Source: Planctomycetota bacterium (lineage in GTDB: Bacteria; Planctomycetota; UBA1135; UBA2386). Taken from it: a DNA stretch of 64,000 nucleotides. Below, piece after piece: positions 1 through 64,000 of this stretch. The stretch spans positions 4,800,001 through 4,864,000 of the forward strand of contig OZ245006.1 in assembly GCA_965223545.1 (NCBI GenBank), in the 5' to 3' direction. Below the pieces are notes generated by a model, which saw only the letters and a list, made by a program, of their open reading frames with translations, did no database searches and was not told the origin of the DNA. The number at the start of each line of letters is the position of its first letter. Position 1 is the first letter of the stretch. The position numbers and the translations under genes were made by a program.

Positions 1-2383
1 CCAGTGCCACCGACCAGGGCGTCGGATCGACCCAGATCATCGCACCGAGCACCGGCACGCCGGCTGGTCGCCGCCCTCCCGTGATGAGCAGCAGACCGGC
101 GCGGTTCGGTGGCGCCCGGCCGCAGGTCAGGGCGAAGTTCGCGTTGCCGATGCGCGGCATCGCGGTGACCGAGGCGACCACCGCGCCTTCGCACCCCGCC
201 GTCGATGCACCGAACGAAACAACTCCGGTGGGCAGCAGGTCCAACTGACTGACGTAGGCGTCCCCGTTGCCGTTGTAGACCGGGCTGAACGAGCCGCTGG
301 TCGTGGGAAAGTTCGGCGACTGCGTGCTGCCCGCCGCGGTCGCCCTGCCGTGCTCGTCGATCACGAGGGCGGCCGCGTCATCGTTGCCGGCCCAGCCGAG
401 AAACGTGCTGTACGTCAGCGCGGAGACCGTCGGGTCAAGGCGCGTCACGAACGCGTCCCGCGTCGGCCGGAACTGCCAGAGCAGACTGCCTTCGGTGATC
501 GGAAAACCGCTGGAGCCGGTGTTGCCGACCACGACCGGCGCGCCGGTCGGATCCAACGCGATCGCGGTGATCTCGTCCATGCCGTTGCCGCCGAGATAGG
601 TGGCGTACGCGAGCGCGCTGGCCGTGGGAGAGAGTGCCGCCAGAAACGCGTCCGGCTGCCCGCCGCCGCCGAACGACCGGTCGAACGCGCCTTGGGTAGT
701 CGGAAAGTCGCTGGAGAACGTGGTGCCCCCGACCACGAGCCTGCCGCGGAGGTCTCGAGTCAGCGCGATTGGCCATTCGCCATTCGAGCCGCCCAGGTAG
801 GTCGAGGCGACCAGTGATGACCCGTCCGCGGAGAGTCGCGCGACGTAGGCGTCCGAGCCGCCGCCCGCCGGCGACGTTTGGTAGGCACCCGGAGTGCTGG
901 GAAACCCGTCGCCTGCCCTGCCTGCGATGACCGGAGCTCCCTGGTCGTCCAGGACCAGGGCGGCGCCCGAGTCGACGTTCGGGCCGCCCAAGAACGTCGA
1001 GAAGTCGAGGTTGTCGCCCGTCGCGGAGAGCCGCGTCACGAAGGCGTCGGCCGGCGCGTAGCCGCCGTAGCTGAAGCCGCCGTTGTAGGTCCGGTCGTAG
1101 GCACCGGCCGTCGTCGGGAAACCGCTGGAGCCGGTCGATCCCACGATCGTCGCTCGTCCCTGTGCGTCGGCCGCGATGGCGTGGCCCCAGTCGTCCACCC
1201 CTCCTCCCAGCAACGTCGAGTAGCTGAGCGACGACCCGGCCGGCGACAGCAGGGTGACGAACGCGTCGTGGAATCCGTTGTGGGTGGTGTCAAAAGCCCC
1301 TGCCGTGGTTGGAAAGTCCCTTTCGTTGGTGCCCCCCGTGATCAGAGTGCCCGCGGCGGTCGCCGCGAGGTCCAGCACCTGGGAGTTGGTGCCGTTGGTA
1401 CCTCCCAGGTAGGTCGCGAACAGCAAGCGCGAGCCGTCCGACGACAGCTTGGCGACGAACGCGTCCTGCGTGCCCCCGATGACGGTGTCGAACGCTCCGG
1501 TGGTGACCGGGAAGTTCGGCGAGCCGGTGCTGCCGCCGATGGTCCACTGGCCCTGGTCGTCGAGCGCCAGCGCGTGCGCCCTGTCGGCGGAGAAACCGCC
1601 GACGAAGGTGGACCAAACGAGGCCGGGGTCGACGGTGAGCGACCAATCCTCGTTGCGTCCCGGGGCCTCGAACCCGAACCGGCGCGGGCCCAGCAAGACG
1701 TAGCGCACTTCGATGGGAAGCCGTTCGCCCGCCGGTCCGTCCTGCCAGCTGCGCGCGGGCGTCATGCGGATGGGCCCGAGCTCGGTGTCGAGCAGCAGGG
1801 CGCCCCCGGTGTCGAGCCGCAGTCCCGTGACACCGCGGACGTCGATCTGCACCGACGACAAGTCGGCGTGCGGCTCGAGCAACAGGTCGTACTCGAAGTG
1901 GCCGTCGTGCTCGCGCGCGCGGAGGTCGATGCCGTCGTAGATCTGGTCGTAGCGCACCGCCGCGTAGAGCGGCACGTTGCGGTGCCAGCGATCGCGGTCG
2001 TTTCCCAGCAGGTAGTGGTGCACGCCCGGTAGGCGCCGCTCACCGACGAGGTGACCCGGCTCGGCGTGCAAGAAGGTCATCCCGACCGCGACCCCGCGGG
2101 ACCGCGTGGCGTCGTGCACGCACACTCGGAGGCCGTCCTTGCGCAGCGTCACCAACAACCCGCCAAACTCGGCCCGGTAGACCGCGCTTGGCTCCCACTG
2201 ACCTCTGTTGGGCACGAACGCGGTGGGCAGGTCGCGAAGCAGGGCGGTGGCGCGGGAGTCGGTCGATGGGGCTCGCGGCGAACAGCTTGCGTCGCGCGAG
2301 CGGGCCTCGCGGGCCTCATGAGCGACGTGCCCGAGTGTCCAGAGGACGAGCAAGGCCAGTGAGAGCGAAGCCCGAGACGCCAT
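1..2383 (-). CDS. Secreted SBBP-repeat beta-propeller protein (3' end runs off the window)
   Basis: Not in the ORF track because it is truncated. Manual translation from ATG at 2383 gives MASRASLSLALLVLW...FVPNRGQW..., then repeated STFLGG/TYLGG and FPTT.GA[FY]D motifs. Paralog of 44120..46654. Confidence 0.85.
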   Translation of the reverse strand, partial: MASRASLSLALLVLWTLGHVAHEAREARSRDASCSPRAPSTDSRATALLRDLPTAFVPNRGQWEPSAVYRAEFGGLLVTLRKDGLRVCVHDATRSRGVAVGMTFLHAEPGHLVGERRLPGVHHYLLGNDRDRWHRNVPLYAAVRYDQIYDGIDLRAREHDGHFEYDLLLEPHADLSSVQIDVRGVTGLRLDTGGALLLDTELGPIRMTPARSWQDGPAGERLPIEVRYVLLGPRRFGFEAPGRNEDWSLTVDPGLVWSTFVGGFSADRAHALALDDQGQWTIGGSTGSPNFPVTTGAFDTVIGGTQDAFVAKLSSDGSRLLFATYLGGTNGTNSQVLDLAATAAGTLITGGTNERDFPTTAGAFDTTHNGFHDAFVTLLSPAGSSLSYSTLLGGGVDDWGHAIAADAQGRATIVGSTGSSGFPTTAGAYDRTYNGGFSYGGYAPADAFVTRLSATGDNLDFSTFLGGPNVDSGAALVLDDQGAPVIAGRAGDGFPSTPGAYQTSPAGGGSDAYVARLSADGSSLVASTYLGGSNGEWPIALTRDLRGRLVVGGTTFSSDFPTTQGAFDRSFGGGGQPDAFLAALSPTASALAYATYLGGNGMDEITAIALDPTGAPVVVGNTGSSGFPITEGSLLWQFRPTRDAFVTRLDPTVSALTYSTFLGWAGNDDAAALVIDEHGRATAAGSTQSPNFPTTSGSFSPVYNGNGDAYVSQLDLLPTGVVSFGASTAGCEGAVVASVTAMPRIGNANFALTCGRAPPNRAGLLLITGGRRPAGVPVLGAMIWVDPTPWSVAL

Positions 2384-2563
2384 ATCTTGCCGCGACACTC
2401 GACCCCCGACGCTCCTTCTTGTTGCCATGATGCGTCGCAGTATACCGCCGCGCCGGCAGCTCGACCCGGTGGAACACGGGCGCACCAGCTGCCGTGCGCG
2501 AAGGCCTTCTCGTTGTTCTTCGGGTATCGTGCGCCGCCCAAAGAACCGTTTCCCGTTCCTTCG

Positions 2564-3331
2564 ATGATGCGCCGAGTCCCCTCCCTTGTCTTCGCGGTTT
2601 CCGCGTCCGCACTGTCCCTACTCTGGGCCACCGCGCAGGACGGCGATGGCCCGCCCCGCGCGTTCATCGATGGCGTCGGCTGGCAGGCGCTGTCGTTGGC
2701 CGACTTCGTCAACGTCAATGGCGAGGCGGACACGTGGACCGAACGGGATGGGATGATCGTGTGCTCGGGCAAGCCGCTCGGCGGGGCGCGCAGCAAGAAG
2801 GTCTACCGCAACTTCGAGCTCGTGCTCGAGTGGAAGCACCACACGCACGCGGGCAACTCGGGTGTGTTCCTTTGGTGTCCCGAGTCGGCGTTCACCGAGC
2901 TGCCGCCGGGCACTCTGCCGCGCAGTGGCATCGAAGTGCAGGTGCTCGATCTGGGCTACGAAGAGAACTGGCTGAAGAACCGAGGCAATCGCTCGGACTG
3001 GTTCACCAGCCACGGGGACGTGTTTCCGGTCGGCCAATCGTCGATGACCGCGTTCACCCCGCAGATCGAGTACGAAGCGGAGGATGGCACGCGCTACACG
3101 GTCGGCAAGCCGGACAGTGCGCGCAGCTTCCCGGTGCGGCGGCTCACGCGGCCCGCCGGCGAGTGGAACCACTACTACATCCGCGCGATCAACGGCGAGG
3201 TCCGGCTGTGGGTCAACGGCGAGGAGGTCAACGGCGGCACTGGCTGCGCGCCCGCCGAGGGCTATCTGGCGCTGGAGGCCGAAGGCGCGCGCGTCGACTA
3301 TCGCAATCTGCGCATTCGCGAGCTGCCGTGA
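2564..3331 (+). CDS. DUF1080 (3-keto-disaccharide hydrolase-like) protein
   Basis: Signal peptide; YRNFELVLEWK, GNSGVF, IEVQVLD, GEWNHY, GYLALEAEG, YRNLRIREL motifs. Confidence 0.85.
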   Translation: MMRRVPSLVFAVSASALSLLWATAQDGDGPPRAFIDGVGWQALSLADFVNVNGEADTWTERDGMIVCSGKPLGGARSKKVYRNFELVLEWKHHTHAGNSGVFLWCPESAFTELPPGTLPRSGIEVQVLDLGYEENWLKNRGNRSDWFTSHGDVFPVGQSSMTAFTPQIEYEAEDGTRYTVGKPDSARSFPVRRLTRPAGEWNHYYIRAINGEVRLWVNGEEVNGGTGCAPAEGYLALEAEGARVDYRNLRIRELP

Positions 3332-4074
3332 GGCTGATCGCGCTGGGTGCCAGCAACCTGACGCGGATCACACCGATTCTGCTGCGCACGGCGCGCCGGC
3401 GCGGGCCGGTGCATGCCGTCGCCGCGCTCGGCTTCGGTCGTTCGTTCGGCATCCGCAGCCGCATGCTCTGGCGCGGACTGCCGGGTATCGAGCATTGTGG
3501 CCTCTGGCCGGCGCTCGACGCGCTGCCACCGGCGCCGGAATCGGCGCTGGTCATGGATGTCGGCAACGACGTGCTGTACGGCGCCGAGGTCGCACGGATC
3601 GTCGACTGGGTCGAGGCCGCCGTGTCGCGACTGACGGCGCGGGGCGCGCAGGTCACCGTCGCGGGTATGCCGGTGTTCGCCGGGGTCGAGGTGGGGCGGT
3701 GGCAGTTCGCGCTGTTGCGTCGGTTGCTGGTGCCGAGCTGCAAACTGCCGCGAGAGGTCGTCGTCGAGCGTGCTCGCCACCTGCAGGAGGCGCTGGAGGC
3801 ATTGGCAAGCCACCATCGCGCGCGGTTCGTACCGATGCGCCCGCAGTGGTACGGATTCGATCCAATGCACGTGCGCCGCCGCGCGTGGCCCGAGCTGTGC
3901 GCCGCGCTGCTGGCGGCCGGCCCCGATGGTTCCGGGGCCGTGCGGGCACCGTGGCGCGATCGCTTTCGAGTGGCGTCCGCTCGGCCGGCGGAGCGTTGGT
4001 GGTTCGGGGTGCGACGGTGTGCGGACCAGCCGGCGGTGTGCTGGGAGGACGGCAGCTCTTTGTCGCTGTACTGA
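3328..4074 (+). CDS. SGNH/GDSL-like hydrolase
   Basis: GTG start overlaps the upstream TGA; LGASN, DVGND and FDPMH blocks resemble SGNH blocks I, III and V. Confidence 0.6.
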   Translation: MRLIALGASNLTRITPILLRTARRRGPVHAVAALGFGRSFGIRSRMLWRGLPGIEHCGLWPALDALPPAPESALVMDVGNDVLYGAEVARIVDWVEAAVSRLTARGAQVTVAGMPVFAGVEVGRWQFALLRRLLVPSCKLPREVVVERARHLQEALEALASHHRARFVPMRPQWYGFDPMHVRRRAWPELCAALLAAGPDGSGAVRAPWRDRFRVASARPAERWWFGVRRCADQPAVCWEDGSSLSLY

Positions 4075-4084
4075 CCGATGAGGG

Positions 4085-5614
4085 TCAGCGGGTCGAGAGC
4101 TCCCGCAGGCGGGCACCGATCCGGGTGACGATGATCGCGATCAACGCCGGGGTGCCGAGCACCGCGCATAAGAGCAGGATCCCGGCCAATCCGGGGCCGA
4201 GCACGCCGGCGAGCAAACTGACGAGCACCGCGCCGCCGATCAGCGCGATGGGGAAGGCGCCGCTCGGCACGAACAGAGACACATACAGAGTGACGTGCAC
4301 GACGACGACCGTCGCCAGCAACCACCCGATCGCGGCGAACGTGAAGGTCGCCAGCATGATCGGGCCGTCGTTTATCGCTGCGCCCTGAGCGATCAAGGTG
4401 GCCAGCACCGCGAGGACGAAGGGCACCCAGAGCACGGCGAGGCAGCCCGCCACTTTTTCTGCGGCCCATCCGCCGACCGACGCCGGCAGCAACGCCAGGC
4501 CGAACAGCGTGCGGTCATTGATCTCTTGGCGGTACACCCGGCTGGCGATCATGCCGGCGTCGAAGAACGCACCGGTGAAGGCAACCAGCACGACTGTCAT
4601 GCCCCAGTAGGAGGTGAAGCCCTCGCTGCTGAGGCCGGGCTCCCACAACAGGCCGCCCACCACGGCGGTCGCGATCGCGTACAGGGCGATGCGCAGCCCG
4701 ATGCCACGCCAACCGCCGGCGATGAACTGGAAGTCGCGGCTGGCCACCGCGCGGATGCGCAACGCCGGGCAACGCCAACGGCGGCGGTGCGACTTTGCGC
4801 GCGCCGCGCGCTCGGTCTCGGTCGGCATCAGCGCGAACACCAGCGTGGCGGCAATGGCGAGCGCGACACCGCCGAGCAGATGCACCGTCATCATCCGTTC
4901 GGGCCAGCCACCGGCGTAGCCGGTGCGGACCACGGTGGCGATCGTGTCGAGGATCGAGACGTCCCGCAGGCCACGTTCGATCGCCGCGAGCAGCATCGGC
5001 AGCGGGGTATCGGCGGCGAGGCCGGCGAGCTCGGTGGTCAGCCGGCCGGCCTGCTCGACCAGGACGGGCAGTAGGAGCAGACAGCAGATCGACCACCCCG
5101 TGGCGCGGGCGGCGGCGTGTGTCGTCATGCAGAGTGCAGAAGACAAGAGCCCGATGCCGAAGCAGAGCACCAAGAAGGCCAACAATGCCCCGAAGGTCGC
5201 GAGCACCTGGTCACCGGCGATGCCGCCCAGCGTGACGGCCAGCACGGCGAAGGGGAGCTGCACGATCAGCGCCAGCACGCTGCGCAGCAGGACTCCCAGT
5301 GAGTTGCCGAGCACGGTCGGCAGCGGCCCGACTCCGGCCAGCCGCAAGAGCGGCAGCGAGCCCGACTCCTTCTCGTTGGTGAGCACCGCGGCGAATGCGC
5401 CGATCGCGATCAGGACGATGGTCACGACGTTGAGGTACGCCAGCGTCCAGAACAGGGTGCGCCCCGGGGCGCCGAACCACATCTGCGTGGCGCGCGCGAT
5501 GACCACCTGCAGGATGATGACCAGTACGACGCAACAGCGCAGGCCGTAGGTCGAGCCGCTGCGCGCGTCCTCGCGCATCGACCGTGTCAGCATGATCAGC
5601 GTCGGCCGGATCAT
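4085..5614 (-). CDS. ABC transporter permease (ABC-2-like membrane protein)
   Basis: Multiple TM helices; EKESGSLPLLRLAG and TLGGI motifs; ATGA-coupled to the upstream paralog. Confidence 0.75.
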   Translation of the reverse strand: MIRPTLIMLTRSMREDARSGSTYGLRCCVVLVIILQVVIARATQMWFGAPGRTLFWTLAYLNVVTIVLIAIGAFAAVLTNEKESGSLPLLRLAGVGPLPTVLGNSLGVLLRSVLALIVQLPFAVLAVTLGGIAGDQVLATFGALLAFLVLCFGIGLLSSALCMTTHAAARATGWSICCLLLLPVLVEQAGRLTTELAGLAADTPLPMLLAAIERGLRDVSILDTIATVVRTGYAGGWPERMMTVHLLGGVALAIAATLVFALMPTETERAARAKSHRRRWRCPALRIRAVASRDFQFIAGGWRGIGLRIALYAIATAVVGGLLWEPGLSSEGFTSYWGMTVVLVAFTGAFFDAGMIASRVYRQEINDRTLFGLALLPASVGGWAAEKVAGCLAVLWVPFVLAVLATLIAQGAAINDGPIMLATFTFAAIGWLLATVVVVHVTLYVSLFVPSGAFPIALIGGAVLVSLLAGVLGPGLAGILLLCAVLGTPALIAIIVTRIGARLRELSTR

Positions 5615-7107
5615 TCGCCGATCAAAGTGCGCAGCCGAGCGGTGGTCGCACCGAAGACAGCGAACGCGCAGAACAACATTCCGCAGGCCAGCAACGCGAA
5701 CATACCACCCGCGCTCCCCATCCCCGGGCCGGAGAACAGGCACGAGGTCAGCAGGCCGTTGAGCAGGAACACGCCGAGGACCGCGGCAGCGAACGCTCCG
5801 CGGCGCAAGCGCAGCGACAGGTATGTCGCCGTCACGGCACCGAGACAGACCGCGGACAAGAACCACGCCAGGCCGACGTACGCCTCGGCGTCGGTGGGGA
5901 TGCCGTGCTCGCTGACGATGCCCAGCGTGGAGAGGAGCACCAGCGCGGTGGCGGGGAGAAGCAGTGTTGCCGCGGCGCGCACCTTGACCCACCACGCGGA
6001 TTCGACGGAGTACGGCAACATGCCGAGGCACGGCAGGGTCCCGTGCTGCCACTCGGCGCCGAACATGCGGCTGGCCAGCGTGCCGCACTCGATGACCCAG
6101 ATCCAAATGACCACACCCAGCCGGCGCTCGTTCAGATACGAGGGGCCGAGGAACAGCTCGGCAAACGAGAACAACGCGGCGTAGCCGATCGCACGGCCCA
6201 GCAACCCCATTCGACCGCCGAGCAAGCGGTAGTCCTTCCAATACAGCGCTCCGCGGCCGGCGCCGGGGCGCGAGCGCCGGGTGGCGTTGGCGGCCGCGGT
6301 AGAGCCGAAGCCGAGTCCGCGCTGTGGCGGTGCCTCATCGCTCAACGGGGCGAACCGCAGTAGTGCCCAAGCGAACAGAAAGAAGCCGGCGCCAACGCCG
6401 ACGTTGAACACGCAGAGATCGCGGATTCGATCTCCGCCGTGTAGGTCGAAGCCGGTGGCTACCACCTCGACCAGCGCGGTCGGCACCGAGAAGTACGAGA
6501 GAGTCGACTCGAGGGTCAACACGCCGCTCCTCGAGCTCCACCACATCGCGATCCACGGCGCGAACAGCCACGCGAACAGCAGGGTCGATGCCATCGACGC
6601 GGCGGCCCGCGTGCGGCGGCAAAAGCAGGAGCAAAAGATGCCCAAACCCCAGACCAGGATCGCGTAGGAGGACAGCGTGGCGAGGGCGTGGCCGACCTGG
6701 TACACCGACACGCCCCCGAGGGTCACCGACAGCATCGCGAACGGCGCCTGCACCGCGAGTACGAGCAGCACTCCGGTGAGCGACGCGGCGAGCTTGCCGA
6801 CCAGGATGCGGATCGGATCGAAGCCGGCCATGCGCAGCAGGCCCAGCGTGCGGCCTTCGCGCTCCTCGCTGATCAGCCCCGACGCGATGGCGACGCCGAG
6901 CATCGACAGTGCGAAGAAATCCAAGCCGAGGAGCCAGCCGAACACCGTGCGGCCGGGGGCGTCCCACGTGATCCGGTTGAATGCCATCACGCCGATGACC
7001 GTGGCGAGGCCGGCCGGCACAAGCCCGCGTGCGAGGAAGCCGCGTGCGGTGCGCATCTCCACCCGCAGCTCGCGCTCGGCCAGGGTCAGCGCCTGCAGCT
7101 TCAGCAC
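5611..7107 (-). CDS. ABC transporter permease (paralog of 4085..5614)
   Basis: EEREGRTLGLLRMAG and TLGGVS motifs; multiple TM helices. Confidence 0.75.
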   Translation of the reverse strand: MLKLQALTLAERELRVEMRTARGFLARGLVPAGLATVIGVMAFNRITWDAPGRTVFGWLLGLDFFALSMLGVAIASGLISEEREGRTLGLLRMAGFDPIRILVGKLAASLTGVLLVLAVQAPFAMLSVTLGGVSVYQVGHALATLSSYAILVWGLGIFCSCFCRRTRAAASMASTLLFAWLFAPWIAMWWSSRSGVLTLESTLSYFSVPTALVEVVATGFDLHGGDRIRDLCVFNVGVGAGFFLFAWALLRFAPLSDEAPPQRGLGFGSTAAANATRRSRPGAGRGALYWKDYRLLGGRMGLLGRAIGYAALFSFAELFLGPSYLNERRLGVVIWIWVIECGTLASRMFGAEWQHGTLPCLGMLPYSVESAWWVKVRAAATLLLPATALVLLSTLGIVSEHGIPTDAEAYVGLAWFLSAVCLGAVTATYLSLRLRRGAFAAAVLGVFLLNGLLTSCLFSGPGMGSAGGMFALLACGMLFCAFAVFGATTARLRTLIGE

Positions 7108-8086
7108 TACTCCTGCACTCCGGGTTGGGTGAGGTCCATGAACACCTCGTCGAGGCGGCGGCGCGCGGTTTGGAATCCGCTGGGTACGCCGCCGGCGTCC
7201 AACACCGCCGCAGCAGCGCGCGCGGATCCAGGGCTTCGGCCGCGGCCTCCGGCGCGCTCTCGATCAGCAGCGTGGCGCCATCCTCGGTCACCGAGCCGAC
7301 CCCGTCGAGCGCGCGCAACCCGTCCGCGAGCCCGGCGATGGGCGCGGCGAGCTCGACGCGGTAGGACTTGCGCTCGCCGCTCTGCTCGAGCAGTGCGGCC
7401 ATGCTGCCCGAGTAGCGCACCTTGCCGCGGTCGATGATCGTCACCGCGTCGCACAGGTCGGCGAGCTCGCCGAGAATGTGCGAGCTGATCAGCACGGTCT
7501 TTCCCATCGCTGCCAGCTCGCGCAGGATGTCCATCAGCTCGATCCGCGCGCGCGGGTCGAGTCCGCTCGCCGGTTCGTCGAGCAGGAGCAGCTTGGGGTC
7601 GTGCACCAGGACGCGAGCCAGGCTCAGCCGCTGCTCCATCCCGCGCGACAGCGAGCGGATCAGCTCGTCGCGCCGGCCGTGCATGTCGGTCAGCTGCAAG
7701 ACGTCCCGCAGGATCGGATCGCGCTTGTCGCGGCTGAGTCCGTAGGCGGCGGCGAAGAAGTCCAGATACTCGAACACCGTCATCTGCCGGTACACGCCGA
7801 GGTGATCGGGCATGTAGCCGAGGTTGCGCCGCACCTTGAACTTCTTCTTGGTGACGTCGTCGCCGAAGACGGCGACACGCCCCTTCTTCGGCTCGAGTAG
7901 CGTGGCGATGATCTTGAGCGTCGTGGTCTTGCCGGCGCCGTTGGGGCCGACGAAGCCGTGGATCGAGCCGCTGGCGACGTCGAACGAGACGCCGTCGACG
8001 GCGACCCGGTCGCGGAACGAGTAGCTCACGCCGCGGACCACGAGAGCGGGGGAGGCGTCGTCGGCAGCAGGAGTGGTCGTGCTCAT
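7107..8086 (-). CDS. ABC transporter ATP-binding protein (single-base frameshift near 7211)
   Basis: GPNGAGKTT, LSRGM, LLLDEP, ISSH. The C-terminus (..LDEVFMDLTQPGVQE*) is in another frame and ends at 7107, abutting the next start. Span is 980 nt, one short of a multiple of 3. Confidence 0.85.
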
Positions 8087-9885
8087 CAGTGGTCCGTGTG
8101 CAGCTCGATCAAGTACAAGACGTAGCCCTCCTCCGGCTCCAGCTCGGGCTCGGCGCGCAGCGCGAACGACTCCGGCGCTGGGGCCAAGAGCACGCAGAGC
8201 GCCGAGGGCCGCTCGACGAGCGCTCGGAACGCGCTCGGGCGCAGGAGACCGAAACGCTCGGCCAGCAAGGTGATCGCATGCTGTTGCGCCAGAGCTTGCA
8301 GCCGCTCCGACACGCTGTCGTCGTCCGAGCCGGCGAAGTGATGGCTGGCGCGCAAGACGCGGTCCTCGCCGACGAAGTGTTGCAGCGGAAACGAAACCCC
8401 TTCGGCGACGAGCTCGTTCCCGTCGCGGTACAGGTTGCGGACGCCGCCTGCCTCGATCAGCCAGGCCTTGGTGACCGAGGGGAGCGCGCCGACCGCCCGC
8501 AGCCGGGAGACGCGGGCCGGGCCGGCGGCCTGCTCCGCGGTTTCGTCGTCGGCGTCGAGCACCTCGAGCGAGAAGTCAGGGCCGGGCAGGCTGGCACGAC
8601 GCACCAGGGAGCGAAACGAGAACATCGGGATGTCGACGCGCATGGCGCCGGCGCGGCCGTTGTCGATCAGGGCGTTGACGGCCTCTTGTTCCTGGGCAGT
8701 GGACAGCAGCGCGCCGTCGCCCGATTCCGACAGCGTGTAGAGCGCACCGTCGGTGGCGAACACTTGTGTGTACTGGGTCACCGCGTGCTCCCCGTCTCCC
8801 ATCGGCGTCGCCACGGCGAGGGTCAGGACGCGGCTGCGCTCGCCGTGCCCGCGGGCGCCGATCACCATCAGCAGCCAGGTGAAGAGAGCGACGCAGGTCA
8901 GCAGGCCGGCGATCGATATGCGGTAGTCCAGTCCGCGCCGCGCCAAGCGCCAGTGCACCGGGCCAACCAGCAGCAAGAACACGACCGCGACGGCGAAGAT
9001 CAAAGGCCAGCTGTGGCGCACCGGCACCAGGCCGCGGAGTGATTGCAGGATCGGTGTTGCCAGGGAGTAGGCGCTGTTCTCCTCGGCGCGGCGCCGGTTG
9101 ATGTCCTCGATCTCCTCGAGAGTGGTCGTGTCGGTGTGCAGCGACAGCATCGCCGGCACCAGTCCCGCCGCGGAGCGGTCGTAGCGGATCACCGTGCCGC
9201 TGCCCACGGCGAAGCGTTGCAACGGGAGGTTGAGTGGGGTGAGGATCCCCTCGAACTCGGGAAACGCGCCGCCGCGCCGCATGAGGTGGAGTCGCCCGCC
9301 CGCGCGCAGCCAGTGCAAGAACGCCCGCTGCCGCGGTGGATCCCACGTCGGCGCATGGTCGAGCACGGCTTCCCGCAGGGTCTGCGCGCCTCCGGATGTC
9401 GCCGGAAACCAGGCCGCCGGGAACTCGGGAATGGTGCCGCGCGCGGCGCGCACTCCACTGGTGGAGCGCAGCACGGCGACCGCACCGTGGCCCAGGCGCA
9501 GCCCGGGGACGCTCTCGCGCTGCAGGCGCGCCCCGCGGAACTGCAGCTCCCAGAGCTCGGTGTGGCGCAGCACCAGAGGAAAGAACTGCACCACGCGGCG
9601 GGAGCCCGGGGTCAGAAAGCACGGTTCGACCAGCGTGCCGCCCATCTGCGACAAGCCGTTGCTGCGCCACAGCGTCAGCTGCGTCTCGACGGGGGCGTTG
9701 GTGTCGTTCTCGACGACCAACGTCAGTGGGTTGAACTGACCCGGCACCACGCGCCCGTCGAAGCCCCAGTGTGCTTCGACGACGCGCTGGGCACGGACAC
9801 CACCGCCGAGCGACGCGAGCGAGACCGCGGCGAGCATGGCCGTGGCGGCGCGCATCCGACGCGAGAGATTGCGAGCCCGCTGCAT
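8086..9885 (-). CDS. Membrane-anchored hypothetical protein of the MoxR/vWA operon
   Basis: Signal peptide, WGFDGR...F.PL N-terminus, WLRAGGRLHL segment, central TM pair; start overlaps the upstream stop. Confidence 0.7.
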   Translation of the reverse strand: MQRARNLSRRMRAATAMLAAVSLASLGGGVRAQRVVEAHWGFDGRVVPGQFNPLTLVVENDTNAPVETQLTLWRSNGLSQMGGTLVEPCFLTPGSRRVVQFFPLVLRHTELWELQFRGARLQRESVPGLRLGHGAVAVLRSTSGVRAARGTIPEFPAAWFPATSGGAQTLREAVLDHAPTWDPPRQRAFLHWLRAGGRLHLMRRGGAFPEFEGILTPLNLPLQRFAVGSGTVIRYDRSAAGLVPAMLSLHTDTTTLEEIEDINRRRAEENSAYSLATPILQSLRGLVPVRHSWPLIFAVAVVFLLLVGPVHWRLARRGLDYRISIAGLLTCVALFTWLLMVIGARGHGERSRVLTLAVATPMGDGEHAVTQYTQVFATDGALYTLSESGDGALLSTAQEQEAVNALIDNGRAGAMRVDIPMFSFRSLVRRASLPGPDFSLEVLDADDETAEQAAGPARVSRLRAVGALPSVTKAWLIEAGGVRNLYRDGNELVAEGVSFPLQHFVGEDRVLRASHHFAGSDDDSVSERLQALAQQHAITLLAERFGLLRPSAFRALVERPSALCVLLAPAPESFALRAEPELEPEEGYVLYLIELHTDH

Positions 9886-11825
9886 CAGCGTGCCGGAGTT
9901 CGACCTTGCTCCACGGCGGTACCATACCGCGGCCGGCGCCGGTAGAACCACCAGTCGGCGAGCAGCAGCGGCAGGCCGAGCAGTGCCAGCCAGGACCACA
10001 GCGACCGGGCGGGATCGAGGTCCGCGGCGGCGCCGCGCACGGTCAGCTCATCCAGCATCAGCTGTTCGCGGGCCTCGAGCAGCGTCTCCCGGCGCTCGAG
10101 CAAGTTGACGCCGAACCGCCGCTGCACGGCGTCACCAACACGCACGGTGTGCCAACCACAGCGCGGCGCCGACAGACCCAGCGCGATCCCGCCGGTGACC
10201 GCGCGCTGTTGTCGGCTGCCGTCGGGTGCCTCGAGCGCGACCGCGTTGGCTGTCGTGCCGACGTCGACGGCGGGCAGCGGTCCGGCGCGCAACGCCTCGA
10301 CGTCGCGCAGCCCGGCAGCCTGCAGTGCCAGGCCGCTCAGGTTGGCCAACATCACCGGGAACGCGACCCGATAGGGCAGCGTCGATTGCTCGGGATCGAA
10401 CAGCATGGCGAACACCTGCGCCGCGGAGGGGTCGCGGCCTCGGCGCACGAGTAGCGGCCCGCGGGTGCCGTGTACCAGGACCTCGTAGCCGGCTTGCTCG
10501 AGCTCGCGCTCGCTGTGTGACGGTCGCCACGCGGGCTGTTCGAGGACCAGCAGATCGTCGAGCAGCGCGTGCCGCAGCAGCGGGGCCGCCCGGTCCCAAT
10601 CGACGACCGCGGAGCCGCCGTCGAGCACCTCGACGACTTCGGCCAGGACGTCGGGGACGCCGAGCAGGAAGCCGACGGCGTCGTCCCGCAAACGGCGCTC
10701 GTCGGCGGTGACGACCAGGTCGGGGGCGTCCGGTGCGTCCGCCTCGAGCAGCTCGGTCATCGGTTGGGCGGCGAGCGCGTGGCGAAACGCCCATTGGTCA
10801 CCGTCGACGGCGACCCGCAGGGGGCGTTGTGGGCGCAGCTCGAGCAGGCCGTGGTCGTCGGCCCGCAGCGCGTCGGCAGCCCCCGTGTGCAGCTCGACCT
10901 CGATGGTGCGCACGCGGTCGTCGTCTTCGCCGGCTGGCAACGCGACCACGAACCGCTCGGCGGTCTGAGCCTGGAGCGCCACGGGCTCGTCGACGATGGG
11001 CGCACCGTCGGCGGTGACGACCAGCCGGTCGGCGCGCGCGCCGGGCGTGCCTTCGACGACGACCAGGATCTGCCAGCCGCCCCGCGGATCGCGGCTGGCG
11101 CCCAGGTGGGTGATTCCCGCGTTCTCCACGCGGTCGCCGACCCGATCGAACTCGAGGGTGAACGGCAGCGCGAAGTCGGTAGTGTCCGGCAGGACCCCGT
11201 CGCTGATGAGGACGACGCGGTCGACTGCCACGGTCTGGGCGAGCGCCGCGGCCATGCGCAACGCTTCGCCGAGTTCATCGGCGCGGTCTTCGACGTTGAT
11301 CTCGTCGACCGCCGCGCGCAGCGCGCGGCGGTCGTTGCTGAACGAATGGGCCAGCTTGGCAGTCTTGGCGAATCCGATCAGCGCCATCGAGCCATCGGTG
11401 GCGAGTGCGTCGATCCGCTCCACGGCGCGGGCCCGTGCCATCGCCAACCGGGTCTCGGCCTCGCCGGGTGCGACGGCGGCCATGCTGGCCGACTGGTCGA
11501 TCAGCAGAATGACGCGTTCTCGCGCGGCGTCGCCGCCGATCACCGGCTGCATGAGGGCCAGGGTCAGCAGCGAGAGCAGGGCCAGCTGGAGCAGCAGCAG
11601 CAGGTTGCGCTGCAGTCTGCGCAGGGGCGCGTTGACGCGCTGGTCAGCGAGGACCGCGCGCCACAGCAACAGCGACGGCACCCGCCGCGGGGGACGGCGC
11701 AGCTTGAGCAGATAGAGCAACACCAGTGGAATCGCTGCCAACGACCACCACGCCGCGCTCGGCGCGGTGATGGTCGGCCAGTCGATGCCGAGGATGGCGG
11801 CCGTCATGGCGGTCACGACAGCCAT
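9885..11825 (-). CDS. BatA-like N-terminal domain + vWA domain protein
   Basis: PLVLLYLLKLRR..VPSLLLW (BatA-like N-terminus), MIDAS DQSASM, LISDG, C-terminal TM with DWWFY. Confidence 0.85.
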   Translation of the reverse strand: MAVVTAMTAAILGIDWPTITAPSAAWWSLAAIPLVLLYLLKLRRPPRRVPSLLLWRAVLADQRVNAPLRRLQRNLLLLLQLALLSLLTLALMQPVIGGDAARERVILLIDQSASMAAVAPGEAETRLAMARARAVERIDALATDGSMALIGFAKTAKLAHSFSNDRRALRAAVDEINVEDRADELGEALRMAAALAQTVAVDRVVLISDGVLPDTTDFALPFTLEFDRVGDRVENAGITHLGASRDPRGGWQILVVVEGTPGARADRLVVTADGAPIVDEPVALQAQTAERFVVALPAGEDDDRVRTIEVELHTGAADALRADDHGLLELRPQRPLRVAVDGDQWAFRHALAAQPMTELLEADAPDAPDLVVTADERRLRDDAVGFLLGVPDVLAEVVEVLDGGSAVVDWDRAAPLLRHALLDDLLVLEQPAWRPSHSERELEQAGYEVLVHGTRGPLLVRRGRDPSAAQVFAMLFDPEQSTLPYRVAFPVMLANLSGLALQAAGLRDVEALRAGPLPAVDVGTTANAVALEAPDGSRQQRAVTGGIALGLSAPRCGWHTVRVGDAVQRRFGVNLLERRETLLEAREQLMLDELTVRGAAADLDPARSLWSWLALLGLPLLLADWWFYRRRPRYGTAVEQGRTPAR

Positions 11826-12709
11826 CCCCTCCGGCGCAGAGTGTCCAGCAAGGCGTGCTCGACCGGCGTGCTCGCGTCCAGGCACGCGTAGCGGCCGCCG
11901 CGCTGGCGGCACAGCGACTCGATCTGTCGCTGCAGCGCCGCGCGATGGCCGTGGTACAGGTCGAGCAGCGACTCGGTCGCGGTGACGTCCAGCACCGCCC
12001 CGGTCTCGCTGTCGACCAGGCGCACATCGTGGCCGAGCTCGGGGTTGAGCTCGTCCGGCGCGAGGATCTGTAGGCCGGAGACCTCGAGGCCGAGGCCGTG
12101 GGCGCGGTTGAACGATGGCCGCAACTCGCCGGCGGTGAGGAAGTCGGACAACACGATCAGCAGGCCGCGACCACGATGCACCCTGAGCATGGCGTCGAGT
12201 CCGCGTTCGATGGGCAGGGCGCCGCCGGCTTCGACCTGTTCGAAGAAGGCGAACCAGCGCATCATCGAGCGCCGGCCGGGGGTCAGCCGCAGCTGCCTGA
12301 GGCCACCGTCACGCGCGTCGAACACGTAGCCGTGGGCGCGCTCGCCGCCGGTCAGCGCCATCACACCGAGCCCCGCCGCCAGCTGCTGCGCGAGCCGCAG
12401 CTTGCCGCCGGCGGCCATCGATGCCGAGCCATCGATCAGCACCGTTACGCACAGCTCCTCCTCGTCGTGGTAGAGGCGCGTGTAGGGACGGCCGAGCCGG
12501 GCGAACAACCCCCAGTCGAGGAATCGAATGTCGTCGCCGGCGGCGTAGTCGCGGAAATCTTTGAACTCGAGGCTGTTGCCGCCGCGTCGTGCGCGGTGCT
12601 CGCCGCGGCCGCGATTGGTGAAGCGGCGACCGCTGAGCAGGCGCAGGCGCTCGACCCGCGCCAGCAGGTCGTTGTCGAGCAGCGTCGTGAGCTGGGTGGC
12701 GGATGCCAT
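11813..12709 (-). CDS. DUF58 domain protein
   Basis: G.SLEFKDFRDYAAGDDIRFLDW, DGSASM, LSDFL. Confidence 0.92.
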   Translation of the reverse strand: MASATQLTTLLDNDLLARVERLRLLSGRRFTNRGRGEHRARRGGNSLEFKDFRDYAAGDDIRFLDWGLFARLGRPYTRLYHDEEELCVTVLIDGSASMAAGGKLRLAQQLAAGLGVMALTGGERAHGYVFDARDGGLRQLRLTPGRRSMMRWFAFFEQVEAGGALPIERGLDAMLRVHRGRGLLIVLSDFLTAGELRPSFNRAHGLGLEVSGLQILAPDELNPELGHDVRLVDSETGAVLDVTATESLLDLYHGHRAALQRQIESLCRQRGGRYACLDASTPVEHALLDTLRRRGWLS

Positions 12710-12715
12710 CGATCT

Positions 12716-13704
<989 letters not shown>

Positions 13705-13708
<4 letters not shown>

Positions 13709-16647
13709 CGGTCGTCCTCGTCGAGGTTGCTGCGGCGCTTGCGCGCGAGCAGCCGGGCCATGGTCGTTTGCTTTTCGTCGTCGTCGGTCTCGGTGGGCTG
13801 CGGCGCCGGTGCGGTGCGCGGCGGTGCGGGCGGAGCGGCTCCCGGTTCCGCGGGTGTTGCGGCCGGCGTCGGCGTCGCTGGCGCCGCAGTGGGTGCGGCC
13901 GGCGTGGTCGGCTGTTGGTGCCGCTGTTTGGCCTCGAGCAGGTCGCGCACGGTTTGCTGGCGAGCGATCGGTTCGCGGCGCGGCAGCTGGAGTCGGCGGA
14001 ACGCGACCGCCAGCGGCAGCAGCACCATGATTGTGGCCAGCAGCAGGTCGAAGATCGGCCGTTGCGTGCGCGGTGCCGCCGCGCGGCGGTCGAACAGCTC
14101 TGCGCCGCCCTCGTCGCCGGAGAGCATGCGGCCGCCGGTGCGGCTGGCGATCTGCCGCAGGGTGGCGGGATCGGCGCGAAAGCGGAGAAACTCGCTGCCG
14201 TACGGCACGGCGAAGCCGGTGTGTGTCCGCCCGCCCTCACCGGCGCCCAGCGCCTGGATCGAGGCGCGGTAGTGGCCGACGCCGGTCAGCGGAAACCGGG
14301 CTTCGTAGCGGCGTGGTCCGACCTGGTCGAGCATCACCTCAAGCGAGCCCTGCGGAGTCTCGACCACCGCCATGAGGTCCAGTGGGTTGCCCTGCTCGGC
14401 GAGGTCTTCGACCTCGATCAGGCCTTCGTCGCGGAGCGGCATGCTGCGCGCCGCGAGGGCGCGGCTGGTCCGCGCCCGGGCGATGTCGGTGATCAGTGCT
14501 TGCGCGAAGCGCGGACCGTGTTCCCACGCCGCCCAATCGCGGCCCCAGCGCGGCGCCAGATCCGCGGTGAACGCTGCCGCCGCGCCGACGCCGTAGCGCC
14601 ACCGCGCCAACACCGGATCGGGCTCGGCTTCGTCCGGTCCCTCGAGCACGGTCAGAGCGCGCGGCTTCGGGGTCGTCAAGATGTAGCCGTGCAGCGGAGG
14701 CAGTGCGCCGAGACCGTCGACCATGCGCGCGGTGGTCTCGATGGTCGGCACGAACGTCTTCTCCTGGATCGCGTCTCGCCGCAGGGTGCGGGCCTCCTTG
14801 ATGAAGATCGCCGGCAGCTCGTTGGGCGATGCGGGCAAATAAAAGCGGCCGCCGGTTTGCGTGGCAATGTCGCGCATGCGGCGCGCGTCCGGTGACGCGG
14901 CGCCACCGCCGTGCGGAAACACCGCGACGGTGGAGATGCGGATGTTGGCGGCGCGGTAGGCGGCCAGCAGCTCCGGCGTCGGCGGCGTGGGGTCGCCGTC
15001 CGAGATGATGACCACCTGCTTGGCGGCGGCGTCGGATGCTGTCAAGCCCGTCAGCGCGTGCTGCATCGTCGGGGCAAAGGCCGGCATGTCGCCGATCAGC
15101 GCCCCCGTCACCCTGGGCGCCAGCCGCTCGTACTCGCGCGCCGGAGTCAGCGGAAACAGCCAGCCGTCCCCCGAGCGTTCGAAGGCGAGCACGCCGACCT
15201 CGTCGCCGGGCTGGAGCACCTGCATTGCCTGCAGCGTGATGCGCTTTCCCCAGGTGTTGCCCTGCGGGAACTCGCAAGTGTGCAGGATCACCGCCAGCGC
15301 CCCCTTGGGCATCTGCTTGCGCAACGTCATGTCGAGGTCCACGGGCAGCAGCTCCTCGATCGGCGATGCGCGCCAACCTCCCGGGCCGAAGCTGTCCGGT
15401 CCACCGACCATCAAGAAGCCGCTGCCCTGGTGGAACACCGCGTCGTGTAGCGCCTCGAGCTGACGCGCATCGAAGCCGTCCCGGGCGACATCGACGAACA
15501 CGATGCAGTCGTAGGGCAGCAGCGCGATCGGTTCGGCGGGAACTCCGGCCGGCGTCGTCACGTCGACGATGCGCTGTTGGGCACGGGCGGCCTCGACCCA
15601 GAGGGCCGCATCGCGGGGGTCGCCGCTCTGCACGATCAACACCCGGCCCTCGCCCTCGAGATACAGCGAAGCCGTGGCGACGTTGTTGGCTTCGAAACCG
15701 TCGGCTTCGGCGGTGGGCTCGACGCGGGCGACGAACTCGTAGTAGCCGGTCGCATCGACGATCAGTGGCACGGCGAAGCGCGACTTGCCGGTGTCGTAGT
15801 CGATCGGCTGCCGCAGCACCTCGGTGCCGTTTTGTTCGAGCACCAGCTGGCCGGCGCCCGGCCGCAACGAAGACAGCACGACGGCCGCCTCGATGGTGTC
15901 GCCGACGATCGCGTTGCGCGGCAGCTCCAGCTTCTCGAGCCAGACCTCGTCCTCGATGCCGTAGTCGATCCCGAGGACGTCGACCATCACGCCGCGCGCC
16001 GCCAGGGCATCGACGACGCTCCACAGCTCGCCTTCGGTCGCGACCCCGTCACTGACCAGCACGATCCGACCCGTGCGGTCGGGCGGCAGCATGGCGGCTG
16101 CCGTGGACAGGGCCTCGCCGAGGTCGGTGCCGTCGCGGGCGACCTCGACGTTGACTCCCTCGAACGGCAGCGCCGTCGACGGCGGCAGCTCGACGCCGGC
16201 GTTGCGGGCGAAGAACAACAGCCCGACCTCGTCGCGCTCGGGCTTCTCACTGGCCCCGCGCAGCAGAAAGCCGATGGCTTCGTCGCTGGCATTCGCTCCG
16301 ATGGACGCGGAGTGGTCGATGGCGTAGACCACCGACAGGCGCGGGTCGACGCGCAGCAGGCGGGGTTCGGCAAGGCTGCCGAGCAGCAGGGTGACGAGCA
16401 AGAGCTGGGCTGTGACGACCAACACGGCCCGCGCACCGTGCAGATCGTTGCGGCCGCGGCGATGCACCCACCACAGCCACGGCACGACGACGGGCAGGGC
16501 GGCGAGCCACCAGGGTTGGCCGAGCTCGAGGCGCCGCGCGAGTGTCGCGCCGAGGATCGCACTGCCGAGCACCGTCAGATAGCCGATCGGCCAGCCCCAA
16601 TGGCAGCCGGCCCGCAGCCGCTCCCACGGTGTGGGGCGCGCGCTCAT
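13705..16647 (-). CDS. Large membrane protein with vWA and glutamine-amidotransferase-like domains
   Basis: DHSASI, VSDG, GFLMVGGPDSFGPGGW, second vWA-like IISDGD, WRYGVG, C-terminal TM and Pro/Ala-rich tail. Confidence 0.85.
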
Positions 16648-18491
16648 GGCCGGACCTCCAGCAGGCGGTGGTTGCCGGTGTCGGCGACCATGAGGCGCTC
16701 GTCGTCGACCCAAGCCAGCGCCCAGGGGGTGGCCAGCTCACCGAAGCCCGAGCCGGCGCGGCCGTAGCGCGCCAGCAGGCTGCCGTCACGGCGCACGCCA
16801 GTGATCCGACCGGCGCCGTACTCCACCAGCCACAGATTGGCTGCGGGTCCGAGGCACAGGTCGTACGGCAGGTCCAGCTCGACGGTCTCGAGCACGCCGA
16901 GGAACTCGCCGCTGTCGGAAAAGCGTTGGATCCGGGCACCCATTGCGTCGGCGACATAGAGGACGCCGTCGTGCCAGCACAGTCCACTGGGCCTTTGGAA
17001 CGCGCCCGGCGCGGTGCCGAACGCGCCGAACGCCGCGATGGGTTCACCGGTTTTGGTGAACTTTTGGATGCGGTCGTTGCCGCCGTACTCCGCGACGTAC
17101 AGGAAGCCATGCGGATCTTGGACGATGCGCACCGGGTAGCCGAACTCGCCGAGGCCGGTGCCGTGGCGGCCGCGCATGGCGACGACATTGCCCTCGCGGT
17201 CGAAGAACACCAGCCGGTGGTAGTGCGTGTCGGCGACGATCACGCGGCCGTCGGCCGTCGCGCAGATTCCCTCCGGCCGGCCGACGTCGTGGGCCGGCAT
17301 CCACCACGAGCGCAGCAAGTTGCCGTCGGCGGCGAACAGCAGCACGCGGCCGACGTTGTCGAGGACCCACCAGCGGCCGTCGCGGTCGGCAGCGACTCCG
17401 CGCGGAGCCGGCACGCTGGTGCCGGTCGGCGGCATCGACAGCTGTCGGACACCGGGCGGCGCCTCATCGGATGGGCCGCCGCAGCCGGCGGCGCCGAACC
17501 CGAGCAGGAGGGTCGCCAGCAAGACGAGCTGGCGCAAGACGACGCGGGTGCCGGCCGGGATCGAGGCGCGCCCGCAATGGCGCAGGACGACCGACTCGCC
17601 GCTCGTCACGTCGGACACGCGCGAAGCGGTGATGCCGCGCTCGGCGCGGTTGTCTTCCAGGCGCAGCGGCCCCGCCGGGTCGGCATCCAGCGCGAGCCGG
17701 TGCGGTCGAATGCCGACCGCGCCGTTCGGCGACGCGCCGGCGGCCAGCCACCGGTGGGCGGAATCGGCCGGTAGCCAGTTGAGCGGGCCCAGGAGTTCGC
17801 CGAGGGCACGGCTGGGCGGGGCGTGGTCGAGGGTCTCCATCGGGCCGTCGTAGACCACGCGGCCGTCGGCCAGCGCGATCGCGCGTTCGCCGAAGGTGGC
17901 CGCCGCTTGCGCATCGTGGCCGGCGATGACGAGCGCCGTGTCCCGCGCGCGCGCGACCGCGAACAGCCGGGTGTGCAGGCGCGCAGCCTGTGCTGGCCCC
18001 AGGTGGCAGAACGGCTCGTCCAGCACCGCGATGGGGGCGCCGCTCGCCAGCGCCCGTGCCACCGCCAGCCGATCGCGTTCGCCGGCGGACAGCTGCGGCG
18101 GGAGAGTCCGCGCCAGCTCGGTCAGCTCGAAGTCGGCGAGCAGCTGATCGACCGAGGGCTGTGGCGCGGGCGGCCGCGGCAGCGCGTACTGCAAGTGCGC
18201 GCGCACGTCCAGGTGCGGCCACAAGCCGCCGTCGGCCGGGGCCCATGCGCACCGCACGACCCCTGGCGGCGGCTCGAGGTGGCATTGGACTCTGCCGCGA
18301 TCGGCGCGCGCGAAGCCGACGAGCAGGTCGAGCAGAGTGGTCTTGCCAGCGCCCGAGTGGCCGAGCACGAACGTCGCGCCCCGCTCGACGCGCAACTCGT
18401 CGAGGCAAAGGCGTGGGCGGTCTCGCGTACCGACGCGGACGTCGCGCAGCGTCCACAGCACCGGTGATGCGTTGCTCGGTCCTTTGCTCAT
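16644..18491 (-). CDS. ABC ATP-binding domain fused to an NHL-repeat beta-propeller
   Basis: GHSGAGKTT, LSAGE, VLDEP, then a hydrophobic segment, then NHL repeats (PEGI..ADTHYHR, YVAEYGGNDRIQKF, VADTGNHR). Confidence 0.8.
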   Translation of the reverse strand: MSKGPSNASPVLWTLRDVRVGTRDRPRLCLDELRVERGATFVLGHSGAGKTTLLDLLVGFARADRGRVQCHLEPPPGVVRCAWAPADGGLWPHLDVRAHLQYALPRPPAPQPSVDQLLADFELTELARTLPPQLSAGERDRLAVARALASGAPIAVLDEPFCHLGPAQAARLHTRLFAVARARDTALVIAGHDAQAAATFGERAIALADGRVVYDGPMETLDHAPPSRALGELLGPLNWLPADSAHRWLAAGASPNGAVGIRPHRLALDADPAGPLRLEDNRAERGITASRVSDVTSGESVVLRHCGRASIPAGTRVVLRQLVLLATLLLGFGAAGCGGPSDEAPPGVRQLSMPPTGTSVPAPRGVAADRDGRWWVLDNVGRVLLFAADGNLLRSWWMPAHDVGRPEGICATADGRVIVADTHYHRLVFFDREGNVVAMRGRHGTGLGEFGYPVRIVQDPHGFLYVAEYGGNDRIQKFTKTGEPIAAFGAFGTAPGAFQRPSGLCWHDGVLYVADAMGARIQRFSDSGEFLGVLETVELDLPYDLCLGPAANLWLVEYGAGRITGVRRDGSLLARYGRAGSGFGELATPWALAWVDDERLMVADTGNHRLLEVRP

Positions 18492-18495
18492 GGCG

Positions 18496-19881
18496 TCAGG
18501 GTGCCTGGCGCGGCACTCGCCCAGACCCGGCCCACAGCATGGTGACGGCAGCCAGCGCCGTCCAGACCGCGGTGATCGCGATGAGCAGGCTGGCGCTGAG
18601 CGCGTCACTGTGGCCGTAGTGCATCAGGTTGTAGAGCCGCACGGCGACCGGTGGTGCGCCGGGAGGGGCGAGCACCGCGCTGGCCACGACTTCGAACGTC
18701 AGCGTGGCGAACAGGACCGCGAACGCCAGCACCCGCGGCGCGCCGGTCAGCCGGCGGAGCAGCGCGCGCCGGCCGGGTCCCGCCGGCAGCAGCCGCGCTT
18801 GGTGCACGTCGGCGCGGTCGCGGCGGCTGGTATCCAGGGCGACGAGCAGCACCGCGGGCGGCATGGCGATCACGGTGAGCGCGGCCAACCAGGGCAGCGG
18901 TGTGCCGTGCAGCGCGCCGAGTCCGATCGAGTCGATCCCGCTCTGCACGGTCAAAGCGACGACCAGGCCGCCGGCGCACCCCGGAGCGCACAGCAGCGGC
19001 GCAAGCCAGGCGCGCGCGCGCGAGCGCCACGCCGCGGCGGCCAGCTCCAGCGCGGCGAAGGCCGCGAGGGCCGCGCCCATGGCCGAGCGGCCGAGGTCGC
19101 TCCAGGTGCGCGCCGAGGTCAAGGTGCCGGTCCACGCGTCGGCGCTCACACCGCGGCCGGTGACTACCCACGCCGGAACCAGGAGGGCGAGGACGAGCGC
19201 GCCGCCCAGCACCGTCCACGTGACGGCGTGGTGGTTGCGGGCCGCGGCCGGGCTCGGCCCGGCGGCTTCGCGCGCCGTGGCGCGCGCCGAGGTGGCGATC
19301 GCCAACACCGGGATCCCGACCACGGCCAACGGCAGCCCGGCTGCTCGCAGGCCGGTGACCGCCGGCTGCCCTCCGGCATGGGCGTCGAACAGGGCGGAGG
19401 TCCAGCTGGTGAGGCCGAGCAGCACCGTCAGCTCGAAGTCGCCGAACGCGAAGACGAAGACCACGCCGCCGGTCCACAGCACCGGCCGCAGCGAGCCGAA
19501 CCGCGACCGCCACCACGTCTGTCGCGCGCGGCTCGCGGCACCGTGCACCGACAACAAGAACTCGCCGGTGGCGCGCATTGGCGGCGGCGGCGCGGCGGCG
19601 CGCACTCCGGCGGCGACCGGGATCAGCTTGGCGGCGAGCAGTGCCACCAACGCGCCCTCGGCGATGGCGCGGTGCGGGGCCAGCAGCAGCGACGACCAGC
19701 CGTAGCCGAGCCAGACCCAGGGGGTGACCAGCAGCGCGCCGAGCACGCCGAGTGCCGCGGCTCGGCCCGAGGGCGTCGCTCTACGCAGCCCGCCCAGGAC
19801 GGCGCAACCGGCGGCAGTGGCGAGGAGGGCGGCGGCACCGGCGCGCAGCGCGGCAGCGGCGGCGCCGGCTTCGACGCTCAC
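18496..19881 (-). CDS. ABC transporter permease (FbpB-like iron/solute type)
   Basis: Two-half permease; AFGDFELTVLL and VRLYNLMHYG; GTG start overlaps the upstream stop. Confidence 0.75.
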   Translation of the reverse strand: MSVEAGAAAAALRAGAAALLATAAGCAVLGGLRRATPSGRAAALGVLGALLVTPWVWLGYGWSSLLLAPHRAIAEGALVALLAAKLIPVAAGVRAAAPPPPMRATGEFLLSVHGAASRARQTWWRSRFGSLRPVLWTGGVVFVFAFGDFELTVLLGLTSWTSALFDAHAGGQPAVTGLRAAGLPLAVVGIPVLAIATSARATAREAAGPSPAAARNHHAVTWTVLGGALVLALLVPAWVVTGRGVSADAWTGTLTSARTWSDLGRSAMGAALAAFAALELAAAAWRSRARAWLAPLLCAPGCAGGLVVALTVQSGIDSIGLGALHGTPLPWLAALTVIAMPPAVLLVALDTSRRDRADVHQARLLPAGPGRRALLRRLTGAPRVLAFAVLFATLTFEVVASAVLAPPGAPPVAVRLYNLMHYGHSDALSASLLIAITAVWTALAAVTMLWAGSGRVPRQAP

Positions 19882-20906
19882 TGACCGTACTCCTGGCGCA
19901 GCCACGACAGGCAGTCGGCGGCGTCGCGCTCGACGCCGTGCCAGCTGACCGCGCGGGCGCGCAGCGGCAGCAACGCGCGGACTTCCGCCGGCAGCTCGCT
20001 CGGGTCGTCGATGGGGCCGAGCGGCAGTTGGCGGGAGGGTGAGCGGGCCAGGACGTCCTCGGTCTCCGCCGACAGCAAGAAGTCGACCAGCTGCTCGGCC
20101 AGCGCGCGATGCGGGGCGCCGCGCGGAATCGCCACCGTGTTGGGGATCAGCACGGGATGCCCGTCGACTTCGACCGGCGCCATCGCCACGGGGCTGCCGT
20201 TGTCGAGCTCGCTGAAGAAGTCGTCGGTGTCGGTGAAGCCCGCGCGGCACCTTCCCTGCGCGACCAGGGCGGCGACCCGGCGGTTGCCGGCGGCGATGAC
20301 GGCGCCGGCGCCCACCGCGGCGTCGTGCCAACGGCGCACGTGGGGCCCGCCGTGCGCGCGCCACAGCGCGGTGTAGTGGGCACGGGTCGTGCCCCACAGC
20401 GGGTTGGCGATGGCGAACGCGCTGAGGTCGCCGTCGGCGAGCGCGGCGGTGACGTGGGCCTCGACCGCGCCGTGCTCGGCGGTGAGCTTGCCCCGTTGCA
20501 CGATCCAAACCCGCAGGCGGGCGGCAAAGCCGGTCCACAGCCCGTCCGGATCGCGGTGGGCCTGCGGTATGCGCTGCCAGCCGGGGCCGCGGTAGGGCTG
20601 CAGCAGGCCGGCTCGCGCCAGCCGGAGAGTGCCCAGCACCTCGTTGTTCCACAGGACGTCGCACCGCGGCTGACTCGCCTCACGCGCGATCCGGTCGACC
20701 AGCGCCAGCGATTTGGTGGCTTCGGTGTCGTAGACGACGGCGACGTCGACGCCGGTCTGCGCGGTGAACCGCTCGAGGATGCGCTCGGCGAACACCGCGT
20801 CGTGCGCGCAGTACACCACGACGGCCGCGCGCGGCCAGGCGAGGGCGGTCCACAGCGCGACAATGCCGGCCGCTGCGGCCCACGCCAGCGCGCGGCCTCG
20901 CGTCAC
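19878..20906 (-). CDS. ABC extracellular solute-binding protein (FbpA/iron(III)-like)
   Basis: VVYCAHD, YDTEATKS, CDVLWNNE, ANPLWGTT, TDTDD, IPNTV. Confidence 0.85.
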   Translation of the reverse strand: MTRGRALAWAAAAGIVALWTALAWPRAAVVVYCAHDAVFAERILERFTAQTGVDVAVVYDTEATKSLALVDRIAREASQPRCDVLWNNEVLGTLRLARAGLLQPYRGPGWQRIPQAHRDPDGLWTGFAARLRVWIVQRGKLTAEHGAVEAHVTAALADGDLSAFAIANPLWGTTRAHYTALWRAHGGPHVRRWHDAAVGAGAVIAAGNRRVAALVAQGRCRAGFTDTDDFFSELDNGSPVAMAPVEVDGHPVLIPNTVAIPRGAPHRALAEQLVDFLLSAETEDVLARSPSRQLPLGPIDDPSELPAEVRALLPLRARAVSWHGVERDAADCLSWLRQEYGQ

Positions 20907-22534
20907 TTGCCCCCGTTCTTCTCGCCGGCCTGCAGGCGGTTGAAGTAGCCCTGGATCGAATCGTGATAGCCGGGCGGAACGTCCTCGCGCAGGATCGCCT
21001 CGCTGGCACCGCTCTGCACCGCGCGCAGGAGTTCGGCGTAGTCCTCGCGGGCCTCACCGCTGTCCGCGGCGCGCTCGGTTTTCCACTGCAAGAGCATGCG
21101 GCCCGCCACTCTTGCCGACGGGACGCGCCACGGTCGGAAGCCGGTCGGGCCCTCGGCTTCGGCGACTCCGCCACCACCGAACCCGCGTCCGCCCGAGCCC
21201 GGGCCGGGCTGGGTGCCGGTGCCGTTGCAGCTGCCACACCCCTGGCCACTGCACTCGCCGCAGACGTGCTCGGCCTGACACTGCGCCAACGACTCGGACA
21301 GGCACTCGGCGGCCTCGCCCATCGACTGGCACTCGGCGCAGACCTCGCCGTCGAGAGCACCGAGCTGCTGCAGCTGCTCGGCGAGACGGAGCGCGTCCAG
21401 CGCCTGCTCGAGCTCGGCGAGGTCGCGCATTCCTTGCGCGAAAGCCTCGAGTTCCAGCGCGGCGTCCTCCAGGGCTTCGTCGCTGCTGCCTTCCTCGCTC
21501 GACTCGAGTTCCTGCAGCGCGCGAGTCAGTGCTTGGGCCAGCTCGCTCGCACCCAGCTCTCCGCTCGCGGTCTCGCGCAGCTCCTGCAGCGCGGTCCGCG
21601 CCTCGGCTGCCGCGCTGCGATCGCCGCGGCTGGCCTTTTGCGCGAGCTCGCGGACCTCCGCCAGCTTGCGCTTGGCGGAGCTGCTGTCGCCCCGGCGGAC
21701 GGCTTCGGCGAGTGCCCGTTGCTCGTTCGATGGTGATCGGCCGATGCTCTGGCGGCCCGAGCCGCCCGCCCGCTGTTGTTGGTTCGCGCGGCGTTCTTGC
21801 CAGCGGTCGCCGATGGTCTGCCGCTGCTGGCGCAGGCGGCGTTGGTTCTCCGGGTCGCGCGGCTTCATGGCGCGCAGGGCGGCGCGCAAGGCGGCGAGCT
21901 CGGCATCGACTTCGGGGGACAGGGCGCGGTCCAGCGGGCGCTTGCGCAGTGCCTGGCGGCGCGCCGCGGCCGCCTCGCGCTGCGCCTCGGTGGCCGAGTT
22001 GTCTCTCCTTTCCTGGTCCGCCTCGGTCGCCGCGCGGTCCAGCGGCGGCAGCCAGAGGGCGACGGCGGCGAACGCGAGCATCCCGGTCGTCGCCCGGGCC
22101 GCGCCGCGACGGGGTCGCCAGGGCACCACCGCGGCGGCCTGCACCGTCTGGGCCCGTCGATCGGTGTCGGCGTCGACCAGCGCGCGGTAGTCGGGGTGTT
22201 CGGGGCCGTTGGCCAGGCCGGCGTAGGTCAAGAACAGGTCGCTGCTCTGCTGTTGGTGGTCGATCAAGCGCGCGGCGTCGCGGGTTCCGACCCGCGGAGT
22301 CATCCACCAGGCGGTGAGCGCGGCGAGGGCAGCGCAGACGGGCAGCCAGTAGAGCGCCCCGCTCGGATCGAACGACAAGAGCCGGGCCGCGGCGAGAGCG
22401 ACGGCGGCGGTGATCGTCAGCGCGGTCAGCAGAGTGGCCGCGCGGCGTGCCCAGGAGCCGGTGCGCTGGCGGCGGGCGACCTCTACCAGGAGCGTGTCGC
22501 CACGGTGTTGTCGGGTTCCCGGAGACTCCTGCAT
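20903..22534 (-). CDS. Membrane-anchored coiled-coil protein with Cys-rich C-terminal motif
   Basis: N-terminal TMs, long coiled-coil, CGECSGQGCGSCNGTG, C-terminal EDVPPGY...YF. Confidence 0.7.
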   Translation of the reverse strand: MQESPGTRQHRGDTLLVEVARRQRTGSWARRAATLLTALTITAAVALAAARLLSFDPSGALYWLPVCAALAALTAWWMTPRVGTRDAARLIDHQQQSSDLFLTYAGLANGPEHPDYRALVDADTDRRAQTVQAAAVVPWRPRRGAARATTGMLAFAAVALWLPPLDRAATEADQERRDNSATEAQREAAAARRQALRKRPLDRALSPEVDAELAALRAALRAMKPRDPENQRRLRQQRQTIGDRWQERRANQQQRAGGSGRQSIGRSPSNEQRALAEAVRRGDSSSAKRKLAEVRELAQKASRGDRSAAAEARTALQELRETASGELGASELAQALTRALQELESSEEGSSDEALEDAALELEAFAQGMRDLAELEQALDALRLAEQLQQLGALDGEVCAECQSMGEAAECLSESLAQCQAEHVCGECSGQGCGSCNGTGTQPGPGSGGRGFGGGGVAEAEGPTGFRPWRVPSARVAGRMLLQWKTERAADSGEAREDYAELLRAVQSGASEAILREDVPPGYHDSIQGYFNRLQAGEKNGGK

Positions 22535-22654
22535 CGCAGCGGGACTATACGTCGCGCGACCGAGGAGTGCACCGGGGTGCCGGGTGGTTCGCCTGGCAAG
22601 CCAGCCCGGCGGGTGGGGGCGGTCCGCGGCGTTGGCCGCGGACCGCGGTGCTTC

Positions 22655-25129
22655 TCACTGCACCTGCTGGCGGTCGACGTTGGAGACCTCGACCACGTTG
22701 TTCTGGTTGTCGATCAGCACGGCGGTCGCGTCGATGACGAGGCCGGAGGCGATCTGCGCGATGGCGGCCGGGAACGTGAACGTGGTGTACGGATACACCG
22801 ACGGGCCGGCGTTGGTGAACGCGAACACGTTGCCGGCGCTCGGCGCGAAGCCGACGATGCTGGCGGTCAAGGCGTCGGCCTCGAGGCCGAGCACGTTGCC
22901 CATCGCCGCGTGGCGGCTGGTGTCGACGGACATCAAGGTGAAGCCGGTGCTCCAGCCACTGGCCGGGACGCCGGTGAGCGAGACGCGCAAATCACCGGGT
23001 TGGTTGGAGATCACATCCATCACCATGCCGGAGAGATCGCGTCCACCGCTGACGCCGCGGACCACCAGGGCGTAGTCGGCGTCGGTCGCCGCGGTCTCGA
23101 TGTGCGAGTCGGCGAGGATCTCGTCCGCCGTCACCTTCACGGTCCACACGCCGCTCTGCGGCGAGTTGAGCATGATCATTTCCTCGGTGTCGAGGCTGTT
23201 CTTGCCGGTCGGCGCCGCCGGGCTCACGTTGGAGTTGCCGAGGCCGAGGTTGCCGGCGTAGCGGGTGCCGTCCGGTGCGAAGGCCTCGACGTCGAGGTCG
23301 TTGAGGCGGTGGCGGCTCTGGTTGGCCGGGTTGCCCGGCGGCTCGGTGTAGGTGAGCGCGGCGCGGAACGCGTTGGTCGCCGGTGCGACATACACGAAGT
23401 AGGTCCGGCTCTGGCCCTGGCTCAGCACGTCGCGGGACGGGCCGGTGAGGGTGGCGTTCTCCTCGTCGATGACGAGCAGGTTGTCACGCTCGGCATACAT
23501 GTCGCCGATGTTGGGGAAGCCCCAGCCCTGCTGCACGCGCGTCGCGCGGTTGGTCGGCAGCGGGCGGGTGGTCGCCATCATCAGCGCCTTGACGGTCGAG
23601 GCGTGCGCGCGCAGGTTCCAGCGCTCCTGCCAGGTGCCACCGGGGTAGCCGAAAAGGCCGTCGCTGAACATCGTCATCGCCAGCAGGCCGAAGCCGTTGA
23701 CCATCGGGGTGGCGCCGGAGGTGCCACCGAAGTTGTTGGTGTAGCCGCTGTTGGTGCTGGTGGTGTTGATGCTGTCGTAGTAGCCGGTGAAGGTCACGCC
23801 GATGCGGCCGTCCGAGGCCGGGCCGATGCTGCCGGTGCGGCACCAGCAGTCGTCGGCCGGCGAGCTGTTGTTGAAGTGGTTGAAGCCACCGACGCTGTTG
23901 ATGTTCTTGGCCCACGCTTCGGGGCGCGACGGGCGCGCGCCGGCGTTGCTCTGGCTCTGCGTCTTCCAGATGTCCCAGTTGAACACCGACAGGTCGGCCT
24001 GCACCGAGGTCGAGGTGTAGCTCGTGGTGCGGCCACCGCCCCACGACTGCGTCGACGACAGCACCTGGTGGGTCTGCGTCAAGGTCTGCGCCAGGGTGTT
24101 GTAGCTGCCGACCGAGGCCGAGTAGTAGCCCTGGGCGAACGGGGCGCTGCCCTTGAAGAGCGCGCGGAGACCTTGGGCGAACACCTCGCCCGCGGTGTTG
24201 GTACCGTGCGTCGACGAGCCGTTGCGGGTCACCGAGATCGGCGCCGTGCGGTACGGGGCGCGGGCGGCGAACTCGGGGTGGCTCTGCTGGATGCCCTCGT
24301 TGACGTGCGTGCGGATGCCCTTGCCGTCGATCGGCGTGGCCAAGCCGTGCAGCGGCGCGACGCCGGCCTGGGCGAGCGCGTTGTTCATGTCGTACTCAGG
24401 TGCGGTCCAGCGGTCGATCCACATGACCGTGTTCTCGCTGGCCACCTGCAGCAGCTGGCCGCCGGTCAGGGTGGCGCTCAGCAGGGAGCCGTCGACCATC
24501 TCGACGGTGCCGCCGACGCGCTCGACCGCGCGCTCGAGCGCGTCCATGTCGGTGCGGTAGTTGGCCGCGATGATGTTGTAGCGGGTCGCCGGCAGGTCGG
24601 CGTCGGCGGTCAGGCTCGCGATGATCGCCGGCTCGAGCCGGTAGGCGGGGTGGTAGGCGGACACCGCGCGGACGAAGTCGAAGCCGGCGATCGCGGCCTC
24701 GGCGCTCCCGCTCATGCGGACCAGGTAGGCCTGGTTGGCCATCGGCACCAGGATCTCGGCACCGGCGGTGCTCATCGCGTCGCGGAACTCCTGCACCGGC
24801 GGGGTGTGGAACTGCACGAGGTGCAGCTCGTTGCTCCGCATGGCGGCCAGCAGGCCCGGCACCGGCGGGTCACCGATCGCCGGGTCGAAGTCGGCGAGCT
24901 GGGTGGAGATGGTGAACTTCGGCTGCGGCAGGGTGCGCCAGGAGGCGCCTCCGTCGCGGCTTACGCCGGCAACCCACTCGCCGTCCTGCATCTGCAGGCG
25001 GGTGATGGCGTCGCTGCCCGGGATGGCAAAGATCTGTGCGTTGGAGGCGGCGGCCTCTTGCGCGGTCGCAGCGGCACCGGCACCGGCTGCGTACAGAATG
25101 GATAGAGGGAGAACGAAGAGATTCCGCAT
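22655..25129 (-). CDS. Secreted S8 (subtilisin-like) serine peptidase
   Basis: Signal peptide and propeptide; HGTNTAG (His), SNAG (oxyanion Asn), GGTSGATP (Ser), QQGWG; the Asp site is atypical (HVNEGI). Confidence 0.85.
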   Translation of the reverse strand: MRNLFVLPLSILYAAGAGAAATAQEAAASNAQIFAIPGSDAITRLQMQDGEWVAGVSRDGGASWRTLPQPKFTISTQLADFDPAIGDPPVPGLLAAMRSNELHLVQFHTPPVQEFRDAMSTAGAEILVPMANQAYLVRMSGSAEAAIAGFDFVRAVSAYHPAYRLEPAIIASLTADADLPATRYNIIAANYRTDMDALERAVERVGGTVEMVDGSLLSATLTGGQLLQVASENTVMWIDRWTAPEYDMNNALAQAGVAPLHGLATPIDGKGIRTHVNEGIQQSHPEFAARAPYRTAPISVTRNGSSTHGTNTAGEVFAQGLRALFKGSAPFAQGYYSASVGSYNTLAQTLTQTHQVLSSTQSWGGGRTTSYTSTSVQADLSVFNWDIWKTQSQSNAGARPSRPEAWAKNINSVGGFNHFNNSSPADDCWCRTGSIGPASDGRIGVTFTGYYDSINTTSTNSGYTNNFGGTSGATPMVNGFGLLAMTMFSDGLFGYPGGTWQERWNLRAHASTVKALMMATTRPLPTNRATRVQQGWGFPNIGDMYAERDNLLVIDEENATLTGPSRDVLSQGQSRTYFVYVAPATNAFRAALTYTEPPGNPANQSRHRLNDLDVEAFAPDGTRYAGNLGLGNSNVSPAAPTGKNSLDTEEMIMLNSPQSGVWTVKVTADEILADSHIETAATDADYALVVRGVSGGRDLSGMVMDVISNQPGDLRVSLTGVPASGWSTGFTLMSVDTSRHAAMGNVLGLEADALTASIVGFAPSAGNVFAFTNAGPSVYPYTTFTFPAAIAQIASGLVIDATAVLIDNQNNVVEVSNVDRQQVQ

Positions 25130-25303
25130 GGACAGCCTCGTACAGAGGTTTTTGGAGGACTCCGGCCGGGGTGGGGCGTCGGCGCGGAGACAAGGTGGGC
25201 AGACGCGTCGCTATTGTGCGGCCTGACGCATGGACGATCAAGCGGCACCGGGGCCGATACCCGTCCGGCCCTTGTCAGGGGCGGAATCGCGCCCGGCGGC
25301 GCG

Positions 25304-26200
25304 TCATTTTCGGGCGTCGAGCTCAGCGCGCACCGATCGGTACACGATCTCCTGGAAGCGATCGGGCTTCATGAACCCCGTGCCCCACGTCGCGTCCCAC
25401 TCGGCCGTGGGCTTTGCCGCCCGCACCTCGTCCAAGGTCTTGCCGTCGCGCACCAGATCGGCGAACCGCGCGTGGATCGTGCCCAGGACCTCGCGGTACT
25501 GCCGCAGCCCATCGCGGTCGGTCAGCTTGCCGTGGCCGGGAATGATCGCCGTCTCGCCGTCGGCGATCTCGAGCACGCGGTCGACGGCGGCGATCAGTCC
25601 GTGCAGAGTGCCCCCGCTGTCGAGATCGATGTAGGGAAAGGCGCCGTTGAAGAACACGTCGCCCATGTGGATCACGTTGCCGCGCCGAAACCACACGATC
25701 GCGTCCCCGTCGGTGTGCGCCGCCGAGACGTGGAAGATCTGCACGTCGTCGCCGTTGAGGTGCAGGGTCACGCCTCCCGCGAACGTCACCACGGGCAGCG
25801 CCTTGCTGTCGCCCGCCGCCCGCTCCCCGCCCTCGGCCAGCTGCTGCGCGGACATGCGCTTGCGCACGTTTTCATGCGCGACGATGACCGCGCCCGCGCG
25901 CCCGAACCGCTCGTTGCCGCCGGTGTGGTCGCCGTGGTGGTGCGTGTTGATCACGAACCGGATCGTAGTGTCCGTCAGCCGGGCAACCGCGGCGCGGATC
26001 TGCGGCACCATCGGCGCGAACTGGTCGTCGATCAAGAACGTCCCGTCCTCGCCGTAGCAGACACCGATGTTGCCGCCGCGCCCCTCGAGCATCGCCACCC
26101 CGTCCCGGATCGGCACGGTGTGAATCCGCGCGTCCCCCTGCGCGACCAACGGAGCGCACACGACCATCGCGACAGCCAGACAACTCGCAGAATGGAACAT
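25304..26200 (-). CDS. MBL-fold metallo-hydrolase (cyclase-like)
   Basis: Signal peptide, NTHHHGDHTGGN, AHTDGD, HMGD, IPGHG. Confidence 0.9.
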   Translation of the reverse strand: MFHSASCLAVAMVVCAPLVAQGDARIHTVPIRDGVAMLEGRGGNIGVCYGEDGTFLIDDQFAPMVPQIRAAVARLTDTTIRFVINTHHHGDHTGGNERFGRAGAVIVAHENVRKRMSAQQLAEGGERAAGDSKALPVVTFAGGVTLHLNGDDVQIFHVSAAHTDGDAIVWFRRGNVIHMGDVFFNGAFPYIDLDSGGTLHGLIAAVDRVLEIADGETAIIPGHGKLTDRDGLRQYREVLGTIHARFADLVRDGKTLDEVRAAKPTAEWDATWGTGFMKPDRFQEIVYRSVRAELDARK

Positions 26201-26299
26201 CCCCGAAGCCTACCGAAAGTACGGAGCCAGTCCTGCCCCGGCAGATTTGTCGGCCCTTCAGGGCAGGAAACTAGCCGCTGAGGAAGGGGGAGGGGAACG

Positions 26300-26464
26300 T
26301 GTGAGGGGCCCGGCAGCTACGCCCCCAATAGCCACTGGAGCACGTTTGCCCCAGAGCCAGTCTGGGTCCGAGTTGGCCATCCTTCACTGGTGAGGGGCAC
26401 GTCGCCGTGCCCACTCCCGCAGGTCAGATTCGTTTGATCGCCGCCTCGGGCCGGGCCCACCACA
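26300..26464 (+). ncRNA. Candidate IS110 bridge RNA (copy 1; limits approximate)
   Basis: Closing stem GGGCCCGGC 26306-14 / GCCGGGCCC 26450-58; hairpins CCCAGA-GCCAG-TCTGGG and GGGCACG-TCGC-CGTGCCC; exact junction matches GAGCCAGTC 26354-62 and CAGGTCAG 26420-27. Confidence 0.7.
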
Positions 26465-26480
26465 ACAATGAGGATGAAGT

Positions 26481-27863
26481 ATGGCTGGGAAGAGCAGAAC
26501 GAGGAAGGGCAAGAAGCCCGCAGCGGAAGTATTGCCAGTCGTGAAGCCCAACGCCGCCGGAATCGACATCGGCAGCCGCGAGCACTGGGTGTGCGCAGCA
26601 GCACCCGACGGCAGTCGTCCGATCAAGCGATTCGGAACGACGACGCCCCAGCTAGAGGCGCTCGCGGACTGGCTGGAGGAGCTCGGAGTGCGATCCGTCG
26701 CGATGGAGAGCACCTATGTCTACTGGATTCCCGTCTACGAGCTACTCGAGTCGAGAGGCTTCGAGGTCATCCTCGCGAATGCCCGCGAGGTGAAGAACGT
26801 GCCGGGCCGCTCCAAGTCCGATGCCAGCGATTGCAGTTGGCTGCAGAAGCTACACACCTATGGCCTCATTCGCGCTTCGTTCCGGCCTCCGAAGGACATC
26901 TGTGCGTTGCGGACCCTGCAACGCCATGCCGCGTCTTTGATCGCGCAGCGCACGCGCCACACGCAGTTGATGCAGCGGTCACTGGATCAGATGAACGTGG
27001 CGATCCATCGCGCGGTAACGGACATCACCGGCAAGACCGGCCTCGCGATCATCCGCGCGATTCTCGCTGGTGAACGCGACCCTCGAGCGCTCGCCAGACT
27101 GCGTGATCCGCGCTGCAAGATCTCCGAGAAGGAGCTCGCGGATCACTTGCAAGGGACCTGGATCGAGGAGCACATCTTCACTCTCGCTTCGGGCTTGCGG
27201 ATGCTCGAGCACACCGACCACGAGATCGAGTCGGTCGAGAAGCGATTGATGGCGATGATCGAGGACCTGCAACCGGAGGAAGCCAAGACGGCCGACGTCC
27301 CCGAGCATCCAGACCCCCGCAAGGAGAGGAGCATCCGAACGAAGGGCGGCCGGGAGCTTCGCGATGCCCTCTGCCGGCTCGTCGGGTGTGATCTCACGCG
27401 AATCGACGGTATCAGCCCGAGCACGGCCATGATCGTGCTCACCGAGGTCGGCTACGACCTCGAAGCTTTCCCGACCGAGAAGCACTTCGTCTCCTGGCTA
27501 CGCCTGTGCCCACGTCAAGCCGTCTCGGGTGGAAAGCGCATCAAGAAGCACCGCAACAACATCGCGGTCAGCAGGATCGCCACGGTCCTCCGGATGGCCG
27601 CCCTGTCCCTCCAACGTACTCAGACAGCTCTCGGCGCACACTTCCGCAAGATCGCCCGCGCGAAGGACGGCAACGTCGCCATCTTTGCCATCGCCCGCAA
27701 ACTGGCCCTGCTCATCTACCGCATGCTGAAGTTCGGCCAGGACTACGTAGACGAAGGCGCCAAGGCCTACGAGGAGCGCTTCACCCAGCGACGCATCGTC
27801 GGACTCCGACAGAACGCTAAATCCCTCGGGTACAAGCTCATACCGATCGCCGAGGCTGGGTGA
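26481..27863 (+). CDS. IS110-family transposase/recombinase (DEDD + Transposase_20), 460 aa
   Basis: GIDIG (D), AMESTYVYW (E), KSDASD (D..D); C-terminal IDGISP..EVG..F.TEKHFVSWLRLCP...SGGK with the catalytic Ser. Confidence 0.96.
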   Translation: MAGKSRTRKGKKPAAEVLPVVKPNAAGIDIGSREHWVCAAAPDGSRPIKRFGTTTPQLEALADWLEELGVRSVAMESTYVYWIPVYELLESRGFEVILANAREVKNVPGRSKSDASDCSWLQKLHTYGLIRASFRPPKDICALRTLQRHAASLIAQRTRHTQLMQRSLDQMNVAIHRAVTDITGKTGLAIIRAILAGERDPRALARLRDPRCKISEKELADHLQGTWIEEHIFTLASGLRMLEHTDHEIESVEKRLMAMIEDLQPEEAKTADVPEHPDPRKERSIRTKGGRELRDALCRLVGCDLTRIDGISPSTAMIVLTEVGYDLEAFPTEKHFVSWLRLCPRQAVSGGKRIKKHRNNIAVSRIATVLRMAALSLQRTQTALGAHFRKIARAKDGNVAIFAIARKLALLIYRMLKFGQDYVDEGAKAYEERFTQRRIVGLRQNAKSLGYKLIPIAEAG

Positions 27864-27871
27864 GTTTCAGG

Positions 27872-28018
27872 TCAGCAGACACCGATGTTGCCGCCGCGCC
27901 CCTCGAGCATCGCCACCCCGTCCCGGATCGGCACGGTGTGAATCCGCGCGTCCCCCTGCGCGACCAACGGAGCGCACACGACCATCGCGACAGCCAGACA
28001 ACTCGCAGAATGGAACAT
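27872..28018 (-). pseudogene. Duplicated 5' fragment (48 codons) of the MBL-fold gene
   Basis: 27874-28048 is identical to 26056-26230; reads MFHSASCL...GNIGVC, then a TGA created by the IS right end. Confidence 0.85.
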
Positions 28019-28048
28019 CCCCGAAGCCTACCGAAAGTACGGAGCCAG
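27874..28048. repeat. Direct duplicate of host segment 26056-26230 between IS copies 1 and 2
   Basis: Exact repeat at offset 1818; begins and ends with AG. Confidence 0.93.
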
Positions 28049-28117
28049 TCCTGCCCCGGCAGATTTGTCGGCCCTTCAGGGCAGGAAACTAGCCGCTGAG
28101 GAAGGGGGAGGGGAACG

Positions 28118-28282
28118 TGTGAGGGGCCCGGCAGCTACGCCCCCAATAGCCACTGGAGCACGTTTGCCCCAGAGCCAGTCTGGGTCCGAGTTGGCCATCC
28201 TTCACTGGTGAGGGGCACGTCGCCGTGCCCACTCCCGCAGGTCAGATTCGTTTGATCGCCGCCTCGGGCCGGGCCCACCACA
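28118..28282 (+). ncRNA. Candidate IS110 bridge RNA (copy 2)
   Basis: Same sequence as 26300-26464. Confidence 0.7.
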
Positions 28283-28298
28283 ACAATGAGGATGAAGT

Positions 28299-29681
28299 AT
28301 GGCTGGGAAGAGCAGAACGAGGAAGGGCAAGAAGCCCGCAGCGGAAGTATTGCCAGTCGTGAAGCCCAACGCCGCCGGAATCGACATCGGCAGCCGCGAG
28401 CACTGGGTGTGCGCAGCAGCACCCGACGGCAGTCGTCCGATCAAGCGATTCGGAACGACGACGCCCCAGCTAGAGGCGCTCGCGGACTGGCTGGAGGAGC
28501 TCGGAGTGCGATCCGTCGCGATGGAGAGCACCTATGTCTACTGGATTCCCGTCTACGAGCTACTCGAGTCGAGAGGCTTCGAGGTCATCCTCGCGAATGC
28601 CCGCGAGGTGAAGAACGTGCCGGGCCGCTCCAAGTCCGATGCCAGCGATTGCAGTTGGCTGCAGAAGCTACACACCTATGGCCTCATTCGCGCTTCGTTC
28701 CGGCCTCCGAAGGACATCTGTGCGTTGCGGACCCTGCAACGCCATGCCGCGTCTTTGATCGCGCAGCGCACGCGCCACACGCAGTTGATGCAGCGGTCAC
28801 TGGATCAGATGAACGTGGCGATCCATCGCGCGGTAACGGACATCACCGGCAAGACCGGCCTCGCGATCATCCGCGCGATTCTCGCTGGTGAACGCGACCC
28901 TCGAGCGCTCGCCAGACTGCGTGATCCGCGCTGCAAGATCTCCGAGAAGGAGCTCGCGGATCACTTGCAAGGGACCTGGATCGAGGAGCACATCTTCACT
29001 CTCGCTTCGGGCTTGCGGATGCTCGAGCACACCGACCACGAGATCGAGTCGGTCGAGAAGCGATTGATGGCGATGATCGAGGACCTGCAACCGGAGGAAG
29101 CCAAGACGGCCGACGTCCCCGAGCATCCAGACCCCCGCAAGGAGAGGAGCATCCGAACGAAGGGCGGCCGGGAGCTTCGCGATGCCCTCTGCCGGCTCGT
29201 CGGGTGTGATCTCACGCGAATCGACGGTATCAGCCCGAGCACGGCCATGATCGTGCTCACCGAGGTCGGCTACGACCTCGAAGCTTTCCCGACCGAGAAG
29301 CACTTCGTCTCCTGGCTACGCCTGTGCCCACGTCAAGCCGTCTCGGGTGGAAAGCGCATCAAGAAGCACCGCAACAACATCGCGGTCAGCAGGATCGCCA
29401 CGGTCCTCCGGATGGCCGCCCTGTCCCTCCAACGTACTCAGACAGCTCTCGGCGCACACTTCCGCAAGATCGCCCGCGCGAAGGACGGCAACGTCGCCAT
29501 CTTTGCCATCGCCCGCAAACTGGCCCTGCTCATCTACCGCATGCTGAAGTTCGGCCAGGACTACGTAGACGAAGGCGCCAAGGCCTACGAGGAGCGCTTC
29601 ACCCAGCGACGCATCGTCGGACTCCGACAGAACGCTAAATCCCTCGGGTACAAGCTCATACCGATCGCCGAGGCTGGGTGA
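28299..29681 (+). CDS. IS110-family transposase/recombinase
   Basis: Translation identical to 26481..27863. Confidence 0.96.
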   Translation: MAGKSRTRKGKKPAAEVLPVVKPNAAGIDIGSREHWVCAAAPDGSRPIKRFGTTTPQLEALADWLEELGVRSVAMESTYVYWIPVYELLESRGFEVILANAREVKNVPGRSKSDASDCSWLQKLHTYGLIRASFRPPKDICALRTLQRHAASLIAQRTRHTQLMQRSLDQMNVAIHRAVTDITGKTGLAIIRAILAGERDPRALARLRDPRCKISEKELADHLQGTWIEEHIFTLASGLRMLEHTDHEIESVEKRLMAMIEDLQPEEAKTADVPEHPDPRKERSIRTKGGRELRDALCRLVGCDLTRIDGISPSTAMIVLTEVGYDLEAFPTEKHFVSWLRLCPRQAVSGGKRIKKHRNNIAVSRIATVLRMAALSLQRTQTALGAHFRKIARAKDGNVAIFAIARKLALLIYRMLKFGQDYVDEGAKAYEERFTQRRIVGLRQNAKSLGYKLIPIAEAG

Positions 29682-29712
29682 GTTTCAGGTCAGGCTCCGT
29701 TTCATCACCTTG

Positions 29713-30930
29713 CTAGCCGCCGGATCCAAGCAGTTCGGTCAGCGCCGCCGCCAACTCCTCGTACTGGGAGAGGTCGTTGTACAGCTGCGCCGAAATGCGC
29801 AACGCCAGCCGCGGTGGCGCGGGCCACGGAAACACCGGCACCTGGATGCCGAAGTGCTTGGTCAGCGCGTGCCCCAGGGGCTCGACGTGCTGCCAGCTCC
29901 GCGGCCTGCTCGCGGTCGCGCCCGGCAACGGCAGGGTCGCCAGCGAGCCGATCAGCGCCTCTGGCGCCGGCGGCTCGATCTCGAGCGCGGCACAGAGGTG
30001 CGCGCGCGCCGCGAGCGCCAGCGCGCGGTTCTGAGCCCGCACCGCTGGCCAACCGCCGGGCAACAGACCGCCGATGCAGTCGATCGCATCGGGGACCGTC
30101 AGATACGCAGTGGGGTCGTGCGTGCCGGTCCAGTCGAACTCGGCGAGGAAGCGCGACCGGTCCGTCCGCTTGCCGCTGGCGCCGTGGCTGATCACGGTCG
30201 GTCGGACCTGCGCCTGCAGGTCACGCCGCACCCAGAGAAAGCCCGCCCCCTTGGGCGCGCAGATCCACTTGTGGCAGTTGCCGGTGTAGTAGGCGGCTCC
30301 CAGCGCGCGAAGGTCGAGCGCCAGCATGCCCGGGGCGTGCGCCCCGTCGACGAGTGTCTCGACGCCGCGCTCGCGCAACTCGCCGATCAGGATCTCCAGC
30401 GGCAAGACCAGCGCCGTCGGACTGGTGACGTGGTCGAGCAGCGCGAGTCGCGTCCGCTCGTTTGTCGCGGCGAGCACGACGTCGACGATCTCACCTGGGT
30501 CGCGGACTGGAAACGGCAGATCGACCACCGTGATCGTGGCGTCGTGCCGCGCCGCCACCTGGTCGAGCGCGTTGCGACACGCGTTGTAGGCATGGTTGGT
30601 GACCAGCAGGTCGTCGCCGGTCGACAACGGCATCGACTGCAGCACCGCGTTGACGCCCGTCGTGGCGTTGGCGACGAACGCGATGTCTTCGGCGTCGGCG
30701 CCGACGAAGTCGGCCAGCTTCCCGCGTGCTCGATCCAGCGCGGGCTCGAGCGTGTGCAGCATGAAGTGGACCGGCTCGCGCTCGAGCTCGTCACGCCAGC
30801 GCTGCTGCGCGTCGAGCACCTCGCGCGGACACGCACCGAACGAGCCGTGATTGAGGAACGTCACCTCGGGATCGAGGCTCCACAGGCGGCGCAGCCGCGC
30901 CGTCGTCGCGGGATCGAGCAGTGATGTCAC
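29713..30930 (-). CDS. Aminotransferase class V PLP enzyme (isopenicillin N epimerase / cysteine lyase-like)
   Basis: FLNHGSFGACP, NATTGVN, DHVTSPT, VDGAHAPG, GNCHKW. Confidence 0.9.
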   Translation of the reverse strand: MTSLLDPATTARLRRLWSLDPEVTFLNHGSFGACPREVLDAQQRWRDELEREPVHFMLHTLEPALDRARGKLADFVGADAEDIAFVANATTGVNAVLQSMPLSTGDDLLVTNHAYNACRNALDQVAARHDATITVVDLPFPVRDPGEIVDVVLAATNERTRLALLDHVTSPTALVLPLEILIGELRERGVETLVDGAHAPGMLALDLRALGAAYYTGNCHKWICAPKGAGFLWVRRDLQAQVRPTVISHGASGKRTDRSRFLAEFDWTGTHDPTAYLTVPDAIDCIGGLLPGGWPAVRAQNRALALAARAHLCAALEIEPPAPEALIGSLATLPLPGATASRPRSWQHVEPLGHALTKHFGIQVPVFPWPAPPRLALRISAQLYNDLSQYEELAAALTELLGSGG

Positions 30931-31013
30931 CGCCGCATGTTAGCCACGCGCGGCGGGCGTCCACTGCTGCGTTGTCGTCGCACCGCGGAGGCCGAAACAG
31001 CGATTGCGAAGCG

Positions 31014-32213
31014 TCAGAAGCTGACGACTTCGAGGACCGGGCTCGAGAGCTGGAGCGACAGCCGTCGCTCGACAAATTGACTCGCCACCGGTAGCCCGGC
31101 CAGAGCAGGGTTGTTGGGCACTGGGATCGAGGCCAACAAGCCGCTGACGACGACCGGCACCGGCCGCACGGACGGATCGAGAAAGAGCACGCCGAAACCC
31201 GGCACCGTGGTCGGATTGGCTGCGGCGAGCCCCACCAGCAGCGTTGCGTAGGAGCGGTTGACCGCGAACGTCCAGGTCTGACCGAGACGCGGCGGCGTGA
31301 TGGTGCGCATGTCGACCGGCACCTGGATCAGGGTGCCGACGACCGGAGGCCCGTCGGGCTGCGAGCCCATGATCTGGCCGAGCTCGTAATGGGTCCCGCC
31401 TCGGCCGCCCTGGATGGTGCCGCCGACTTGGTACACCGGCGACGCTTGGATGCCGGGGCCGCCGTGGCCGCGCAGGTTCGGGCAGGGGCAGAGGGGCCAC
31501 CAGCCGACGACCTGCGAGAAGAAGTCGCTGCCCGCGCCACCGAGGACAACGGAATCGACCGCGGTCACCGCCGCCTGCGTCACGATGCCCGGTGGCCCGT
31601 CCACGGGGGCCACCTGCGAGTCGTAGAGGAGTGATGGGGAGCCCTGCACGAAGCACCGCGTCAAGTGCACGGCGGTTGAGTCGAGAGCGATCGCCGGCTC
31701 CCCGAAAGCGGTGCCGTTGATCGTGCCGAAATCGGGGGCGCGCACCACGCAGTCGACCAGGCGGACCGTTGTGAATCCATCACCGCCGATGCCGTGGCCG
31801 GCGAAGTTGGTCAGGCCACCCACGATGCCGCTGATCGAGCATCCGGACAGGGTGAGGGTGTCGCTGCCGGAGCCGTCGAGGTCGATCCCGTTGGCGCCCC
31901 GCGAGCTGCCCGGAGTCGTGGTCTGCAGTGCCGTATGCGGCACGAAGATCGAGAAGCGGGGAGCGCCCAGGATCGTCACCGAGCGGCGCACGGTCACGTT
32001 GCCGTAAGTACCTCCCTGGACATGCACCACGCCGCCCGCTGGGGCGGCGTCGATGGCAGCCTGCAGGTCGGTGAACTGGCCGGACCCCGACGGGTTGACG
32101 GTGATCTGGGCGGCGAGAGGCGTGGCGAGCGCCCAGGCCAGGGCGCGGAGACAAGCTTGGGGGTCGATCAACACGTTCGTGGTCCTTCTGGAACTGGTGG
32201 GCGGTCGTGACAC
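31014..32213 (-). CDS. Secreted hypothetical protein (beta-helix-like N-terminus + shared C-terminal module); start uncertain
   Basis: ALATPLAAQ signal; FTDLQAAIDAAPAG..V.V.GGTY; paralog of 61586..62761. Confidence 0.7.
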   Translation of the reverse strand: MSRPPTSSRRTTNVLIDPQACLRALAWALATPLAAQITVNPSGSGQFTDLQAAIDAAPAGGVVHVQGGTYGNVTVRRSVTILGAPRFSIFVPHTALQTTTPGSSRGANGIDLDGSGSDTLTLSGCSISGIVGGLTNFAGHGIGGDGFTTVRLVDCVVRAPDFGTINGTAFGEPAIALDSTAVHLTRCFVQGSPSLLYDSQVAPVDGPPGIVTQAAVTAVDSVVLGGAGSDFFSQVVGWWPLCPCPNLRGHGGPGIQASPVYQVGGTIQGGRGGTHYELGQIMGSQPDGPPVVGTLIQVPVDMRTITPPRLGQTWTFAVNRSYATLLVGLAAANPTTVPGFGVLFLDPSVRPVPVVVSGLLASIPVPNNPALAGLPVASQFVERRLSLQLSSPVLEVVSF

Positions 32214-32323
32214 CGCGGTTTCTCACCCGAACCGAGACGATAGCACATTCGAGATCGGTCGTTGCCTGGCCTGAAACGCGCCGCAACCGGACAATCACAG
32301 GAATCTGAAGGCACGCGGTTCCG

Positions 32324-33080
32324 TCACCGAGCGACGGTGATCATCCGCGTGCTCTGCTCGTCGAACACCTCGCCGTCGCCGCCGAAGCCCGCGACGCTGT
32401 CGAAGCCGGCGGCGAGCAGCCAATCGCGAAGCTCGGTGAAGGTGAAGTGACGCATGGAGAACTCGCTCCACCGGCGGTCCGCGCCGCGCGCGATCAGCCG
32501 CCGGTGCCACGTGCGCTCGGTGAGCGGGTCGAATCGGTTGAAGTCGAGCATCACGGCGCCGTCGCGTTCCACCGCCGTGTGCGGCTCGAACTGTTCGAGC
32601 AAGCGGGAGCGGTTGAGCACCTCGAGCAGCAAGCGGCCGCCGTCGCGCAGCGCCCGCCGCACGCGGTGCAAGATGTCGCGCAGCACGTCGTCCTCGAAGA
32701 GGCCGAACGTCGTGAACCAGCACACCACGGCGTCGAACTGTTCGGGTGTGTCGAGTTGCCGCATGTCGCCGCGGCGCCAGTCGACTTGGACCGCGGCCCC
32801 GCGCCCGCTCGGCGGCCAAGGCGAGCAGCTCTTCGCTCTGGTCCATGCCGCTCACCGAGGCGCCGCCGCGCGCCAGCTCGATCGCCACGCGGCCGTAGCC
32901 GCAACCCAGGTCGAGCACCGATTCGCCAGGGCGTAGACCGAGCAAGTGGGCAATCAGCGCGGCGTCGTCGCGGCTATCCTCCGGGCTCACCCGCGCGGCG
33001 TCGAAGAACGCGTAGTCGGCGTCGAAGAGCCGGTCGAGCTGCGGTGTGCCGCGATCCTCGTCGCCGGCCGGGTCGCTCAC
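32324..33080 (-). CDS. Class I SAM-dependent methyltransferase (frameshift near 32790-32800)
   Basis: VLDLGCGYGR in one frame; VDWRRGDMR..FDAVVCWFTTFG..LRDGGRLLLE in another. Span is 757 nt. Confidence 0.8.
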
Positions 33081-33577
33081 ACGCGCACTCCCGCCGCGCG
33101 ACACCGTTCGACCAAGAATGCGCACGCGTCCGGTGGTGCGGCCGGCGCCGGAAAGAAGACGCTCGCCATCGAGACGATCTCCAGCAGCCAGACGTCGGAG
33201 TAGCGCCACAGCCGCCTGAACTCGCCCCAGTGATAGCGGCTGGTGGCGTGGTCGAGCTCGATGTGGATCGCCTCGTCATCGAGGCGATAGCACACCTCCA
33301 TACTCGGCGACTGCTTGACCCACAGCTGGTAGGTGCGCTCGACCCCGCCGCGAAACGCCGCCAGCAGCCGCGCGCTGACGATGCCGAGGCCGGCCGCCAT
33401 GATCGTCATCGCCAACAGCGTGGGGCGATTGTCCATGACCACGATCACCACGACCGCGAAGGTGGCGATCAACACCGCGAACATCAGCGCCGCGCGCCAG
33501 ATGAAGTCCCGGCGCAGCCCGGCGGCGATGAAGTCCCGGTCGAAGCGAAAGCGGATCTCGTGCACGGACCGCATCAT
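33077..33577 (-). CDS. YcxB-like membrane protein
   Basis: Two TMs followed by a ..SRYHWGEF.. soluble domain. Confidence 0.6.
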   Translation of the reverse strand: MMRSVHEIRFRFDRDFIAAGLRRDFIWRAALMFAVLIATFAVVVIVVMDNRPTLLAMTIMAAGLGIVSARLLAAFRGGVERTYQLWVKQSPSMEVCYRLDDEAIHIELDHATSRYHWGEFRRLWRYSDVWLLEIVSMASVFFPAPAAPPDACAFLVERCRAAGVRV

Positions 33578-33659
33578 AGGCAAGAGCCCGGCTGCCCGCC
33601 GGCCTCCGCAAAACCGATGGCGGACTTGTGGTTTGTCCGTCCGCGGGTACGCAGGAGCC

Positions 33660-34982
33660 ATGCGCAGCACGGCACGGGTGGTCTGGGTTTCGCTGGCGGC
33701 TTGGGCGCTGGCGAGCGGCGGTTTCGGCCAGCAGCACTTCGACGCGTCGGACTTCGAAGTCTTGTTCGACGGTGCGTCGCTGGACGGTTGGGTGACGACC
33801 GGCGGCCGCTACGACGGCCAGGCGGTGTGGTCGGTCGAGGATGGTGCCATCGTCGGGCGACAGGGCCCGGACGGCGAGGGTGGCCTGCTCTACACGGAGC
33901 GCGCCTACGCGAACTTCATCTTCGTCTGCGACGTCTGGCTCACCTATCCGTTCGACTCGGGCGTGTTCGTGCGCATGGTGCCGCGCGGAGGCGGCAAGGG
34001 CGCGCAGATCACGCTCGACTATCGCGACGACGGCGAGGTCGGCGCGGTGTACTCCGACGGCTTTCTGCAGCACAACGAGGCGGCCAAGGCGCTGTTTCGG
34101 CGCGACGCCTGGAATCGCGTCGAAGTGCGCTGCGTGGGTTCGGATCTGCGCTTGCAGGCGTGGTTGAACGGGGAGCAGATCACCGATTTCGCGCTCCCCG
34201 AGGCCGGCGACGAGTACGCGCCGCGGGGCTTGATCGGCATCCAGGTGCACGGCGGCGGCGGCGAGGACCCCAAGGCCGGCATGGCCAAGTTTCGCAACCT
34301 GGCGATCCGGCCGCTGCCGGACTTCGATCCGTCCCTGTTCCGTTGTGACGACGAGGGCGCGCTGACGCCGACCGAGGCCGCGATCGGCGCCGGGTGGCGG
34401 CCGCTGTTCGACCCGGAGCAACCGTTCGAATGGGAGCCGGTCGGCGAGCCGCGTGGTTTCGCCATCGACGGCGACCAGCTCGCGTTCACCGGCTCGTCCG
34501 GCTACCTGCGCACGCGCAAGGACTACCGGGACTTCGAGCTGCGGATGGACTTCAAGCTCGCGCGCATGGCCAACAGCGGCCTGTTCTTGCGCGGTGACCG
34601 CAAGGGAGGCGACGCGGCGCAGAGTGGCTGTGAGGTGCAGATCCTCGACGATTTCAACTGGGAAGCGGAGACCGGCTCCGAGCTCAAACCCTGGCAGTTC
34701 ACCGGCTCGCTCTACCACTCGGTGGCGCCCGGGGTGCGAGCGCTGCATCCGATCGGCAGCTGGAACACTTACGACGTGCGCTTCGTCGGCTCGCGCCTTG
34801 CCGTCCGGCTCAACGGCCAATTGCTGTATGACGTCGACACCGAGACGGTGCCGACGCACGGCTGGCCGCCGTTCGCCGAGCGCGCTCCGCGCGGCTTCAT
34901 CGGCCTGCAGCGGCACGCGCACGGTGGCGGAGCGGAGCACCCCTACGTCTGGTTCCGCAACCTCTTCATTCGCGAGCTGTAG
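33660..34982 (+). CDS. Tandem DUF1080 domain protein
   Basis: LFDGASLDGW, DSGVF, GLIGIQVH; second copy NSGLF, EVQILDD, GFIGLQRH, FRNLFIREL; RBS AGGAG. Confidence 0.88.
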   Translation: MRSTARVVWVSLAAWALASGGFGQQHFDASDFEVLFDGASLDGWVTTGGRYDGQAVWSVEDGAIVGRQGPDGEGGLLYTERAYANFIFVCDVWLTYPFDSGVFVRMVPRGGGKGAQITLDYRDDGEVGAVYSDGFLQHNEAAKALFRRDAWNRVEVRCVGSDLRLQAWLNGEQITDFALPEAGDEYAPRGLIGIQVHGGGGEDPKAGMAKFRNLAIRPLPDFDPSLFRCDDEGALTPTEAAIGAGWRPLFDPEQPFEWEPVGEPRGFAIDGDQLAFTGSSGYLRTRKDYRDFELRMDFKLARMANSGLFLRGDRKGGDAAQSGCEVQILDDFNWEAETGSELKPWQFTGSLYHSVAPGVRALHPIGSWNTYDVRFVGSRLAVRLNGQLLYDVDTETVPTHGWPPFAERAPRGFIGLQRHAHGGGAEHPYVWFRNLFIREL

Positions 34983-35436
34983 CTTCCGCCGCCGGCGGTT
35001 CGCGGTGGTCGCGCTCGGGCAGCGCTTCGAGCGTGTAGGCCGCCAGGCGTTTTCGCCAGTGGGGCGGGATCGGTTGCTTGCTCATGTGATCGAGATCGAC
35101 CGAGACGGTGGTGATCGCCGCCCGGCAGGCCAGCTCGCCGCTGGCGAGCGTCATCCAGAAGCCGAGCTTCACCGAGGTCGTGCCCAGCCGCAGCACGCCG
35201 AGCGCGATCTGCGGCTCGTCGCCGTAGCGGATCGGCCGAAAGAAGTCGGCTTGGATGTTGATGGCCGGCAAGCCAAAGCGCTCTTCGTCGATGACCGCGG
35301 GGTAGCTCTTGCCGAGTCCGTCGGCCCACCAGTCCTCGAAGGCGCAGTGGAAGTAGTGCAGGAGGGACGGGTAGTAGGCGATGCCGGCGTGGTCGATGTC
35401 GCCGAATCGGTAGCGGTAGCGCTTGCGGAAGATCAT
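34966..35436 (-). CDS. Acyl-CoA thioesterase (4HBT/hotdog fold)
   Basis: RFGDIDHAGIAYY, ADFFRPIRYGD, PIP..W. Confidence 0.88.
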   Translation of the reverse strand: MIFRKRYRYRFGDIDHAGIAYYPSLLHYFHCAFEDWWADGLGKSYPAVIDEERFGLPAINIQADFFRPIRYGDEPQIALGVLRLGTTSVKLGFWMTLASGELACRAAITTVSVDLDHMSKQPIPPHWRKRLAAYTLEALPERDHREPPAAEATARE

Positions 35437-35625
35437 GGATCGCTGTGGGCCAGTTGCGGAGCCGGCAGATCTTCGCATGGGTCGGGGGTCGCGGTCAGCT
35501 CCGGCCAGTGACGCGGCCGGCCCGATCCGACGCCGGTTCAACTCCGGCCCCCGCGTTGGCCGATCTTGGAGAGTGTCGGTTCTCGCCACAGTCGGCGCCC
35601 GGCACTGCCTCCCCCTCCGCCAAGC

Positions 35626-37212
35626 ATGCAGTCCCGTTCCGCAGTCTGGTTGTTCGCCGTGCTGCTGGCCACGTTCGTGGTCTATGCGCCGTCGCTGACC
35701 AACGACTTCACTTGGGACGATCGGTGGGCGGCGATGGGCGACAACGGCAAGGCGACGCACCCGCTGGTGGCGGAGCTGCGGCCTTTGCGCGAGTACTTCG
35801 AGAACCACTACTGGCCGCACCGGACGCCGGTGTCGTACACCTATCGGCCGGTGACGACGCTCAGCTTCGCGCTGCGCCACGCCCTTGTCGGTGACGATCC
35901 GGTGGTCGCGCACCTGCTCAACGTGCTGCTGCACGTCGGTTGTGCGCTGCTGTTGTTCGTCGCGTTGCGGCGGTTGTCGTTGTCGGCGGGGGCGGCGTGT
36001 TTCGGCACCGCGGTGTTCGGTCTGCATGCCCTGCACAGCGAGGCGGTCGCCAACCTCGTCGGGCGGGCCGAGCTGCTCGGTTTCGGTTTCGGCATGGCTG
36101 CCACGCTCGTGCTCGAGACGGCACTGCAGCTCCGCGGCGGGGCGCGGGCGTGGCGCGCGGTGCTCGCTGCGGTGCTGTTCGCGGTGGCGTTCTTCTCCAA
36201 GGAGAGCGCGCTCGCGTGGGTCGGGTTCGCGCCGCTGTTCGCTTGGGCGGCGCGGGTGCGGCGGCGCCAGCGCGGCGTCGGCCGGTGGCAAGAGGTGGTC
36301 GGAGTGATGGCGGTGACGTTGCTGCCCGCGCTCGTCTACCTGGCCTTGCGCGTGCACGCGCAGGCGCGGATGCCCGGCGTCGTCGATCCCTCGATCGGCT
36401 TCTTGGAGAACCCTCTGCTCGACGCCGATGCCGCCTCGCGCGTGCTCACCGGGTTGCTGACTTGGGGCTACGGCCTGTGGTTGGTGGTGGCGCCGTTCGG
36501 GTTGGCCGCGGACTACGGCCCGGCGATGCTGCCGGTGGTGTCGGGTTGGCAGGACGGGTGGGCCATCGTGTCGGTGACGGTCGGGCTCTTGGTGGGCGTG
36601 GCGGTGATTGCCGCGTTGTGGAATGCGCGCCGCGCACCCCTCGCCCTTCTCGCCGTGGCGGCGTTTTGCGGATTCAGCTTCATCGTCACCAACATCCCGT
36701 TCCCGGTCTTCATGATGTTCGCCGAGCGCACCTACTTCATGCCGAGCATGGCGGTGGCGTTCGCGGTCGCCGCGATCGCCGACATGCTCGAGCGGCGGCG
36801 GAGGTCACCGTGGCGGCCCATCGCCGCCGGTGTGTGCGCGGCCTGGCTCGCGGCGTCTGCGTTGCACGCCGGGCAGCGGTGCACGGTGTGGAAGGACGAC
36901 GAGACCTTGGTGCGGCGCGAAGTCCTGCGCCACCCCGAGTCGGTGCGCATGCAGTTGTGTGCCGGCGCGCTTTGGTGGGATCGCGGAGACGCGACCGGTG
37001 CGCGCCGCTACTTCGAGGCGGCGGCCCGCCTCGATCCGGACTCGGCCGACGCGTGGTGCGAGGTAGCCCGCGCGTGCGTCGAGCAAGGCGATCACCAGGC
37101 CGCCGCGCGTGCTCTGCAGCAGGCCCGCGCTGGGCGTCCCCGCGAGGCGATGGCGCGCCGGGCGGAGATCGACGCGTTGGCGGCCCGCCTCGAGGCGGCG
37201 TCACCCCGGTAG
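35626..37212 (+). CDS. TMTC-like GT-C glycosyltransferase with C-terminal TPR
   Basis: FTWDD, YRPVTTLSF, HLLNVLLH, HSEAVANLVGRAELL, SKES, ENPL, AERTYF, TPR-like tail. Confidence 0.8.
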   Translation: MQSRSAVWLFAVLLATFVVYAPSLTNDFTWDDRWAAMGDNGKATHPLVAELRPLREYFENHYWPHRTPVSYTYRPVTTLSFALRHALVGDDPVVAHLLNVLLHVGCALLLFVALRRLSLSAGAACFGTAVFGLHALHSEAVANLVGRAELLGFGFGMAATLVLETALQLRGGARAWRAVLAAVLFAVAFFSKESALAWVGFAPLFAWAARVRRRQRGVGRWQEVVGVMAVTLLPALVYLALRVHAQARMPGVVDPSIGFLENPLLDADAASRVLTGLLTWGYGLWLVVAPFGLAADYGPAMLPVVSGWQDGWAIVSVTVGLLVGVAVIAALWNARRAPLALLAVAAFCGFSFIVTNIPFPVFMMFAERTYFMPSMAVAFAVAAIADMLERRRRSPWRPIAAGVCAAWLAASALHAGQRCTVWKDDETLVRREVLRHPESVRMQLCAGALWWDRGDATGARRYFEAAARLDPDSADAWCEVARACVEQGDHQAAARALQQARAGRPREAMARRAEIDALAARLEAASPR

Positions 37213-37222
37213 CGCGCCGTCG

Positions 37223-38494
37223 TCAGGGCTTGCGCAGTAGCGCGATCCGGTTGCTGTTGGTGCCCTTGCGGTTGTTGTCGACGCCCCAGCAGTTGGCGGT
37301 CTTGGTGAACTCCTGAGCGTTGATCAGCACCAGTACCGGTTCCAGCCCCGCCTCGACCGCGATCGGCAGGACCGTCTCCTCGAGACGGATCTTGCCGTTG
37401 CGAACTTCGCCCACCTCGAACGCGACGTGGCCGCCCGGCGACAGCACACGCGCCAGCTCGACGAAGACGGCCGCCATCGCTGCGCGCCAGCGGTCCAGCG
37501 CGCCGTAGATCGGAATGCCGACCTCGGCGGCATCGATGCCGCAGAACCAGCAGCGCAGCCAGTTGTCGTTCGCGTACTGGACGATGTCGAGAAACGGCGG
37601 CGAAGTCACGACCAGCTGCACCGAGCCGTCGGCTTGTTGTGGCGTCGAAGTGCAGTCGCCGGTCCACAGCCTGGCTTGCGGTCCGCGGCGGCGGAGGCAG
37701 GCGCGCTCCTCGGCGGTGCAACGGTTCAGCAAGGTCTTGGTCTTGCGCGCGATCAGTGCCGGCACCGACCTTCGCGGTGGAACTTGCTGGCGCTTGGCGT
37801 TGATCTTGCGCTGGGACGCGACCGACGTCGCCTGGTTGGGCGGCAGGGTGTAGACCGAGAAGAAGCCCCCCGAGTGCCCGGTCAGCCGATTGAGCGCGAC
37901 CATGCGCACCCAGGCGTCGACGTCGTCGAGGGTCCCGTCGGCTTCGCGCTGCAGCAGGATCGCGCGCAGGTTGACGATCTCGGTCAGCGTCTCCGGGTGG
38001 AAGAACACCAGCAGGTCGTCCGGGTGCTCGGCCCGTCCGGTCAACGTGTACTCGGCCAAGCGTCGCTCGACCTGGGCCAGCGACGGCGGGGCCAGGCGTG
38101 GCGCGGCCATGATCCTGCTCAGCGGGTTGATGTCGATGCCGCGAGGGCGCCGGTCGAGCAGAGCGGTTTCGAGCACCGTCGTGCCGCGACCCATGAACGG
38201 GTCGAAGACGACGTCGCCGGGTCGGGTCAGGCGTTCGATGAAGAAGCGCGGCAGCTGCGGCTTGAAGCAGGCGCGGTAGGAGATCTCGTGCAGGCTGCAG
38301 GCCGCGCGCTGCTTGGCGGTCCAGAACTCGTTGGTGTAGACGGCGGTCGGCGGTGCTCCTTCGACCGCCAGCTGCTCGGCCCGCGTCGTCGAGCCGAACT
38401 CGTCGAAGCGCAGGAGCTCGGTCCGCAGCGCGTCGGTGGCGTCTCTCGCTCGTGCGCGGCCCCGCGGTCGCTCGGGAAACGGCAGCAGCTGCAT
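37223..38494 (-). CDS. Orphan amino-DNA methyltransferase
   Basis: VFDPFMGRGTT (motif I) precedes VTSPPF (motif IV); HEISYRACFKPQLP N-terminal block. Confidence 0.82.
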   Translation of the reverse strand: MQLLPFPERPRGRARARDATDALRTELLRFDEFGSTTRAEQLAVEGAPPTAVYTNEFWTAKQRAACSLHEISYRACFKPQLPRFFIERLTRPGDVVFDPFMGRGTTVLETALLDRRPRGIDINPLSRIMAAPRLAPPSLAQVERRLAEYTLTGRAEHPDDLLVFFHPETLTEIVNLRAILLQREADGTLDDVDAWVRMVALNRLTGHSGGFFSVYTLPPNQATSVASQRKINAKRQQVPPRRSVPALIARKTKTLLNRCTAEERACLRRRGPQARLWTGDCTSTPQQADGSVQLVVTSPPFLDIVQYANDNWLRCWFCGIDAAEVGIPIYGALDRWRAAMAAVFVELARVLSPGGHVAFEVGEVRNGKIRLEETVLPIAVEAGLEPVLVLINAQEFTKTANCWGVDNNRKGTNSNRIALLRKP

Positions 38495-38560
38495 GCTCAC
38501 ACGTTCTCGCCGGCGGACGCGCATTGCAACTCTCCGTGTGCGGCGGCTACTTTGCTGGCC

Positions 38561-39022
38561 GTGTCGCGCAAGGTCGTGTTCCGCGCCAACGTCGGCGCCG
38601 TGTTGGTCGATCGGCGCGGGCTGGTGTTGGCCCTCGAACGCGCGGATGTGCCGGGCGCGTGGCAGCTGCCGCAGGGCGGACTCGACCCCGGCGAAGAAGC
38701 GGTGGACGGGGCTCTGCGCGAGCTGGCGGAGGAGACCGGCATCGACCCGCGCGCGGTGCGCTTGCTCGACGAGTATCCCGACTGGCTGGTCTACGAGCTT
38801 CCCGAGGAGCTGCGCAACGACAAGATCGGCCGCGGACAAGCGCAGCGTTGGTTCTTGTTCGCCTGGCGCGGCGATGCCGAGATTCCGCTGGAGCGTGCGG
38901 TGGACCGGGAGTTTCGCGCCTACCGCTGGATGCCGCTGGCGGAGCTCGCCGAGAGCACAATGGAATTTCGCCGGCCGATCTACCGGCGCCTCGCCGAGCG
39001 GTTTGCGCCGCACCTGGCTTGA
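38561..39022 (+). CDS. rppH: RNA pyrophosphohydrolase-like NUDIX hydrolase
   Basis: FRANVG, WQLPQGGLDPGE...ALRELAEETGI, W..Y.LP, GQAQRWF, EF..Y.W. Confidence 0.8.
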   Translation: MSRKVVFRANVGAVLVDRRGLVLALERADVPGAWQLPQGGLDPGEEAVDGALRELAEETGIDPRAVRLLDEYPDWLVYELPEELRNDKIGRGQAQRWFLFAWRGDAEIPLERAVDREFRAYRWMPLAELAESTMEFRRPIYRRLAERFAPHLA

Positions 39023-39125
39023 GGTCGACCGAGCCAGACGTGCCGGAATGACAGAATGACAAATCGCGTAACGTCGGACTGATCGGCGCGTCCCTTCCGT
39101 GGCCCCCCGAGTGATAGAGATCCGC

Positions 39126-40748
39126 ATGAGACACGCGTTCGCCACCGTGGCCCTGGCCCTCGCCCCGCCGGTCGCCCTCGCCGCACAGCCCAACACCATC
39201 GCCGGCCTCGACCTCGAGGTGACCTCGGTCGCCGAGCTGACCATGGCCGGACGCATGGGGGCGTTCCCCACCGGCCGCAACGGGTTGGCGATGGACGTCA
39301 CGGTCTGCAACACCGGCAGCGTGCCGGTCACCTGGCTCGAGCCGATGGACCCGCGCCACCCGTACTTCGGGTTTCTCGTCTGCCGCGAGAGCGACGGTCG
39401 CTTCGAGCAGATCTCCGACCGCAGCTTCGTCAAGCACGGCATTGGGGCGGCCAACGTCAGCGCGCCGGGGTGCGGCCCCTGTACGACGACGGGCACGGCG
39501 ACGCTCGGCCTCAACTGCTCGGACACCTATCGGGTGCGCGCGAACAGCGACCGGTTCCAGCTCGGCCCCGCCGATGAGATCGACCCGTGGCTGGTGGCCT
39601 GGCAGTCGGTCGGCTCCCACTTCGACCGCGGCGAGCCCGACGTCGGACCGCCGATGAACATGGACGGAATGCGCAGTCTGTCGCGCGAGCAGGTCAACGC
39701 GATGAACCCGGTCACGCACCGGGTCGAGGTGGACGATGCGGAGCTGCTGGTCGCCGGTGCCTCGTACTTCTATGCGGCGGAAGTGCTCGTCGCCGGCGAA
39801 GCGGAGGCGCTGCGGGCCGACAACCTCGGATCGCGGCGAGTCCTGCCGAGCTTCAACGGCGTCGCCTGGGACTTCATCGAGGTCGGCGGGCTGATGCAGG
39901 GCTCGGTGCTTCACCAGTGGAGCGGGGCCAGTGTCGTGGGCGCGGCCAACGGTGCGGACGACGGTCGCGTGTATGTCGGCGTGCGCGCGATCGGGCCCGA
40001 TGCCCGCGGCCTCTGGCGCTACGAGGTCGCGGTCCACAACCGCGACAATGCGCGCGGGATCGCGAGCTTCCGCATGCCGATCTGCCCCGCGGCCCGCGTC
40101 TTCAATCCGCGGTTCCGCGACCTCGACGCGGATCCGAGCAACGATTGGGTGGTCTCCGTCTCCGGCGGAGAGATCGCGTTCTTGGCGGCCGCCAACAACG
40201 CGATCGAGTGGAACACGATCTACAACTTCGGTTTCGAGTCCGACGCCGGCCCCGGCCCGGGCTCGATCACTCTCGACCAGGCCCGGCCCGGCCCCGGAGC
40301 CGGCGCCCTGGTGATGACGCACTCGGTGCCGACCCACCTGCGCGTCGCCGACCTCGGCGGTGCGTGTGGAACCGCGCCGAGTCTGTGGCCGGCGGGCAGC
40401 CCGGCGATGCCGCTGATCCCCAATGCCACCTTCGGCATCCAGATCGACGGCGGCCAGCCCGGTGCGGGCGCAGCCCTGTTCCTGTCGGCCTCGGCCGGCA
40501 ATCTCGCGCTGTCGGGCTGCGTGCTGCGGACGGGCATGCCGGTGGCCGCCGTCCTCGGCCCGGTCGTGCTCGACCCCGCCGGCAGTGCGCTGTTCGCTCT
40601 GCCGATCCCAGCGCTCGGCGCGCTCGAGGGCGCGGACGTCTTCGTGCAGGCCCCCGTCACCGCAGCCGGTGGCCCCGCCCTCGGCGCGTTCGAGCTGAGC
40701 AACGGCCTGCAAGTGCGCATCGGCAACTTCCGCACCGGCTGCCCCTAA
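39126..40748 (+). CDS. Secreted hypothetical protein with shared C-terminal module
   Basis: Signal peptide; Cys-containing N-terminal domain; C-terminus LPIP..GALEG..FVQ..LSNGL. Confidence 0.8.
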   Translation: MRHAFATVALALAPPVALAAQPNTIAGLDLEVTSVAELTMAGRMGAFPTGRNGLAMDVTVCNTGSVPVTWLEPMDPRHPYFGFLVCRESDGRFEQISDRSFVKHGIGAANVSAPGCGPCTTTGTATLGLNCSDTYRVRANSDRFQLGPADEIDPWLVAWQSVGSHFDRGEPDVGPPMNMDGMRSLSREQVNAMNPVTHRVEVDDAELLVAGASYFYAAEVLVAGEAEALRADNLGSRRVLPSFNGVAWDFIEVGGLMQGSVLHQWSGASVVGAANGADDGRVYVGVRAIGPDARGLWRYEVAVHNRDNARGIASFRMPICPAARVFNPRFRDLDADPSNDWVVSVSGGEIAFLAAANNAIEWNTIYNFGFESDAGPGPGSITLDQARPGPGAGALVMTHSVPTHLRVADLGGACGTAPSLWPAGSPAMPLIPNATFGIQIDGGQPGAGAALFLSASAGNLALSGCVLRTGMPVAAVLGPVVLDPAGSALFALPIPALGALEGADVFVQAPVTAAGGPALGAFELSNGLQVRIGNFRTGCP

Positions 40749-40808
40749 CGAGCGCACGGAGAGTTTCTGGCACGACGAACGGAGTCCGGCTCGATTCTCT
40801 CGGCGCAC

Positions 40809-40836
40809 GTACGGAGCCAGGCTCCGATTCATCACC
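40809..40836 (+). other. Empty IS110 target site GTACGGAGCC-AG-GCTCCGATTCATCACC
   Basis: Matches the reconstructed pre-insertion site of copy 3 (28/28) and of copies 1/2 (27/28); core AG at 40819-40820. Confidence 0.85.
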
Positions 40837-40875
40837 CGGCGCCGCCGGGTGATGAATCGGAGCCTGACCTGAAAC

Positions 40876-42258
40876 TCACCCAGCCTCGGCGATCGGTATG
40901 AGCTTGTACCCGAGGGATTTAGCGTTCTGTCGGAGTCCGACGATGCGTCGCTGGGTGAAGCGCTCCTCGTAGGCCTTGGCGCCTTCGTCTACGTAGTCCT
41001 GGCCGAACTTCAGCATGCGGTAGATGAGCAGGGCCAGTTTGCGGGCGATGGCAAAGATGGCGACGTTGCCGTCCTTCGCGCGGGCGATCTTGCGGAAGTG
41101 TGCGCCGAGAGCTGTCTGAGTACGTTGGAGGGACAGGGCGGCCATCCGGAGGACCGTGGCGATCCTGCTGACCGCGATGTTGTTGCGGTGCTTCTTGATG
41201 CGCTTTCCACCCGAGACGGCTTGACGTGGGCACAGGCGTAGCCAGGAGACGAAGTGCTTCTCGGTCGGGAAAGCTTCGAGGTCGTAGCCGACCTCGGTGA
41301 GCACGATCATGGCCGTGCTCGGGCTGATACCGTCGATTCGCGTGAGATCACACCCGACGAGCCGGCAGAGGGCATCGCGAAGCTCCCGGCCGCCCTTCGT
41401 TCGGATGCTCCTCTCCTTGCGGGGGTCTGGATGCTCGGGGACGTCGGCCGTCTTGGCTTCCTCCGGTTGCAGGTCCTCGATCATCGCCATCAATCGCTTC
41501 TCGACCGACTCGATCTCGTGGTCGGTGTGCTCGAGCATCCGCAAGCCCGAAGCGAGAGTGAAGATGTGCTCCTCGATCCAGGTCCCTTGCAAGTGATCCG
41601 CGAGCTCCTTCTCGGAGATCTTGCAGCGCGGATCACGCAGTCTGGCGAGCGCTCGAGGGTCGCGTTCACCAGCGAGAATCGCGCGGATGATCGCGAGGCC
41701 GGTCTTGCCGGTGATGTCCGTTACCGCGCGATGGATCGCCACGTTCATCTGATCCAGTGACCGCTGCATCAACTGCGTGTGGCGCGTGCGCTGCGCGATC
41801 AAAGACGCGGCATGGCGTTGCAGGGTCCGCAACGCACAGATGTCCTTCGGAGGCCGGAACGAAGCGCGAATGAGGCCATAGGTGTGTAGCTTCTGCAGCC
41901 AACTGCAATCGCTGGCATCGGACTTGGAGCGGCCCGGCACGTTCTTCACCTCGCGGGCATTCGCGAGGATGACCTCGAAGCCTCTCGACTCGAGTAGCTC
42001 GTAGACGGGAATCCAGTAGACATAGGTGCTCTCCATCGCGACGGATCGCACTCCGAGCTCCTCCAGCCAGTCCGCGAGCGCCTCTAGCTGGGGCGTCGTC
42101 GTTCCGAATCGCTTGATCGGACGACTGCCGTCGGGTGCTGCTGCGCACACCCAGTGCTCGCGGCTGCCGATGTCGATTCCGGCGGCGTTGGGCTTCACGA
42201 CTGGCAATACTTCCGCTGCGGGCTTCTTGCCCTTCCTCGTTCTGCTCTTCCCAGCCAT
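40876..42258 (-). CDS. IS110-family transposase/recombinase
   Basis: Translation identical to the other two copies. Confidence 0.96.
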   Translation of the reverse strand: MAGKSRTRKGKKPAAEVLPVVKPNAAGIDIGSREHWVCAAAPDGSRPIKRFGTTTPQLEALADWLEELGVRSVAMESTYVYWIPVYELLESRGFEVILANAREVKNVPGRSKSDASDCSWLQKLHTYGLIRASFRPPKDICALRTLQRHAASLIAQRTRHTQLMQRSLDQMNVAIHRAVTDITGKTGLAIIRAILAGERDPRALARLRDPRCKISEKELADHLQGTWIEEHIFTLASGLRMLEHTDHEIESVEKRLMAMIEDLQPEEAKTADVPEHPDPRKERSIRTKGGRELRDALCRLVGCDLTRIDGISPSTAMIVLTEVGYDLEAFPTEKHFVSWLRLCPRQAVSGGKRIKKHRNNIAVSRIATVLRMAALSLQRTQTALGAHFRKIARAKDGNVAIFAIARKLALLIYRMLKFGQDYVDEGAKAYEERFTQRRIVGLRQNAKSLGYKLIPIAEAG

Positions 42259-42274
42259 ACTTCATCCTCATTGT

Positions 42275-42439
42275 TGTGGTGGGCCCGGCCCGAGGCGGCG
42301 ATCAAACGAATCTGACCTGCGGGAGTGGGCACGGCGACGTGCCCCTCACCAGTGAAGGATGGCCAACTCGGACCCAGACTGGCTCTGGGGCAAACGTGCT
42401 CCAGTGGCTATTGGGGGCGTAGCTGCCGGGCCCCTCACA
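42275..42439 (-). ncRNA. Candidate IS110 bridge RNA (copy 3)
   Basis: Reverse complement of 26300-26464. Confidence 0.7.
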
Positions 42440-42574
42440 CGTTCCCCTCCCCCTTCCTCAGCGGCTAGTTTCCTGCCCTGAAGGGCCGACAAATCTGCCG
42501 GGGCAGGACTGGCTCCGTACGTGCGCCGAGAAAACGAACCGGACTCCGTTCGTCACGCGCCAGGAACTCTCCGT

Positions 42575-43525
42575 TCACGGCCGTGTCCGTTCGAATCGGC
42601 AGTGCTCGTCGTACTCGTCGCCAGCGAGGCAGCGCACCAACGCGCTGGCCACGCGGGTGCACATGCGCGCGTAGGTCGCCTCGGTGAGGGCGGCGACGTG
42701 GGGGGTGACGATTGCGCGTGGGTGCGTGATCAGGGGATCGTCGGGCGAGGGTGGATCGGGTTCCGCGCAGTCGGCGGCATAAGCGCCGACGCGTCCGCTG
42801 TCGAGCGCGGCGCGCAGCGCGTCGCCGTCGATCAGTCCGGCGCGGGCGGTGTTGACGATGATGCTGCCGCGGCGCAGGCGGCCGATCCGCGCCGCGTCCA
42901 AGAACGCGCGGGTGTCGTCGTTGAGGGCGAGGTGCAGAGAGACGACGTCCGCTGCGCGCAGCAGGGCGTCGAGGGATGCGGAGTCGGTGTCCGCGCCCGC
43001 ACCGCGGTTCCAGTGGAGCACACGCATGCCGAGCGCGGTCGCCAGCGCGCCGACGCGGGTGCCGATGGCGCCCCGGCCGATCACGCCGAGGGTGGCGCCG
43101 GCGCACTCGGTGCCGGCGTAGCGCGCGCGGCGTTGCCAGTCGTTCGCCCGCACCGCGTTGGCGGCGTCGAGCAGCTGCCGCTTGGCCGCCAGGATCAGCA
43201 TGAGCGTGTGCTCGGCGACCGTCGTCGTCAGGCTGCCCGGTGCGTGCAGTACGGTGACGCCGCGTTCGGCCGCCGCGTCGACGTCGACGTTGTCGAGGCC
43301 GACGCCGCAGCGCGCCACCACCCTCAATCGTGGTGCGCGGCCGATCAGCGCCGCGTCGATCCGGCCGCGGCCGCGGGTCACGATGGCGTGCGCCGCCGCG
43401 ACTTCCGCGTCGGGCGGTGCCTCGGGCTCGGGCGCGATGCTGACCGTCGCTGCCTCTTCGATCAGGGCAAGTGCGTCGTCGTGGATCGACTCCAACAACA
43501 GGACGCGCGGCCGGCCGTCGATCAC
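42575..43525 (-). CDS. D-isomer-specific 2-hydroxyacid dehydrogenase (SerA-like)
   Basis: RCGVGLDNVD, VAEH, GVIGRGAIG, VNTARAG, EPDP, TPHVA. Confidence 0.9.
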   Translation of the reverse strand: MIDGRPRVLLLESIHDDALALIEEAATVSIAPEPEAPPDAEVAAAHAIVTRGRGRIDAALIGRAPRLRVVARCGVGLDNVDVDAAAERGVTVLHAPGSLTTTVAEHTLMLILAAKRQLLDAANAVRANDWQRRARYAGTECAGATLGVIGRGAIGTRVGALATALGMRVLHWNRGAGADTDSASLDALLRAADVVSLHLALNDDTRAFLDAARIGRLRRGSIIVNTARAGLIDGDALRAALDSGRVGAYAADCAEPDPPSPDDPLITHPRAIVTPHVAALTEATYARMCTRVASALVRCLAGDEYDEHCRFERTRP

Positions 43526-44016
43526 GAATCGTGAAAGAGCGTGGCCGCGTCGCTCTTGAAGCCGCGGTCGTCGTCCCGGCCGGAGCGGTAGAGGCCGGGG
43601 TCGTCTTCCGTCAGCGCATCGGCGAACACGGCGGGATCGACCTCGTAGTCGGCCGCGCAACACACTTCGATCAAGTTGTCGGAGGGATCGCGCACGAACA
43701 TCTGCATGCCCCCGTCGGGCAGGCGCCGGACCTTGCCCCACGGCCGCGTGTCGATCGCACGCCGCGCCTTCATCCGGAAGAAGCAGTCGTTGAAGTCGTC
43801 GATCTCGATGCACACGTGCCCGCGGAACGACGGCCGGTCGCGCCATTCGGTCAGGTGCAGCTGTTGGTGGTCGTTGATCCGGTAGAACTGAGCGGGGTAG
43901 TCGAACTTGAACGCCGGCAGCGCCTCCAGGCCGAACTCGTCCTCGTAGAAGCGGCACGCGGCGGCGAGATCGTCGACCACGAGGGCGACGTGATTGATGC
44001 GGACCATCTTGGGCAT
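43522..44016 (-). CDS. VOC/glyoxalase family protein
   Basis: INHVALVVDDL..FY, QLHL, HVCIE, RDPSDNLIEV. Confidence 0.88.
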   Translation of the reverse strand: MPKMVRINHVALVVDDLAAACRFYEDEFGLEALPAFKFDYPAQFYRINDHQQLHLTEWRDRPSFRGHVCIEIDDFNDCFFRMKARRAIDTRPWGKVRRLPDGGMQMFVRDPSDNLIEVCCAADYEVDPAVFADALTEDDPGLYRSGRDDDRGFKSDAATLFHDS

Positions 44017-44119
44017 GGGCTGGGCTCCGATCGTAGCCGGTTTGCGGACTCCGCACGCCGGATTGCGAGTCATCGGCAGGCGCTTCCAACGTCGGGTATC
44101 GTGGGCGGAGGTCCCTGCC

Positions 44120-46654
44120 ATGGCCTTTAGGTGGACGATCATGCGATGCCGCGCCCGAATCAGGCCTGCCTTGCCGGCGATCGCGCTGATCGCGTCGGCG
44201 TCGTCGTCCGCGATCACCGTGGATTGCGCGGCCCAACGGCTCCGCGCCGGTGGCGTGCGCGCGGACGCCCGCCGGATCTTGCCGGCCGGTTTCGTCGCCA
44301 ACGCCGGTCAGTGGCGCGCCGACGTCGCCTATGCGGCGCGGGGCGATCGAATGGTGGTCGGCGTCGGCCGCGACGCGCTGGTCTTGCGGTTTCCGAGTGA
44401 CCACCGCAGCGGCGCGCGCCTCACCTTTCGCGGCGCCGCCGCGGGGTGCCGGCTCGAGGGCGTGGGCCCGCGGCCGGAGAAGCTATCGTTCGTGCTCGGT
44501 GACGATGCGACGCGTTGGCGGCACGATGTGCCTTCGTTCGACGCCGTGTGCTACCGCGGCCTCTACGATGGAGTCGATGCCATCCTGCGCAAGGCCTCCG
44601 ATGGTCGCGTGCACTACGACTTCGTGCTGCGGCCGGGCGTCGACGCGCAGGACATCATCATCGACGGTGACGCTGCGGGCGCGTTCTCCATCGACGCGAA
44701 CGGAGACTTGCTGCTCGCCCTGCCGAGCGGCGTGCTCCGGCAGTCGGCTCCGGTAGCGTGGGAGGAGCGCGACGGCACTCAGCGACCGGTCTCGTGTCGG
44801 TTCCGCCTGCTCGGCGACCGCTCGTTCGGGTTCGCAACCGGCGTGCGCGGAGCGGGAACGCTGATCATCGACCCCGGCCTGTCCTGGTCCACGTACTACG
44901 GCGGCGAACAAGACGACTACGCGACCGACGTCGCGCTGGATGCGGTGGGCGACGCGATCGTCGTCGGTGGCACTTGGTCTCTGGGTTTGTTCACGAGGCC
45001 GGGCGCGTTCGATCGCACCCACAACGGAAGCGAAGACGCCTTCGTCGCACACGTGTCACAAAGTGGGCAGCTCCGGTATGCCACGTTTCTCGGTGGCAGC
45101 GCGGATGAGCGCCCATTCGGCGTCGCCGTCGATGCATCGGGAGCTGCCGTCTTGACGGGCCGGACGCGCAGCACGGACTTCCCGACCACGGCCGGCGCCT
45201 TCGACCGCACCGCGAACGCGGGCGACGACGTGTTCGTGGCGCGCCTCGCGCTGTCGAGTCAAGGGCTGCTGCAGTCGACGTACATCGGCGGCAGCTTCAA
45301 CGAGCAGGGCAACGGGCTGGCGATCGCCGCCGATGGCAGCGTCATCGTGGTCGGCACGAGCACCTCTCCCGATTACCCGACGACGCCGTCGAGCCTTCAG
45401 CCGGCCCCCAGCAGTCGGCGAGATGGTTTCGTGACCAAGCTCGCGCCGACCGGGAGCGCGCTGACATACTCGACGTTCCTCGGCGGGAGTCGCGACGAGA
45501 CTTGCTCGGCGGTGGTGGTGGACCGCTTCGGGCTCGCGACCGTGGCCGGCCAGACCTTGTCCGCCGACTACCCGACCACGCCCGCAGCCCACAGTAGGAC
45601 TCTGTCCGGCGGTGCCGATGGCTTTGTCAGCCGTCTGGATTCGAGCGGGTCCGCTCTGCTCTTCTCCACCTACTTCGGTGGCAACGATGCCGAATGGCTG
45701 GAAGCGCTCGCGATCGGTCCGTCCGGCGCGCTGACGGTGGCGGGTTTCACCAGGTCCTCGTCGGGCCTCGCTACGCCCGGCGCGTTCGACACCGCGGCAA
45801 ACGGGTCGACCGACGCGTTCGTCGCGCAGTTGAACGCGGTCGGCAGCGCCGTGAACTTCGCGACCTATCTCGGCGGAGGCGGGCCGGACTTCGTCTGGGG
45901 GCTCGCCGTGACGTCGCGCGACGAGGCCGTCGTCGTCGGGCACTCGGCCTCGACCAACTTTCCGACGACGTTCGGGTCGTTCCAGCCGGCGCTCTCGAGC
46001 TTCGCGCTCCCGCTGCGGGGAGACGGCTTCGTGAGCAAGCTCGCCAGGAGCGGGGATCGTTTGCTCTACTCGACGTTCTTGGGTGCACCCGACGGCACCG
46101 ATAGTCTGCAGGGCGTCGTTCTGGATGCTCTGGATGGTGCCGTCGTCGTCGGCAACTCGGATGGCGCCGCCTTTCCGGTGACCGCCGGCGGGTTTCAGCA
46201 GGTCCACCGCGGCGAGTTCGACGCGACGATCGCCGCGTTGGACCTGCTGCCGTCGGGGGCGACGGCGAGTGGTTGGTCGAGCCCGGGTTGTACCGGTCCA
46301 CTGCCGATTGGCGTCGACGCAGCGCCGCTCGTCGGCTCCACGTTCGCGGTGACATGCGGCAACGCACCACCGTCCGGGCTGGGCATCGCGCACTTCGGTG
46401 CGCTCGGCTTGGCAACTCCGCTGCTGGCCGGGGGGATCGCCATCTGGGTCGACCCGGCGAGTGCGTGGATGCTGGCGATCCCCGTGCGGAGCGACCCGAT
46501 CGGCGGCGCGGAAGTCGCCGTGCGGGTTCCCAACCGCGCCGGCCTGGTCGGGGTGGGCTTCGCGGCTCAGTTCGCGTGGTGGGTGTCGGGTGGGCCGCCT
46601 TGTCCTCCCCTCGGTCTCGCCGCCTCGAATGGAATGCGCGTGATCCTGCAGTGA
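44120..46654 (+). CDS. Secreted SBBP-repeat beta-propeller protein with shared C-terminal module
   Basis: GGAGG RBS; FVANAGQW, IIDP.LSWSTYYGG, repeated ST[FY]LGG and FPTT.GAFD. Confidence 0.88.
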   Translation: MAFRWTIMRCRARIRPALPAIALIASASSSAITVDCAAQRLRAGGVRADARRILPAGFVANAGQWRADVAYAARGDRMVVGVGRDALVLRFPSDHRSGARLTFRGAAAGCRLEGVGPRPEKLSFVLGDDATRWRHDVPSFDAVCYRGLYDGVDAILRKASDGRVHYDFVLRPGVDAQDIIIDGDAAGAFSIDANGDLLLALPSGVLRQSAPVAWEERDGTQRPVSCRFRLLGDRSFGFATGVRGAGTLIIDPGLSWSTYYGGEQDDYATDVALDAVGDAIVVGGTWSLGLFTRPGAFDRTHNGSEDAFVAHVSQSGQLRYATFLGGSADERPFGVAVDASGAAVLTGRTRSTDFPTTAGAFDRTANAGDDVFVARLALSSQGLLQSTYIGGSFNEQGNGLAIAADGSVIVVGTSTSPDYPTTPSSLQPAPSSRRDGFVTKLAPTGSALTYSTFLGGSRDETCSAVVVDRFGLATVAGQTLSADYPTTPAAHSRTLSGGADGFVSRLDSSGSALLFSTYFGGNDAEWLEALAIGPSGALTVAGFTRSSSGLATPGAFDTAANGSTDAFVAQLNAVGSAVNFATYLGGGGPDFVWGLAVTSRDEAVVVGHSASTNFPTTFGSFQPALSSFALPLRGDGFVSKLARSGDRLLYSTFLGAPDGTDSLQGVVLDALDGAVVVGNSDGAAFPVTAGGFQQVHRGEFDATIAALDLLPSGATASGWSSPGCTGPLPIGVDAAPLVGSTFAVTCGNAPPSGLGIAHFGALGLATPLLAGGIAIWVDPASAWMLAIPVRSDPIGGAEVAVRVPNRAGLVGVGFAAQFAWWVSGGPPCPPLGLAASNGMRVILQ

Positions 46655-46786
46655 CGTCGAAGGCGCGCGCAGCCCTGGGGACCGTTGCGTCCTTGCCGAC
46701 TGCGGAACCCACGCAAAGGTGCGTCGTAGCGCCATGACTCTCGTGCCCCGGACGCGGTCTGCCCCCCATCCCAAAGAGGCCCTCCA

Positions 46787-48538
46787 ATGCTACGCACCGC
46801 CCTCGTCTTGCTGGTCGGCAGCTGTGCCGTCGCGCAGTCGCCATCGTTGTTGCTCAACGTCAACCCGACGACCAACCCGCAGTTCGGCTTTCACTCATCG
46901 TTCCCGCAAGACGGCGTCGACCTGTACGGCACCGCCTTGTTCACCGCGGTCGACGGGACGTCGGGGCGCGAGCCCTGGCGCACCGATGGTACCGCCGCGG
47001 GGACCTTCTTGCTGCGCGACATTCGCGTCGGACAGCCGCCGTTCACCAACAACTACAGCTCCGACCCGACCGGTTTTGCGGTGTTCGAGGATCGAGCGTA
47101 CTTCTTCGCCACGGACGGTGGGGGCCGCGGTCTGTGGACCACCGATGGCACGACCGCCGGCACGACGTTGGTCGCGCCCGGGATCTCGGGGGCCCAGCTC
47201 ACGCCGTTCGGCGACCGCATGCTGTTCGCGGGAGACGACGGCAACACCGGGGTCGAGCTGTGGCGCACCGACGGCACCGCCGCGAACACCGCCTTGGTGG
47301 TCGATTTGTGGCCGGGGCGCTGCGCCAAGTTCCAGGAGCCGCACAACGGGAGTCCATCGTTTCTGACCCCGCTGTCGGGATCGGTCTTCTTCGTCGCCAA
47401 CGACGGGCAGCGCGGTCTCGAGCTGTGGCGCACGGATGGCACCGCCGCCGGGACCGTCGTCCTCGACCTGGTGCCCGGCAGCACCGGCTCGGCGCCGCGC
47501 GATTTGGTCGTCTTCGAGGGGGCGCTCTGGTTCGCGGCGCGGCACCCGATTCTGGGCGAGGAGCTGTGGCGCAGCGATGGCACCGCGGCGGGGACGGCGG
47601 TGTTCGCCGACTTGGTCGCTGGCGGCAGCTCGCTGCCCCGGCAGCTGACGGTCGCGGGCGGACAGTTGTTCTTTGTCGCTTCGACGCCGGCAAACGGCAC
47701 CGAGTTGTGGGTGACCGACGGCTCCGCCGGTGGGACACGGCTCGTGCGCGACGTGATGCCGGGGGTCTTCAGCGGCAACCCGGACTCGCTCGCGGCCGGC
47801 GCGGGCAAGTTGCTGTTCCGCGTCAACGATCCGGCGATCGGGCGCGAGCCCTGGGCGTCGGACGGCACCGCCGCCGGCACCGTGCCGCTGGGCGACCTGG
47901 CGCCGGGAACTGCCGATTCGACCAACGCGTCGCGACCGATGCGGTTCGTTGCGACGGGTTCCCGCCGCGCGTGGTTTCGGGCCTGGCAGCAGCCGTACCA
48001 ACCGACGCTGTGGGTGACCGATGGCACTCCGGCGGGCACCCGCGTCGTGACCTCTCTGAGCTCGGGCAACCCCAACAACTCACCCGAGCTCCTCATGTTG
48101 GCCGACGGCAAGCTCTTGTTTGCCGCCGCCGACGCGCAGAACGGCGTCGAGCCGTGGCTGCTCGATCCCGGTGCGACCGCCCACCCGGTCGGGCACGGCT
48201 GCGGTCTGCCCGCGGCGGCGCTGTTGGGCGCGGACCCGGTGCTGGGCGCGGTGATGCCGCTGCGCGGCACCGCGGCGCCGAACCGCGCGCTCGCCGTCGT
48301 GCTCGGTGACGTGCCTGCGCCGGTGCGTGTGCTGCGCCCCGGCTGCGCCTGGGCGCTGCGCTTGCCGGGAGCCGTCGCGCTGACCGCGGCGCCGGTGATT
48401 GCCGGCACTTGGTCGGCGTCGCTCCCGTTGCCCCAGCTGCCCGCGCTGTCGGGCCTGCGCGTCGACCTGCAAGCGGTGGTCGCCGGGGGAGTCGGGTTCG
48501 ACGTCAGCAATCCCCTGGCCTTGCAACTCGGTCGCTGA
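46787..48538 (+). CDS. ELWxxDGT-repeat secreted protein with shared C-terminal module
   Basis: Repeated G.E[LP]W.[TS]DGT.AGT motifs; signal peptide. Confidence 0.92.
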   Translation: MLRTALVLLVGSCAVAQSPSLLLNVNPTTNPQFGFHSSFPQDGVDLYGTALFTAVDGTSGREPWRTDGTAAGTFLLRDIRVGQPPFTNNYSSDPTGFAVFEDRAYFFATDGGGRGLWTTDGTTAGTTLVAPGISGAQLTPFGDRMLFAGDDGNTGVELWRTDGTAANTALVVDLWPGRCAKFQEPHNGSPSFLTPLSGSVFFVANDGQRGLELWRTDGTAAGTVVLDLVPGSTGSAPRDLVVFEGALWFAARHPILGEELWRSDGTAAGTAVFADLVAGGSSLPRQLTVAGGQLFFVASTPANGTELWVTDGSAGGTRLVRDVMPGVFSGNPDSLAAGAGKLLFRVNDPAIGREPWASDGTAAGTVPLGDLAPGTADSTNASRPMRFVATGSRRAWFRAWQQPYQPTLWVTDGTPAGTRVVTSLSSGNPNNSPELLMLADGKLLFAAADAQNGVEPWLLDPGATAHPVGHGCGLPAAALLGADPVLGAVMPLRGTAAPNRALAVVLGDVPAPVRVLRPGCAWALRLPGAVALTAAPVIAGTWSASLPLPQLPALSGLRVDLQAVVAGGVGFDVSNPLALQLGR

Positions 48539-48637
48539 CCGAGCGCCACCGGCAGAAACCGCGCGGATCGTGGCGGACGCGCGACCACGGCGGCGTTGTC
48601 CGGTCGAGCCTCTGACTCTCTGGAGCTTCGACCCCCA

Positions 48638-50329
48638 ATGCAGATCCGCTTCGATCCCCGCGACCTCGTCATCGCCGAGCGCGTTCCCTTCGAGAACCTG
48701 CTCCCCCTCTTCCCCCTCCGGCCAACCGTCCGCGTCCTGATCGTCGCCGACACGTCGGTCAGCTTCACGACCAGCTTCGGTGTGGGCAAAGTCATCGACC
48801 TGATCCGCGCCAACGTCGACGGCTACGTCCGCTTCGACGTCGACCTGGCCCGCCTCGGTGTGCAGGGCTCGACCCTGCTCGTCGACAGCACTCCCGGCGC
48901 CAAGGAGGCCAAGTACACCAACTTCCGCTTCTCGAGTCAGGTCAACGGCGATCACGTGCTCGACGACTACGATGAGGTCTGGTGCTTCGGCTTCGCGCCC
49001 GGCAACGACGGCTCGTCGGACGATGGCAACATCAGCTCGAGCCCGTACGCCAGCACCGACCAAGACCTGGCGGTGCTGACGCAGTGGATGAACGCGGGGG
49101 GCGGCGTGTTGGCGATGGGCGACCATCACTACCTCGGCGCGGCGATGTGCGGCAGCATCCCGCGCGTGCGGTCGATGCGCCGTTGGTCGAATGCCCAGGG
49201 CGTGCCGCCGATCAACGGGCCGGAGCGGCTCGACACCCACCGCCCGCAAAACCCCGCGCAGGATCCCAGCATCGATCCGACGCCGGACGTGATCCCGTCC
49301 GGCGCGCAGAGCGACGACGTTCCGCAGGTCATCGACTGGAAGCGCTACTCGGTGTGGGCGCCGTTCATCTTCGAGCGCCGCTACCGTCCGCATCCGGTGC
49401 TGTGCGGCGGTGACCTCGGCGTGATCGACGTGCTGCCCGACCACGCGCACGAGGGTTGGATCTACGAAGACCACGAGATCGACTTGGGCGCGACCTACTC
49501 CTTCGCCGGTACGTCCGGCGATGAGTATCCGAGCGCCGGTGGCGCGCAGCCGAGCCCCGAAGTCATCGCCTGGGCGAACACCTTGCCGGACCCGCCCTAC
49601 AACCACGCCAAGGGGCCGGCGCCGGCACGGCGGTTCGGCGTCATCGGTGCCTACGACGGCGATGCCGTCGACGTCGGCCGCGTGCTGGTCGACTCGACCT
49701 GGCACCACTGGATGGACATCAACCTGAATGGCCTCGATGCCGAAAGCCCCGACACCGAGTTCCAGAAGATCGCGCGCTACTTCCGCAACTGCGCCGTGTG
49801 GTTGGCGCGCGAGCACCAGCGGCAGCGGATGCTGCAGTACTCCACCTTCTGGGGGCTGCTGCACGCGACCGCCTTCGAGGAGTTTGGTCCCGCGGCGTCG
49901 CTGCATCTGCTGGGCGGCAAGGCGATCGATGTCATCGGCCGTCTGACCAGCGAGTGCCTGGTGCGCGATTGGATCAATATCTTCGTGCCGGTGCGCCTGC
50001 GCGAGGAGCTGCGCATTCCCCATCCGATCCCGGACCCGTGCTGGAGCTGCCCGCCGTTCGAGTTGCTGCAGCGCGCCGTCCTCGGTGGGGTGGTGGAGCA
50101 GTTCTTGCCGCTGCGGCGCGAGCTGCAGCAGCTGCAGCAAGACCCCGACTGCCGGCCCGATCTGTCGCCGGAGCACTTCGCCGCGGCGGCGGAGAAGGGC
50201 GCGGCGAAGGGCCTCGAAGTGTTCCACGAGGCAGTGTCGGCCAACATCGGGCGCCTGCGTCGGGTCGAGGACCTGCGCGGTGAGCCGTGCCGAGTGCCTG
50301 CCGCGCCTGCGCTGGCGGCGCAGGAGTGA
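48638..50329 (+). CDS. Hypothetical protein with a GATase-like segment
   Basis: Strong GC3 coding bias; YDEVWCFG, WMNAGGGVLAMGDH, GRVLVDSTWHHW. Confidence 0.75.
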   Translation: MQIRFDPRDLVIAERVPFENLLPLFPLRPTVRVLIVADTSVSFTTSFGVGKVIDLIRANVDGYVRFDVDLARLGVQGSTLLVDSTPGAKEAKYTNFRFSSQVNGDHVLDDYDEVWCFGFAPGNDGSSDDGNISSSPYASTDQDLAVLTQWMNAGGGVLAMGDHHYLGAAMCGSIPRVRSMRRWSNAQGVPPINGPERLDTHRPQNPAQDPSIDPTPDVIPSGAQSDDVPQVIDWKRYSVWAPFIFERRYRPHPVLCGGDLGVIDVLPDHAHEGWIYEDHEIDLGATYSFAGTSGDEYPSAGGAQPSPEVIAWANTLPDPPYNHAKGPAPARRFGVIGAYDGDAVDVGRVLVDSTWHHWMDINLNGLDAESPDTEFQKIARYFRNCAVWLAREHQRQRMLQYSTFWGLLHATAFEEFGPAASLHLLGGKAIDVIGRLTSECLVRDWINIFVPVRLREELRIPHPIPDPCWSCPPFELLQRAVLGGVVEQFLPLRRELQQLQQDPDCRPDLSPEHFAAAAEKGAAKGLEVFHEAVSANIGRLRRVEDLRGEPCRVPAAPALAAQE

Positions 50330-50450
50330 GCGGCAGCGGTCTGCTCGCCGGCAGACCGGAAGGCGCGCGAGAACGTGGCGGGGTGTCTACCCGTGCCCTC
50401 CAACCGCCGGGGGCCTGTTCGGCCACCGCGCGCACTCATATCATGCACTC

Positions 50451-51899
50451 ATGAGTCGAATTTTCGGGTTTGGGGTTCTCGTGGTGTCGGCCGCAGTTCC
50501 GGCGCAATCTGCTCTGTTCCGCTATCAGCTGGACACGCCTGACAGGGCGACCTTCGCCCCCGCCGGAGATGCGGATGGCGACGGAGTGACGGATTGGTTC
50601 TTGCACCTGTCGTCGACTGCGGGCGATTCCGTCCACCTGTTCTCGGGAGCCGATGGCACCCTCGTCCGGACGCACCGCGCCTCTGTCCTTGCGGTTGCCG
50701 ATGCTCCTCTCGCCGACTTCAACGGTGACGGCCGCGCGGACTACGTGCTGGGGACTGCGTCGGCAGCCTCCGCGGTGTCCGGCGCGACGTCCCAGCCGCT
50801 GTACGGCGTCTCCTACAGCGGCACCGTACCGTTCGTCCGCGAGGCGCAACCGGTCGCGACCGGCGACGTCGATGGCGACGGCGTTCGCGACTTCGCTCTG
50901 GTGTACTCCTCTTCGGCGGGACCGACGCAGATTCAGCAGGTCTCCGCGCGCACCGGCCGTGTCTTGCTGAGCTACACGTCGTCCGCGGGTTTTGTCGGGA
51001 CCAGGCCGGTGTCGCTCGGTGACGTTGACGGTGACGGCGCGGTCGATTTCGGGGTCGTCGCTCTCGGCGGGCGGATCACAACGGTGACGGTTCACTCCAG
51101 CCGGACGGGAGCCGTCTTGGCGTCGCTCGTGAGCGCTGGACTCGCCGCGGCGGACGACGTCAACGGCGACGGGCGGGCCGAGTTCTTCACGATCGATCAG
51201 TCGCTCATGAATCCCGGGCTCGAATTGCGCGATGCGCTGTTGCCGACGCCGTTGGCGCGGTGGAGTCGGTTCGGCCCGCAGACCGTCGCCACCGTGGGTG
51301 ATCTCGATGGAGACGGGGTGCGTGATTTCACGATCGGTCGCGGCAGGGTTGCGACCTTCTACTCAGGCGCGACCCGGGCCACCCTGGCAACCCAGCCTCT
51401 GCTGTTCTACGGCGACTTCCGCGCGATGGGTGACGTCGACGGCGATGGTGCGGTCGACCTCGCGGTGATGTCGGCGCGCGATCTGTACCTGCACACTTCC
51501 GCGACCTTGGACCTGAGCGCGGACACGATGGCGCACAGTGCGTCGACCGCCAGTACCGTGGCACAGACTCTGGTGTTGGACGCCCCGGCCGCACTGGGCG
51601 GCGCGGTGTTCGCGATGTTCGGGTCGTTGTCGGGGACTCGCCCGGGCTTCTCGGTGGGGGGGCTGACGATCCCGCTCAACATTGATGCCTACACGGTGGT
51701 CACCGCGGGTTTGCCTGCCAATGGACTGCTTCAGCCACCGGTGGGGTTGCTCGATCCGCAAGGCGATGCCTGCGTGCTCGTGCTGGTGCCGCCGATCCCG
51801 GCGCTGGCGGGGAGGACTCTGCACCATGCGTACACCGTGCTGAACGCGGCGGGGCTGGTGCACGCCAGTCGGGCGGTGCCCTTCGCGCTGCTGCCCTGA
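50451..51899 (+). CDS. FG-GAP-repeat secreted protein with shared C-terminal module
   Basis: Seven D.[DN]GDG..[DE] repeats; signal peptide. Confidence 0.88.
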   Translation: MSRIFGFGVLVVSAAVPAQSALFRYQLDTPDRATFAPAGDADGDGVTDWFLHLSSTAGDSVHLFSGADGTLVRTHRASVLAVADAPLADFNGDGRADYVLGTASAASAVSGATSQPLYGVSYSGTVPFVREAQPVATGDVDGDGVRDFALVYSSSAGPTQIQQVSARTGRVLLSYTSSAGFVGTRPVSLGDVDGDGAVDFGVVALGGRITTVTVHSSRTGAVLASLVSAGLAAADDVNGDGRAEFFTIDQSLMNPGLELRDALLPTPLARWSRFGPQTVATVGDLDGDGVRDFTIGRGRVATFYSGATRATLATQPLLFYGDFRAMGDVDGDGAVDLAVMSARDLYLHTSATLDLSADTMAHSASTASTVAQTLVLDAPAALGGAVFAMFGSLSGTRPGFSVGGLTIPLNIDAYTVVTAGLPANGLLQPPVGLLDPQGDACVLVLVPPIPALAGRTLHHAYTVLNAAGLVHASRAVPFALLP

Positions 51900-51932
51900 G
51901 GCAGCGCCGCCTCGCGGCGCAGGAATGATCGG

Positions 51933-52289
51933 TCAGCGGCTCGCCGGCAGGCCTGGAAGGCGCGCGAGCTGCGCCTCCAGGTCGGCGAGTTCGCGCCGCG
52001 CTTGCAGCAGCGGGCTCGCCTGCTCGCTGTAGCGCTGGGCGAGCCGCGCGACCTCGCGTTGGGCCAAGAGATGTTGCCGCTGCAAGTCGGCGACGAGCGC
52101 GCGCTCCTCGCGCTCGCCCATGAGCTTCGCCAGCAGGCCGAGCTCCCGGCGGAGTTCGTCGATCTGCGTGGCCAGCGCGTCCATGGAGCGGGTCAACGGG
52201 GTGGCGTCGGTGGCAAGTGCGTCGGTTGTCGGTGCTGTTTGGCAGGCAGCGATCGCGAGAATGGCAAGCAGAGGTAGAGCGCGGGACAT
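51933..52289 (-). CDS. Small coiled-coil lipoprotein
   Basis: Lipobox IAAC; helical heptads. Confidence 0.65.
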   Translation of the reverse strand: MSRALPLLAILAIAACQTAPTTDALATDATPLTRSMDALATQIDELRRELGLLAKLMGEREERALVADLQRQHLLAQREVARLAQRYSEQASPLLQARRELADLEAQLARLPGLPASR

Positions 52290-52337
52290 GGCCCGATCGT
52301 AGCGTCGCGCCGGAGCGCTGCGCGGTTGCGGTGCGCG

Positions 52338-53504
52338 CTACCCCTCGACCCGGTGCGCGGCGACGAATTCCTCGCGCGGAGTGATGCCGAGTCCCGGCCG
52401 CGTCGGCGCCGGCACGCGGCCGTCGACCGGCGTCCAGTCTTCTTCGATCAAGTCGTGCAGCAGTGGATTCGCGCCCATGCCGAACTCGAGGGTGACCGCG
52501 CTCGGGCTGGCGAAGGCCACGTGCACGCCGGCGGCGGTGCACGCAGCACCGCCCCACAGGTGGGGAGCGAGCTGCAGCCGGTGTGCCGACGCGAGCGCGG
52601 CGATGCGCTGCATCTCGGTGATGCCGCCGACGATCGCGGCGTCGGGTTGCAGCACGTCGACCGCGCGGTGCTCGATCAGCTCGAGGACATCGAAGCGCGT
52701 CGATTCGCTCTCGCCGTAGGCAATCGGGGTGCCGGTGGCGGCGCGCACCGCGGCGGCGCCGCGGCGGTCGTCGCTGGCGACCGGCTCCTCGAGCCAGCGC
52801 AGGCCGAGCTCTTCGGTGGCGCGGCAGAACTGCTTGGCCTCGGGCACCGAGAAGGTGCCGTGCGCGTCGACCATCAGCGCGACCGTCGGTGGCAGCGCTT
52901 CGCGGGCGCGGCGCACGCGGGCGACGCTGGTGGCGACCGCGCCGTCCATGACGCCGGCGCGCATCTTCACCGCGGCAAAGCCCTGGTCGACGTAGCTGGA
53001 GAGCTCGGCGCCGATGCCGTCGGCGTCGGCCCAGCCGCCGCTGGCGTAGGCCGGCAGGGAGTCGCGGCACGCGCCGCCCAACAGGCTCGCCACCGGCACG
53101 CTGAGGCGCTTGCCGAGGAGGTCCCACAGGGCGATGTCGATGCCGCCGATCGCGGCGACGTGCAGCCCGCGCCGGCCGAGCCGCGAGAACGGCCGTCCGT
53201 GTTGCAGCGCGTAGTGGGCGCGCTCGGCGTTGTGCATCCGCTCCCACAGCTTGGTGATCGCGCCGGAGTCCTCGCCGATCAGCGCCGGCGCGAGCTCTTG
53301 CTCGATGCAGGTGACCAGCGCGGCGCAGTGCCCGGCGCTGCCGACGGCGCTCTTGGCCTCGCCCCAGCCGACCGCGCCGTCGTCGGCCTCGACGCGCACC
53401 AGGACCCCGTCGAAGGTGCGCAGCCGGCCGAAGTCCGAGGTGTGCTGCCGTTCCTCCGGCAGGGGGCAGCGCAGCCAGATGGCCTCGATGGCGCGGATCT
53501 TCAT
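52338..53504 (-). CDS. Mandelate racemase/muconate lactonizing enzyme family protein
   Basis: GIDIALWDLLGK, YASGG, KMR, LMVDAH, WLEEP, GESE, QPD, APH. Confidence 0.92.
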   Translation of the reverse strand: MKIRAIEAIWLRCPLPEERQHTSDFGRLRTFDGVLVRVEADDGAVGWGEAKSAVGSAGHCAALVTCIEQELAPALIGEDSGAITKLWERMHNAERAHYALQHGRPFSRLGRRGLHVAAIGGIDIALWDLLGKRLSVPVASLLGGACRDSLPAYASGGWADADGIGAELSSYVDQGFAAVKMRAGVMDGAVATSVARVRRAREALPPTVALMVDAHGTFSVPEAKQFCRATEELGLRWLEEPVASDDRRGAAAVRAATGTPIAYGESESTRFDVLELIEHRAVDVLQPDAAIVGGITEMQRIAALASAHRLQLAPHLWGGAACTAAGVHVAFASPSAVTLEFGMGANPLLHDLIEEDWTPVDGRVPAPTRPGLGITPREEFVAAHRVEG

Positions 53505-53515
53505 GCCACGACGCT

Positions 53516-54403
53516 TCAGCGAATCAGCGGCAGCAGGGTCTCCGCCGCGGTGGCGACCTGGCGCTCGTAGAACGCCTCGGTGAGCACGCTGCTGCCGTGC
53601 TCCTCGACGTAGCGGCGCAGATCTTCGGGCAGCCCGCGCGGGTCGGGATCGACCGCGTCGGGAAACGGGTTGGCCGGGGTGCGATCGATGGGCGGGCAGA
53701 ACTCGAGCGACAGGGGCCCTTGGTAGCCGACGGCGTCGAGCGTCTGCACGATCTTCGGCCAATCCAGCGTGCCCATGCCCGGCGCCATCCGATTGTTGTC
53801 GGCGGCGTGGAAGTCGCACAGCCGGTCCTTGGCGGCGTGGATCGCTGCGTAGATGTCGGTCTCCTCGATGTTCATGTGGAACACGTCGAGGCAGACACCG
53901 CAGTCGGGGCCGACGGCTTCGGCCAGGGCGATCGCCTGGGCACCGCGGTTGATGAAGTAGGTCTCGAAGCGATTGATCGGCTCGATGGCCATGCGCACGC
54001 CGCGGTGTTGCGCGTGGTCGTAGATCTCGCGCAGCCCCTCGACCGCCCAGGCCCATTCCTGCTCCGGCGGCGCATCGGGCATGATCTTGCCGACCGTGCC
54101 CGGCACGATCGACATCTCTTCGCCGTCGAGCTCGGACACCATGGTGATGCAGTCCTTCATGTAGTCGACGGTGGTCGCGCGCACCGAGGCGTCGGCGGCG
54201 AGCAGATTGCGACCGGGCATCATCAGCGTCACCGCGCCGAAGCAGCGCATGCCGAGCTCGGCCAGCAGTGCCCGGATCGCGGCGGTGTCGTGCCGGTCGG
54301 GCTCGCCGCTGATTTCGATGGCTTCGATGCCGTGCTTGGCCATCCGGCGGAGCGCCTGCTCCACCGGTTCGACGCGCATCCAGTTGTGCATCGCGAGATA
54401 CAT
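53516..54403 (-). CDS. Sugar phosphate isomerase/epimerase (D-tagatose 3-epimerase-like)
   Basis: IEPINRFET, LDVFHMNIEE, HAADNNR..PG.G.LDW, GY.G..SLE. Confidence 0.9.
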   Translation of the reverse strand: MYLAMHNWMRVEPVEQALRRMAKHGIEAIEISGEPDRHDTAAIRALLAELGMRCFGAVTLMMPGRNLLAADASVRATTVDYMKDCITMVSELDGEEMSIVPGTVGKIMPDAPPEQEWAWAVEGLREIYDHAQHRGVRMAIEPINRFETYFINRGAQAIALAEAVGPDCGVCLDVFHMNIEETDIYAAIHAAKDRLCDFHAADNNRMAPGMGTLDWPKIVQTLDAVGYQGPLSLEFCPPIDRTPANPFPDAVDPDPRGLPEDLRRYVEEHGSSVLTEAFYERQVATAAETLLPLIR

Positions 54404-54543
54404 GGCGAGCTCCTGCGGTCCAAGTTCGAGACGGGCGAAGCCACCATACCGGCGCGCGGTGGGCCGACAAGGCACGCCCATTCGCGGTGCCGCGCTGCAG
54501 ATGTGCTGAGGGTGTACCGATAGGTCGAACGGAGAAGACTTCG

Positions 54544-54963
54544 ATGGGAAAGGTCACCGCACTGCTGACCGTCGCCGCGCTCGGGTTGGGCGGCTACTGG
54601 GCCTACGACAACCGCGCGTGGATTGCCGCCGAGCTGGGCCTGGGCGAGCTGTCGCCGACGGTGCTGCGCGCGACCGACGCCGCCAAGTCGTCGTACACCC
54701 TGGGCAGTCATGCCTCGAACTACCAGATCCTCGAGCGCCAGCGCCGTGACAGCGGAGGCCGCACGGTCACGGATTGGGTCGCCGAGGAGCATGCCAGCGG
54801 CGCGATCCTGGTCGACTTCGCCTACCGCGTTCCCGACGAAGAGAAGGACCGCCGGTTCACCTTCGAGGTGAGCCGCAGTGCGCAGCACGTCACCCTCGTG
54901 CAAGGCGACGAAGCCCTGGAGCGCAAGTACGGCTTGGCACCGCCGGCAGAGCCAGGGCAGTAG
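54544..54963 (+). CDS. Hypothetical protein with N-terminal membrane anchor
   Basis: GGAG RBS, hydrophobic N-terminus, coding-like codon usage. Confidence 0.65.
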   Translation: MGKVTALLTVAALGLGGYWAYDNRAWIAAELGLGELSPTVLRATDAAKSSYTLGSHASNYQILERQRRDSGGRTVTDWVAEEHASGAILVDFAYRVPDEEKDRRFTFEVSRSAQHVTLVQGDEALERKYGLAPPAEPGQ

Positions 54964-54970
54964 CGCCGCC

Positions 54971-55819
54971 TCAGCCGGTCAACTTCGCCATCGCCTGCAG
55001 CGCCGCGAACCCACACAGCAGCCCGCCGGCCAAGAACACGGCGCGCGCCGGGTGGCGGCACTCTGCCAGCAGCGGCTTCAAGAACGCCACCAGCGGGCGC
55101 GGCCGCGCCGCGAGCACGCACGAGACCGCGATCAGCCAGAGACCGACCGGCGCGATCAAGTAGTGGCCGCTGCGCACCACGTGCTGGAACGTGGCGACCG
55201 GGTCGAAGTGCGACAGCCGGATGCATGCGATGCGCTCGGCGGCCCACGCCAACTCGATCGGCAGCTGCAGGGCGAGCTCGGGGTTGGCGACCACCGCGTC
55301 GGCGGCGAACCGTACCGCGATCGCCGGCCAGACCACGGCGGCCGTGAGCAGCGGAACGTAGACCACCAGCATCGCCGGCCACCGCAGCCACTGTTGCGCG
55401 GCGTGCGTCGCATCGGCGCGTTGGCTCGCGCTGAGCGAATACGAGGCGCGGGCGGCGACGAAGGCGCCGAGCACGCCGATCCACCAGTACGGCGGCAGCG
55501 CGAACGCCAGCATGAGCAGACCCAGCGACAGGTAGGCGAGGTGCCAGTCCTGGCGCTCGGGCAGCACCGATGCGGCCGGCGGACGGTCGGCCGCGGGCGC
55601 CGCCAGCGCTCCCCATCCGGCCGGCTCGCCGATTCGTTCGAGCACCGCTTGCAGCACCGGCGCCGACACCGGCTCGCGCGAACCGGCGAGGGCGACCTCG
55701 ATGTGGTCGCGCACGTCGCGTTCGACCTCCGCCGCATCGGCGCTGCCGCGCAGCGCACGGCGCAGGCCGTCGAGATAGCCGTCGAGGAGTGGGCGGGCTT
55801 GGGCGTGAAGGCGCTTCAT
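54971..55819 (-). CDS. Membrane protein with N-terminal HAAS-like domain
   Basis: YLDGLRRAL..EV..DVRDHIE..L.RIGEP, then TMs; coupled to padR. Confidence 0.75.
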   Translation of the reverse strand: MKRLHAQARPLLDGYLDGLRRALRGSADAAEVERDVRDHIEVALAGSREPVSAPVLQAVLERIGEPAGWGALAAPAADRPPAASVLPERQDWHLAYLSLGLLMLAFALPPYWWIGVLGAFVAARASYSLSASQRADATHAAQQWLRWPAMLVVYVPLLTAAVVWPAIAVRFAADAVVANPELALQLPIELAWAAERIACIRLSHFDPVATFQHVVRSGHYLIAPVGLWLIAVSCVLAARPRPLVAFLKPLLAECRHPARAVFLAGGLLCGFAALQAMAKLTG

Positions 55820-56160
55820 TTGGTGGACTCCGTCAGCGTGGTGATCTGCGTGGTCAGTCGTCTCCAGTAGGCATTCATGCCGCGCAAGGCGGCGCGGCCG
55901 GCCGGCGTCAACGAGTAGTACTTGCGCGGCGGTCCCTGCTCCGACTCGCGGATGGTGGCTTCGAGCAGTCCCTCCCGCCGCAGCCGGCTGAGGATCGGGT
56001 AGACGGTGCCCTCCTGGACGACGAGCCCGTCGACCGCGCTGAGCGCGCGCACCAGGTCGTAGCCGTATTGGGCGCCGCGGCACAGGGAGTTGAGCAGGCA
56101 GAGCTCGAGCAAGCCCTTGCGCAGCTGCGTCACCCAGTTGGCCGGCACTGGATCCGACAT
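55816..56160 (-). CDS. PadR-family transcriptional regulator
   Basis: QLRKGLLELCLL, YGYDL, EGTVYPILSRL, GPPRKYYSLT..G. Confidence 0.93.
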   Translation of the reverse strand: MSDPVPANWVTQLRKGLLELCLLNSLCRGAQYGYDLVRALSAVDGLVVQEGTVYPILSRLRREGLLEATIRESEQGPPRKYYSLTPAGRAALRGMNAYWRRLTTQITTLTESTK

Positions 56161-56168
56161 GGCCCCAC

Positions 56169-56196
56169 TACTATGCGATGCCAGGTATCTTGTCAA
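56169..56196 (-). promoter_or_regulatory. Putative padR promoter (-35 TTGACA) with overlapping imperfect inverted repeat
   Basis: TGTCAA at 56191-96; TACTA-N9-AGGTA at 56169-87, just upstream of the ATG. Confidence 0.5.
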
Positions 56197-56229
56197 GTGG
56201 AGAACCGCTGGACGCCACAGGGCCTGAGG

Positions 56230-57087
56230 TCAGCCGGCGAGGAACGGCGCGAGCTGAGCGGCTACCGCTGCCGGCGACTCGAGGTGCACATGGTGTCCGC
56301 CGTCGATCTCGGCGATTCGCAGCGCGCGCATCGTCGCTGCGACGCGGTCCAGGACACCGGGCGGAAACCGGTAGCCGCCGCGCGGGCGCAACAGCAGGGC
56401 CGGGCACTGCACCGCTGCCAAGAACGCCTGCATGTGTGCGTCGGCCAAGCGCAGCGGCGGGCCCACGGCGATGCGCGGGTCGCGGGCCCAAGTCCAACCG
56501 CCGTCGTCGAGTTGCCGCGTGGCGCGGGTGGCGAGCAAGGCGGCGGCCGCAGCGGGCAGGTCCAGCGCCTCGGCGAGCCGCGCCGCGGCTGCTTCGATGC
56601 GGTCGAACCGCCGGGTCTCACGGGCGGCATTGGCGTCGCGACGACCGACGAACTCGGCCAGCCGCGCCGGTGCCTCCGCCGCCGGTTGGGTGCGCGGGCT
56701 GACGCCGTCGATCAGCGCGAGCCGAGTCACCCGCGTGGGCCAGCTGCCGGCGAGGGCGACACCCAAGCCGGCGCCGAGCGAGTGGCCCAGGATCGCGCAG
56801 CGATCCCAGCCCAGCGCGTCGCACGCGTCGCGCACGTCCACGACCCAGTCGAGGAACTGGTAGTTGGTGCCGGGGGGCAGCCAGTCCGACCGGCCGTGAC
56901 CGGTGAGGTCGAGGGCGACCACCCGCAGATCGGCGAGCAGAGGTGCCAGGGTCGCGAACGATGCCGCCGAGTCCATCCAGCCGTGCAGCGCCAGCACGCG
57001 CGCCCCGTCTTTCGGACCGAAGGCCAGCGCCGCGAGGCGCCGGTGCGGCAGCTGGAGCGAGAGCTCGGTGACCCCCGCCGCGGTCAC
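56230..57087 (-). CDS. Alpha/beta fold hydrolase
   Basis: LHGWMDS, DLTGHGRS, GHSLG, GGHHVH. Confidence 0.9.
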   Translation of the reverse strand: MTAAGVTELSLQLPHRRLAALAFGPKDGARVLALHGWMDSAASFATLAPLLADLRVVALDLTGHGRSDWLPPGTNYQFLDWVVDVRDACDALGWDRCAILGHSLGAGLGVALAGSWPTRVTRLALIDGVSPRTQPAAEAPARLAEFVGRRDANAARETRRFDRIEAAAARLAEALDLPAAAAALLATRATRQLDDGGWTWARDPRIAVGPPLRLADAHMQAFLAAVQCPALLLRPRGGYRFPPGVLDRVAATMRALRIAEIDGGHHVHLESPAAVAAQLAPFLAG

Positions 57088-58181
57088 GCCTTCTCCACGA
57101 GCTCGAGGAAGCGGCGCAGGTGATCGGCATAGCCCGCCGGGTCGGTCACCCAGACGCGGCCGTGCGTCGCCGTTGGATGCATCCACAGCAGCTTGGCCTC
57201 GGCACGGGTGGGCAGGCTGTCGAAGAGTGCGTGCACCGCGGTGGGTGGCACGCGACGGTCTTGGCCGCCGCCGACCAGCAGCACCGGTGTCGTCGGCGGC
57301 AGCTGGCGCAGGCCGTCGCCCGGACAACAGTCGGCGAAGCGAACGCCGGACCACAGCTGCAGGCTCTGCAGCACCAGCCAGCGGAAGGGGTGCGGCAAGT
57401 GGAGGCCGCGGCGTCCGGGCTTCGGCGCCGTGGCGAACATGCGGTCGGCGGTTTGCAGCACCGAGTCGATCGGTGCGTCGAGGATCACGCCGTCGACGCG
57501 CGGCAAGTGCGGCAGGGCCATGCCGATCGCGGCGGTGCCCAGGCTGACGCCGAACAGCACGAACGGCACGTCGGCGCTTCCCGGTCGAGAGCGCACCCAG
57601 TCCGCTGCGGCGATGACGTCTTGCGCCTCCCCGGCGCCGAACGTGGTGACGGCTTCGCCGCTGCCGCCGTGGTTGCGCAGCTCGAGCAGCAGCACCGCGC
57701 AGCCCAGTTCGCGCAGCATCGCGCCGACCGGCTCCAGCTCCAGGCCGCCGCGAAACAGACCGTGGACCATGACCACCGTCGCGCGCGCCGGCGAGCGCGT
57801 CGGCGGCACCCAAAACGCCCGCAGCGACAAGCCGTCGCCCGCGGTCAGGGTCACGGTTTCGCCGAGCGGATCGCCCCGGTCATCGCCCGCTGCCAGCGAC
57901 GCGCGGGTCTGCACCAGCCAGCTGCCGTCGGCGTCCGCCCGCGGACCGGTGTAGCCGGCTTCGTCGCGCCGCGTTCCCGCCATGTGGCTGCCCAGCCAGC
58001 CGAATGTCAGCGGGACGGTCAGGCCGAGGTGCAGCACGGCCAGCCCGAGGTGAGCCCACAGCACGCGCCGCCAGAAGCGCGTGGGCCGAACTCCGGCCAG
58101 GTACAGCACCGTCCAGAGCACGACCGCCAGGAGCAAGGTGCAGACGAGCAGTGCGCCGGCGACCATCAGGTAGAAGCTCAC
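57084..58181 (-). CDS. Membrane-anchored alpha/beta hydrolase
   Basis: N-terminal TMs; VHG, RNHGGS, GVSLG, GGQD, ATHG. Confidence 0.85.
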   Translation of the reverse strand: MSFYLMVAGALLVCTLLLAVVLWTVLYLAGVRPTRFWRRVLWAHLGLAVLHLGLTVPLTFGWLGSHMAGTRRDEAGYTGPRADADGSWLVQTRASLAAGDDRGDPLGETVTLTAGDGLSLRAFWVPPTRSPARATVVMVHGLFRGGLELEPVGAMLRELGCAVLLLELRNHGGSGEAVTTFGAGEAQDVIAAADWVRSRPGSADVPFVLFGVSLGTAAIGMALPHLPRVDGVILDAPIDSVLQTADRMFATAPKPGRRGLHLPHPFRWLVLQSLQLWSGVRFADCCPGDGLRQLPPTTPVLLVGGGQDRRVPPTAVHALFDSLPTRAEAKLLWMHPTATHGRVWVTDPAGYADHLRRFLELVEKA

Positions 58182-58300
58182 GCTCGTGTCATACGCGACC
58201 CTGTCATCGGCCGCCAATCCACCTCGCAGTTGGGCGTGCACCTTGCCGCGGTGCCTGCTAGCGTGCGCGTCTTCGCGCAACCGCGTGCGGAGGTCCACCG

Positions 58301-59095
58301 ATGACCGCCCAGGAAGCTTGCCGGCGTTCGACCCTGTTGTTGCTGGGTCGAGATCACTGCACCTATGGCCATCACGTCGTGGCGCGCTGCGGCGATCGCG
58401 CGCGCGGGGCGATCTCGGTGGGGGCCGACGTCGACTCCCCGGCACGCGAGTACAAGGGCGACCTCGCGGTGCCCAACGAGGACGCCGCGCTGGCGATCGA
58501 CGAGGGCGACCGCGTGCTGCTTGCGGTGGCTGATGCGCACTTCGGCCACCAGTCGAGCCATGACCTGCTGCGCGCGCTGGTGCTCGAGGCCGCGCCAGTG
58601 CCCGCCAACCCAGCGGAGCTCGAGCGCGTGCTGGCGCGGGTCGCGGCGCAGCCTGCGCGGCAGGACTACGCCTCCGAGACGTCGTTCGCGGTGGCGGTGC
58701 TCGACCGGCGGGAGGGCCGCGGCTTCGGCTGGTCGTTCGGCGACAGCAGCATCGCGCTAGTCGGTGCGGACCTCGATGCCGACCCCTTGCACCGCCGCGA
58801 GATGGCGTTCGTGTCCCCGGTGCGGCCGGAGAGCCTCGCCTTCGATCGCGGCCACCGGTTCGCGTTCGCCGCGGGTAGCGGTGAGGCAATGCTGGCGTAC
58901 ACCGACGGGATCGACGAGTGCCACTATCGCAGCCCGGAGACCTCGGTCACGCCGGCGTTGATTCGCGCCGAGTGGTGCGCGGCGGCGGGCAACCTCGATG
59001 CGTTCCTGGACGGTGTCGTCCGGCGAGCGCTGCGCGGTGTCGACGGTCACCCGGGTGGGCAGGACAACATCGCGATCCTCGCCGCGGCGGTTTGA
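58301..59095 (+). CDS. PP2C-family protein phosphatase-like protein
   Basis: NEDA, AVADAHFG, FGDS, YTDGI, GQDNI. Confidence 0.85.
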   Translation: MTAQEACRRSTLLLLGRDHCTYGHHVVARCGDRARGAISVGADVDSPAREYKGDLAVPNEDAALAIDEGDRVLLAVADAHFGHQSSHDLLRALVLEAAPVPANPAELERVLARVAAQPARQDYASETSFAVAVLDRREGRGFGWSFGDSSIALVGADLDADPLHRREMAFVSPVRPESLAFDRGHRFAFAAGSGEAMLAYTDGIDECHYRSPETSVTPALIRAEWCAAAGNLDAFLDGVVRRALRGVDGHPGGQDNIAILAAAV

Positions 59096-59122
59096 CGCGA
59101 CGGCCACCTCGCGCGATCGGCC

Positions 59123-60469
59123 TCAGCGAAACTGCCGCAACGCTGGGTCCGGCGACGGCATCGCGTCCAGTGCGCGGCGCAACCGTGTGTGCACGTCTCG
59201 CAGGGCGCTGTCCTCGGCTGTTGGCAGCGGCGCCTGTTCGTCGGGATCTTCGCGCATATCGAACAGCCGGCCGTCGTCGTAGAGCTTGTAGCGTGCACTG
59301 CGCGCGAACCGGATCGCGGTTTCCTCGGGGCGCGACAATGGCCGCGGCCAGTAGTGGAACGCACGCACGCGTCCCGCGTCGACCGGCCCACCGCGCAGGA
59401 GCGGGACCAAGCTCTCCCCGTCGAGAGCGATCTCGTCGGGCCAGTCGGCGCCGCTGACCTCGAGCAGCGTCGGCAGCACGTCGGCGAAGTCGATCAGCTG
59501 GTCGCATTCGCTGCCGGCCTCGATGACCCCCGGCCAGTACGCGATGAACGGGACGTGCGTACCGCGGTCGGTCGTGCTGCCCTTGCCGCCGGACACCGTG
59601 CCGGCGGCCGTCTGCGAGTCGATCTTGCGGTGCGTGCCGTTGTCGCTGGTAAACAGCAGCAGGGTGTTCTCGGCATGGCCGGTCTCGCGCAGGATGTCGG
59701 CGATTGCGCCGACCAGCGCGTCCAGCTTGGCGACCATCGAGGCGAAGTGCTCCGGCCCGCGATCCTCCGCATCGGGCGGTGGCGCGCCATCACGCGGCGC
59801 GGCAACGAACGGCGAGTGGACCAGCGCCATCGGCCAGTACAGCAGGAACGGGCGCTCGGTGGTTTCACGGATGAATTGCTCGGCGTAGGCAGCGAACCGA
59901 TCCGGGCCGTAGTGCGCCGCGGCGAGCTCCGCCGTGACGCCGTCGGTGGTGAGGGTCGGGCGCCAGTAGCGGTGGCCGAGGGTGCGCACCTGCCACAGGC
60001 AGTGCCGCGCGAAGCCCGCATCCTCGGGCATCGCGCCGGCGTCTTGCCGCGGCGGTCCGTACAGCTCGGTGCCGCGCAGCTGCCACTTGCCGATGACCGC
60101 GGTGTCGTAGCCGGCGTCGGCGAGCGCGTGGCCAAAGGTGCGCTGGCTGGGATCGAGCACGCCGAACGCGACGTAGTTGCGCGCGTTGCTGCGGCCGGTC
60201 ATCAGCTTGACCCGACTGGGCGTGCACAGCGGTTGGCTGTGGCACTGGGTGAACCGCATCCCGCCGGCGGCCAGCGCGTCGATGCGCGGCGTCTCGTAGC
60301 CCGTGCCGCCGTAGCAGCCAAAGGCCTCGACGCCGACGTCATCGGCGAGGATCAACACGACGTTGGGCGGCCGCGCAGCGGACTGTGCCGCCGCCGCGGC
60401 GATCAGGATCGACCCGGCGGCGGCTTCACGCGCCCCGCGTCGCCATCTCGGTGCCGATGTGAATGCCAA
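59123..60469 (-). CDS. Arylsulfatase-like sulfatase (start uncertain)
   Basis: PNVVLILADD, CTPSR, GKW, LVHSP, FTSDNG, GTHVP. Confidence 0.92.
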   Translation of the reverse strand: MAFTSAPRWRRGAREAAAGSILIAAAAAQSAARPPNVVLILADDVGVEAFGCYGGTGYETPRIDALAAGGMRFTQCHSQPLCTPSRVKLMTGRSNARNYVAFGVLDPSQRTFGHALADAGYDTAVIGKWQLRGTELYGPPRQDAGAMPEDAGFARHCLWQVRTLGHRYWRPTLTTDGVTAELAAAHYGPDRFAAYAEQFIRETTERPFLLYWPMALVHSPFVAAPRDGAPPPDAEDRGPEHFASMVAKLDALVGAIADILRETGHAENTLLLFTSDNGTHRKIDSQTAAGTVSGGKGSTTDRGTHVPFIAYWPGVIEAGSECDQLIDFADVLPTLLEVSGADWPDEIALDGESLVPLLRGGPVDAGRVRAFHYWPRPLSRPEETAIRFARSARYKLYDDGRLFDMREDPDEQAPLPTAEDSALRDVHTRLRRALDAMPSPDPALRQFR

Positions 60470-60881
60470 TCACCGCAACGTAGCACAGCACGGCGACGGG
60501 CAGGAGTCGCTGTGCGAGCCGAAACCGGCAGTGCAGCAGCAGCGCGGCACAGACCGCGGCAGTCACTCCGAGCTTGACCGCGGCGAACGCCCACAGCCCG
60601 CCCCACTGAAGAGTCCACGCCAGGAGGGGATTGGCCTCCGGTGTGCCGCGCTGCAGGTGCGCGACCGTCCACGCCCAATCGACGACCGAGAGCAGGCCCA
60701 GCCCGCCGATCAGCAGCCACGCCCACGACGGAAACCGATCGGCGTAGCACTCGTGCCGCTCGCCGGCGCGCCGGCCGCCGCGACGCCGGCCGACCAAGGT
60801 GTAGCGCGACAGCATCGGCGTGGGGCGCCGCCGTCGGTCGGCGAGGCGCCGGTCGGGGGAAGGAGGGGTGGTGTGGGTCAC
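60426..60881 (-). CDS. DUF5658-like small membrane protein
   Basis: LSVVD..WT, EANPLL, F..VK motifs with TMs. Confidence 0.65.
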   Translation of the reverse strand: MTHTTPPSPDRRLADRRRRPTPMLSRYTLVGRRRGGRRAGERHECYADRFPSWAWLLIGGLGLLSVVDWAWTVAHLQRGTPEANPLLAWTLQWGGLWAFAAVKLGVTAAVCAALLLHCRFRLAQRLLPVAVLCYVAVIGIHIGTEMATRGA

Positions 60882-60990
60882 GGGTCAAGAAGCTTGGTCG
60901 AAACCGGCGGCGCGTGCCAAACGCGGAGTCTCACTTCGAGACGGGGCGCGGCTGCAGGCCCGATGTCACTGGGTCGCCGGCTCCATCCGT

Positions 60991-61589
60991 TCAGCGCGGC
61001 CACGGCCGCAACCAAACTCGGATGCCGCTTTTTCCCGGAGCGGCTTGGAAGGTCCGACCCATCCGCCGCCGCGCTGAGCGCAGACGCCAGTGTTGTCCTC
61101 GAGCCTCCGGGAGCTGCGTTGTCGAAGTTCCAGCGACAACGAGCCTTCCGAAAGGTTGTCGCCGCGCGAAGATTTGCGGACCCTGAGGCTCAGCGCGGCC
61201 ACGACCGCAACCAAATTCGGATGCCGCTCTCGCCGGAACGGTTTGGAAGGCCGGACCCATCCGCCGCCGCGCTGAGCCAGGAGGCACTGTCTCTCCGAGC
61301 CTCCGGCGCCGCGGCGACGTTGCCATGGCAGCGGCGTCGCCTCGAGAATGTTGTCGCCGCTCGACGATTCGTGGCGCCGGAGGCTCAGCGCGGCCGAGGC
61401 CGCAACCAAACACGGAGCATTCCGCGTCCCGAGCGTCGGTCGCGGGTCCCGCGGTCGCCGGCGGCCGCGCTGAGCCCAGAGGCCAGTGTTGTCTTCGAGC
61501 CTCCGGGAGTTGCGGTATCGAAGTCCCGGCGACGACGGGCCTTCCGAAAGGTTGTTGCCGCTCGAACGTTCTCGGACCCTGAGGCTCAG
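60991..61589. repeat. Three ~198-bp tandem units with nested inverted repeats
   Basis: Units start TCAGCGCGGCC.(c/a)G.CCGCAACCAAA at 60991, 61190 and 61385 (next TCAG at 61586); each has TCAGCGCGGC/GCCGCGCTGA and GAGCCTC/GAGGCTC inverted repeats. Confidence 0.88.
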
Positions 61590-62761
61590 AACAGCCCTAC
61601 GCAGCTCGCGTTCGAGAGGAGCCCCTGCCCCGTCGAGGCATCGATCACCAGTGCCTGCACGCTCAGGATCTCTTCGCGGGGAAAGAGCGTCGAGCTGATC
61701 GGCACGTCGATCTGCACGGGTTGGCCAGCCGACACCGGCCCCGCGAACAGCACGGCGTGGTTCGCCTCGATCCAGAGCGGGCCCAGCTGGGTCCAGCGCA
61801 GCGGTCCGGGAACGCTGGTCACGACGATGGCGTTGCCGGTGGCGTGCGGCCACAGGGTGTTGTTCATCGTGTTGCCGAGAGAGGCGCCGTTGCTGACCAG
61901 TGCTGGAAACGCCAGTGGAATTTGCACCGCATACTGCACGATGCCGATGGGCACGGTCGGGTTTCTCACCAGAATGGTGTTTCCAGTGGCGACGATGGCC
62001 GGTTCGAACAGCGTAGGCACGCACGGCCGCAACAAGCCACACGACAGTCCTGCCCGAATGCTGCGTGCCCCGCTACCGGTGACGAGGACGATGCTCGCGT
62101 CGAGCATCATGGCCGATTCTTCAGTGCCGAGTGTGCCATTGTGTCCGAACACGTCGGTCTCGCTGATCGCGATGAAGCTGTTGCGAGCCTTGAAGCCGAT
62201 CGTGTTCGAGAAGCCGTTGGCGATCGCCTGCAGGGAGCAGTTGGTGATGTGGACTTCGCTCCCGTCGATGTCGATGGGCCAGATGTCCGTGATCGCGCTC
62301 GAGTTGAGGCTCACCCATTTGCTGTTTCGGATGCTCACCACCGGCCCGTTGATAAAGAACAGTGTCGGCCCGCGCAGGTGACTCAGGCGATCGATCACGA
62401 CCTGGCCGTCGCAGTCGGCGACGGCGAGAACTTTCATCGCCAAGGGTGTTGCTCCTGTGCCCAGGCCGACGATCGAGAATCGTTCGGTGGCCGGAAGTCC
62501 AACGATGCGGACTGTCTGACCGGAACCAAGCCGAACACCCGGTTCGCATTGCACGTTGATGCCGGCGCTCGTGGTCGCGCCGCTGTAGGTGCCGGTGCGA
62601 ACCAGGATCTTGTCGCCGCTGGTCGCCGCCGCGAACGCGGGCGGGAGGTCGGTGAAGGCGGCGCCCGGCCCGCCGGCGGCATCCACGATCCAGGTGGTTT
62701 GCGCGCTCAGCGGCGCGGAGAGCGCCACGGTGATGGCCGTGGGGACCAGAAACCACTGCAT
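61586..62761 (-). CDS. Secreted hypothetical protein (paralog of 31014..32213) with shared C-terminal module
   Basis: LSAQTTWIVDAAGGPGAAFTDLPPA..GD.ILVRTGTY; C-terminus SVQALVID..LSNA. Confidence 0.8.
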   Translation of the reverse strand: MQWFLVPTAITVALSAPLSAQTTWIVDAAGGPGAAFTDLPPAFAAATSGDKILVRTGTYSGATTSAGINVQCEPGVRLGSGQTVRIVGLPATERFSIVGLGTGATPLAMKVLAVADCDGQVVIDRLSHLRGPTLFFINGPVVSIRNSKWVSLNSSAITDIWPIDIDGSEVHITNCSLQAIANGFSNTIGFKARNSFIAISETDVFGHNGTLGTEESAMMLDASIVLVTGSGARSIRAGLSCGLLRPCVPTLFEPAIVATGNTILVRNPTVPIGIVQYAVQIPLAFPALVSNGASLGNTMNNTLWPHATGNAIVVTSVPGPLRWTQLGPLWIEANHAVLFAGPVSAGQPVQIDVPISSTLFPREEILSVQALVIDASTGQGLLSNASCVGLF

Positions 62762-62935
62762 ACCAAGTTTCTCCTTTCCCTGATAATAACAAGACAGGGT
62801 GGTTGGGCCAGGGCCTCGGCGTGGGACGCGGTCCTCTTGCGTTGGGCGAGCTTCGCCCCGCCCGTTGATGCGCTCAAGCGAGCCGGATGTCGTGGCGCGC
62901 TGCGGGCAGCGGTGCGACCGGTTGGTTGCGACTGG

Positions 62936-63436
62936 TCATGCCCCTTTGGCTTCTTGCTGCTCACTGCTGCATGAGGGTGATCCTTCGATCCGGATTCGAT
63001 CGAGCATGGAAAGGAACGTCTCGAGTTCCCGGGCCGACAACTTGCCCGTGAAGTGCTCCCGGATGTTCGCGCTGTGCACCAACGCCGCGGCGTCGAGAGC
63101 TTTGGCTCCGCTGGCGGTAATCGCCGCCAGCTGAACGCGTCGGTCAGCTGAGGAGCCTCGTCGCTCGACGTACCCGGCCTCAACGAGGCGATCGATCAAC
63201 CGGGTCATGCCCCCCGAGCTGAGCGACGTGAGCGCGCAAAGCTCTCCCATCGTGATGGCTTTCTCTGGAGTGAGAGCGATTCGAATCAGGGCATCGAACC
63301 ACGTGTGAGACATGCCCGAACGACGCTTCAGCTCAGTCTTCAGAACCCGCTCGACGCTCCGGTATGCGCTCAGGAGCGTGCCGAACGCCATCACATCGGG
63401 GTCCTTGTCCGCTTTCGTTCGAGGGATGCCTGCCAT
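62936..63436 (-). CDS. MarR-family transcriptional regulator
   Basis: LSSGGMTRLIDRL..GYVER...DRR...IT..G. Confidence 0.92.
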   Translation of the reverse strand: MAGIPRTKADKDPDVMAFGTLLSAYRSVERVLKTELKRRSGMSHTWFDALIRIALTPEKAITMGELCALTSLSSGGMTRLIDRLVEAGYVERRGSSADRRVQLAAITASGAKALDAAALVHSANIREHFTGKLSARELETFLSMLDRIRIEGSPSCSSEQQEAKGA

Positions 63437-63459
63437 CGCAGAATCTTATCGACGAGAGG

Positions 63460-63519
63460 TTGACAGGCATCTTCTTCGTGCGCAGAATCTCGCTGAACAT
63501 TATCTGCGAAGTGAGATAA
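63460..63519 (+). promoter_or_regulatory. Putative sigma70 promoter and MarR operator
   Basis: TTGACA 63460-65, 17-nt spacer, CAGAAT 63483-88; inverted repeat TTATCT-N8-AGATAA 63500-19. Confidence 0.55.
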
Positions 63520-63551
63520 GCGAATGAATCAGGCAAGGAGCTGATCCCAGC

Positions 63552-64000
63552 ATGACCATCACACACAGATCCCCTGGGCTGGCTGCGCTGGCCCTACTGA
63601 CCTTCGGCTGCGCCTCCGTCGAGCCCGCCGCCGTTTCCGACTCAGGAGCGGACATGACCCGAGAAGAAAGCGCCAAAAAGGTGGCTGTCGCCGAGATGGC
63701 ATCGTTGTTCAAGGACTTCGATCAAGACGCGGCGAGGACGCTCATCGCGCCGGACCTCGTTCAGCACAACCTCACCATTCCGAACGGGGGAGAAGTCCTC
63801 GTCGGCTTCATTCCTGCGCTGAAAGACAGCGGCATCACGGCCACGACGCATCGACTGATCGCCGAAGGCGATCTCGTCGTCGCGCACAACACCTACAACA
63901 ACGCCAACCTATTCGGCGGCGAGCACCTGGTGTCTTTCGACGTGTTTCGCGTCGAGGATGGCCGCGTAGTGGAGCATTGGGACAATCTGACCCCGGTGAC
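63552..64000 (+). CDS. SnoaL/NTF2-like lipoprotein (runs off the window)
   Basis: Manual translation: AAGGAG RBS, MTITHRSPGLAALALLTFGC..., VQHN..IPNG, RLIAEGDLVVAH, FDVFRVEDGRVVEHWD. Confidence 0.85.
   Translation, partial: MTITHRSPGLAALALLTFGCASVEPAAVSDSGADMTREESAKKVAVAEMASLFKDFDQDAARTLIAPDLVQHNLTIPNGGEVLVGFIPALKDSGITATTHRLIAEGDLVVAHNTYNNANLFGGEHLVSFDVFRVEDGRVVEHWDNLTPV

What the first reader, a model, noticed from the sequence alone, without database searches (positions are those of the whole stretch)
26056..29693. Tandem duplication of IS110 plus 173 bp of host DNA, joined exactly at an AG core
Seen: 26056-27875 repeats at 27874-29693 (period 1818 = 1645-bp IS + 173 bp host). The novel joint fuses the precise IS right end (CAGGTC-AG) to an AG inside the MBL-fold gene (GCCGT-AG-CAGACACC). 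The only microhomology is AG, which fixes the core at 2 nt rather than CAG. This secondary site otherwise does not resemble the target. Inference: one-ended or off-target recombination by the IS110 enzyme captured adjacent host DNA (start codon region and 48 codons including the signal peptide), either via a circle that re-integrated or via sister-chromosome exchange. That would be a natural route to flank mobilisation and amplification, and a real off-target event for a bridge recombinase.
Basis: partly seen in the sequence, partly recalled or inferred. Interest (0 to 1): 0.74.

Follow-up and report, generated by a model that had tools for sequence, protein, structure and literature searches.

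The report
Jumping gene duplicated with neighbouring DNA
An RNA-guided jumping gene seems to have joined its right end to the wrong spot 173 bases beyond its left end, copying itself and a scrap of a host gene side by side; this kind of slip was described recently, and this is a clean natural example whose presence in living cells is not yet confirmed.

Summary
The repeat is exact (1820 nt, period 1818: a 1645-nt IS110 plus 173 nt of host DNA). Of 23 full copies in the genome, 22 right ends run into a REP palindrome; only this one is fused to an unrelated site, sharing just AG. The same signature (right end joined to an upstream AG, overlap exactly AG) turned up at 2 of 88 right ends of relatives in other records (1 of 1320 controls), and at a second IS110 family in this genome, so the joint is very likely enzyme-made. 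It is a one-ended strand transfer, not an off-target insertion: no reciprocal joint exists. Relatives fix the core as AG independently. Whether the tandem is chromosomal and common is open: four runs, contigs only, do not show the joint, but they also drop known real variants. Tandem IS110 duplications with left-donor-only boundaries are already in a 2026 preprint, so this is a new member of a known kind. Extra here: the AG is kept at the wrong site, 31-35-nt units point to sister exchange, and this subfamily shows no right-arm guides.

The parts
25304..26200 (-). Intact MBL-fold hydrolase gene, 298 aa; not assignable to a beta-lactamase family
   Evidence: ORF; PF00753; below the cut-off of all 25 NCBIfam models shown (of 35 matched)
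26056..26057 (+). Secondary AG inside the MBL gene, used as the recombination partner
   Evidence: guide comparison
26058..26230 (+). 173-nt host segment, native copy (MBL codons 1-48, upstream region, left half of REP with AG core)
26219..26230 (+). Left target arm + AG core (GTACGGAGCC-AG), left half of the REP palindrome
   Evidence: 23 left junctions; empty REPs
26231..27875 (+). IS110 copy 1, 1645 nt
26231..26480 (+). Left non-coding end holding the predicted bridge RNA
   Evidence: conserved in relatives; fold z -1.99; expression not tested
26353..26360 (+). Left target guide AGAGCCAG
   Evidence: changes with the left flank across relatives
26420..26427 (+). Left donor guide CAGGTCAG
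   Evidence: changes with the right end across relatives
26481..27863 (+). IS110 recombinase, 460 aa, intact
   Evidence: PF01548 + PF02371; NF033542 248 bits vs cut-off 140; motif positions
27865..27883 (+). Novel joint: left-donor arm TTTCAGGTC + AG + CAGACACC
   Evidence: 1 of 23 right ends
27876..28048 (+). Second copy of the 173-nt host segment
27872..28018 (-). 48-codon MBL stub closed by TGA at the joint
28049..29693 (+). IS110 copy 2 (recombinase 28299-29681), canonical at both ends
29694..29709 (+). Right half of the REP target (GCTCCGTTTCATCACC)
29713..30930 (-). Class V aminotransferase gene, right neighbour
40864..42508 (-). Third identical IS110 copy in one REP of a REP pair; the partner REP at 40810-40826 is empty

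Best explanation
The bridge-RNA-guided recombinase bound the element's right end through its left donor guide, cut the top strand after AG, and transferred that end not to the element's own left junction but to a bare AG 173 nt further upstream. Done between newly replicated sisters (or through a 1818-nt circle that recombined back by homology), and completed by replication or repair, this gives the head-to-tail duplication of 173 nt + IS. The event is recent (0 differences), probably neutral (MBL gene intact, stub of 48 codons) and probably unstable. Shown: anatomy, guides by covariation, recurrence of the signature. Inferred: the chemistry (from IS621 and CazIS110-1), the sister route, chromosomal state.
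For: Joint lies exactly at the AG, although the repeat shared by the other 22 copies runs at least 5 nt further (GCTCC 22 of 23), so it is not a repeat boundary. Same signature in other records: L102 (35-nt unit, partner CCAGT-AG; relative L150 has one unit) and L132 (31-nt unit, partner GCCTG-AG, units differ at 1 base; the other copy in L132 and L135 have one unit): 2 of 88 distinct right-end motifs vs 1 of 1320 random AG positions, and that control had no overlap (Fisher p 0.011). AG occurs at 4.9% of positions, yet all three overlaps are exactly AG. Of 22 tandem repeats with period of 60 or more in C1, the two that are complete and exact both end at an IS110 right end: this one and a 183-nt unit of another IS110 family, again with AG overlap. 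Literature: left-donor-only boundaries at tandem units (10.64898/2026.08.14.744561); target-independent excision (10.64898/2026.08.31.748434); top-strand LD-to-new-site transfer and tandem repeats in 3 of 96 colonies (10.1101/2025.10.25.684509); ISPpu9 mutants recombine at outside AGs and take flanks along (PMC12288879).
Against: No contig of four runs shows the joint; the MBL-side contig runs unbroken through 27874-28062 in 4 of 4, which is what a rare or absent joint gives (but see the control in Tried and rejected). The partner site has no half-match beyond the core, whereas the in vitro half-match work used a core plus one arm. The host element is otherwise strict: 22 of 22 other right junctions are REP although only 86 of 1959 GAGCCAG sites go on with GCTCC. 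CazIS110-1 tandems reverted under induction, so a fixed tandem is not expected. The L132 partner GCCTGAG matches that element's left flank GGCTCAG at 5 of 7, so that case may be a degenerate match. The second-family case is in the same assembly and its core could be AG or CC.
Confidence: 0.68

Rival explanations
1. The joint is enzyme-made but sits on an extrachromosomal 1818-nt circle or a few rare molecules, which the assembler laid into the chromosome as a tandem.
For: Joint absent from contigs of 4 of 4 runs; copies 100% identical; partial and over-long circles with one donor boundary are documented; L121 is a head-to-tail contig whose joint has 3 extra nt.
Against: A minority loop is usually dropped from a consensus (general knowledge, not tested). 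Hu et al. report that circles mostly reuse the other (RD-side) end while LD-only joints mark tandems. The 31- and 35-nt units in relatives are too short to loop out as double-stranded DNA (recalled bending limit), so tandems of this type form without circles.
Confidence: 0.17
2. Host-made duplication (replication slippage or illegitimate joining) that happens to end at the IS end, perhaps helped by a nick left there by the recombinase.
For: Only 2 nt of overlap are needed; short duplications without the AG signature occur around occupied and empty REPs in this genome.
Against: Exact end plus AG in this case, two other records and a second family; a random end would fall on the core in about 3 of 1818 positions.
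Confidence: 0.08
3. Pure artefact: chimeric read or misassembly with no molecule behind it.
For: No support in contigs; the element has 23 copies; raw reads could not be examined.
Against: Graph mis-joins fall at the shared repeat edge, 5 or more nt beyond the core, and join another copy's flank; here the partner is unique DNA at an AG. The assembly holds no exact kilobase tandem with random ends (22 examined).
Confidence: 0.07

Closest known systems
Tandem expansion of IS110 loci with LD-only boundaries (Hu et al., bioRxiv 10.64898/2026.08.14.744561; read parts 1-4 of 7 and passages)
   Same: Tandem duplication of whole modules (n = 437) and non-coding units (n = 468); unit boundaries keep the left-donor match only; authors speculate that LD-initiated reactions are resolved in place and duplicate the segment.
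   Different: In the parts read, the unit is not described as IS plus upstream host gene DNA, and retention of the core dinucleotide at the unmatched site is not reported. Supplements (Figs S5-S10) are closed and may hold such cases.
Half-match recombination by IS621 (Xie et al., bioRxiv 10.64898/2026.08.31.748434; read parts 1-3 of 6)
   Same: Excision needs no target match; single-strand transfer; off-target sites sit at the core dinucleotide.
   Different: Their half-match partner has core plus one arm and the product is an insertion; here the partner has the core only and the product is a one-sided duplication. Core CT there, AG here.
ISPpu9 of Pseudomonas putida (PMC12288879; passages and Discussion part 1 of 2)
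   Same: IS110, AG core, REP target, MITE partners; end mutants form circles at outside AGs that carry flanks.
   Different: There both ends moved outward, in mutants, at two identical engineered sites; here a wild-type right end pairs with an unrelated AG. Protein relatedness to ISPpu9 was not tested.
CazIS110-1 copy-out and direct transfer (bioRxiv 10.1101/2025.10.25.684509; read parts 1-3 of 5)
   Same: Top-strand-only transfer of LD to a new right partner; tandem repeats as by-products (3 of 96).
   Different: Those tandems have the normal LD-RD joint and no host DNA, and they reverted.
ISPpu10 segmental amplifications (bioRxiv 10.64898/2026.03.19.712850; read part 1 of 8)
   Same: REP-targeting IS110 at the edges of amplified host DNA; target hairpin adds specificity.
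   Different: Edges there are two canonical REP insertions; no ectopic joint.

Membership tests
IS110 family bridge recombinase element | One ORF with DEDD_Tnp_IS110 and Transposase_20 domains | tested here: met
IS110 family bridge recombinase element | Catalytic D-E-D-D and serine | tested here: met
   D29, E76, D114, D117, S349 by motif position; motifs recalled, IS621 residues
IS110 family bridge recombinase element | No target duplication; one shared core dinucleotide | tested here: met
   empty GTACGGAGCC-AG-GCTCC (79 exact) vs 23 occupied junctions
IS110 family bridge recombinase element | Non-coding end with left target and left donor guides | tested here: met
   91 of 95 and 90 of 90 positions in 21 of 24 ends parsed; arms were found by the guide, so partly circular; four rows are copies of near-identical elements; L018's arm was misplaced
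IS110 family bridge recombinase element | Right target and right donor guides pairing beyond the core | tested here: inconclusive
   25 of 108 and 33 of 114 positions at the inferred strand, i.e. chance; guide position is my inference; right flanks vary freely within four relatives and in G041, but are fixed in the host element
IS110 family bridge recombinase element | Bridge RNA expressed; circle with LD-RD joint | not testable with these tools
   only contigs were served; no circle joint listed
LD-only tandem expansion (Hu et al. 2026) | Adjacent same-strand repeat, 95% identity or more, unit 50 nt or more | tested here: met
   100%, 1818 nt
LD-only tandem expansion (Hu et al. 2026) | Boundary matches LD and not RD | tested here: met
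LD-only tandem expansion (Hu et al. 2026) | Support by long reads | tested here: inconclusive
   contigs only
Half-match off-target insertion (Xie et al. 2026) | Partner matches core plus one arm, and the element is inserted with two new joints | tested here: not met
   1 of 6 arm positions for either guide; all 23 left ends follow the normal left target

The most novel reading that the evidence does not exclude
This AG-core, about 460-aa IS110 subfamily reads only the two left arms by RNA pairing; its guide-bound right end can be transferred to any nearby upstream AG on the sister chromosome with no arm match at all ('core-only' recombination). That yields duplications from 31 nt to 1.8 kb, and here builds an IS-host-IS unit that could leave as a 3463-nt circle with a normal donor joint and host DNA inside: the first step of cargo capture, caught at base resolution.
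Probability: 0.35. Interest if true: 0.65.

Novelty: new member of a known kind. Interest (0 to 1): 0.42.

Why it matters
Bridge recombinases are being developed as genome editors and are proposed to grow into cargo carriers. Hu et al. only speculate on how left-donor-only tandems form. This locus and its look-alikes give exact substrates to test that: a wild-type right end, a partner with nothing but the core, and unit lengths that separate sister exchange from circle re-entry. If core-only transfer is general, editors left in a genome could duplicate DNA beside their own insertions, an outcome that screens for new insertion sites would miss. For this organism the event looks neutral.

Tried and rejected
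Read test: 4 runs, 2 samples, 1 study, all Logan contigs, one possibly the source; laid on 27836-30535. Contigs cover both native junctions; none covers the novel joint, and no skip or go-back joint for it, for an empty site or for a circle is listed; 126 pieces and 47 loose ends were not shown. Depths are whole-contig means (MBL side 5.9, 3.9, 25.8, 4.1; right flank 6.8, 5.1, 33.2, 5.5), so the 2x test could not be made. Control: eight internal substitutions carried by 6 of 23 copies are also missing from the contigs' list of other letters, so these contigs drop real variation beside this repeat; that the assembler removes short low-depth links next to a deep repeat is recalled, not tested. 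Result: inconclusive. Empty orthologous site: none among 40 relatives; best MBL matches were 66-69% identical. Close relatives of the element: best 78% (L011 = G068), so no second copy of this locus. Hairpin or guide match at the partner site: none. Core CAG: rejected, since left-target and left-donor arms differ at that base in L013, L019, L020, L102, L128, L131, L150, L153. Resistance cargo: rejected, MBL-fold protein is below the cut-offs shown and only 48 codons are copied. Short duplications at other copies (C1:1015082, 4330732, 2159176) lack the LD-AG joint and similar ones flank empty REPs, so they were not counted. L141 (normal LD-RD joint of a MITE) and L121 (contig edge) were left out of the 2 of 88. 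One search's guide table failed on a pattern error and was redone. Plasmid search gave no named element (25 of 450 rows seen). Literature searches; none listed a paper on flank-capturing, core-only IS110 joints, but subscription journals and bioRxiv supplements were not searchable. Earlier scan notes: nothing relevant.
Full report
Observation. The window holds an exact direct repeat, 26056-27875 = 27874-29693, 1820 nt with no difference. The unit of 1818 nt is 173 nt of host DNA plus a 1645-nt IS110 whose 460-aa recombinase carries both family domains. The genome (8.1 Mb, 2 contigs) has 23 full copies, 17 of one type and 6 of a type with 10 differences. All 23 left ends follow GAGCC-AG; 22 right ends go on with GCTCC and one, window copy 1, with CAGAC. 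The normal target is a REP palindrome, GTACGGAGCC-AG-GCTCC, with 79 exact empty matches. The odd joint fuses the exact right end to an AG inside the MBL-fold gene, 173 nt upstream of the left end. It leaves the gene intact and makes a 48-codon stub that stops at the joint.

Guides and core. Aligning the left non-coding ends of relatives shows two short segments that change with the DNA arms: 26353-26360 with the left target and 26420-26427 with the element's right end (left donor, LD). In 21 of 24 ends parsed the match was 91 of 95 and 90 of 90 positions; the arms were located by the guides, so the numbers are partly circular, one arm (L018) was misplaced, and four rows are near-identical elements. 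Left targets end in CAG, TAG, AAG or GAG while left donors end in CAG or TAG, so AG is the only shared part: the core is AG, independent of the odd joint. The strands facing these guides carry a conserved C/T-T that could pair with AG, but match the right arms no better than chance (25 of 108, 33 of 114). Right flanks are free in relatives: 8, 5, 4 and 3 different hexamers behind four shared right ends, and 3 of 3 different in G041. The host element is the exception, REP-only, which may reflect a hairpin gate as reported for ISPpu10 or a guide I could not place.

Is the joint enzyme-made? The partner site matches neither guide (1 of 6 each) and is no hairpin. Three lines point to the enzyme. 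First, the joint lies on the core, not at the edge of the repeat shared by the copies, which is at least 5 nt further out. Second, the signature recurs: among 88 distinct right-end motifs with enough flank in other records, L102 (35-nt unit) and L132 (31-nt unit) are tandem duplications in which LD-AG is joined to an upstream AG with overlap of exactly AG; related copies have a single unit. One of 1320 random AG positions passed the same filter, without overlap (p 0.011). L121 shows a head-to-tail joint with three extra bases, TAG, as if an AG three bases early was used; its flank is not in the contig and it was not counted. Third, of 22 tandem repeats with period 60 or more in C1, the only two that are complete and exact are this one and a 183-nt unit at the right end of a different IS110 family, again joined at an upstream AG; that family's core is not settled and the case shares the assembly.

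Is it in cells? Not settled. Four runs of one study hold the locus, all as contigs. They show both native junctions, an unbroken contig through the start of the 173-nt segment, and no piece across the joint. They also omit eight substitutions that 6 of 23 copies carry, so absence is weak evidence. A fixed tandem, a subpopulation and a 1818-nt circle all remain possible.

Mechanism. IS621 cuts top strands 3' of the core and joins the free 3' end to a phosphoserine-linked partner. Excision needs no target match and moves one strand; CazIS110-1 transfers LD directly to a new right partner and leaves tandem by-products in 3 of 96 colonies, which reverted. I infer that the LD-bound complex, seeking the element's left junction, took an AG 173 nt too far out (14 AGs lie in the 300 nt upstream). 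No reciprocal joint exists, so this is not an insertion. Transfer to the sister copy followed by replication gives the tandem directly; a circle re-entering by homology gives the same sequence. The 31- and 35-nt units favour the sister route, since such short double-stranded loops are unlikely (recalled). The 1818-nt unit has no LD-RD joint and cannot insert normally; the whole IS-173-IS block could excise with a normal joint, which would be the real path to moving host DNA. The 173 nt are found nowhere else in the genome, so this has not been seen.

Comparison. Hu et al. 2026 report hundreds of tandem IS110 expansions whose boundaries keep almost only LD matches and propose in-place resolution. 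ISPpu9, also AG-core and REP-targeting, forms flank-carrying circles at outside AGs when its ends are mutated. The finding is therefore a new member of a known kind. What I did not find in the parts read or in five searches is the retention of the core at the unmatched site, capture of an upstream host gene start by a wild-type element, or a subfamily without right-arm guides; bioRxiv supplements were closed and may bear on this.

Verdict. Observation confirmed; one-ended recombinase event likely (0.68 as a chromosomal tandem in at least some cells, 0.85 counting the circle); class known; interest 0.42.

Noticed in passing
G000:C1:7063615-7063982 (L217): Exact 183-nt tandem duplication of the downstream non-coding end of a second IS110 family (4 copies), joined at an internal AG; the other three copies have one unit. 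This copy is cut at its 5' end by another multicopy element.
   Followed up: partly
G000:C1:3912823-3917194: A 333-aa Y1_Tnp (RAYT-like) gene sits between two inverted REPs, both occupied by this IS110; probably the source of the GTAC-type REP family.
   Followed up: partly
G000:C1:1714945-1718295: Two IS copies of different type in the two REPs of one REP pair, a few dozen bases apart, the second inserted in the reverse-reading REP variant.
   Followed up: no
G000:C1:988112-988240 (L218): Remnant with 114 nt of the recombinase start fused to the last 18 nt of the right end, followed by CTGCCCC rather than GCTCC.
   Followed up: no
G000:C1:1015082, 4330732, 2159176, 4241114, 5305962: 15-40-nt tandem duplications of REP arms at occupied and empty REPs; the one at 1015082 is present in contigs of two runs.
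   Followed up: partly
window 60990-61620: Array of a 195-201-nt repeat family that is the target of two other IS110 families in this genome (11 and 4 copies).
   Followed up: partly
L092, L105, L111, L137, L140, L141; L114, L132, L135; L091, L118, L146: Short non-autonomous elements with this subfamily's ends and freely varying right flanks; L141 has a partial head-to-tail dimer.
   Followed up: partly
G000:C1:6350407, period 2305: Near-exact tandem of another multicopy element with a 488-aa ORF; not identified.
   Followed up: no
L016 / L165: The sequence after the recombinase ends in the left-target motif rather than the element's left donor guide match.
   Followed up: no

What the first reader, a model, noticed from the sequence alone, without database searches (positions are those of the whole stretch)
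26231..26480. IS110 left end looks like a bridge RNA with readable target and donor guides (AG/CT core)
Seen: the element has a 250-bp non-coding left end and only 12 bp after the transposase stop. The left end contains GAGCCAGTC (26354-62), which equals the left target flank, the AG core and the first two element bases. It also contains CAGGTCAG (26420-27), which equals the element's right end plus core. Both segments place AG at the same register. Under uniform composition a given 8-mer is expected about 250/4^8 = 0.004 times in this region. GGAGC (26337-41) and GCCT (26443-46) are shorter possible partner guides. All lie inside a 9-bp closing stem (26306-14/26450-58) with internal hairpins. 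Established: IS110 elements such as IS621 encode a bridge RNA whose two loops base-pair with target and donor DNA around a 2-nt core. Inference: this is an RNA-guided recombinase with new specificity and a larger (460 aa) enzyme. If the CT strand is taken as top strand, the TC after GAGCCAG fits a handshake-type pairing with the donor. I cannot assign the loops unambiguously by eye.
Basis: partly seen in the sequence, partly recalled or inferred. Interest (0 to 1): 0.92.

Follow-up and report, generated by a model that had tools for sequence, protein, structure and literature searches.

The report
Bridge RNA in an IS110 element
The left end of a 23-copy insertion sequence encodes a structured guide RNA of the already known bridge-RNA kind, with segments that spell out its insertion site and its own end, laid out in an unusual order.

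Summary
Window 26231-27875 is a 1645-bp IS110-family element (23 full copies in the genome). It has a 250-nt non-coding left end and 12 bp after the transposase stop.

Across about 75 related elements the left end folds into a conserved two-domain RNA (30 of 35 pairs with compensatory changes).
- GAGCCAG (26354-60) tracks the left flank plus the AG core.
- CAGGUCAG (26420-27) tracks the right end plus the core.
- The following UC (26361-62) tracks the first bases of the element, as a handshake guide would.

The real right-target guide is AGCC (26330-33).

Two features differ from IS621. The guide order within each loop is reversed, which is the IS1111-type order, although the RNA lies upstream of the gene. 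The second donor-loop segment (26379-86) does not match the left terminus. It covaries by identity with left-end positions +23..+30 (26253-60).

The target is a REP-like palindrome: 22 sites occupied, 85 empty. No RNA data exist. Verdict: a bridge-RNA element, a new variant of a known kind, of moderate interest.

The parts
26229..26230 (+). Core dinucleotide AG in the left flank. The same AG ends the element at 27874-75.
   Evidence: 23 of 23 copies are preceded by AG and end in AG. Nearly all aligned guides end in AG; a few distant homologues have AA.
26231..27875 (+). IS110-family insertion sequence, 1645 bp. Identical copies lie at 28049-29693 (+) and 40864-42508 (-).
   Evidence: 23 full copies in the genome. 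Boundaries come from 23 flank pairs.
26238..26253 (+). Left-end hairpin CCGGCA-GAUU-UGUCGG. It may act in DNA or as the 5' stem-loop of the RNA. A hairpin is kept at this place in homologues although its sequence differs.
   Evidence: Left-end sequences of homologues. The 1646-bp variant has G>A at 26241 plus a T inserted after 26245, which gives a perfect stem.
26253..26260 (+). Subterminal left-end segment GCCCTTCA (positions +23..+30 of the element). It has the same sequence as the donor-loop 5' segment 26379-86 and covaries with it.
   Evidence: At least 6 of 8 identical in 27 of 27 close-clade elements. Mean longest common substring 6.18 against 3.93 +/- 0.16 in shuffles, 0 of 2000 reached it.
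26267..26271 (+). GAAAC, the inverted partner of GTTTC in the right end (a short subterminal inverted repeat).
   Evidence: GAAAC, GTAAC and ATAAC in left ends follow GTTTC, GTTAC and GTTAT in the right ends of homologues.
26305..26459 (+). Conserved core of the bridge RNA. The outer stem 26305-14/26450-59 encloses the two guide domains.
   Evidence: RNAalifold. Model R1 finds it in 82 places in 100 sources. 94.1% of cells paired and 30 of 35 pairs with compensatory change.
26321..26367 (+). Target-binding domain. The stem GCCC 26321-24 / GGGU 26364-67 encloses the 5' guide strand, hairpin A (26337-51) and the 3' guide strand.
   Evidence: helices 2 and 3
26330..26334 (+). Right-target guide AGCC(A). 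AGCC pairs with top-strand G(core)-G-C-U of the target. A26334 lies opposite the core A, unpaired.
   Evidence: In register, 87 Watson-Crick pairs against 50.2 +/- 6.3 in shuffles, 0 of 5000 reached it. C26333 pairs with the core G in 91% of elements.
26354..26360 (+). Left-target guide GAGCC-AG. It has the same sequence as the left flank plus the core and would pair with the bottom strand.
   Evidence: The guide is 7 nt long: position -7 matches in 37 of 45 elements, position -8 in 5 of 44.
26361..26362 (+). Handshake guide UC, equal to the first two bases of the element.
   Evidence: First base identical in 37 of 45 (shuffles 22.5 +/- 3.0, 0 of 5000). Second base identical in 19 of 45 (11.2 +/- 2.8, 33 of 5000).
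26368..26449 (+). Donor-binding domain. The stem CCGAG 26368-72 / CUCGG 26445-49 encloses the 5' segment, hairpin B (26392-99/26408-16) and the donor guide.
   Evidence: helices 4 and 7. Helix 6 (26376-79/26388-91) is weakly supported.
26379..26386 (+). Donor-domain 5' segment AUCCUUCA. It is not complementary to the left terminus and is identical to left-end positions +23..+30.
   Evidence: Complementarity to core plus left terminus: 44 pairs against 43.0 +/- 4.8 in shuffles. Identity to the subterminal segment has z about 14.
26420..26427 (+). Left-donor guide CAGGUC-AG. It has the same sequence as the right end plus the core.
26481..27863 (+). Recombinase gene, 460 aa.
   Evidence: Pfam DEDD_Tnp_IS110 and Transposase_20. 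NCBIfam NF033542, 'IS110 family RNA-guided transposase', 247.9 bits against a cut-off of 140. IS621 transposase 8wt6, E = 2.3e-10, with D/E/D/D and the SG serine aligned.
27864..27875 (+). Right end GTTTC-AGGTC-AG. GTTTC is the inverted-repeat arm, then 5 nt of donor, then the core.
   Evidence: The spacing GTT(T/A)(C/T)-N5-AG is kept in the right ends of homologues.

Best explanation
The 250-nt left end of this IS110-family element encodes a bridge RNA (also called seekRNA). This RNA programmes the 460-aa DEDD/serine recombinase to join the element's own ends to a REP-like palindrome, GTACGGAGCC-AG-GCTCCGTAC, at an AG core.

The RNA has an outer stem and two pseudo-symmetric domains. Each is built as: stem, 5' guide strand, CUGG, hairpin, CCC/CCG, 3' guide strand ending in AG.

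Target domain:
- The next two bases, UC, are a handshake guide for the first bases of the element.
- The 5' strand AGCC (26330-33) pairs with the top strand at core G plus GCU of the right target half.

The RNA has the same build as the IS621 bridge RNA: the 5' guides end in C(U/A), and the 3' guides end in AG followed by the handshake. Relative to the element's ends, however, it is read on the other strand. The core is AG, not CT, on the sense strand. The top-strand complement therefore lies 5' of the bottom-strand match, which is the order described for IS1111-type seekRNAs, although here the RNA is upstream of the gene.

Shown here: conservation and covariation of the structure, and covariation of four guide segments with DNA.

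Inferred, not shown: that the RNA is made, that it binds the recombinase, and the order of strand cleavage. The role of the fifth covarying segment (26379-86, matching left-end +23..+30) is unexplained. My best guess is a second contact with the donor's left arm on the same DNA strand that the donor guide reads.
For: Element and protein:
- 23 copies with clean boundaries; 22 of 23 lie in one palindromic site in one orientation.
- Recombinase domains and aligned catalytic residues.

RNA structure:
- Consensus structure from 10 homologues.
- On 73 distinct sequences, 94.1% of cells are paired and 30 of 35 pairs show a change on both sides. The covariation score is 0.444 against 0.161 in shuffles (0 of 500 reached it) and at most 0.065 when partners are slid by 1-3 columns.

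Guide covariation:
- LTG: own 7-mer found upstream in 42 of 61 elements, against 0.48 with a foreign 7-mer. There are 50 distinct 7-mers.
- LDG: 44 of 53 against 0.75, with 29 distinct 7-mers.
- Handshake: 37 of 45 against 22.5 +/- 3.0.
- RTG: 87 pairs against 50.2 +/- 6.3, 0 of 5000 reached it, with cases of 7-8 of 8 pairs in register (L039, L171, L083).

Comparison with published architectures:
- IS621 (passages read): LTG on the 5' side of the loop, RTG plus handshake on the 3' side, core CT.
Against: - There is no RNA evidence. No RNA run holds the sequence, and no sigma-70-like promoter or terminator was found in 26100-26560.
- Rfam 15 has no match in 25900-30000 even at E up to 10, so membership in a curated RNA family could not be checked.
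- Alignment A3 is fitted to the model's structure, and the homologues are related. Both inflate shuffle-based figures.
- In this element the RTG pairing is only 4 bp. In many single-copy homologues it is poor.
- No guide for the left terminus itself was found beyond the 1-2 nt handshake. Donor recognition is therefore not fully accounted for.
Confidence: 0.88

Rival explanations
1. The left end is only a promoter or 5' leader. The repeats of flank and end sequence inside it are chance, or are protein-binding DNA sites.
For: No RNA data. No family match in Rfam.
Against: The base-paired structure is kept through compensatory changes in 30 of 35 pairs. The two segments change together with flank and end in dozens of elements that carry 50 and 29 different 7-mers. 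Foreign 7-mers are found about 0.5-0.75 times in the same windows.
Confidence: 0.03
2. The segment 26379-86 is a true second donor guide. [quoted passage not shown] Both donor-loop guides then read the same DNA strand (the one carrying CT at the core), on either side of the conserved left-end hairpin.
For: - Identity that covaries through about 11 different variants at a nearly fixed place. At least 6 of 8 bases match in 27 of 27 close-clade elements, and most begin at +23.
- No match to the right end, the flanks or the complement of the left end.
- No complementary partner inside the RNA.
- Preprints report single-strand (copy-out) circles for IS621 and CazIS110 (section 6 read; abstract read).
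Against: - In IS621 the 5' donor guide pairs with the other strand, directly at the core.
- A guide 22 bp from the crossover on the same strand has no known structural precedent.
- The identity extends weakly into neighbouring conserved bases (..GGUGA), which could point to a duplicated protein or RNA motif instead.
- The signal is unclear in the distant clades, where alignment is poor.
Confidence: 0.3
3. The left-end segment +9..+45 is part of the transcript, as a 5' leader. It is a partial copy of the 5' half of the donor loop and is kept identical for an RNA-level reason, such as competition for the same protein pocket or an alternative fold. It is not a DNA site.
For: IS621 bridge RNA starts close to the left terminus and has a 5' stem-loop. 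A structurally conserved hairpin precedes the identical segment.
Against: No complementary third partner was found. The transcription start is unknown.
Confidence: 0.25
4. By descent the element belongs with the IS1111 family (seekRNA order, subterminal inverted repeats). It is one of the rare members whose non-coding region lies upstream, rather than a member of the IS110 group proper.
For: The guide order is the IS1111-type one (against passages). There is a short inverted repeat, GTTTC/GAAAC. Exceptions with an upstream non-coding region are reported, for example ISMtsp17 (passage).
Against: - IS1111 repeats are 11-13 bp, with terminal extensions of 7 and 3 bp (passage). Here the repeat is 5 bp, with extensions of about 36 and 7 nt.
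- The only solved relatives found are IS621 and ISCro4, but no IS1111-type structure may exist to compete with them.
- I built no phylogeny with named references.
Confidence: 0.3

Closest known systems
IS621 bridge RNA and recombinase (IS110 group; Durrant 2024, Hiraizumi 2024)
   Same: - DEDD plus serine recombinase.
- RNA encoded in a long left end upstream of the gene, with a very short right end.
- Two pseudo-symmetric internal loops, each with a distal hairpin.
- 3' guides end in AG and are followed by a 2-nt handshake guide; 5' guides end in C(U/A).
- A 2-nt core is included in every pairing.
- The target is a REP-type repeat.
   Different: - The core reads AG, not CT, on the sense strand. 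Within each loop the guide identical to the upstream DNA is therefore on the 3' side, where IS621 has it on the 5' side.
- The longer guides (7-8 nt) are the 3' ones.
- The 5' donor segment does not match the terminus and matches left-end +23..+30 instead.
- The protein is 460 aa against 326-328, with weak sequence similarity (E = 2.3e-10).
- No Rfam or other curated model was available for comparison.
IS1111-type seekRNAs (ISEc11, ISPa11, ISKpn4; Siddiquee 2024)
   Same: The segment complementary to the top strand precedes the bottom-strand match. Subterminal inverted repeats are present. Some members (ISPa11) target REP sequences.
   Different: There the non-coding region is downstream of the gene, the repeats are 11-13 bp and the terminal extensions are 7 and 3 bp. 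Here the RNA is upstream and the repeat is 5 bp.
ISEc21 seekRNA (IS110 type; Siddiquee 2024)
   Same: Upstream non-coding region that gives a recombinase-bound guide RNA.
   Different: ISEc21 has the top-strand match 3' of the bottom-strand match. That is the opposite order to this element.
ISPpu10 (preprint 10.64898/2026.03.19.712850, abstract read)
   Same: All insertions fall in one conserved intergenic repeat able to form a stem-loop. The element is associated with local amplification.
   Different: Here the insertion point is at the centre of the palindrome. Whether the stem-loop is itself recognised was not tested. The only hint is that 0 of 19 non-REP GAGCCAGGCT sites are occupied, against 22 of 107 REP-type sites.

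Membership tests
IS110-family RNA-guided (bridge/seekRNA) recombinase elements, broad sense | DEDD RuvC-like domain plus Tnp domain with a catalytic serine | tested here: met
   Pfam PF01548 (E = 1.3e-26) and PF02371 (E = 4.7e-14). NF033542 at 247.9 bits against a cut-off of 140. The alignment to IS621 8wt6 keeps GID, ME(S/A)T, SD..D and the SG serine.
IS110-family RNA-guided (bridge/seekRNA) recombinase elements, broad sense | No terminal inverted repeats. Site-specific insertion flanked by a repeated 2-nt core. | tested here: met
   23 of 23 copies have AG on both sides. 22 of 23 lie in the same site and the same orientation.
IS110-family RNA-guided (bridge/seekRNA) recombinase elements, broad sense | Structured non-coding RNA in the long non-coding end | tested here: met
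   Covarying consensus structure. The structure is shown; transcription is not.
IS110-family RNA-guided (bridge/seekRNA) recombinase elements, broad sense | RNA loop segments that covary with the target and with the element's own ends | tested here: met
   LTG 42 of 61, LDG 44 of 53. RTG. Handshake.
IS110-family RNA-guided (bridge/seekRNA) recombinase elements, broad sense | The RNA is expressed, binds the recombinase and is required for recombination | not testable with these tools
   No RNA run is listed for this sequence.
IS621-type bridge RNA (IS110 group) | [quoted passage not shown] The 3' side pairs with the top strand (4-7 nt). | tested here: not met
   Here the 3' sides (26354-60, 26420-27) are identical to the top strand, and the 5' side of the target loop is complementary to it. 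The definition comes from the passages read.
IS621-type bridge RNA (IS110 group) | Both donor-loop guides pair next to the core at the joined right and left ends | tested here: not met
   The right-end guide meets this. The other donor segment shows no complementarity to the core plus left terminus (44 against 43.0 +/- 4.8).
IS621-type bridge RNA (IS110 group) | Handshake dinucleotide 3' of the 3'-side target guide, matching the non-cognate DNA | tested here: met
   37 of 45 and 19 of 45.
IS621-type bridge RNA (IS110 group) | Promoter rebuilt across the joined right and left ends of the circle | tested here: inconclusive
   No consensus promoter in the integrated copy. By eye the joined ends give at best 6 of 12 matches, and the relevant bases are not conserved in homologues. 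I ran no tool scan of a joined sequence.
IS1111-type seekRNA elements | Top-strand complement lies 5' of the bottom-strand match in the RNA | tested here: met
   RTG 26330-33 precedes LTG 26354-60. The definition comes from the passage read.
IS1111-type seekRNA elements | Long non-coding region downstream of the gene | tested here: not met
   12 bp downstream and 250 nt upstream.
IS1111-type seekRNA elements | Subterminal inverted repeats of 11-13 bp, with terminal extensions of 7 and 3 bp | tested here: not met
   Only GTTTC/GAAAC (5-6 bp), lying 7 nt from the right terminus and about 36 nt from the left.

The most novel reading that the evidence does not exclude
In this clade the donor loop grips one and the same DNA strand at two places. 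One is the right end plus the core (26420-27). The other is a site 22 nt inside the left end (26379-86 matching +23..+30), beyond a conserved hairpin. That strand carries CT at the core, which is the strand published models say is cut and transferred first. The donor loop would then be built to hold a single-stranded or locally unwound and hairpinned donor. This is a donor-recognition geometry not seen in IS621.
Probability: 0.15. Interest if true: 0.7.

Novelty: new variant of a known kind. Interest (0 to 1): 0.42.

Why it matters
Bridge recombinases are being developed as programmable DNA-insertion tools, so each natural system with readable guides adds a possible orthologue. This one comes with an unusually complete natural data set: 23 copies, about 107 target sites, and dozens of relatives with different guides.

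Its RNA shows that the IS621-like loop build can be used with the element turned round relative to the core strand. That links the IS110-type and IS1111-type layouts.

The covariation between the donor loop and a site 22 nt inside the left end suggests that donor recognition is not the same throughout the family. This bears on how minimal donors should be designed. If the segment turns out to be a mere duplicate motif, the element is an ordinary new member.

Tried and rejected
- Rfam 15 scan of 25900-30000 at E up to 10: only chance-level hits (HOTAIR_2, PK-BYV) and no bridge-RNA family.
- Public sequencing runs: no RNA holder listed.
- Contigs of four DNA runs laid on 26200-27960. In X1 and X2 one contig each runs from upstream DNA through the 172-bp segment into the left end without a break. 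No listed piece bridges the right end into the duplicated segment. Depth per copy is about 3 and 19 pieces were not shown. The tandem duplication is therefore neither confirmed nor refuted.
- Promoter and terminator scan of 26100-26560: none found.
It is a conserved motif.
- My own idea that the 5' arm of hairpin B is complementary to left-end bases 3-9 (seen in WIN, L025, L030, L032): not significant over all elements (z = 0.2).
- Segment 26379-86 against right end, both flanks, complement of the left end, and the rest of the RNA: nothing at z of 3.5 or more. The highest was right flank, identity, z = 3.4.
- Handshake after the donor guide against the right flank: weak (14 of 44 against 9.2 +/- 1.9).
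- Model R1 on an enterobacterial plasmid relative (43% protein identity, L180): no hit with default filters. By eye the upstream region looks related but diverged.
- Earlier findings of this scan: none for this genome.
- I built no phylogeny with named IS references, because none could be fetched by name.
- Supplementary tables of Durrant 2024 and Siddiquee 2024 were not opened. They may already list this clade.

Full report
**What is there.** Window 26231-27875 (+) is a 1645-bp insertion sequence. Its single gene (26481-27863, 460 aa) carries the two Pfam domains of IS110-family transposases. It matches NCBIfam's 'IS110 family RNA-guided transposase' at 247.9 bits against a cut-off of 140. 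It also aligns weakly to the solved IS621 and ISCro4 transposases (E = 2.3e-10 and 2.7e-9), with the acidic residues and the SG serine in register.

The left end is 250 nt long, and 12 bp follow the stop. The 8.1-Mb genome (69.7% G+C) holds 23 full copies and one 111-bp fragment. Seventeen copies are 1645 bp and six are a 1646-bp variant; none of the 12 variable positions lies in a guide segment.

All 23 copies are preceded by ...GAGCC-AG. Twenty-two are followed by GCTCC.... The site is the centre of a REP-like palindrome, TGAAnGTACGGAGCC-AG-GCTCCGTACnnTCA. A further 85 unoccupied GGAGCCAGGCTCC sites exist.

**The observation.** Within the window they recur only at the junctions and left ends of the three IS copies, apart from two stray copies of the 8-mer. 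The 9-bp closing stem is real.

**Homologues.** Protein-guided scans gave 75 loci from genomes and 80 from metagenomes, the best 80 of 224. Protein identity to the query ranges from 33 to 78%.

A first mechanical test was already telling. In most of 56 loci with both ends present, a 7-9-nt exact match links the bases just after the stop codon with a site 33-80 nt before the start codon. The matched sequence differs from clade to clade, for example CAGGTCAG, CTGGTTAG, CACACTAG, TGGAGAGT, TTAGGAGA, TATAGAAG and CTGGCAGTA.

**RNA structure.** Ten close homologues align well over the left end. RNAalifold gives three features:
- an outer stem;
- a first domain closed by GCCC/GGGU;
- a second domain closed by CCGAG/CUCGG.

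A covariance model built from this alignment found 43 hits in 76 sources and 82 hits in 100 sources. On the 73 distinct aligned sequences:
- 94.1% of cells are paired;
- 30 of 35 pairs have compensatory changes;
- the covariation score is 0.444, against 0.161 for shuffles (0 of 500 reached it) and at most 0.065 when partners are slid.

The alignment is fitted to the model and the sequences are related, so these figures are generous. The signal is nevertheless far beyond the controls. One helix (26376-79/26388-91) is weak.

**Guides.** The two domains are pseudo-symmetric. Each is built as: 5' variable strand, CUGG, hairpin, CCC/CCG, 3' variable strand ending in AG.

I took the 7-mer at the aligned position of 26354-60 from each of 75 non-identical hits. 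I then asked whether it occurs in the 105 nt upstream of the RNA.
- It does in 42 of the 61 elements with a complete window.
- With another element's 7-mer the mean is 0.48 (maximum 4).
- For the position of 26420-27, searched in a 340-nt window at the 3' end, the figures are 44 of 53 against 0.75 (maximum 4).
- There are 50 and 29 distinct 7-mers respectively.

For the later counts I kept only the 48 elements (45 distinct RNAs) in which both ends were located with at least 6 and 7 matching bases and a plausible length. The rest were dropped: truncated contigs, broken genes and distant clades with poor alignment.

Results on this set:
- The target guide is exactly 7 nt. Position -7 matches in 37 of 45, position -8 in 5 of 44.
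- The base after it equals the first base of the element in 37 of 45 (shuffles 22.5 +/- 3.0, 0 of 5000). The next base does so in 19 of 45 (11.2 +/- 2.8, 33 of 5000).
- The 5' strand of the first domain is complementary, in a fixed register, to the top strand at core G plus the right flank. There are 87 Watson-Crick pairs against 50.2 +/- 6.3 (0 of 5000). Individual elements reach 7-8 of 8 pairs.
- In this element that guide is AGCC (26330-33), only 4 bp. That equals the native IS621 right-target guide, 4 bp in the passage read.

Neither it nor the variable stretch before it relates to any flank.

**Comparison with known systems.** I read passages of Durrant 2024, section 12 of that paper, and passages of Hiraizumi 2024.

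[quoted passage not shown] The 3' side pairs with the top strand and is followed by the handshake dinucleotide. The core is CT. Here the 3' sides are identical to the top strand, and the core is AG on the sense strand.

Seen from the RNA, nothing has changed: 5' guides end in C(U/A), and 3' guides end in AG plus a handshake. Seen from the element, the RNA-plus-gene cassette is turned round relative to the strand that carries CT.

Distant relatives with core AA (equal to TT on the other strand) fit the IS621 rule that the T is the invariant core base.

Siddiquee 2024 (passages read) reports exactly such a reversal between IS1111-type seekRNAs (top-strand complement first) and the IS110-type ISEc21. 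It also notes rare IS1111 relatives with an upstream non-coding region. This element combines an upstream RNA with the IS1111-type order and a short inverted repeat, GTTTC (27864-68) / GAAAC (26267-71).

I could not place the protein in a tree with named references. Whether it is a turned-round IS110-group element or an IS1111 relative therefore stays open.

**The unexplained part.** By symmetry, the 5' strand of the donor domain (AUCCUUCA, 26379-86) should be complementary to the core plus the left terminus. It is not: 44 pairs against 43.0 +/- 4.8 in shuffles.

Instead it has the same sequence as positions +23..+30 of the left end (26253-60), and the two change together.
- The mean longest common substring is 6.18 against 3.93 +/- 0.16 (0 of 2000).
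- At least 6 of 8 bases are identical in 27 of 27 close-clade elements, through about 11 variants of the middle bases.
- The site starts between +21 and +30, in most elements at +23. It lies just after a structurally conserved hairpin and 4-6 nt before GAAAC.
- In the 18 more distant elements the match is 5-7 of 8 and the alignment is unreliable.
- There is no relation to the right end, the flanks or the complement of the left end, and no complementary partner inside the RNA.

Identity means the RNA segment could pair with the bottom strand there. That is the same strand read by the right-end guide and by the handshake.

Two preprints argue that IS621 and CazIS110 move through a copied-out single strand (section 6 read; abstract read). 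A donor loop holding one strand at two places would fit that, but this is speculation.

The alternative is that the segment is part of a 5' leader that mimics the loop. Nothing I could compute separates the two.

**Mechanism, with what is shown and what is inferred.**
- Shown: element boundaries, target site, RNA structure, and covariation of five RNA segments with DNA.
- Inferred from the IS621 and seekRNA literature: the RNA is transcribed from the left end, possibly best from the circular form. It binds the recombinase. Its first domain reads the palindromic target and its second reads the joined ends. Strands are exchanged at the AG/CT core.
- Unknown: promoter, RNA ends, strand order, and the role of the hairpin and of +23..+30.

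**Verdict.** The other two assignments were wrong. The class is well known, so the finding is not categorically new. The turned-round layout and the subterminal covariation make it a variant worth a specialist's look.

Noticed in passing
window 26056-29693: There is an exact tandem duplication of an 1818-bp unit, made of 172 bp of upstream flank plus the IS. The first copy's right end is joined to CAGACACC at a site CCGTAG|CAGACACC. That site shares only AG with the normal target. A preprint reports repeat-unit boundaries of this kind, matching only the donor's right end (section 8 read). Public contigs neither confirm nor refute the duplication.
   Followed up: partly
window 40864-42508 (- strand): A third identical copy of the IS lies in the window, in an equivalent palindromic site.
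   Followed up: partly
genome G000, e.g. C1:58679, 723507, 769842: The genome holds a REP-like repeat family, TGAAnGTACGGAGCC-AG-GCTCC..TTCATCAC. 85 copies are empty and 22 are occupied by the IS, always in one orientation. The 19 GAGCCAGGCT sites outside the repeat are all empty, a weak hint that the palindrome itself matters.
   Followed up: partly
L129, L130 (1684-1853), L107, L108, L136 (2142-2309), L154, L028; also L052, L110, L123: In 11 of 53 relatives the left flank looks like the right end of a sibling element (GTT(T/A)C-N5-AG after a stop codon), and it matches the resident target guide. Only 38 of 20000 random 12-mers fit the same pattern. Some family members therefore target the ends of other members, which gives head-to-tail arrays.
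   Followed up: partly
window 26241 and 26245/46 (left-end hairpin); variant copies e.g. G000:C1:517070: The 1646-bp variant (6 copies) differs by G>A and one added T in the left-end hairpin. This turns CCGGCA/TGTCGG into a perfect CCGACA/TGTCGG stem, so the hairpin seems to be under selection.
   Followed up: no
L030 (right end near 2577): The right end of this relative carries GGGCAAG. That equals its target guide and left flank, not its donor guide (GGGTCAG). The end may have been exchanged with a target-like site, or the element may be inactive.
   Followed up: no
G000:C1:988112-988222: A solitary 111-bp fragment of the transposase gene (element positions 268-378, 98% identical) lies here.
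   Followed up: no
L180 (Citrobacter freundii IncF plasmid record, 883-2223): Relatives at about 43% protein identity sit on conjugative plasmids of Citrobacter, Klebsiella and Enterobacter. Model R1 does not detect their left end, though by eye it has similar motifs.
   Followed up: partly

What the first reader, a model, noticed from the sequence alone, without database searches (positions are those of the whole stretch)
40756..42574. IS110 inserts into a conserved hairpin motif inside a long palindrome; an empty twin site is adjacent
Seen: the reconstructed pre-insertion sites of the two independent loci are GTACGGAGCC-AG-GCTCCG(T/A)TTCATCACC, 27 of 28 identical. The core sits in the loop of a mini-hairpin CGGAGC-CAG-GCTCCG. 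At copy 3 the site is part of one arm of an intergenic palindrome (43 bp perfect, ~85 bp total per arm) between convergent genes, and the other arm holds an intact unoccupied target (core 40819-20). Established: IS621 targets REP sequences. Inference: the 28-bp conservation is longer than a guide needs, so the target is probably a dispersed REP/MITE-like repeat family used as a safe intergenic landing site. The empty site independently confirms the element boundaries and shows there is no true target duplication.
Basis: partly seen in the sequence, partly recalled or inferred. Interest (0 to 1): 0.75.

Follow-up and report, generated by a model that had tools for sequence, protein, structure and literature searches.

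The report
RNA-guided jumping gene parasitising hairpin repeats
An RNA-guided jumping gene always lands in the loop of a small DNA hairpin that belongs to another mobile-DNA system of the same bacterium; this is a known safe-landing strategy, seen here with a different kind of repeat and an unusually arranged guide RNA.

Summary
Observation confirmed. The 1,643-bp IS110 has 23 full copies in the genome; 22 sit in the loop of one repeat, split at an AG core. The repeat family has 122 units (22 occupied), mostly just after stop codons. The same repeat flanks, inverted, a 333-aa Y1/HUH transposase gene (TIRYT/TnpA subclass 2.1-like), and both of those copies are occupied. The copy-3 palindrome nests this repeat pair inside a sister family B, which has its own Y1 gene and is never hit. 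Homologue covariation gives a 5-nt+AG left guide (26 of 30 vs 1.1 expected) and a weak 3-4-nt right guide; that 10-mer is 87% repeat-specific, so the 28-bp likeness is repeat conservation. The closest homologue (78%) has retuned guides and hits its own host's Y1-flanking repeat. The empty site fixes the boundaries but cannot by itself exclude a 2-bp duplication. Closest known: ISPpu9, IS621, ISPpu10, ISPa11. Not found in the papers searched: GTAC-tagged TIR targets, IS1111-type guide order in an upstream RNA, and a donor-loop segment that covaries with DNA 24-31 bp inside the left end.

The parts
40866..42508 (-). IS110-family element, 1,643 bp, one of 23 genomic copies (99.4-100% identical)
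40876..42258 (-). 460-aa DEDD recombinase (D29, E76, D114, D117; S349-G350)
   Evidence: PF01548 + PF02371; NF033542 at 248 bits, cut-off 140; aligned to IS621; motif positions
42259..42508 (-). 250-nt upstream non-coding end carrying the predicted bridge RNA (outer stem 42423-42433 with 42281-42294)
   Evidence: expression not shown
42379..42385 (-). Left target guide GAGCCAG (5 nt + core)
   Evidence: covaries with the left flank in 26 of 30 NCRs vs 1.1 for swapped guides
42407..42409 (-). Short right target guide AGC (complement of target +1..+3), just 5' of a conserved CA(C/T)TGG
   Evidence: 57 of 136 Watson-Crick pairs vs 31 expected, 0 of 3000 permutations; five other offsets null
42312..42319 (-). 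Donor guide CAGGTCAG matching the right end + core
42353..42360 (-). Donor-loop 5' segment that covaries as a direct match with the distal left-end segment
42479..42485 (-). Distal left-end segment (nt 24-30 of the element), just past a small hairpin
42468..42472 (-). Left subterminal 5-bp inverted repeat GAAAC, 36 nt inside the core
   Evidence: core-to-repeat distance 33-42 nt in the 29 NCRs with a mapped core
40871..40875 (-). Right subterminal 5-bp inverted repeat GTTTC, 5 nt before the core
40864..40865 (-). AG core, right junction
42509..42510 (-). AG core, left junction
40809..40836 (+). Empty family-A repeat (twin target; core 40819-20)
40848..40863 (-). Right half of the occupied family-A repeat
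42511..42520 (-). Left half of the occupied family-A repeat
40777..40802 (+). Family-B repeat (sister family, not targeted), left arm
   Evidence: the same family flanks the second Y1 gene
42527..42551 (-). Family-B repeat, right arm
40756..42574 (.). Whole nested B-A..A-B palindrome, centre 40842, with the IS in the right A unit
   Evidence: the same nest occurs at C1 769.8 kb (empty) and 7651.8 kb (occupied)

Best explanation
This is a recently expanded IS110-family element that finds its site with a bridge RNA encoded in its left end. Shown from sequence: the RNA carries a 5-nt+AG guide for the left half of the target, a weak 3-4-nt guide for the right half, and a guide for the element's own right end; the 10-nt address GAGCC-AG-GCT is almost confined to one repeat family. 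That repeat is the inverted repeat flanking a resident long Y1/HUH transposase gene (TIRtron-like), spread as singles and inverted pairs just after stop codons. Inferred: the Y1 enzyme spreads the repeats; the IS excises or copies out as a circle joined at AG and recombines into the repeat loop, which keeps it out of genes. The IS is thus a parasite of a parasite, and in the closest relative its guides are retuned to that host's version of the repeat. The long palindrome is a nested pair of the two sister repeat families, not something the IS made.
For: 22 of 23 copies are at the same core and strand. One copy sits in a repeat whose loop is flipped relative to the GTAC tag and follows the AG strand, so the tag is not read. 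Left guide covariation: 26 of 30 vs 1.1; right guide: 57 of 136 vs 31. Of 126 GAGCCAGGCT sites 110 are repeat units; of 1,936 GAGCCAG sites only those 110 are. Family-B units with one mismatch at -2: 0 of 43 occupied vs 22 of 110, Fisher p=5e-4. The Y1 gene at C1 3914532-3915533 is bracketed by inverted A repeats, both occupied; a second Y1 gene at C1 1729868 is bracketed by B repeats. 13 of 16 homologous Y1 loci in relatives have flanking inverted repeats vs 1 of 240 cross-locus controls; in 4 of 4 genomes tested they are dispersed at 64-106 copies, controls 0. The 78%-identical homologue (L041, genome G115) has changed guides, and both of its right ends abut a repeat present 44 times that also flanks that genome's Y1 gene.
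Against: No RNA, circle or activity was observed: no RNA run is listed and no circle or empty-allele joint appeared in contigs of 4 runs. The right guide is lax in homologues (42% pairs), and three copies of one homologue have unlike right flanks, so guide pairing alone may not explain 22 of 22. Family B differs from A in stem strength as well as at the guide position, so that control does not separate sequence from structure. Homologues are related, so permutation p-values overstate. Retuning to a Y1 repeat rests on two elements only; none of the other 28 homologue left flanks carried the tag. The Y1 proteins score under the NCBIfam RAYT cut-off (63.5 and 57.2 vs 80) and their activity is untested.
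Confidence: 0.85

Rival explanations
1. Dual match: guide pairing is needed, but the repeat's hairpin (or the cruciform of an inverted pair) is a second gate, as reported for ISPpu10.
For: Positions +4/+5 are invariant in 22 of 22 sites yet are not paired by the guide. Non-repeat intergenic sites that match the left guide plus +3 are never used: 0 of 40, p=0.001; with +2/+3: 0 of 17, p=0.04. The closest homologue also targets a core-in-loop hairpin. Precedent: 10.64898/2026.03.19.712850.
Against: Only 5 non-repeat intergenic sites carry the full 10-mer, so the genome cannot separate the models (p=0.58). Of 24 reconstructed targets only this one has a stem of more than 3 bp closing on the core, so the clade does not need a hairpin. 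In ISPpu10 the stem is 5' of the core; here it spans the core and would compete with guide pairing.
Confidence: 0.35
2. Targeting is looser than it looks and selection removed the insertions elsewhere.
For: About 88% of the genome is coding by my crude gene model; homologue right flanks are lax.
Against: 236 non-repeat intergenic GAGCCAG sites are all unused, p about 3e-12. Copies are 99.4-100% identical, leaving little time for purging. ISPpu9 inserted at REP-like sites in 12 of 12 fresh events (PMC12288879).
Confidence: 0.07
3. The repeats are footprints or products of the IS110 itself.
For: The A repeat is abundant only in this genome (142 matches; 1 each in 3 of 90 family genomes), which is also the only one of 61 searched with this IS above 43% identity.
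Against: Repeats bracket Y1 genes; family B (123 hits) has no IS; G009, G011 and G040 have 96-106 tag-related repeats and no PF01548 match (90-94% complete).
Confidence: 0.03

Closest known systems
ISPpu9 of Pseudomonas putida (PMC12288879: abstract, sections 4, 13, 14, first part of 18, supplement part 1; PMC8450116: passages)
   Same: IS110 group, long 5' UTR, AG core, inserts in REPs and REP pairs. Same end geometry: its B box has GTTTG, 5 nt, AG; its 43-bp A box has AG, a hairpin, then CAAAC, against GTTTC-N5-AG and AG-N36-GAAAC here.
   Different: Different repeat type and host; no ssr9-like module was looked for here; the proteins were not compared. The sections read do not map guides in the ISPpu9 RNA.
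IS621 (PMC11208160, passages) and ISPpu10 (10.64898/2026.03.19.712850, parts 1-3 of 8)
   Same: Upstream bridge RNA, 2-bp core, REP targets; 144 of 173 IS621 insertions in REPs; ISPpu10 targets 97% intergenic.
   Different: Core CT vs AG here; 328-aa vs 460-aa protein (E 2e-10); guide order reversed; no adjacent right-donor guide found here; ISPpu10's stem-loop lies 5' of the core, here the core is the loop.
IS1111 group, e.g. ISPa11 (PMC11187229: passages and section 6)
   Same: [quoted passage not shown]
   Different: Non-coding region is upstream, inverted repeats are 5 bp (IS1111: 7-17 bp), protein 460 aa (IS1111: 330-350 aa).
TIRtron/TIRYT (PMC3733652, passages) and TnpA-Y1 subclass 2.1 (10.1101/279083, passages and part 4 of 7)
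   Same: Long Y1 protein with HUH, Y---NP and a C-terminal HTH-like part, flanked by inverted repeats that form dispersed families of singles and dimers.
   Different: GTAC tag (0 occurrences of 'gtac' in either main text); no GGGGWSAS motif; Quentin et al. found no REP-like sequences near subclass 2.1 genes. Their supplements and figures were not seen and may list such repeats.

Membership tests
IS110 family | DEDD RuvC-like domain plus C-terminal domain with SG | tested here: met
   PF01548, PF02371; NF033542 above cut-off; D29/E76/D114/D117, S349-G350
IS110 family | Site-specific insertion at a short core, no terminal inverted repeats | tested here: met
   AG at both ends of 23 of 23 copies; 22 of 23 in one target
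IS110 family | Non-coding end with guides covarying with target and donor | tested here: met
IS110 family | RNA expressed and bound by the recombinase | not testable with these tools
   no RNA holder listed
IS110 family | Circular intermediate joined at the core | tested here: inconclusive
   no such joint in contigs of 4 runs; contigs drop rare forms
IS110 group (IS621/ISEc21 type) | Long non-coding region upstream of the gene | tested here: met
   250 nt upstream, 10 nt downstream of the stop
IS110 group (IS621/ISEc21 type) | Bottom-strand match precedes top-strand complement in the target loop | tested here: not met
   right guide at nt 100-102 precedes left guide at nt 124-130; rule from PMC11187229
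IS1111 group | Downstream NCR, 7-17-bp subterminal repeats, 330-350-aa protein | tested here: not met
   upstream NCR, 5-bp repeats, 460 aa
ISPpu9-like subgroup | AG core with A-box/B-box end geometry | tested here: met
   (compared by eye)
ISPpu9-like subgroup | Transposase similarity to ISPpu9 | not tested
   no tool returned the ISPpu9 protein
Canonical REP/RAYT | 5' GT(A/G)G tag at the foot of the hairpin | tested here: not met
   tag is GTAC
Canonical REP/RAYT | High-copy extragenic palindromes, singles and inverted pairs, flanking a single-copy Y1 gene | tested here: met
Canonical REP/RAYT | Protein above the NCBIfam RAYT cut-off | tested here: not met
   63.5 and 57.2 bits vs 80
TIRtron / TnpA-Y1 subclass 2.1 | Y1 core with HUH and Y---NP | tested here: met
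   PF01797 above cut-off; HFH at 60, YIDHNP at 119
TIRtron / TnpA-Y1 subclass 2.1 | C-terminal HTH-like extension | tested here: inconclusive
   Sigma70_r4_2 E 2e-4 and 0.03, both under cut-off
TIRtron / TnpA-Y1 subclass 2.1 | Gene flanked by inverted repeats | tested here: met
   both own genes; 13 of 16 relatives' loci
TIRtron / TnpA-Y1 subclass 2.1 | Phylogenetic placement in subclass 2.1 | not tested
   no reference set at hand

The most novel reading that the evidence does not exclude
This 460-aa IS110 clade uses a differently wired bridge RNA. The target loop has IS1111-type order with a 7-nt and a 3-4-nt guide. The donor loop does not read the DNA next to the core on the left end; it reads a site 24-31 bp inside, beyond a conserved DNA hairpin, on the same strand as the other donor guide (12 distinct sequence types: summed match 75 nt vs 42 by permutation, 0 of 5000). 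A sub-lineage of this clade tracks, by guide retuning, a widespread family of GTAC/ATAC-tagged repeats spread by long Y1-HTH transposases, including the two repeats that bound the Y1 gene itself.
Probability: 0.35. Interest if true: 0.72.

Novelty: new variant of a known kind. Interest (0 to 1): 0.5.

Why it matters
The headline (an IS110 landing in extragenic palindromes) is established. The value lies in three details. (1) One genome holds a natural specificity test: 110 matching repeats, 43 single-mismatch sister repeats and 236 half-matching intergenic sites, which bears on the open question of how short bridge-RNA guides reach high specificity. (2) The covariation maps guides for a long-transposase, ISPpu9-like clade and suggests distal donor recognition, a testable difference from IS621 that would matter for bridge-recombinase engineering. 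(3) It ties abundant GTAC-tagged repeat families to long Y1-HTH transposases, a group for which one survey found no REP-like partners.

Tried and rejected
Reads: no RNA holder listed; laying contigs of 4 runs showed no circle or empty-site joint, which proves nothing either way. First reading of GGAGC at nt 107 as the right guide: rejected, it is a conserved scaffold stem in homologues with other targets. One-sided guide model: dropped after one search found the weak right guide. A right-donor guide complementary to the first bases of the left end: not found in 29 rows. A complement of the donor-loop segment elsewhere in the RNA: weak or absent (4.31 vs 4.04 upstream, 11 of 600 permutations; null downstream). 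A distal match for the target loop: null in 4 tests. Sigma-70 promoter scan: 0 sites (linear form only). Single-sequence folds do not open the guide loops; the loop model comes from the alignment. Vaysset et al. 10.1101/2024.06.21.599552 (part 2 of 5 read) gave nothing specific. Literature searches 'IS110 + TIRtron' and 'bridge RNA + IS110 + Planctomycet' found 0 papers; 'ISPpu9 + bridge RNA' found 7. Earlier-findings look-ups by place and by sequence were empty. The last row of the address table had an offset error and is not used. Rows dropped: of 155 homologue loci plus this one, 83 had the scaffold motif; 46 at 50% identity or more with a guide ending in AG, after 10 mis-anchored rows were set aside, gave 39 distinct NCRs; 30 had enough left flank and 34 enough right flank. 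Host taxonomy was not determined.

Full report
1. Observation. The element spans window 40866-42508 on the minus strand (1,643 bp) with a 460-aa ORF, 250 nt upstream and 10 nt downstream, and AG on both sides. It is an IS110-family recombinase. With the element and one AG removed, the site is a palindrome centred on 40842 with a 44-nt perfect arm and 86/87 nt in all, between convergent genes. The other arm holds an intact target with its core at 40819-20.

2. Genome census. There are 23 full copies, 99.4-100% identical, and one 114-bp fragment. Contig depth in one run was 841 over the element and about 40-50 on the flanks; that run may be the source sample, so it is not independent. The 23rd (window 26231-27873) has a normal left junction, but its right end joins an unrelated AG inside a gene, duplicating 158 bp plus the element. 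Empty targets are common: 85 exact 13-mers against under 1 expected. With up to 2 mismatches there are 122 repeat units (family A), 22 occupied and 100 empty; 113 lie outside my crude gene calls, 72 of those between convergent genes (427 of 3,538 spacers are convergent), and 85 of 109 lie within 30 bp of a stop codon. 27 neighbouring pairs lie within 120 bp.

3. Whose repeat it is. PF01797 finds 14 matches in the genome, two of them full-length. One 333-aa gene (C1 3914532-3915533) is bracketed by inverted family-A repeats, and both carry the IS; the two copies are different variants, so they are separate events. At 18% occupancy this has a chance of about 3%, post hoc. The second gene (C1 1729868, 46% identical) is bracketed by a sister repeat, family B, with 123 hits and no IS. 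The copy-3 palindrome is an A pair nested in a B pair; the same nest recurs twice. Both proteins have HFH and YIDHNP and a weak C-terminal HTH match and fall under the RAYT cut-off. Homologues occur in relatives; 13 of 16 loci examined have flanking inverted repeats against 1 of 240 cross-locus controls, 8 of the 13 starting with GTAC or ATAC plus CG/GG. In the 4 genomes I tested these repeats occur 105, 96, 64 and 106 times, controls 0; three of the four have no IS110 domain match. This fits the TIRtron/TIR repeats of Di Nocera et al. (PMC3733652, passages) and subclass 2.1 of Quentin et al. (10.1101/279083). That the Y1 enzyme spreads the repeats is inference.

4. How the IS finds it. Homologous loci (75, 80) share a scaffold in the upstream end. 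A 5-nt+AG segment matches the left flank over 6 nt or more in 26 of 30 distinct NCRs, against a mean of 1.1 and a maximum of 4 with swapped guides. A second segment matches the element's right end. The 3-4 nt before a conserved CA(C/T)TGG pair with target +1..+4 in 57 of 136 positions against 31 expected; five other offsets were null. Here these guides spell GAGCC-AG-GCT. That 10-mer has 126 sites, 110 of them family-A units; the 7-mer alone has 1,936. Family-B units that differ at -2 are unused (0 of 43 vs 22 of 110, p=5e-4), as are 236 non-repeat intergenic 7-mer sites. One copy entered a repeat with a flipped loop and followed the AG strand. So the guide explains about 10 bp and the repeat explains the rest of the 28. 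Whether the hairpin adds a gate, as for ISPpu10, cannot be settled here: only 5 non-repeat intergenic sites have the full 10-mer, family B also has a weaker stem, and other homologues do not target core-in-loop hairpins.

5. A second case. The closest homologue (78%, L041) has GTGCC in the left guide and TGT in the right guide. In its genome G115 both right ends abut a repeat found 44 times, which begins GTACGG like family A and flanks a 42%-identical Y1 gene. None of the other 28 mapped left flanks has the tag; 5 of 29 are ends of other IS copies. Repeat targeting is therefore a derived habit seen in two elements so far.

6. Unusual wiring. The right guide precedes the left guide, the order reported for IS1111-type RNAs (PMC11187229), although the RNA is upstream. 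No guide complementary to the first bases of the left end was found. Instead the 5' strand of the donor loop is a direct match to a segment 24-31 bp inside the left end, after a small hairpin and before a 5-bp subterminal repeat: mean match 7.0 nt vs 4.2 in 36 NCRs, and 75 vs 42 nt with one NCR for each of 12 sequence types, 0 of 5000 permutations. RNA-DNA pairing at a distal site is my reading; an RNA-RNA switch or antisense regulation (ISPpu9 has an antisense RNA, PMC8450116 passages) remains possible.

7. Comparison. REP targeting by this family is established for IS621, ISPpu9, ISPpu10 and ISPa11. ISPpu9 is closest in end geometry and core; proteins were not compared. Tandem duplications with a one-sided donor match are described in 10.64898/2026.08.14.744561 (passages), and separate transfer of the two junctions in 10.1101/2025.10.25.684509 (part 1 of 5); both fit the odd 23rd copy. 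PMC5581495 (passages) gave background only. Searches found no paper on an IS110 aimed at TIRtron repeats or on distal donor matching; the library lacks most subscription papers, and supplements of the preprints could not be seen. An unchecked AI note (e1-7670569) reports an IS1111-type element in a Y1-gene repeat in another genome.

8. On duplication. The empty site fixes the boundaries. It cannot tell a shared core from a 2-bp duplication; the donor guide ending in AG and the ISPpu9 circles joined at AG favour the shared core.

9. Verdict. Real and well supported; a new variant of a known kind. Interest 0.5, carried by the built-in specificity controls, the retuned relative and the distal donor match.

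Noticed in passing
window 26056-29691: Tandem duplication of 158 bp plus the IS; the first copy's right end joins an unrelated AG inside a minus-strand gene (25304-26209). It looks like a one-sided recombinase event; not checked against reads.
   Followed up: partly
G000 C1 1714945-1718279: Both arms of one inverted repeat pair carry the IS, in the same direction, because one arm has a flipped loop.
   Followed up: yes
G000 C1 3912823-3917190: IS - Y1 gene - IS block with the two IS copies inverted; it could move or invert as a composite. A contig end in run X7 matches the outer flank of the right copy (by eye).
   Followed up: partly
L041 / L246 (G115 C284, just after the IS right end): The twin arm of the repeat pair holds a 9-bp remnant resembling the IS right end between two AG cores.
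   Followed up: no
L044, L123, L138, L145, L151 (left flanks); L126, L139 (right flanks): Several homologues sit next to the ends of other elements of the clade, forming tandem arrays; some have target guides equal to an IS right end.
   Followed up: partly
G000, inverted repeat pairs: In several pairs the symmetry runs 12-33 bp beyond the GTAC tag into flanking DNA; at copy 3 the outer 20 bp are unique sequence. This hints at inverted duplication during repeat spread.
   Followed up: partly
G000, 12 loci such as L004 and L005: A multi-copy short Y1-like ORF family distinct from the two long Y1 genes; L004 and L005 look nearly identical.
   Followed up: no
G000 C1 2860778, 4224717, 5136103: Three copies of another, distant IS110-like frame of 515 aa.
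   Followed up: no
G000, the 23 IS copies: Six sequence variants over 12 variable columns, with mixed 3' ends that suggest recombination or conversion between copies.
   Followed up: no
window 60991-61617: Tandem imperfect repeats of about 198 bp.
   Followed up: no
window 46787-48538: 583-aa ORF with ELWRTDGT-like repeats; family name recalled as ELWxxDGT, not tested.
   Followed up: no
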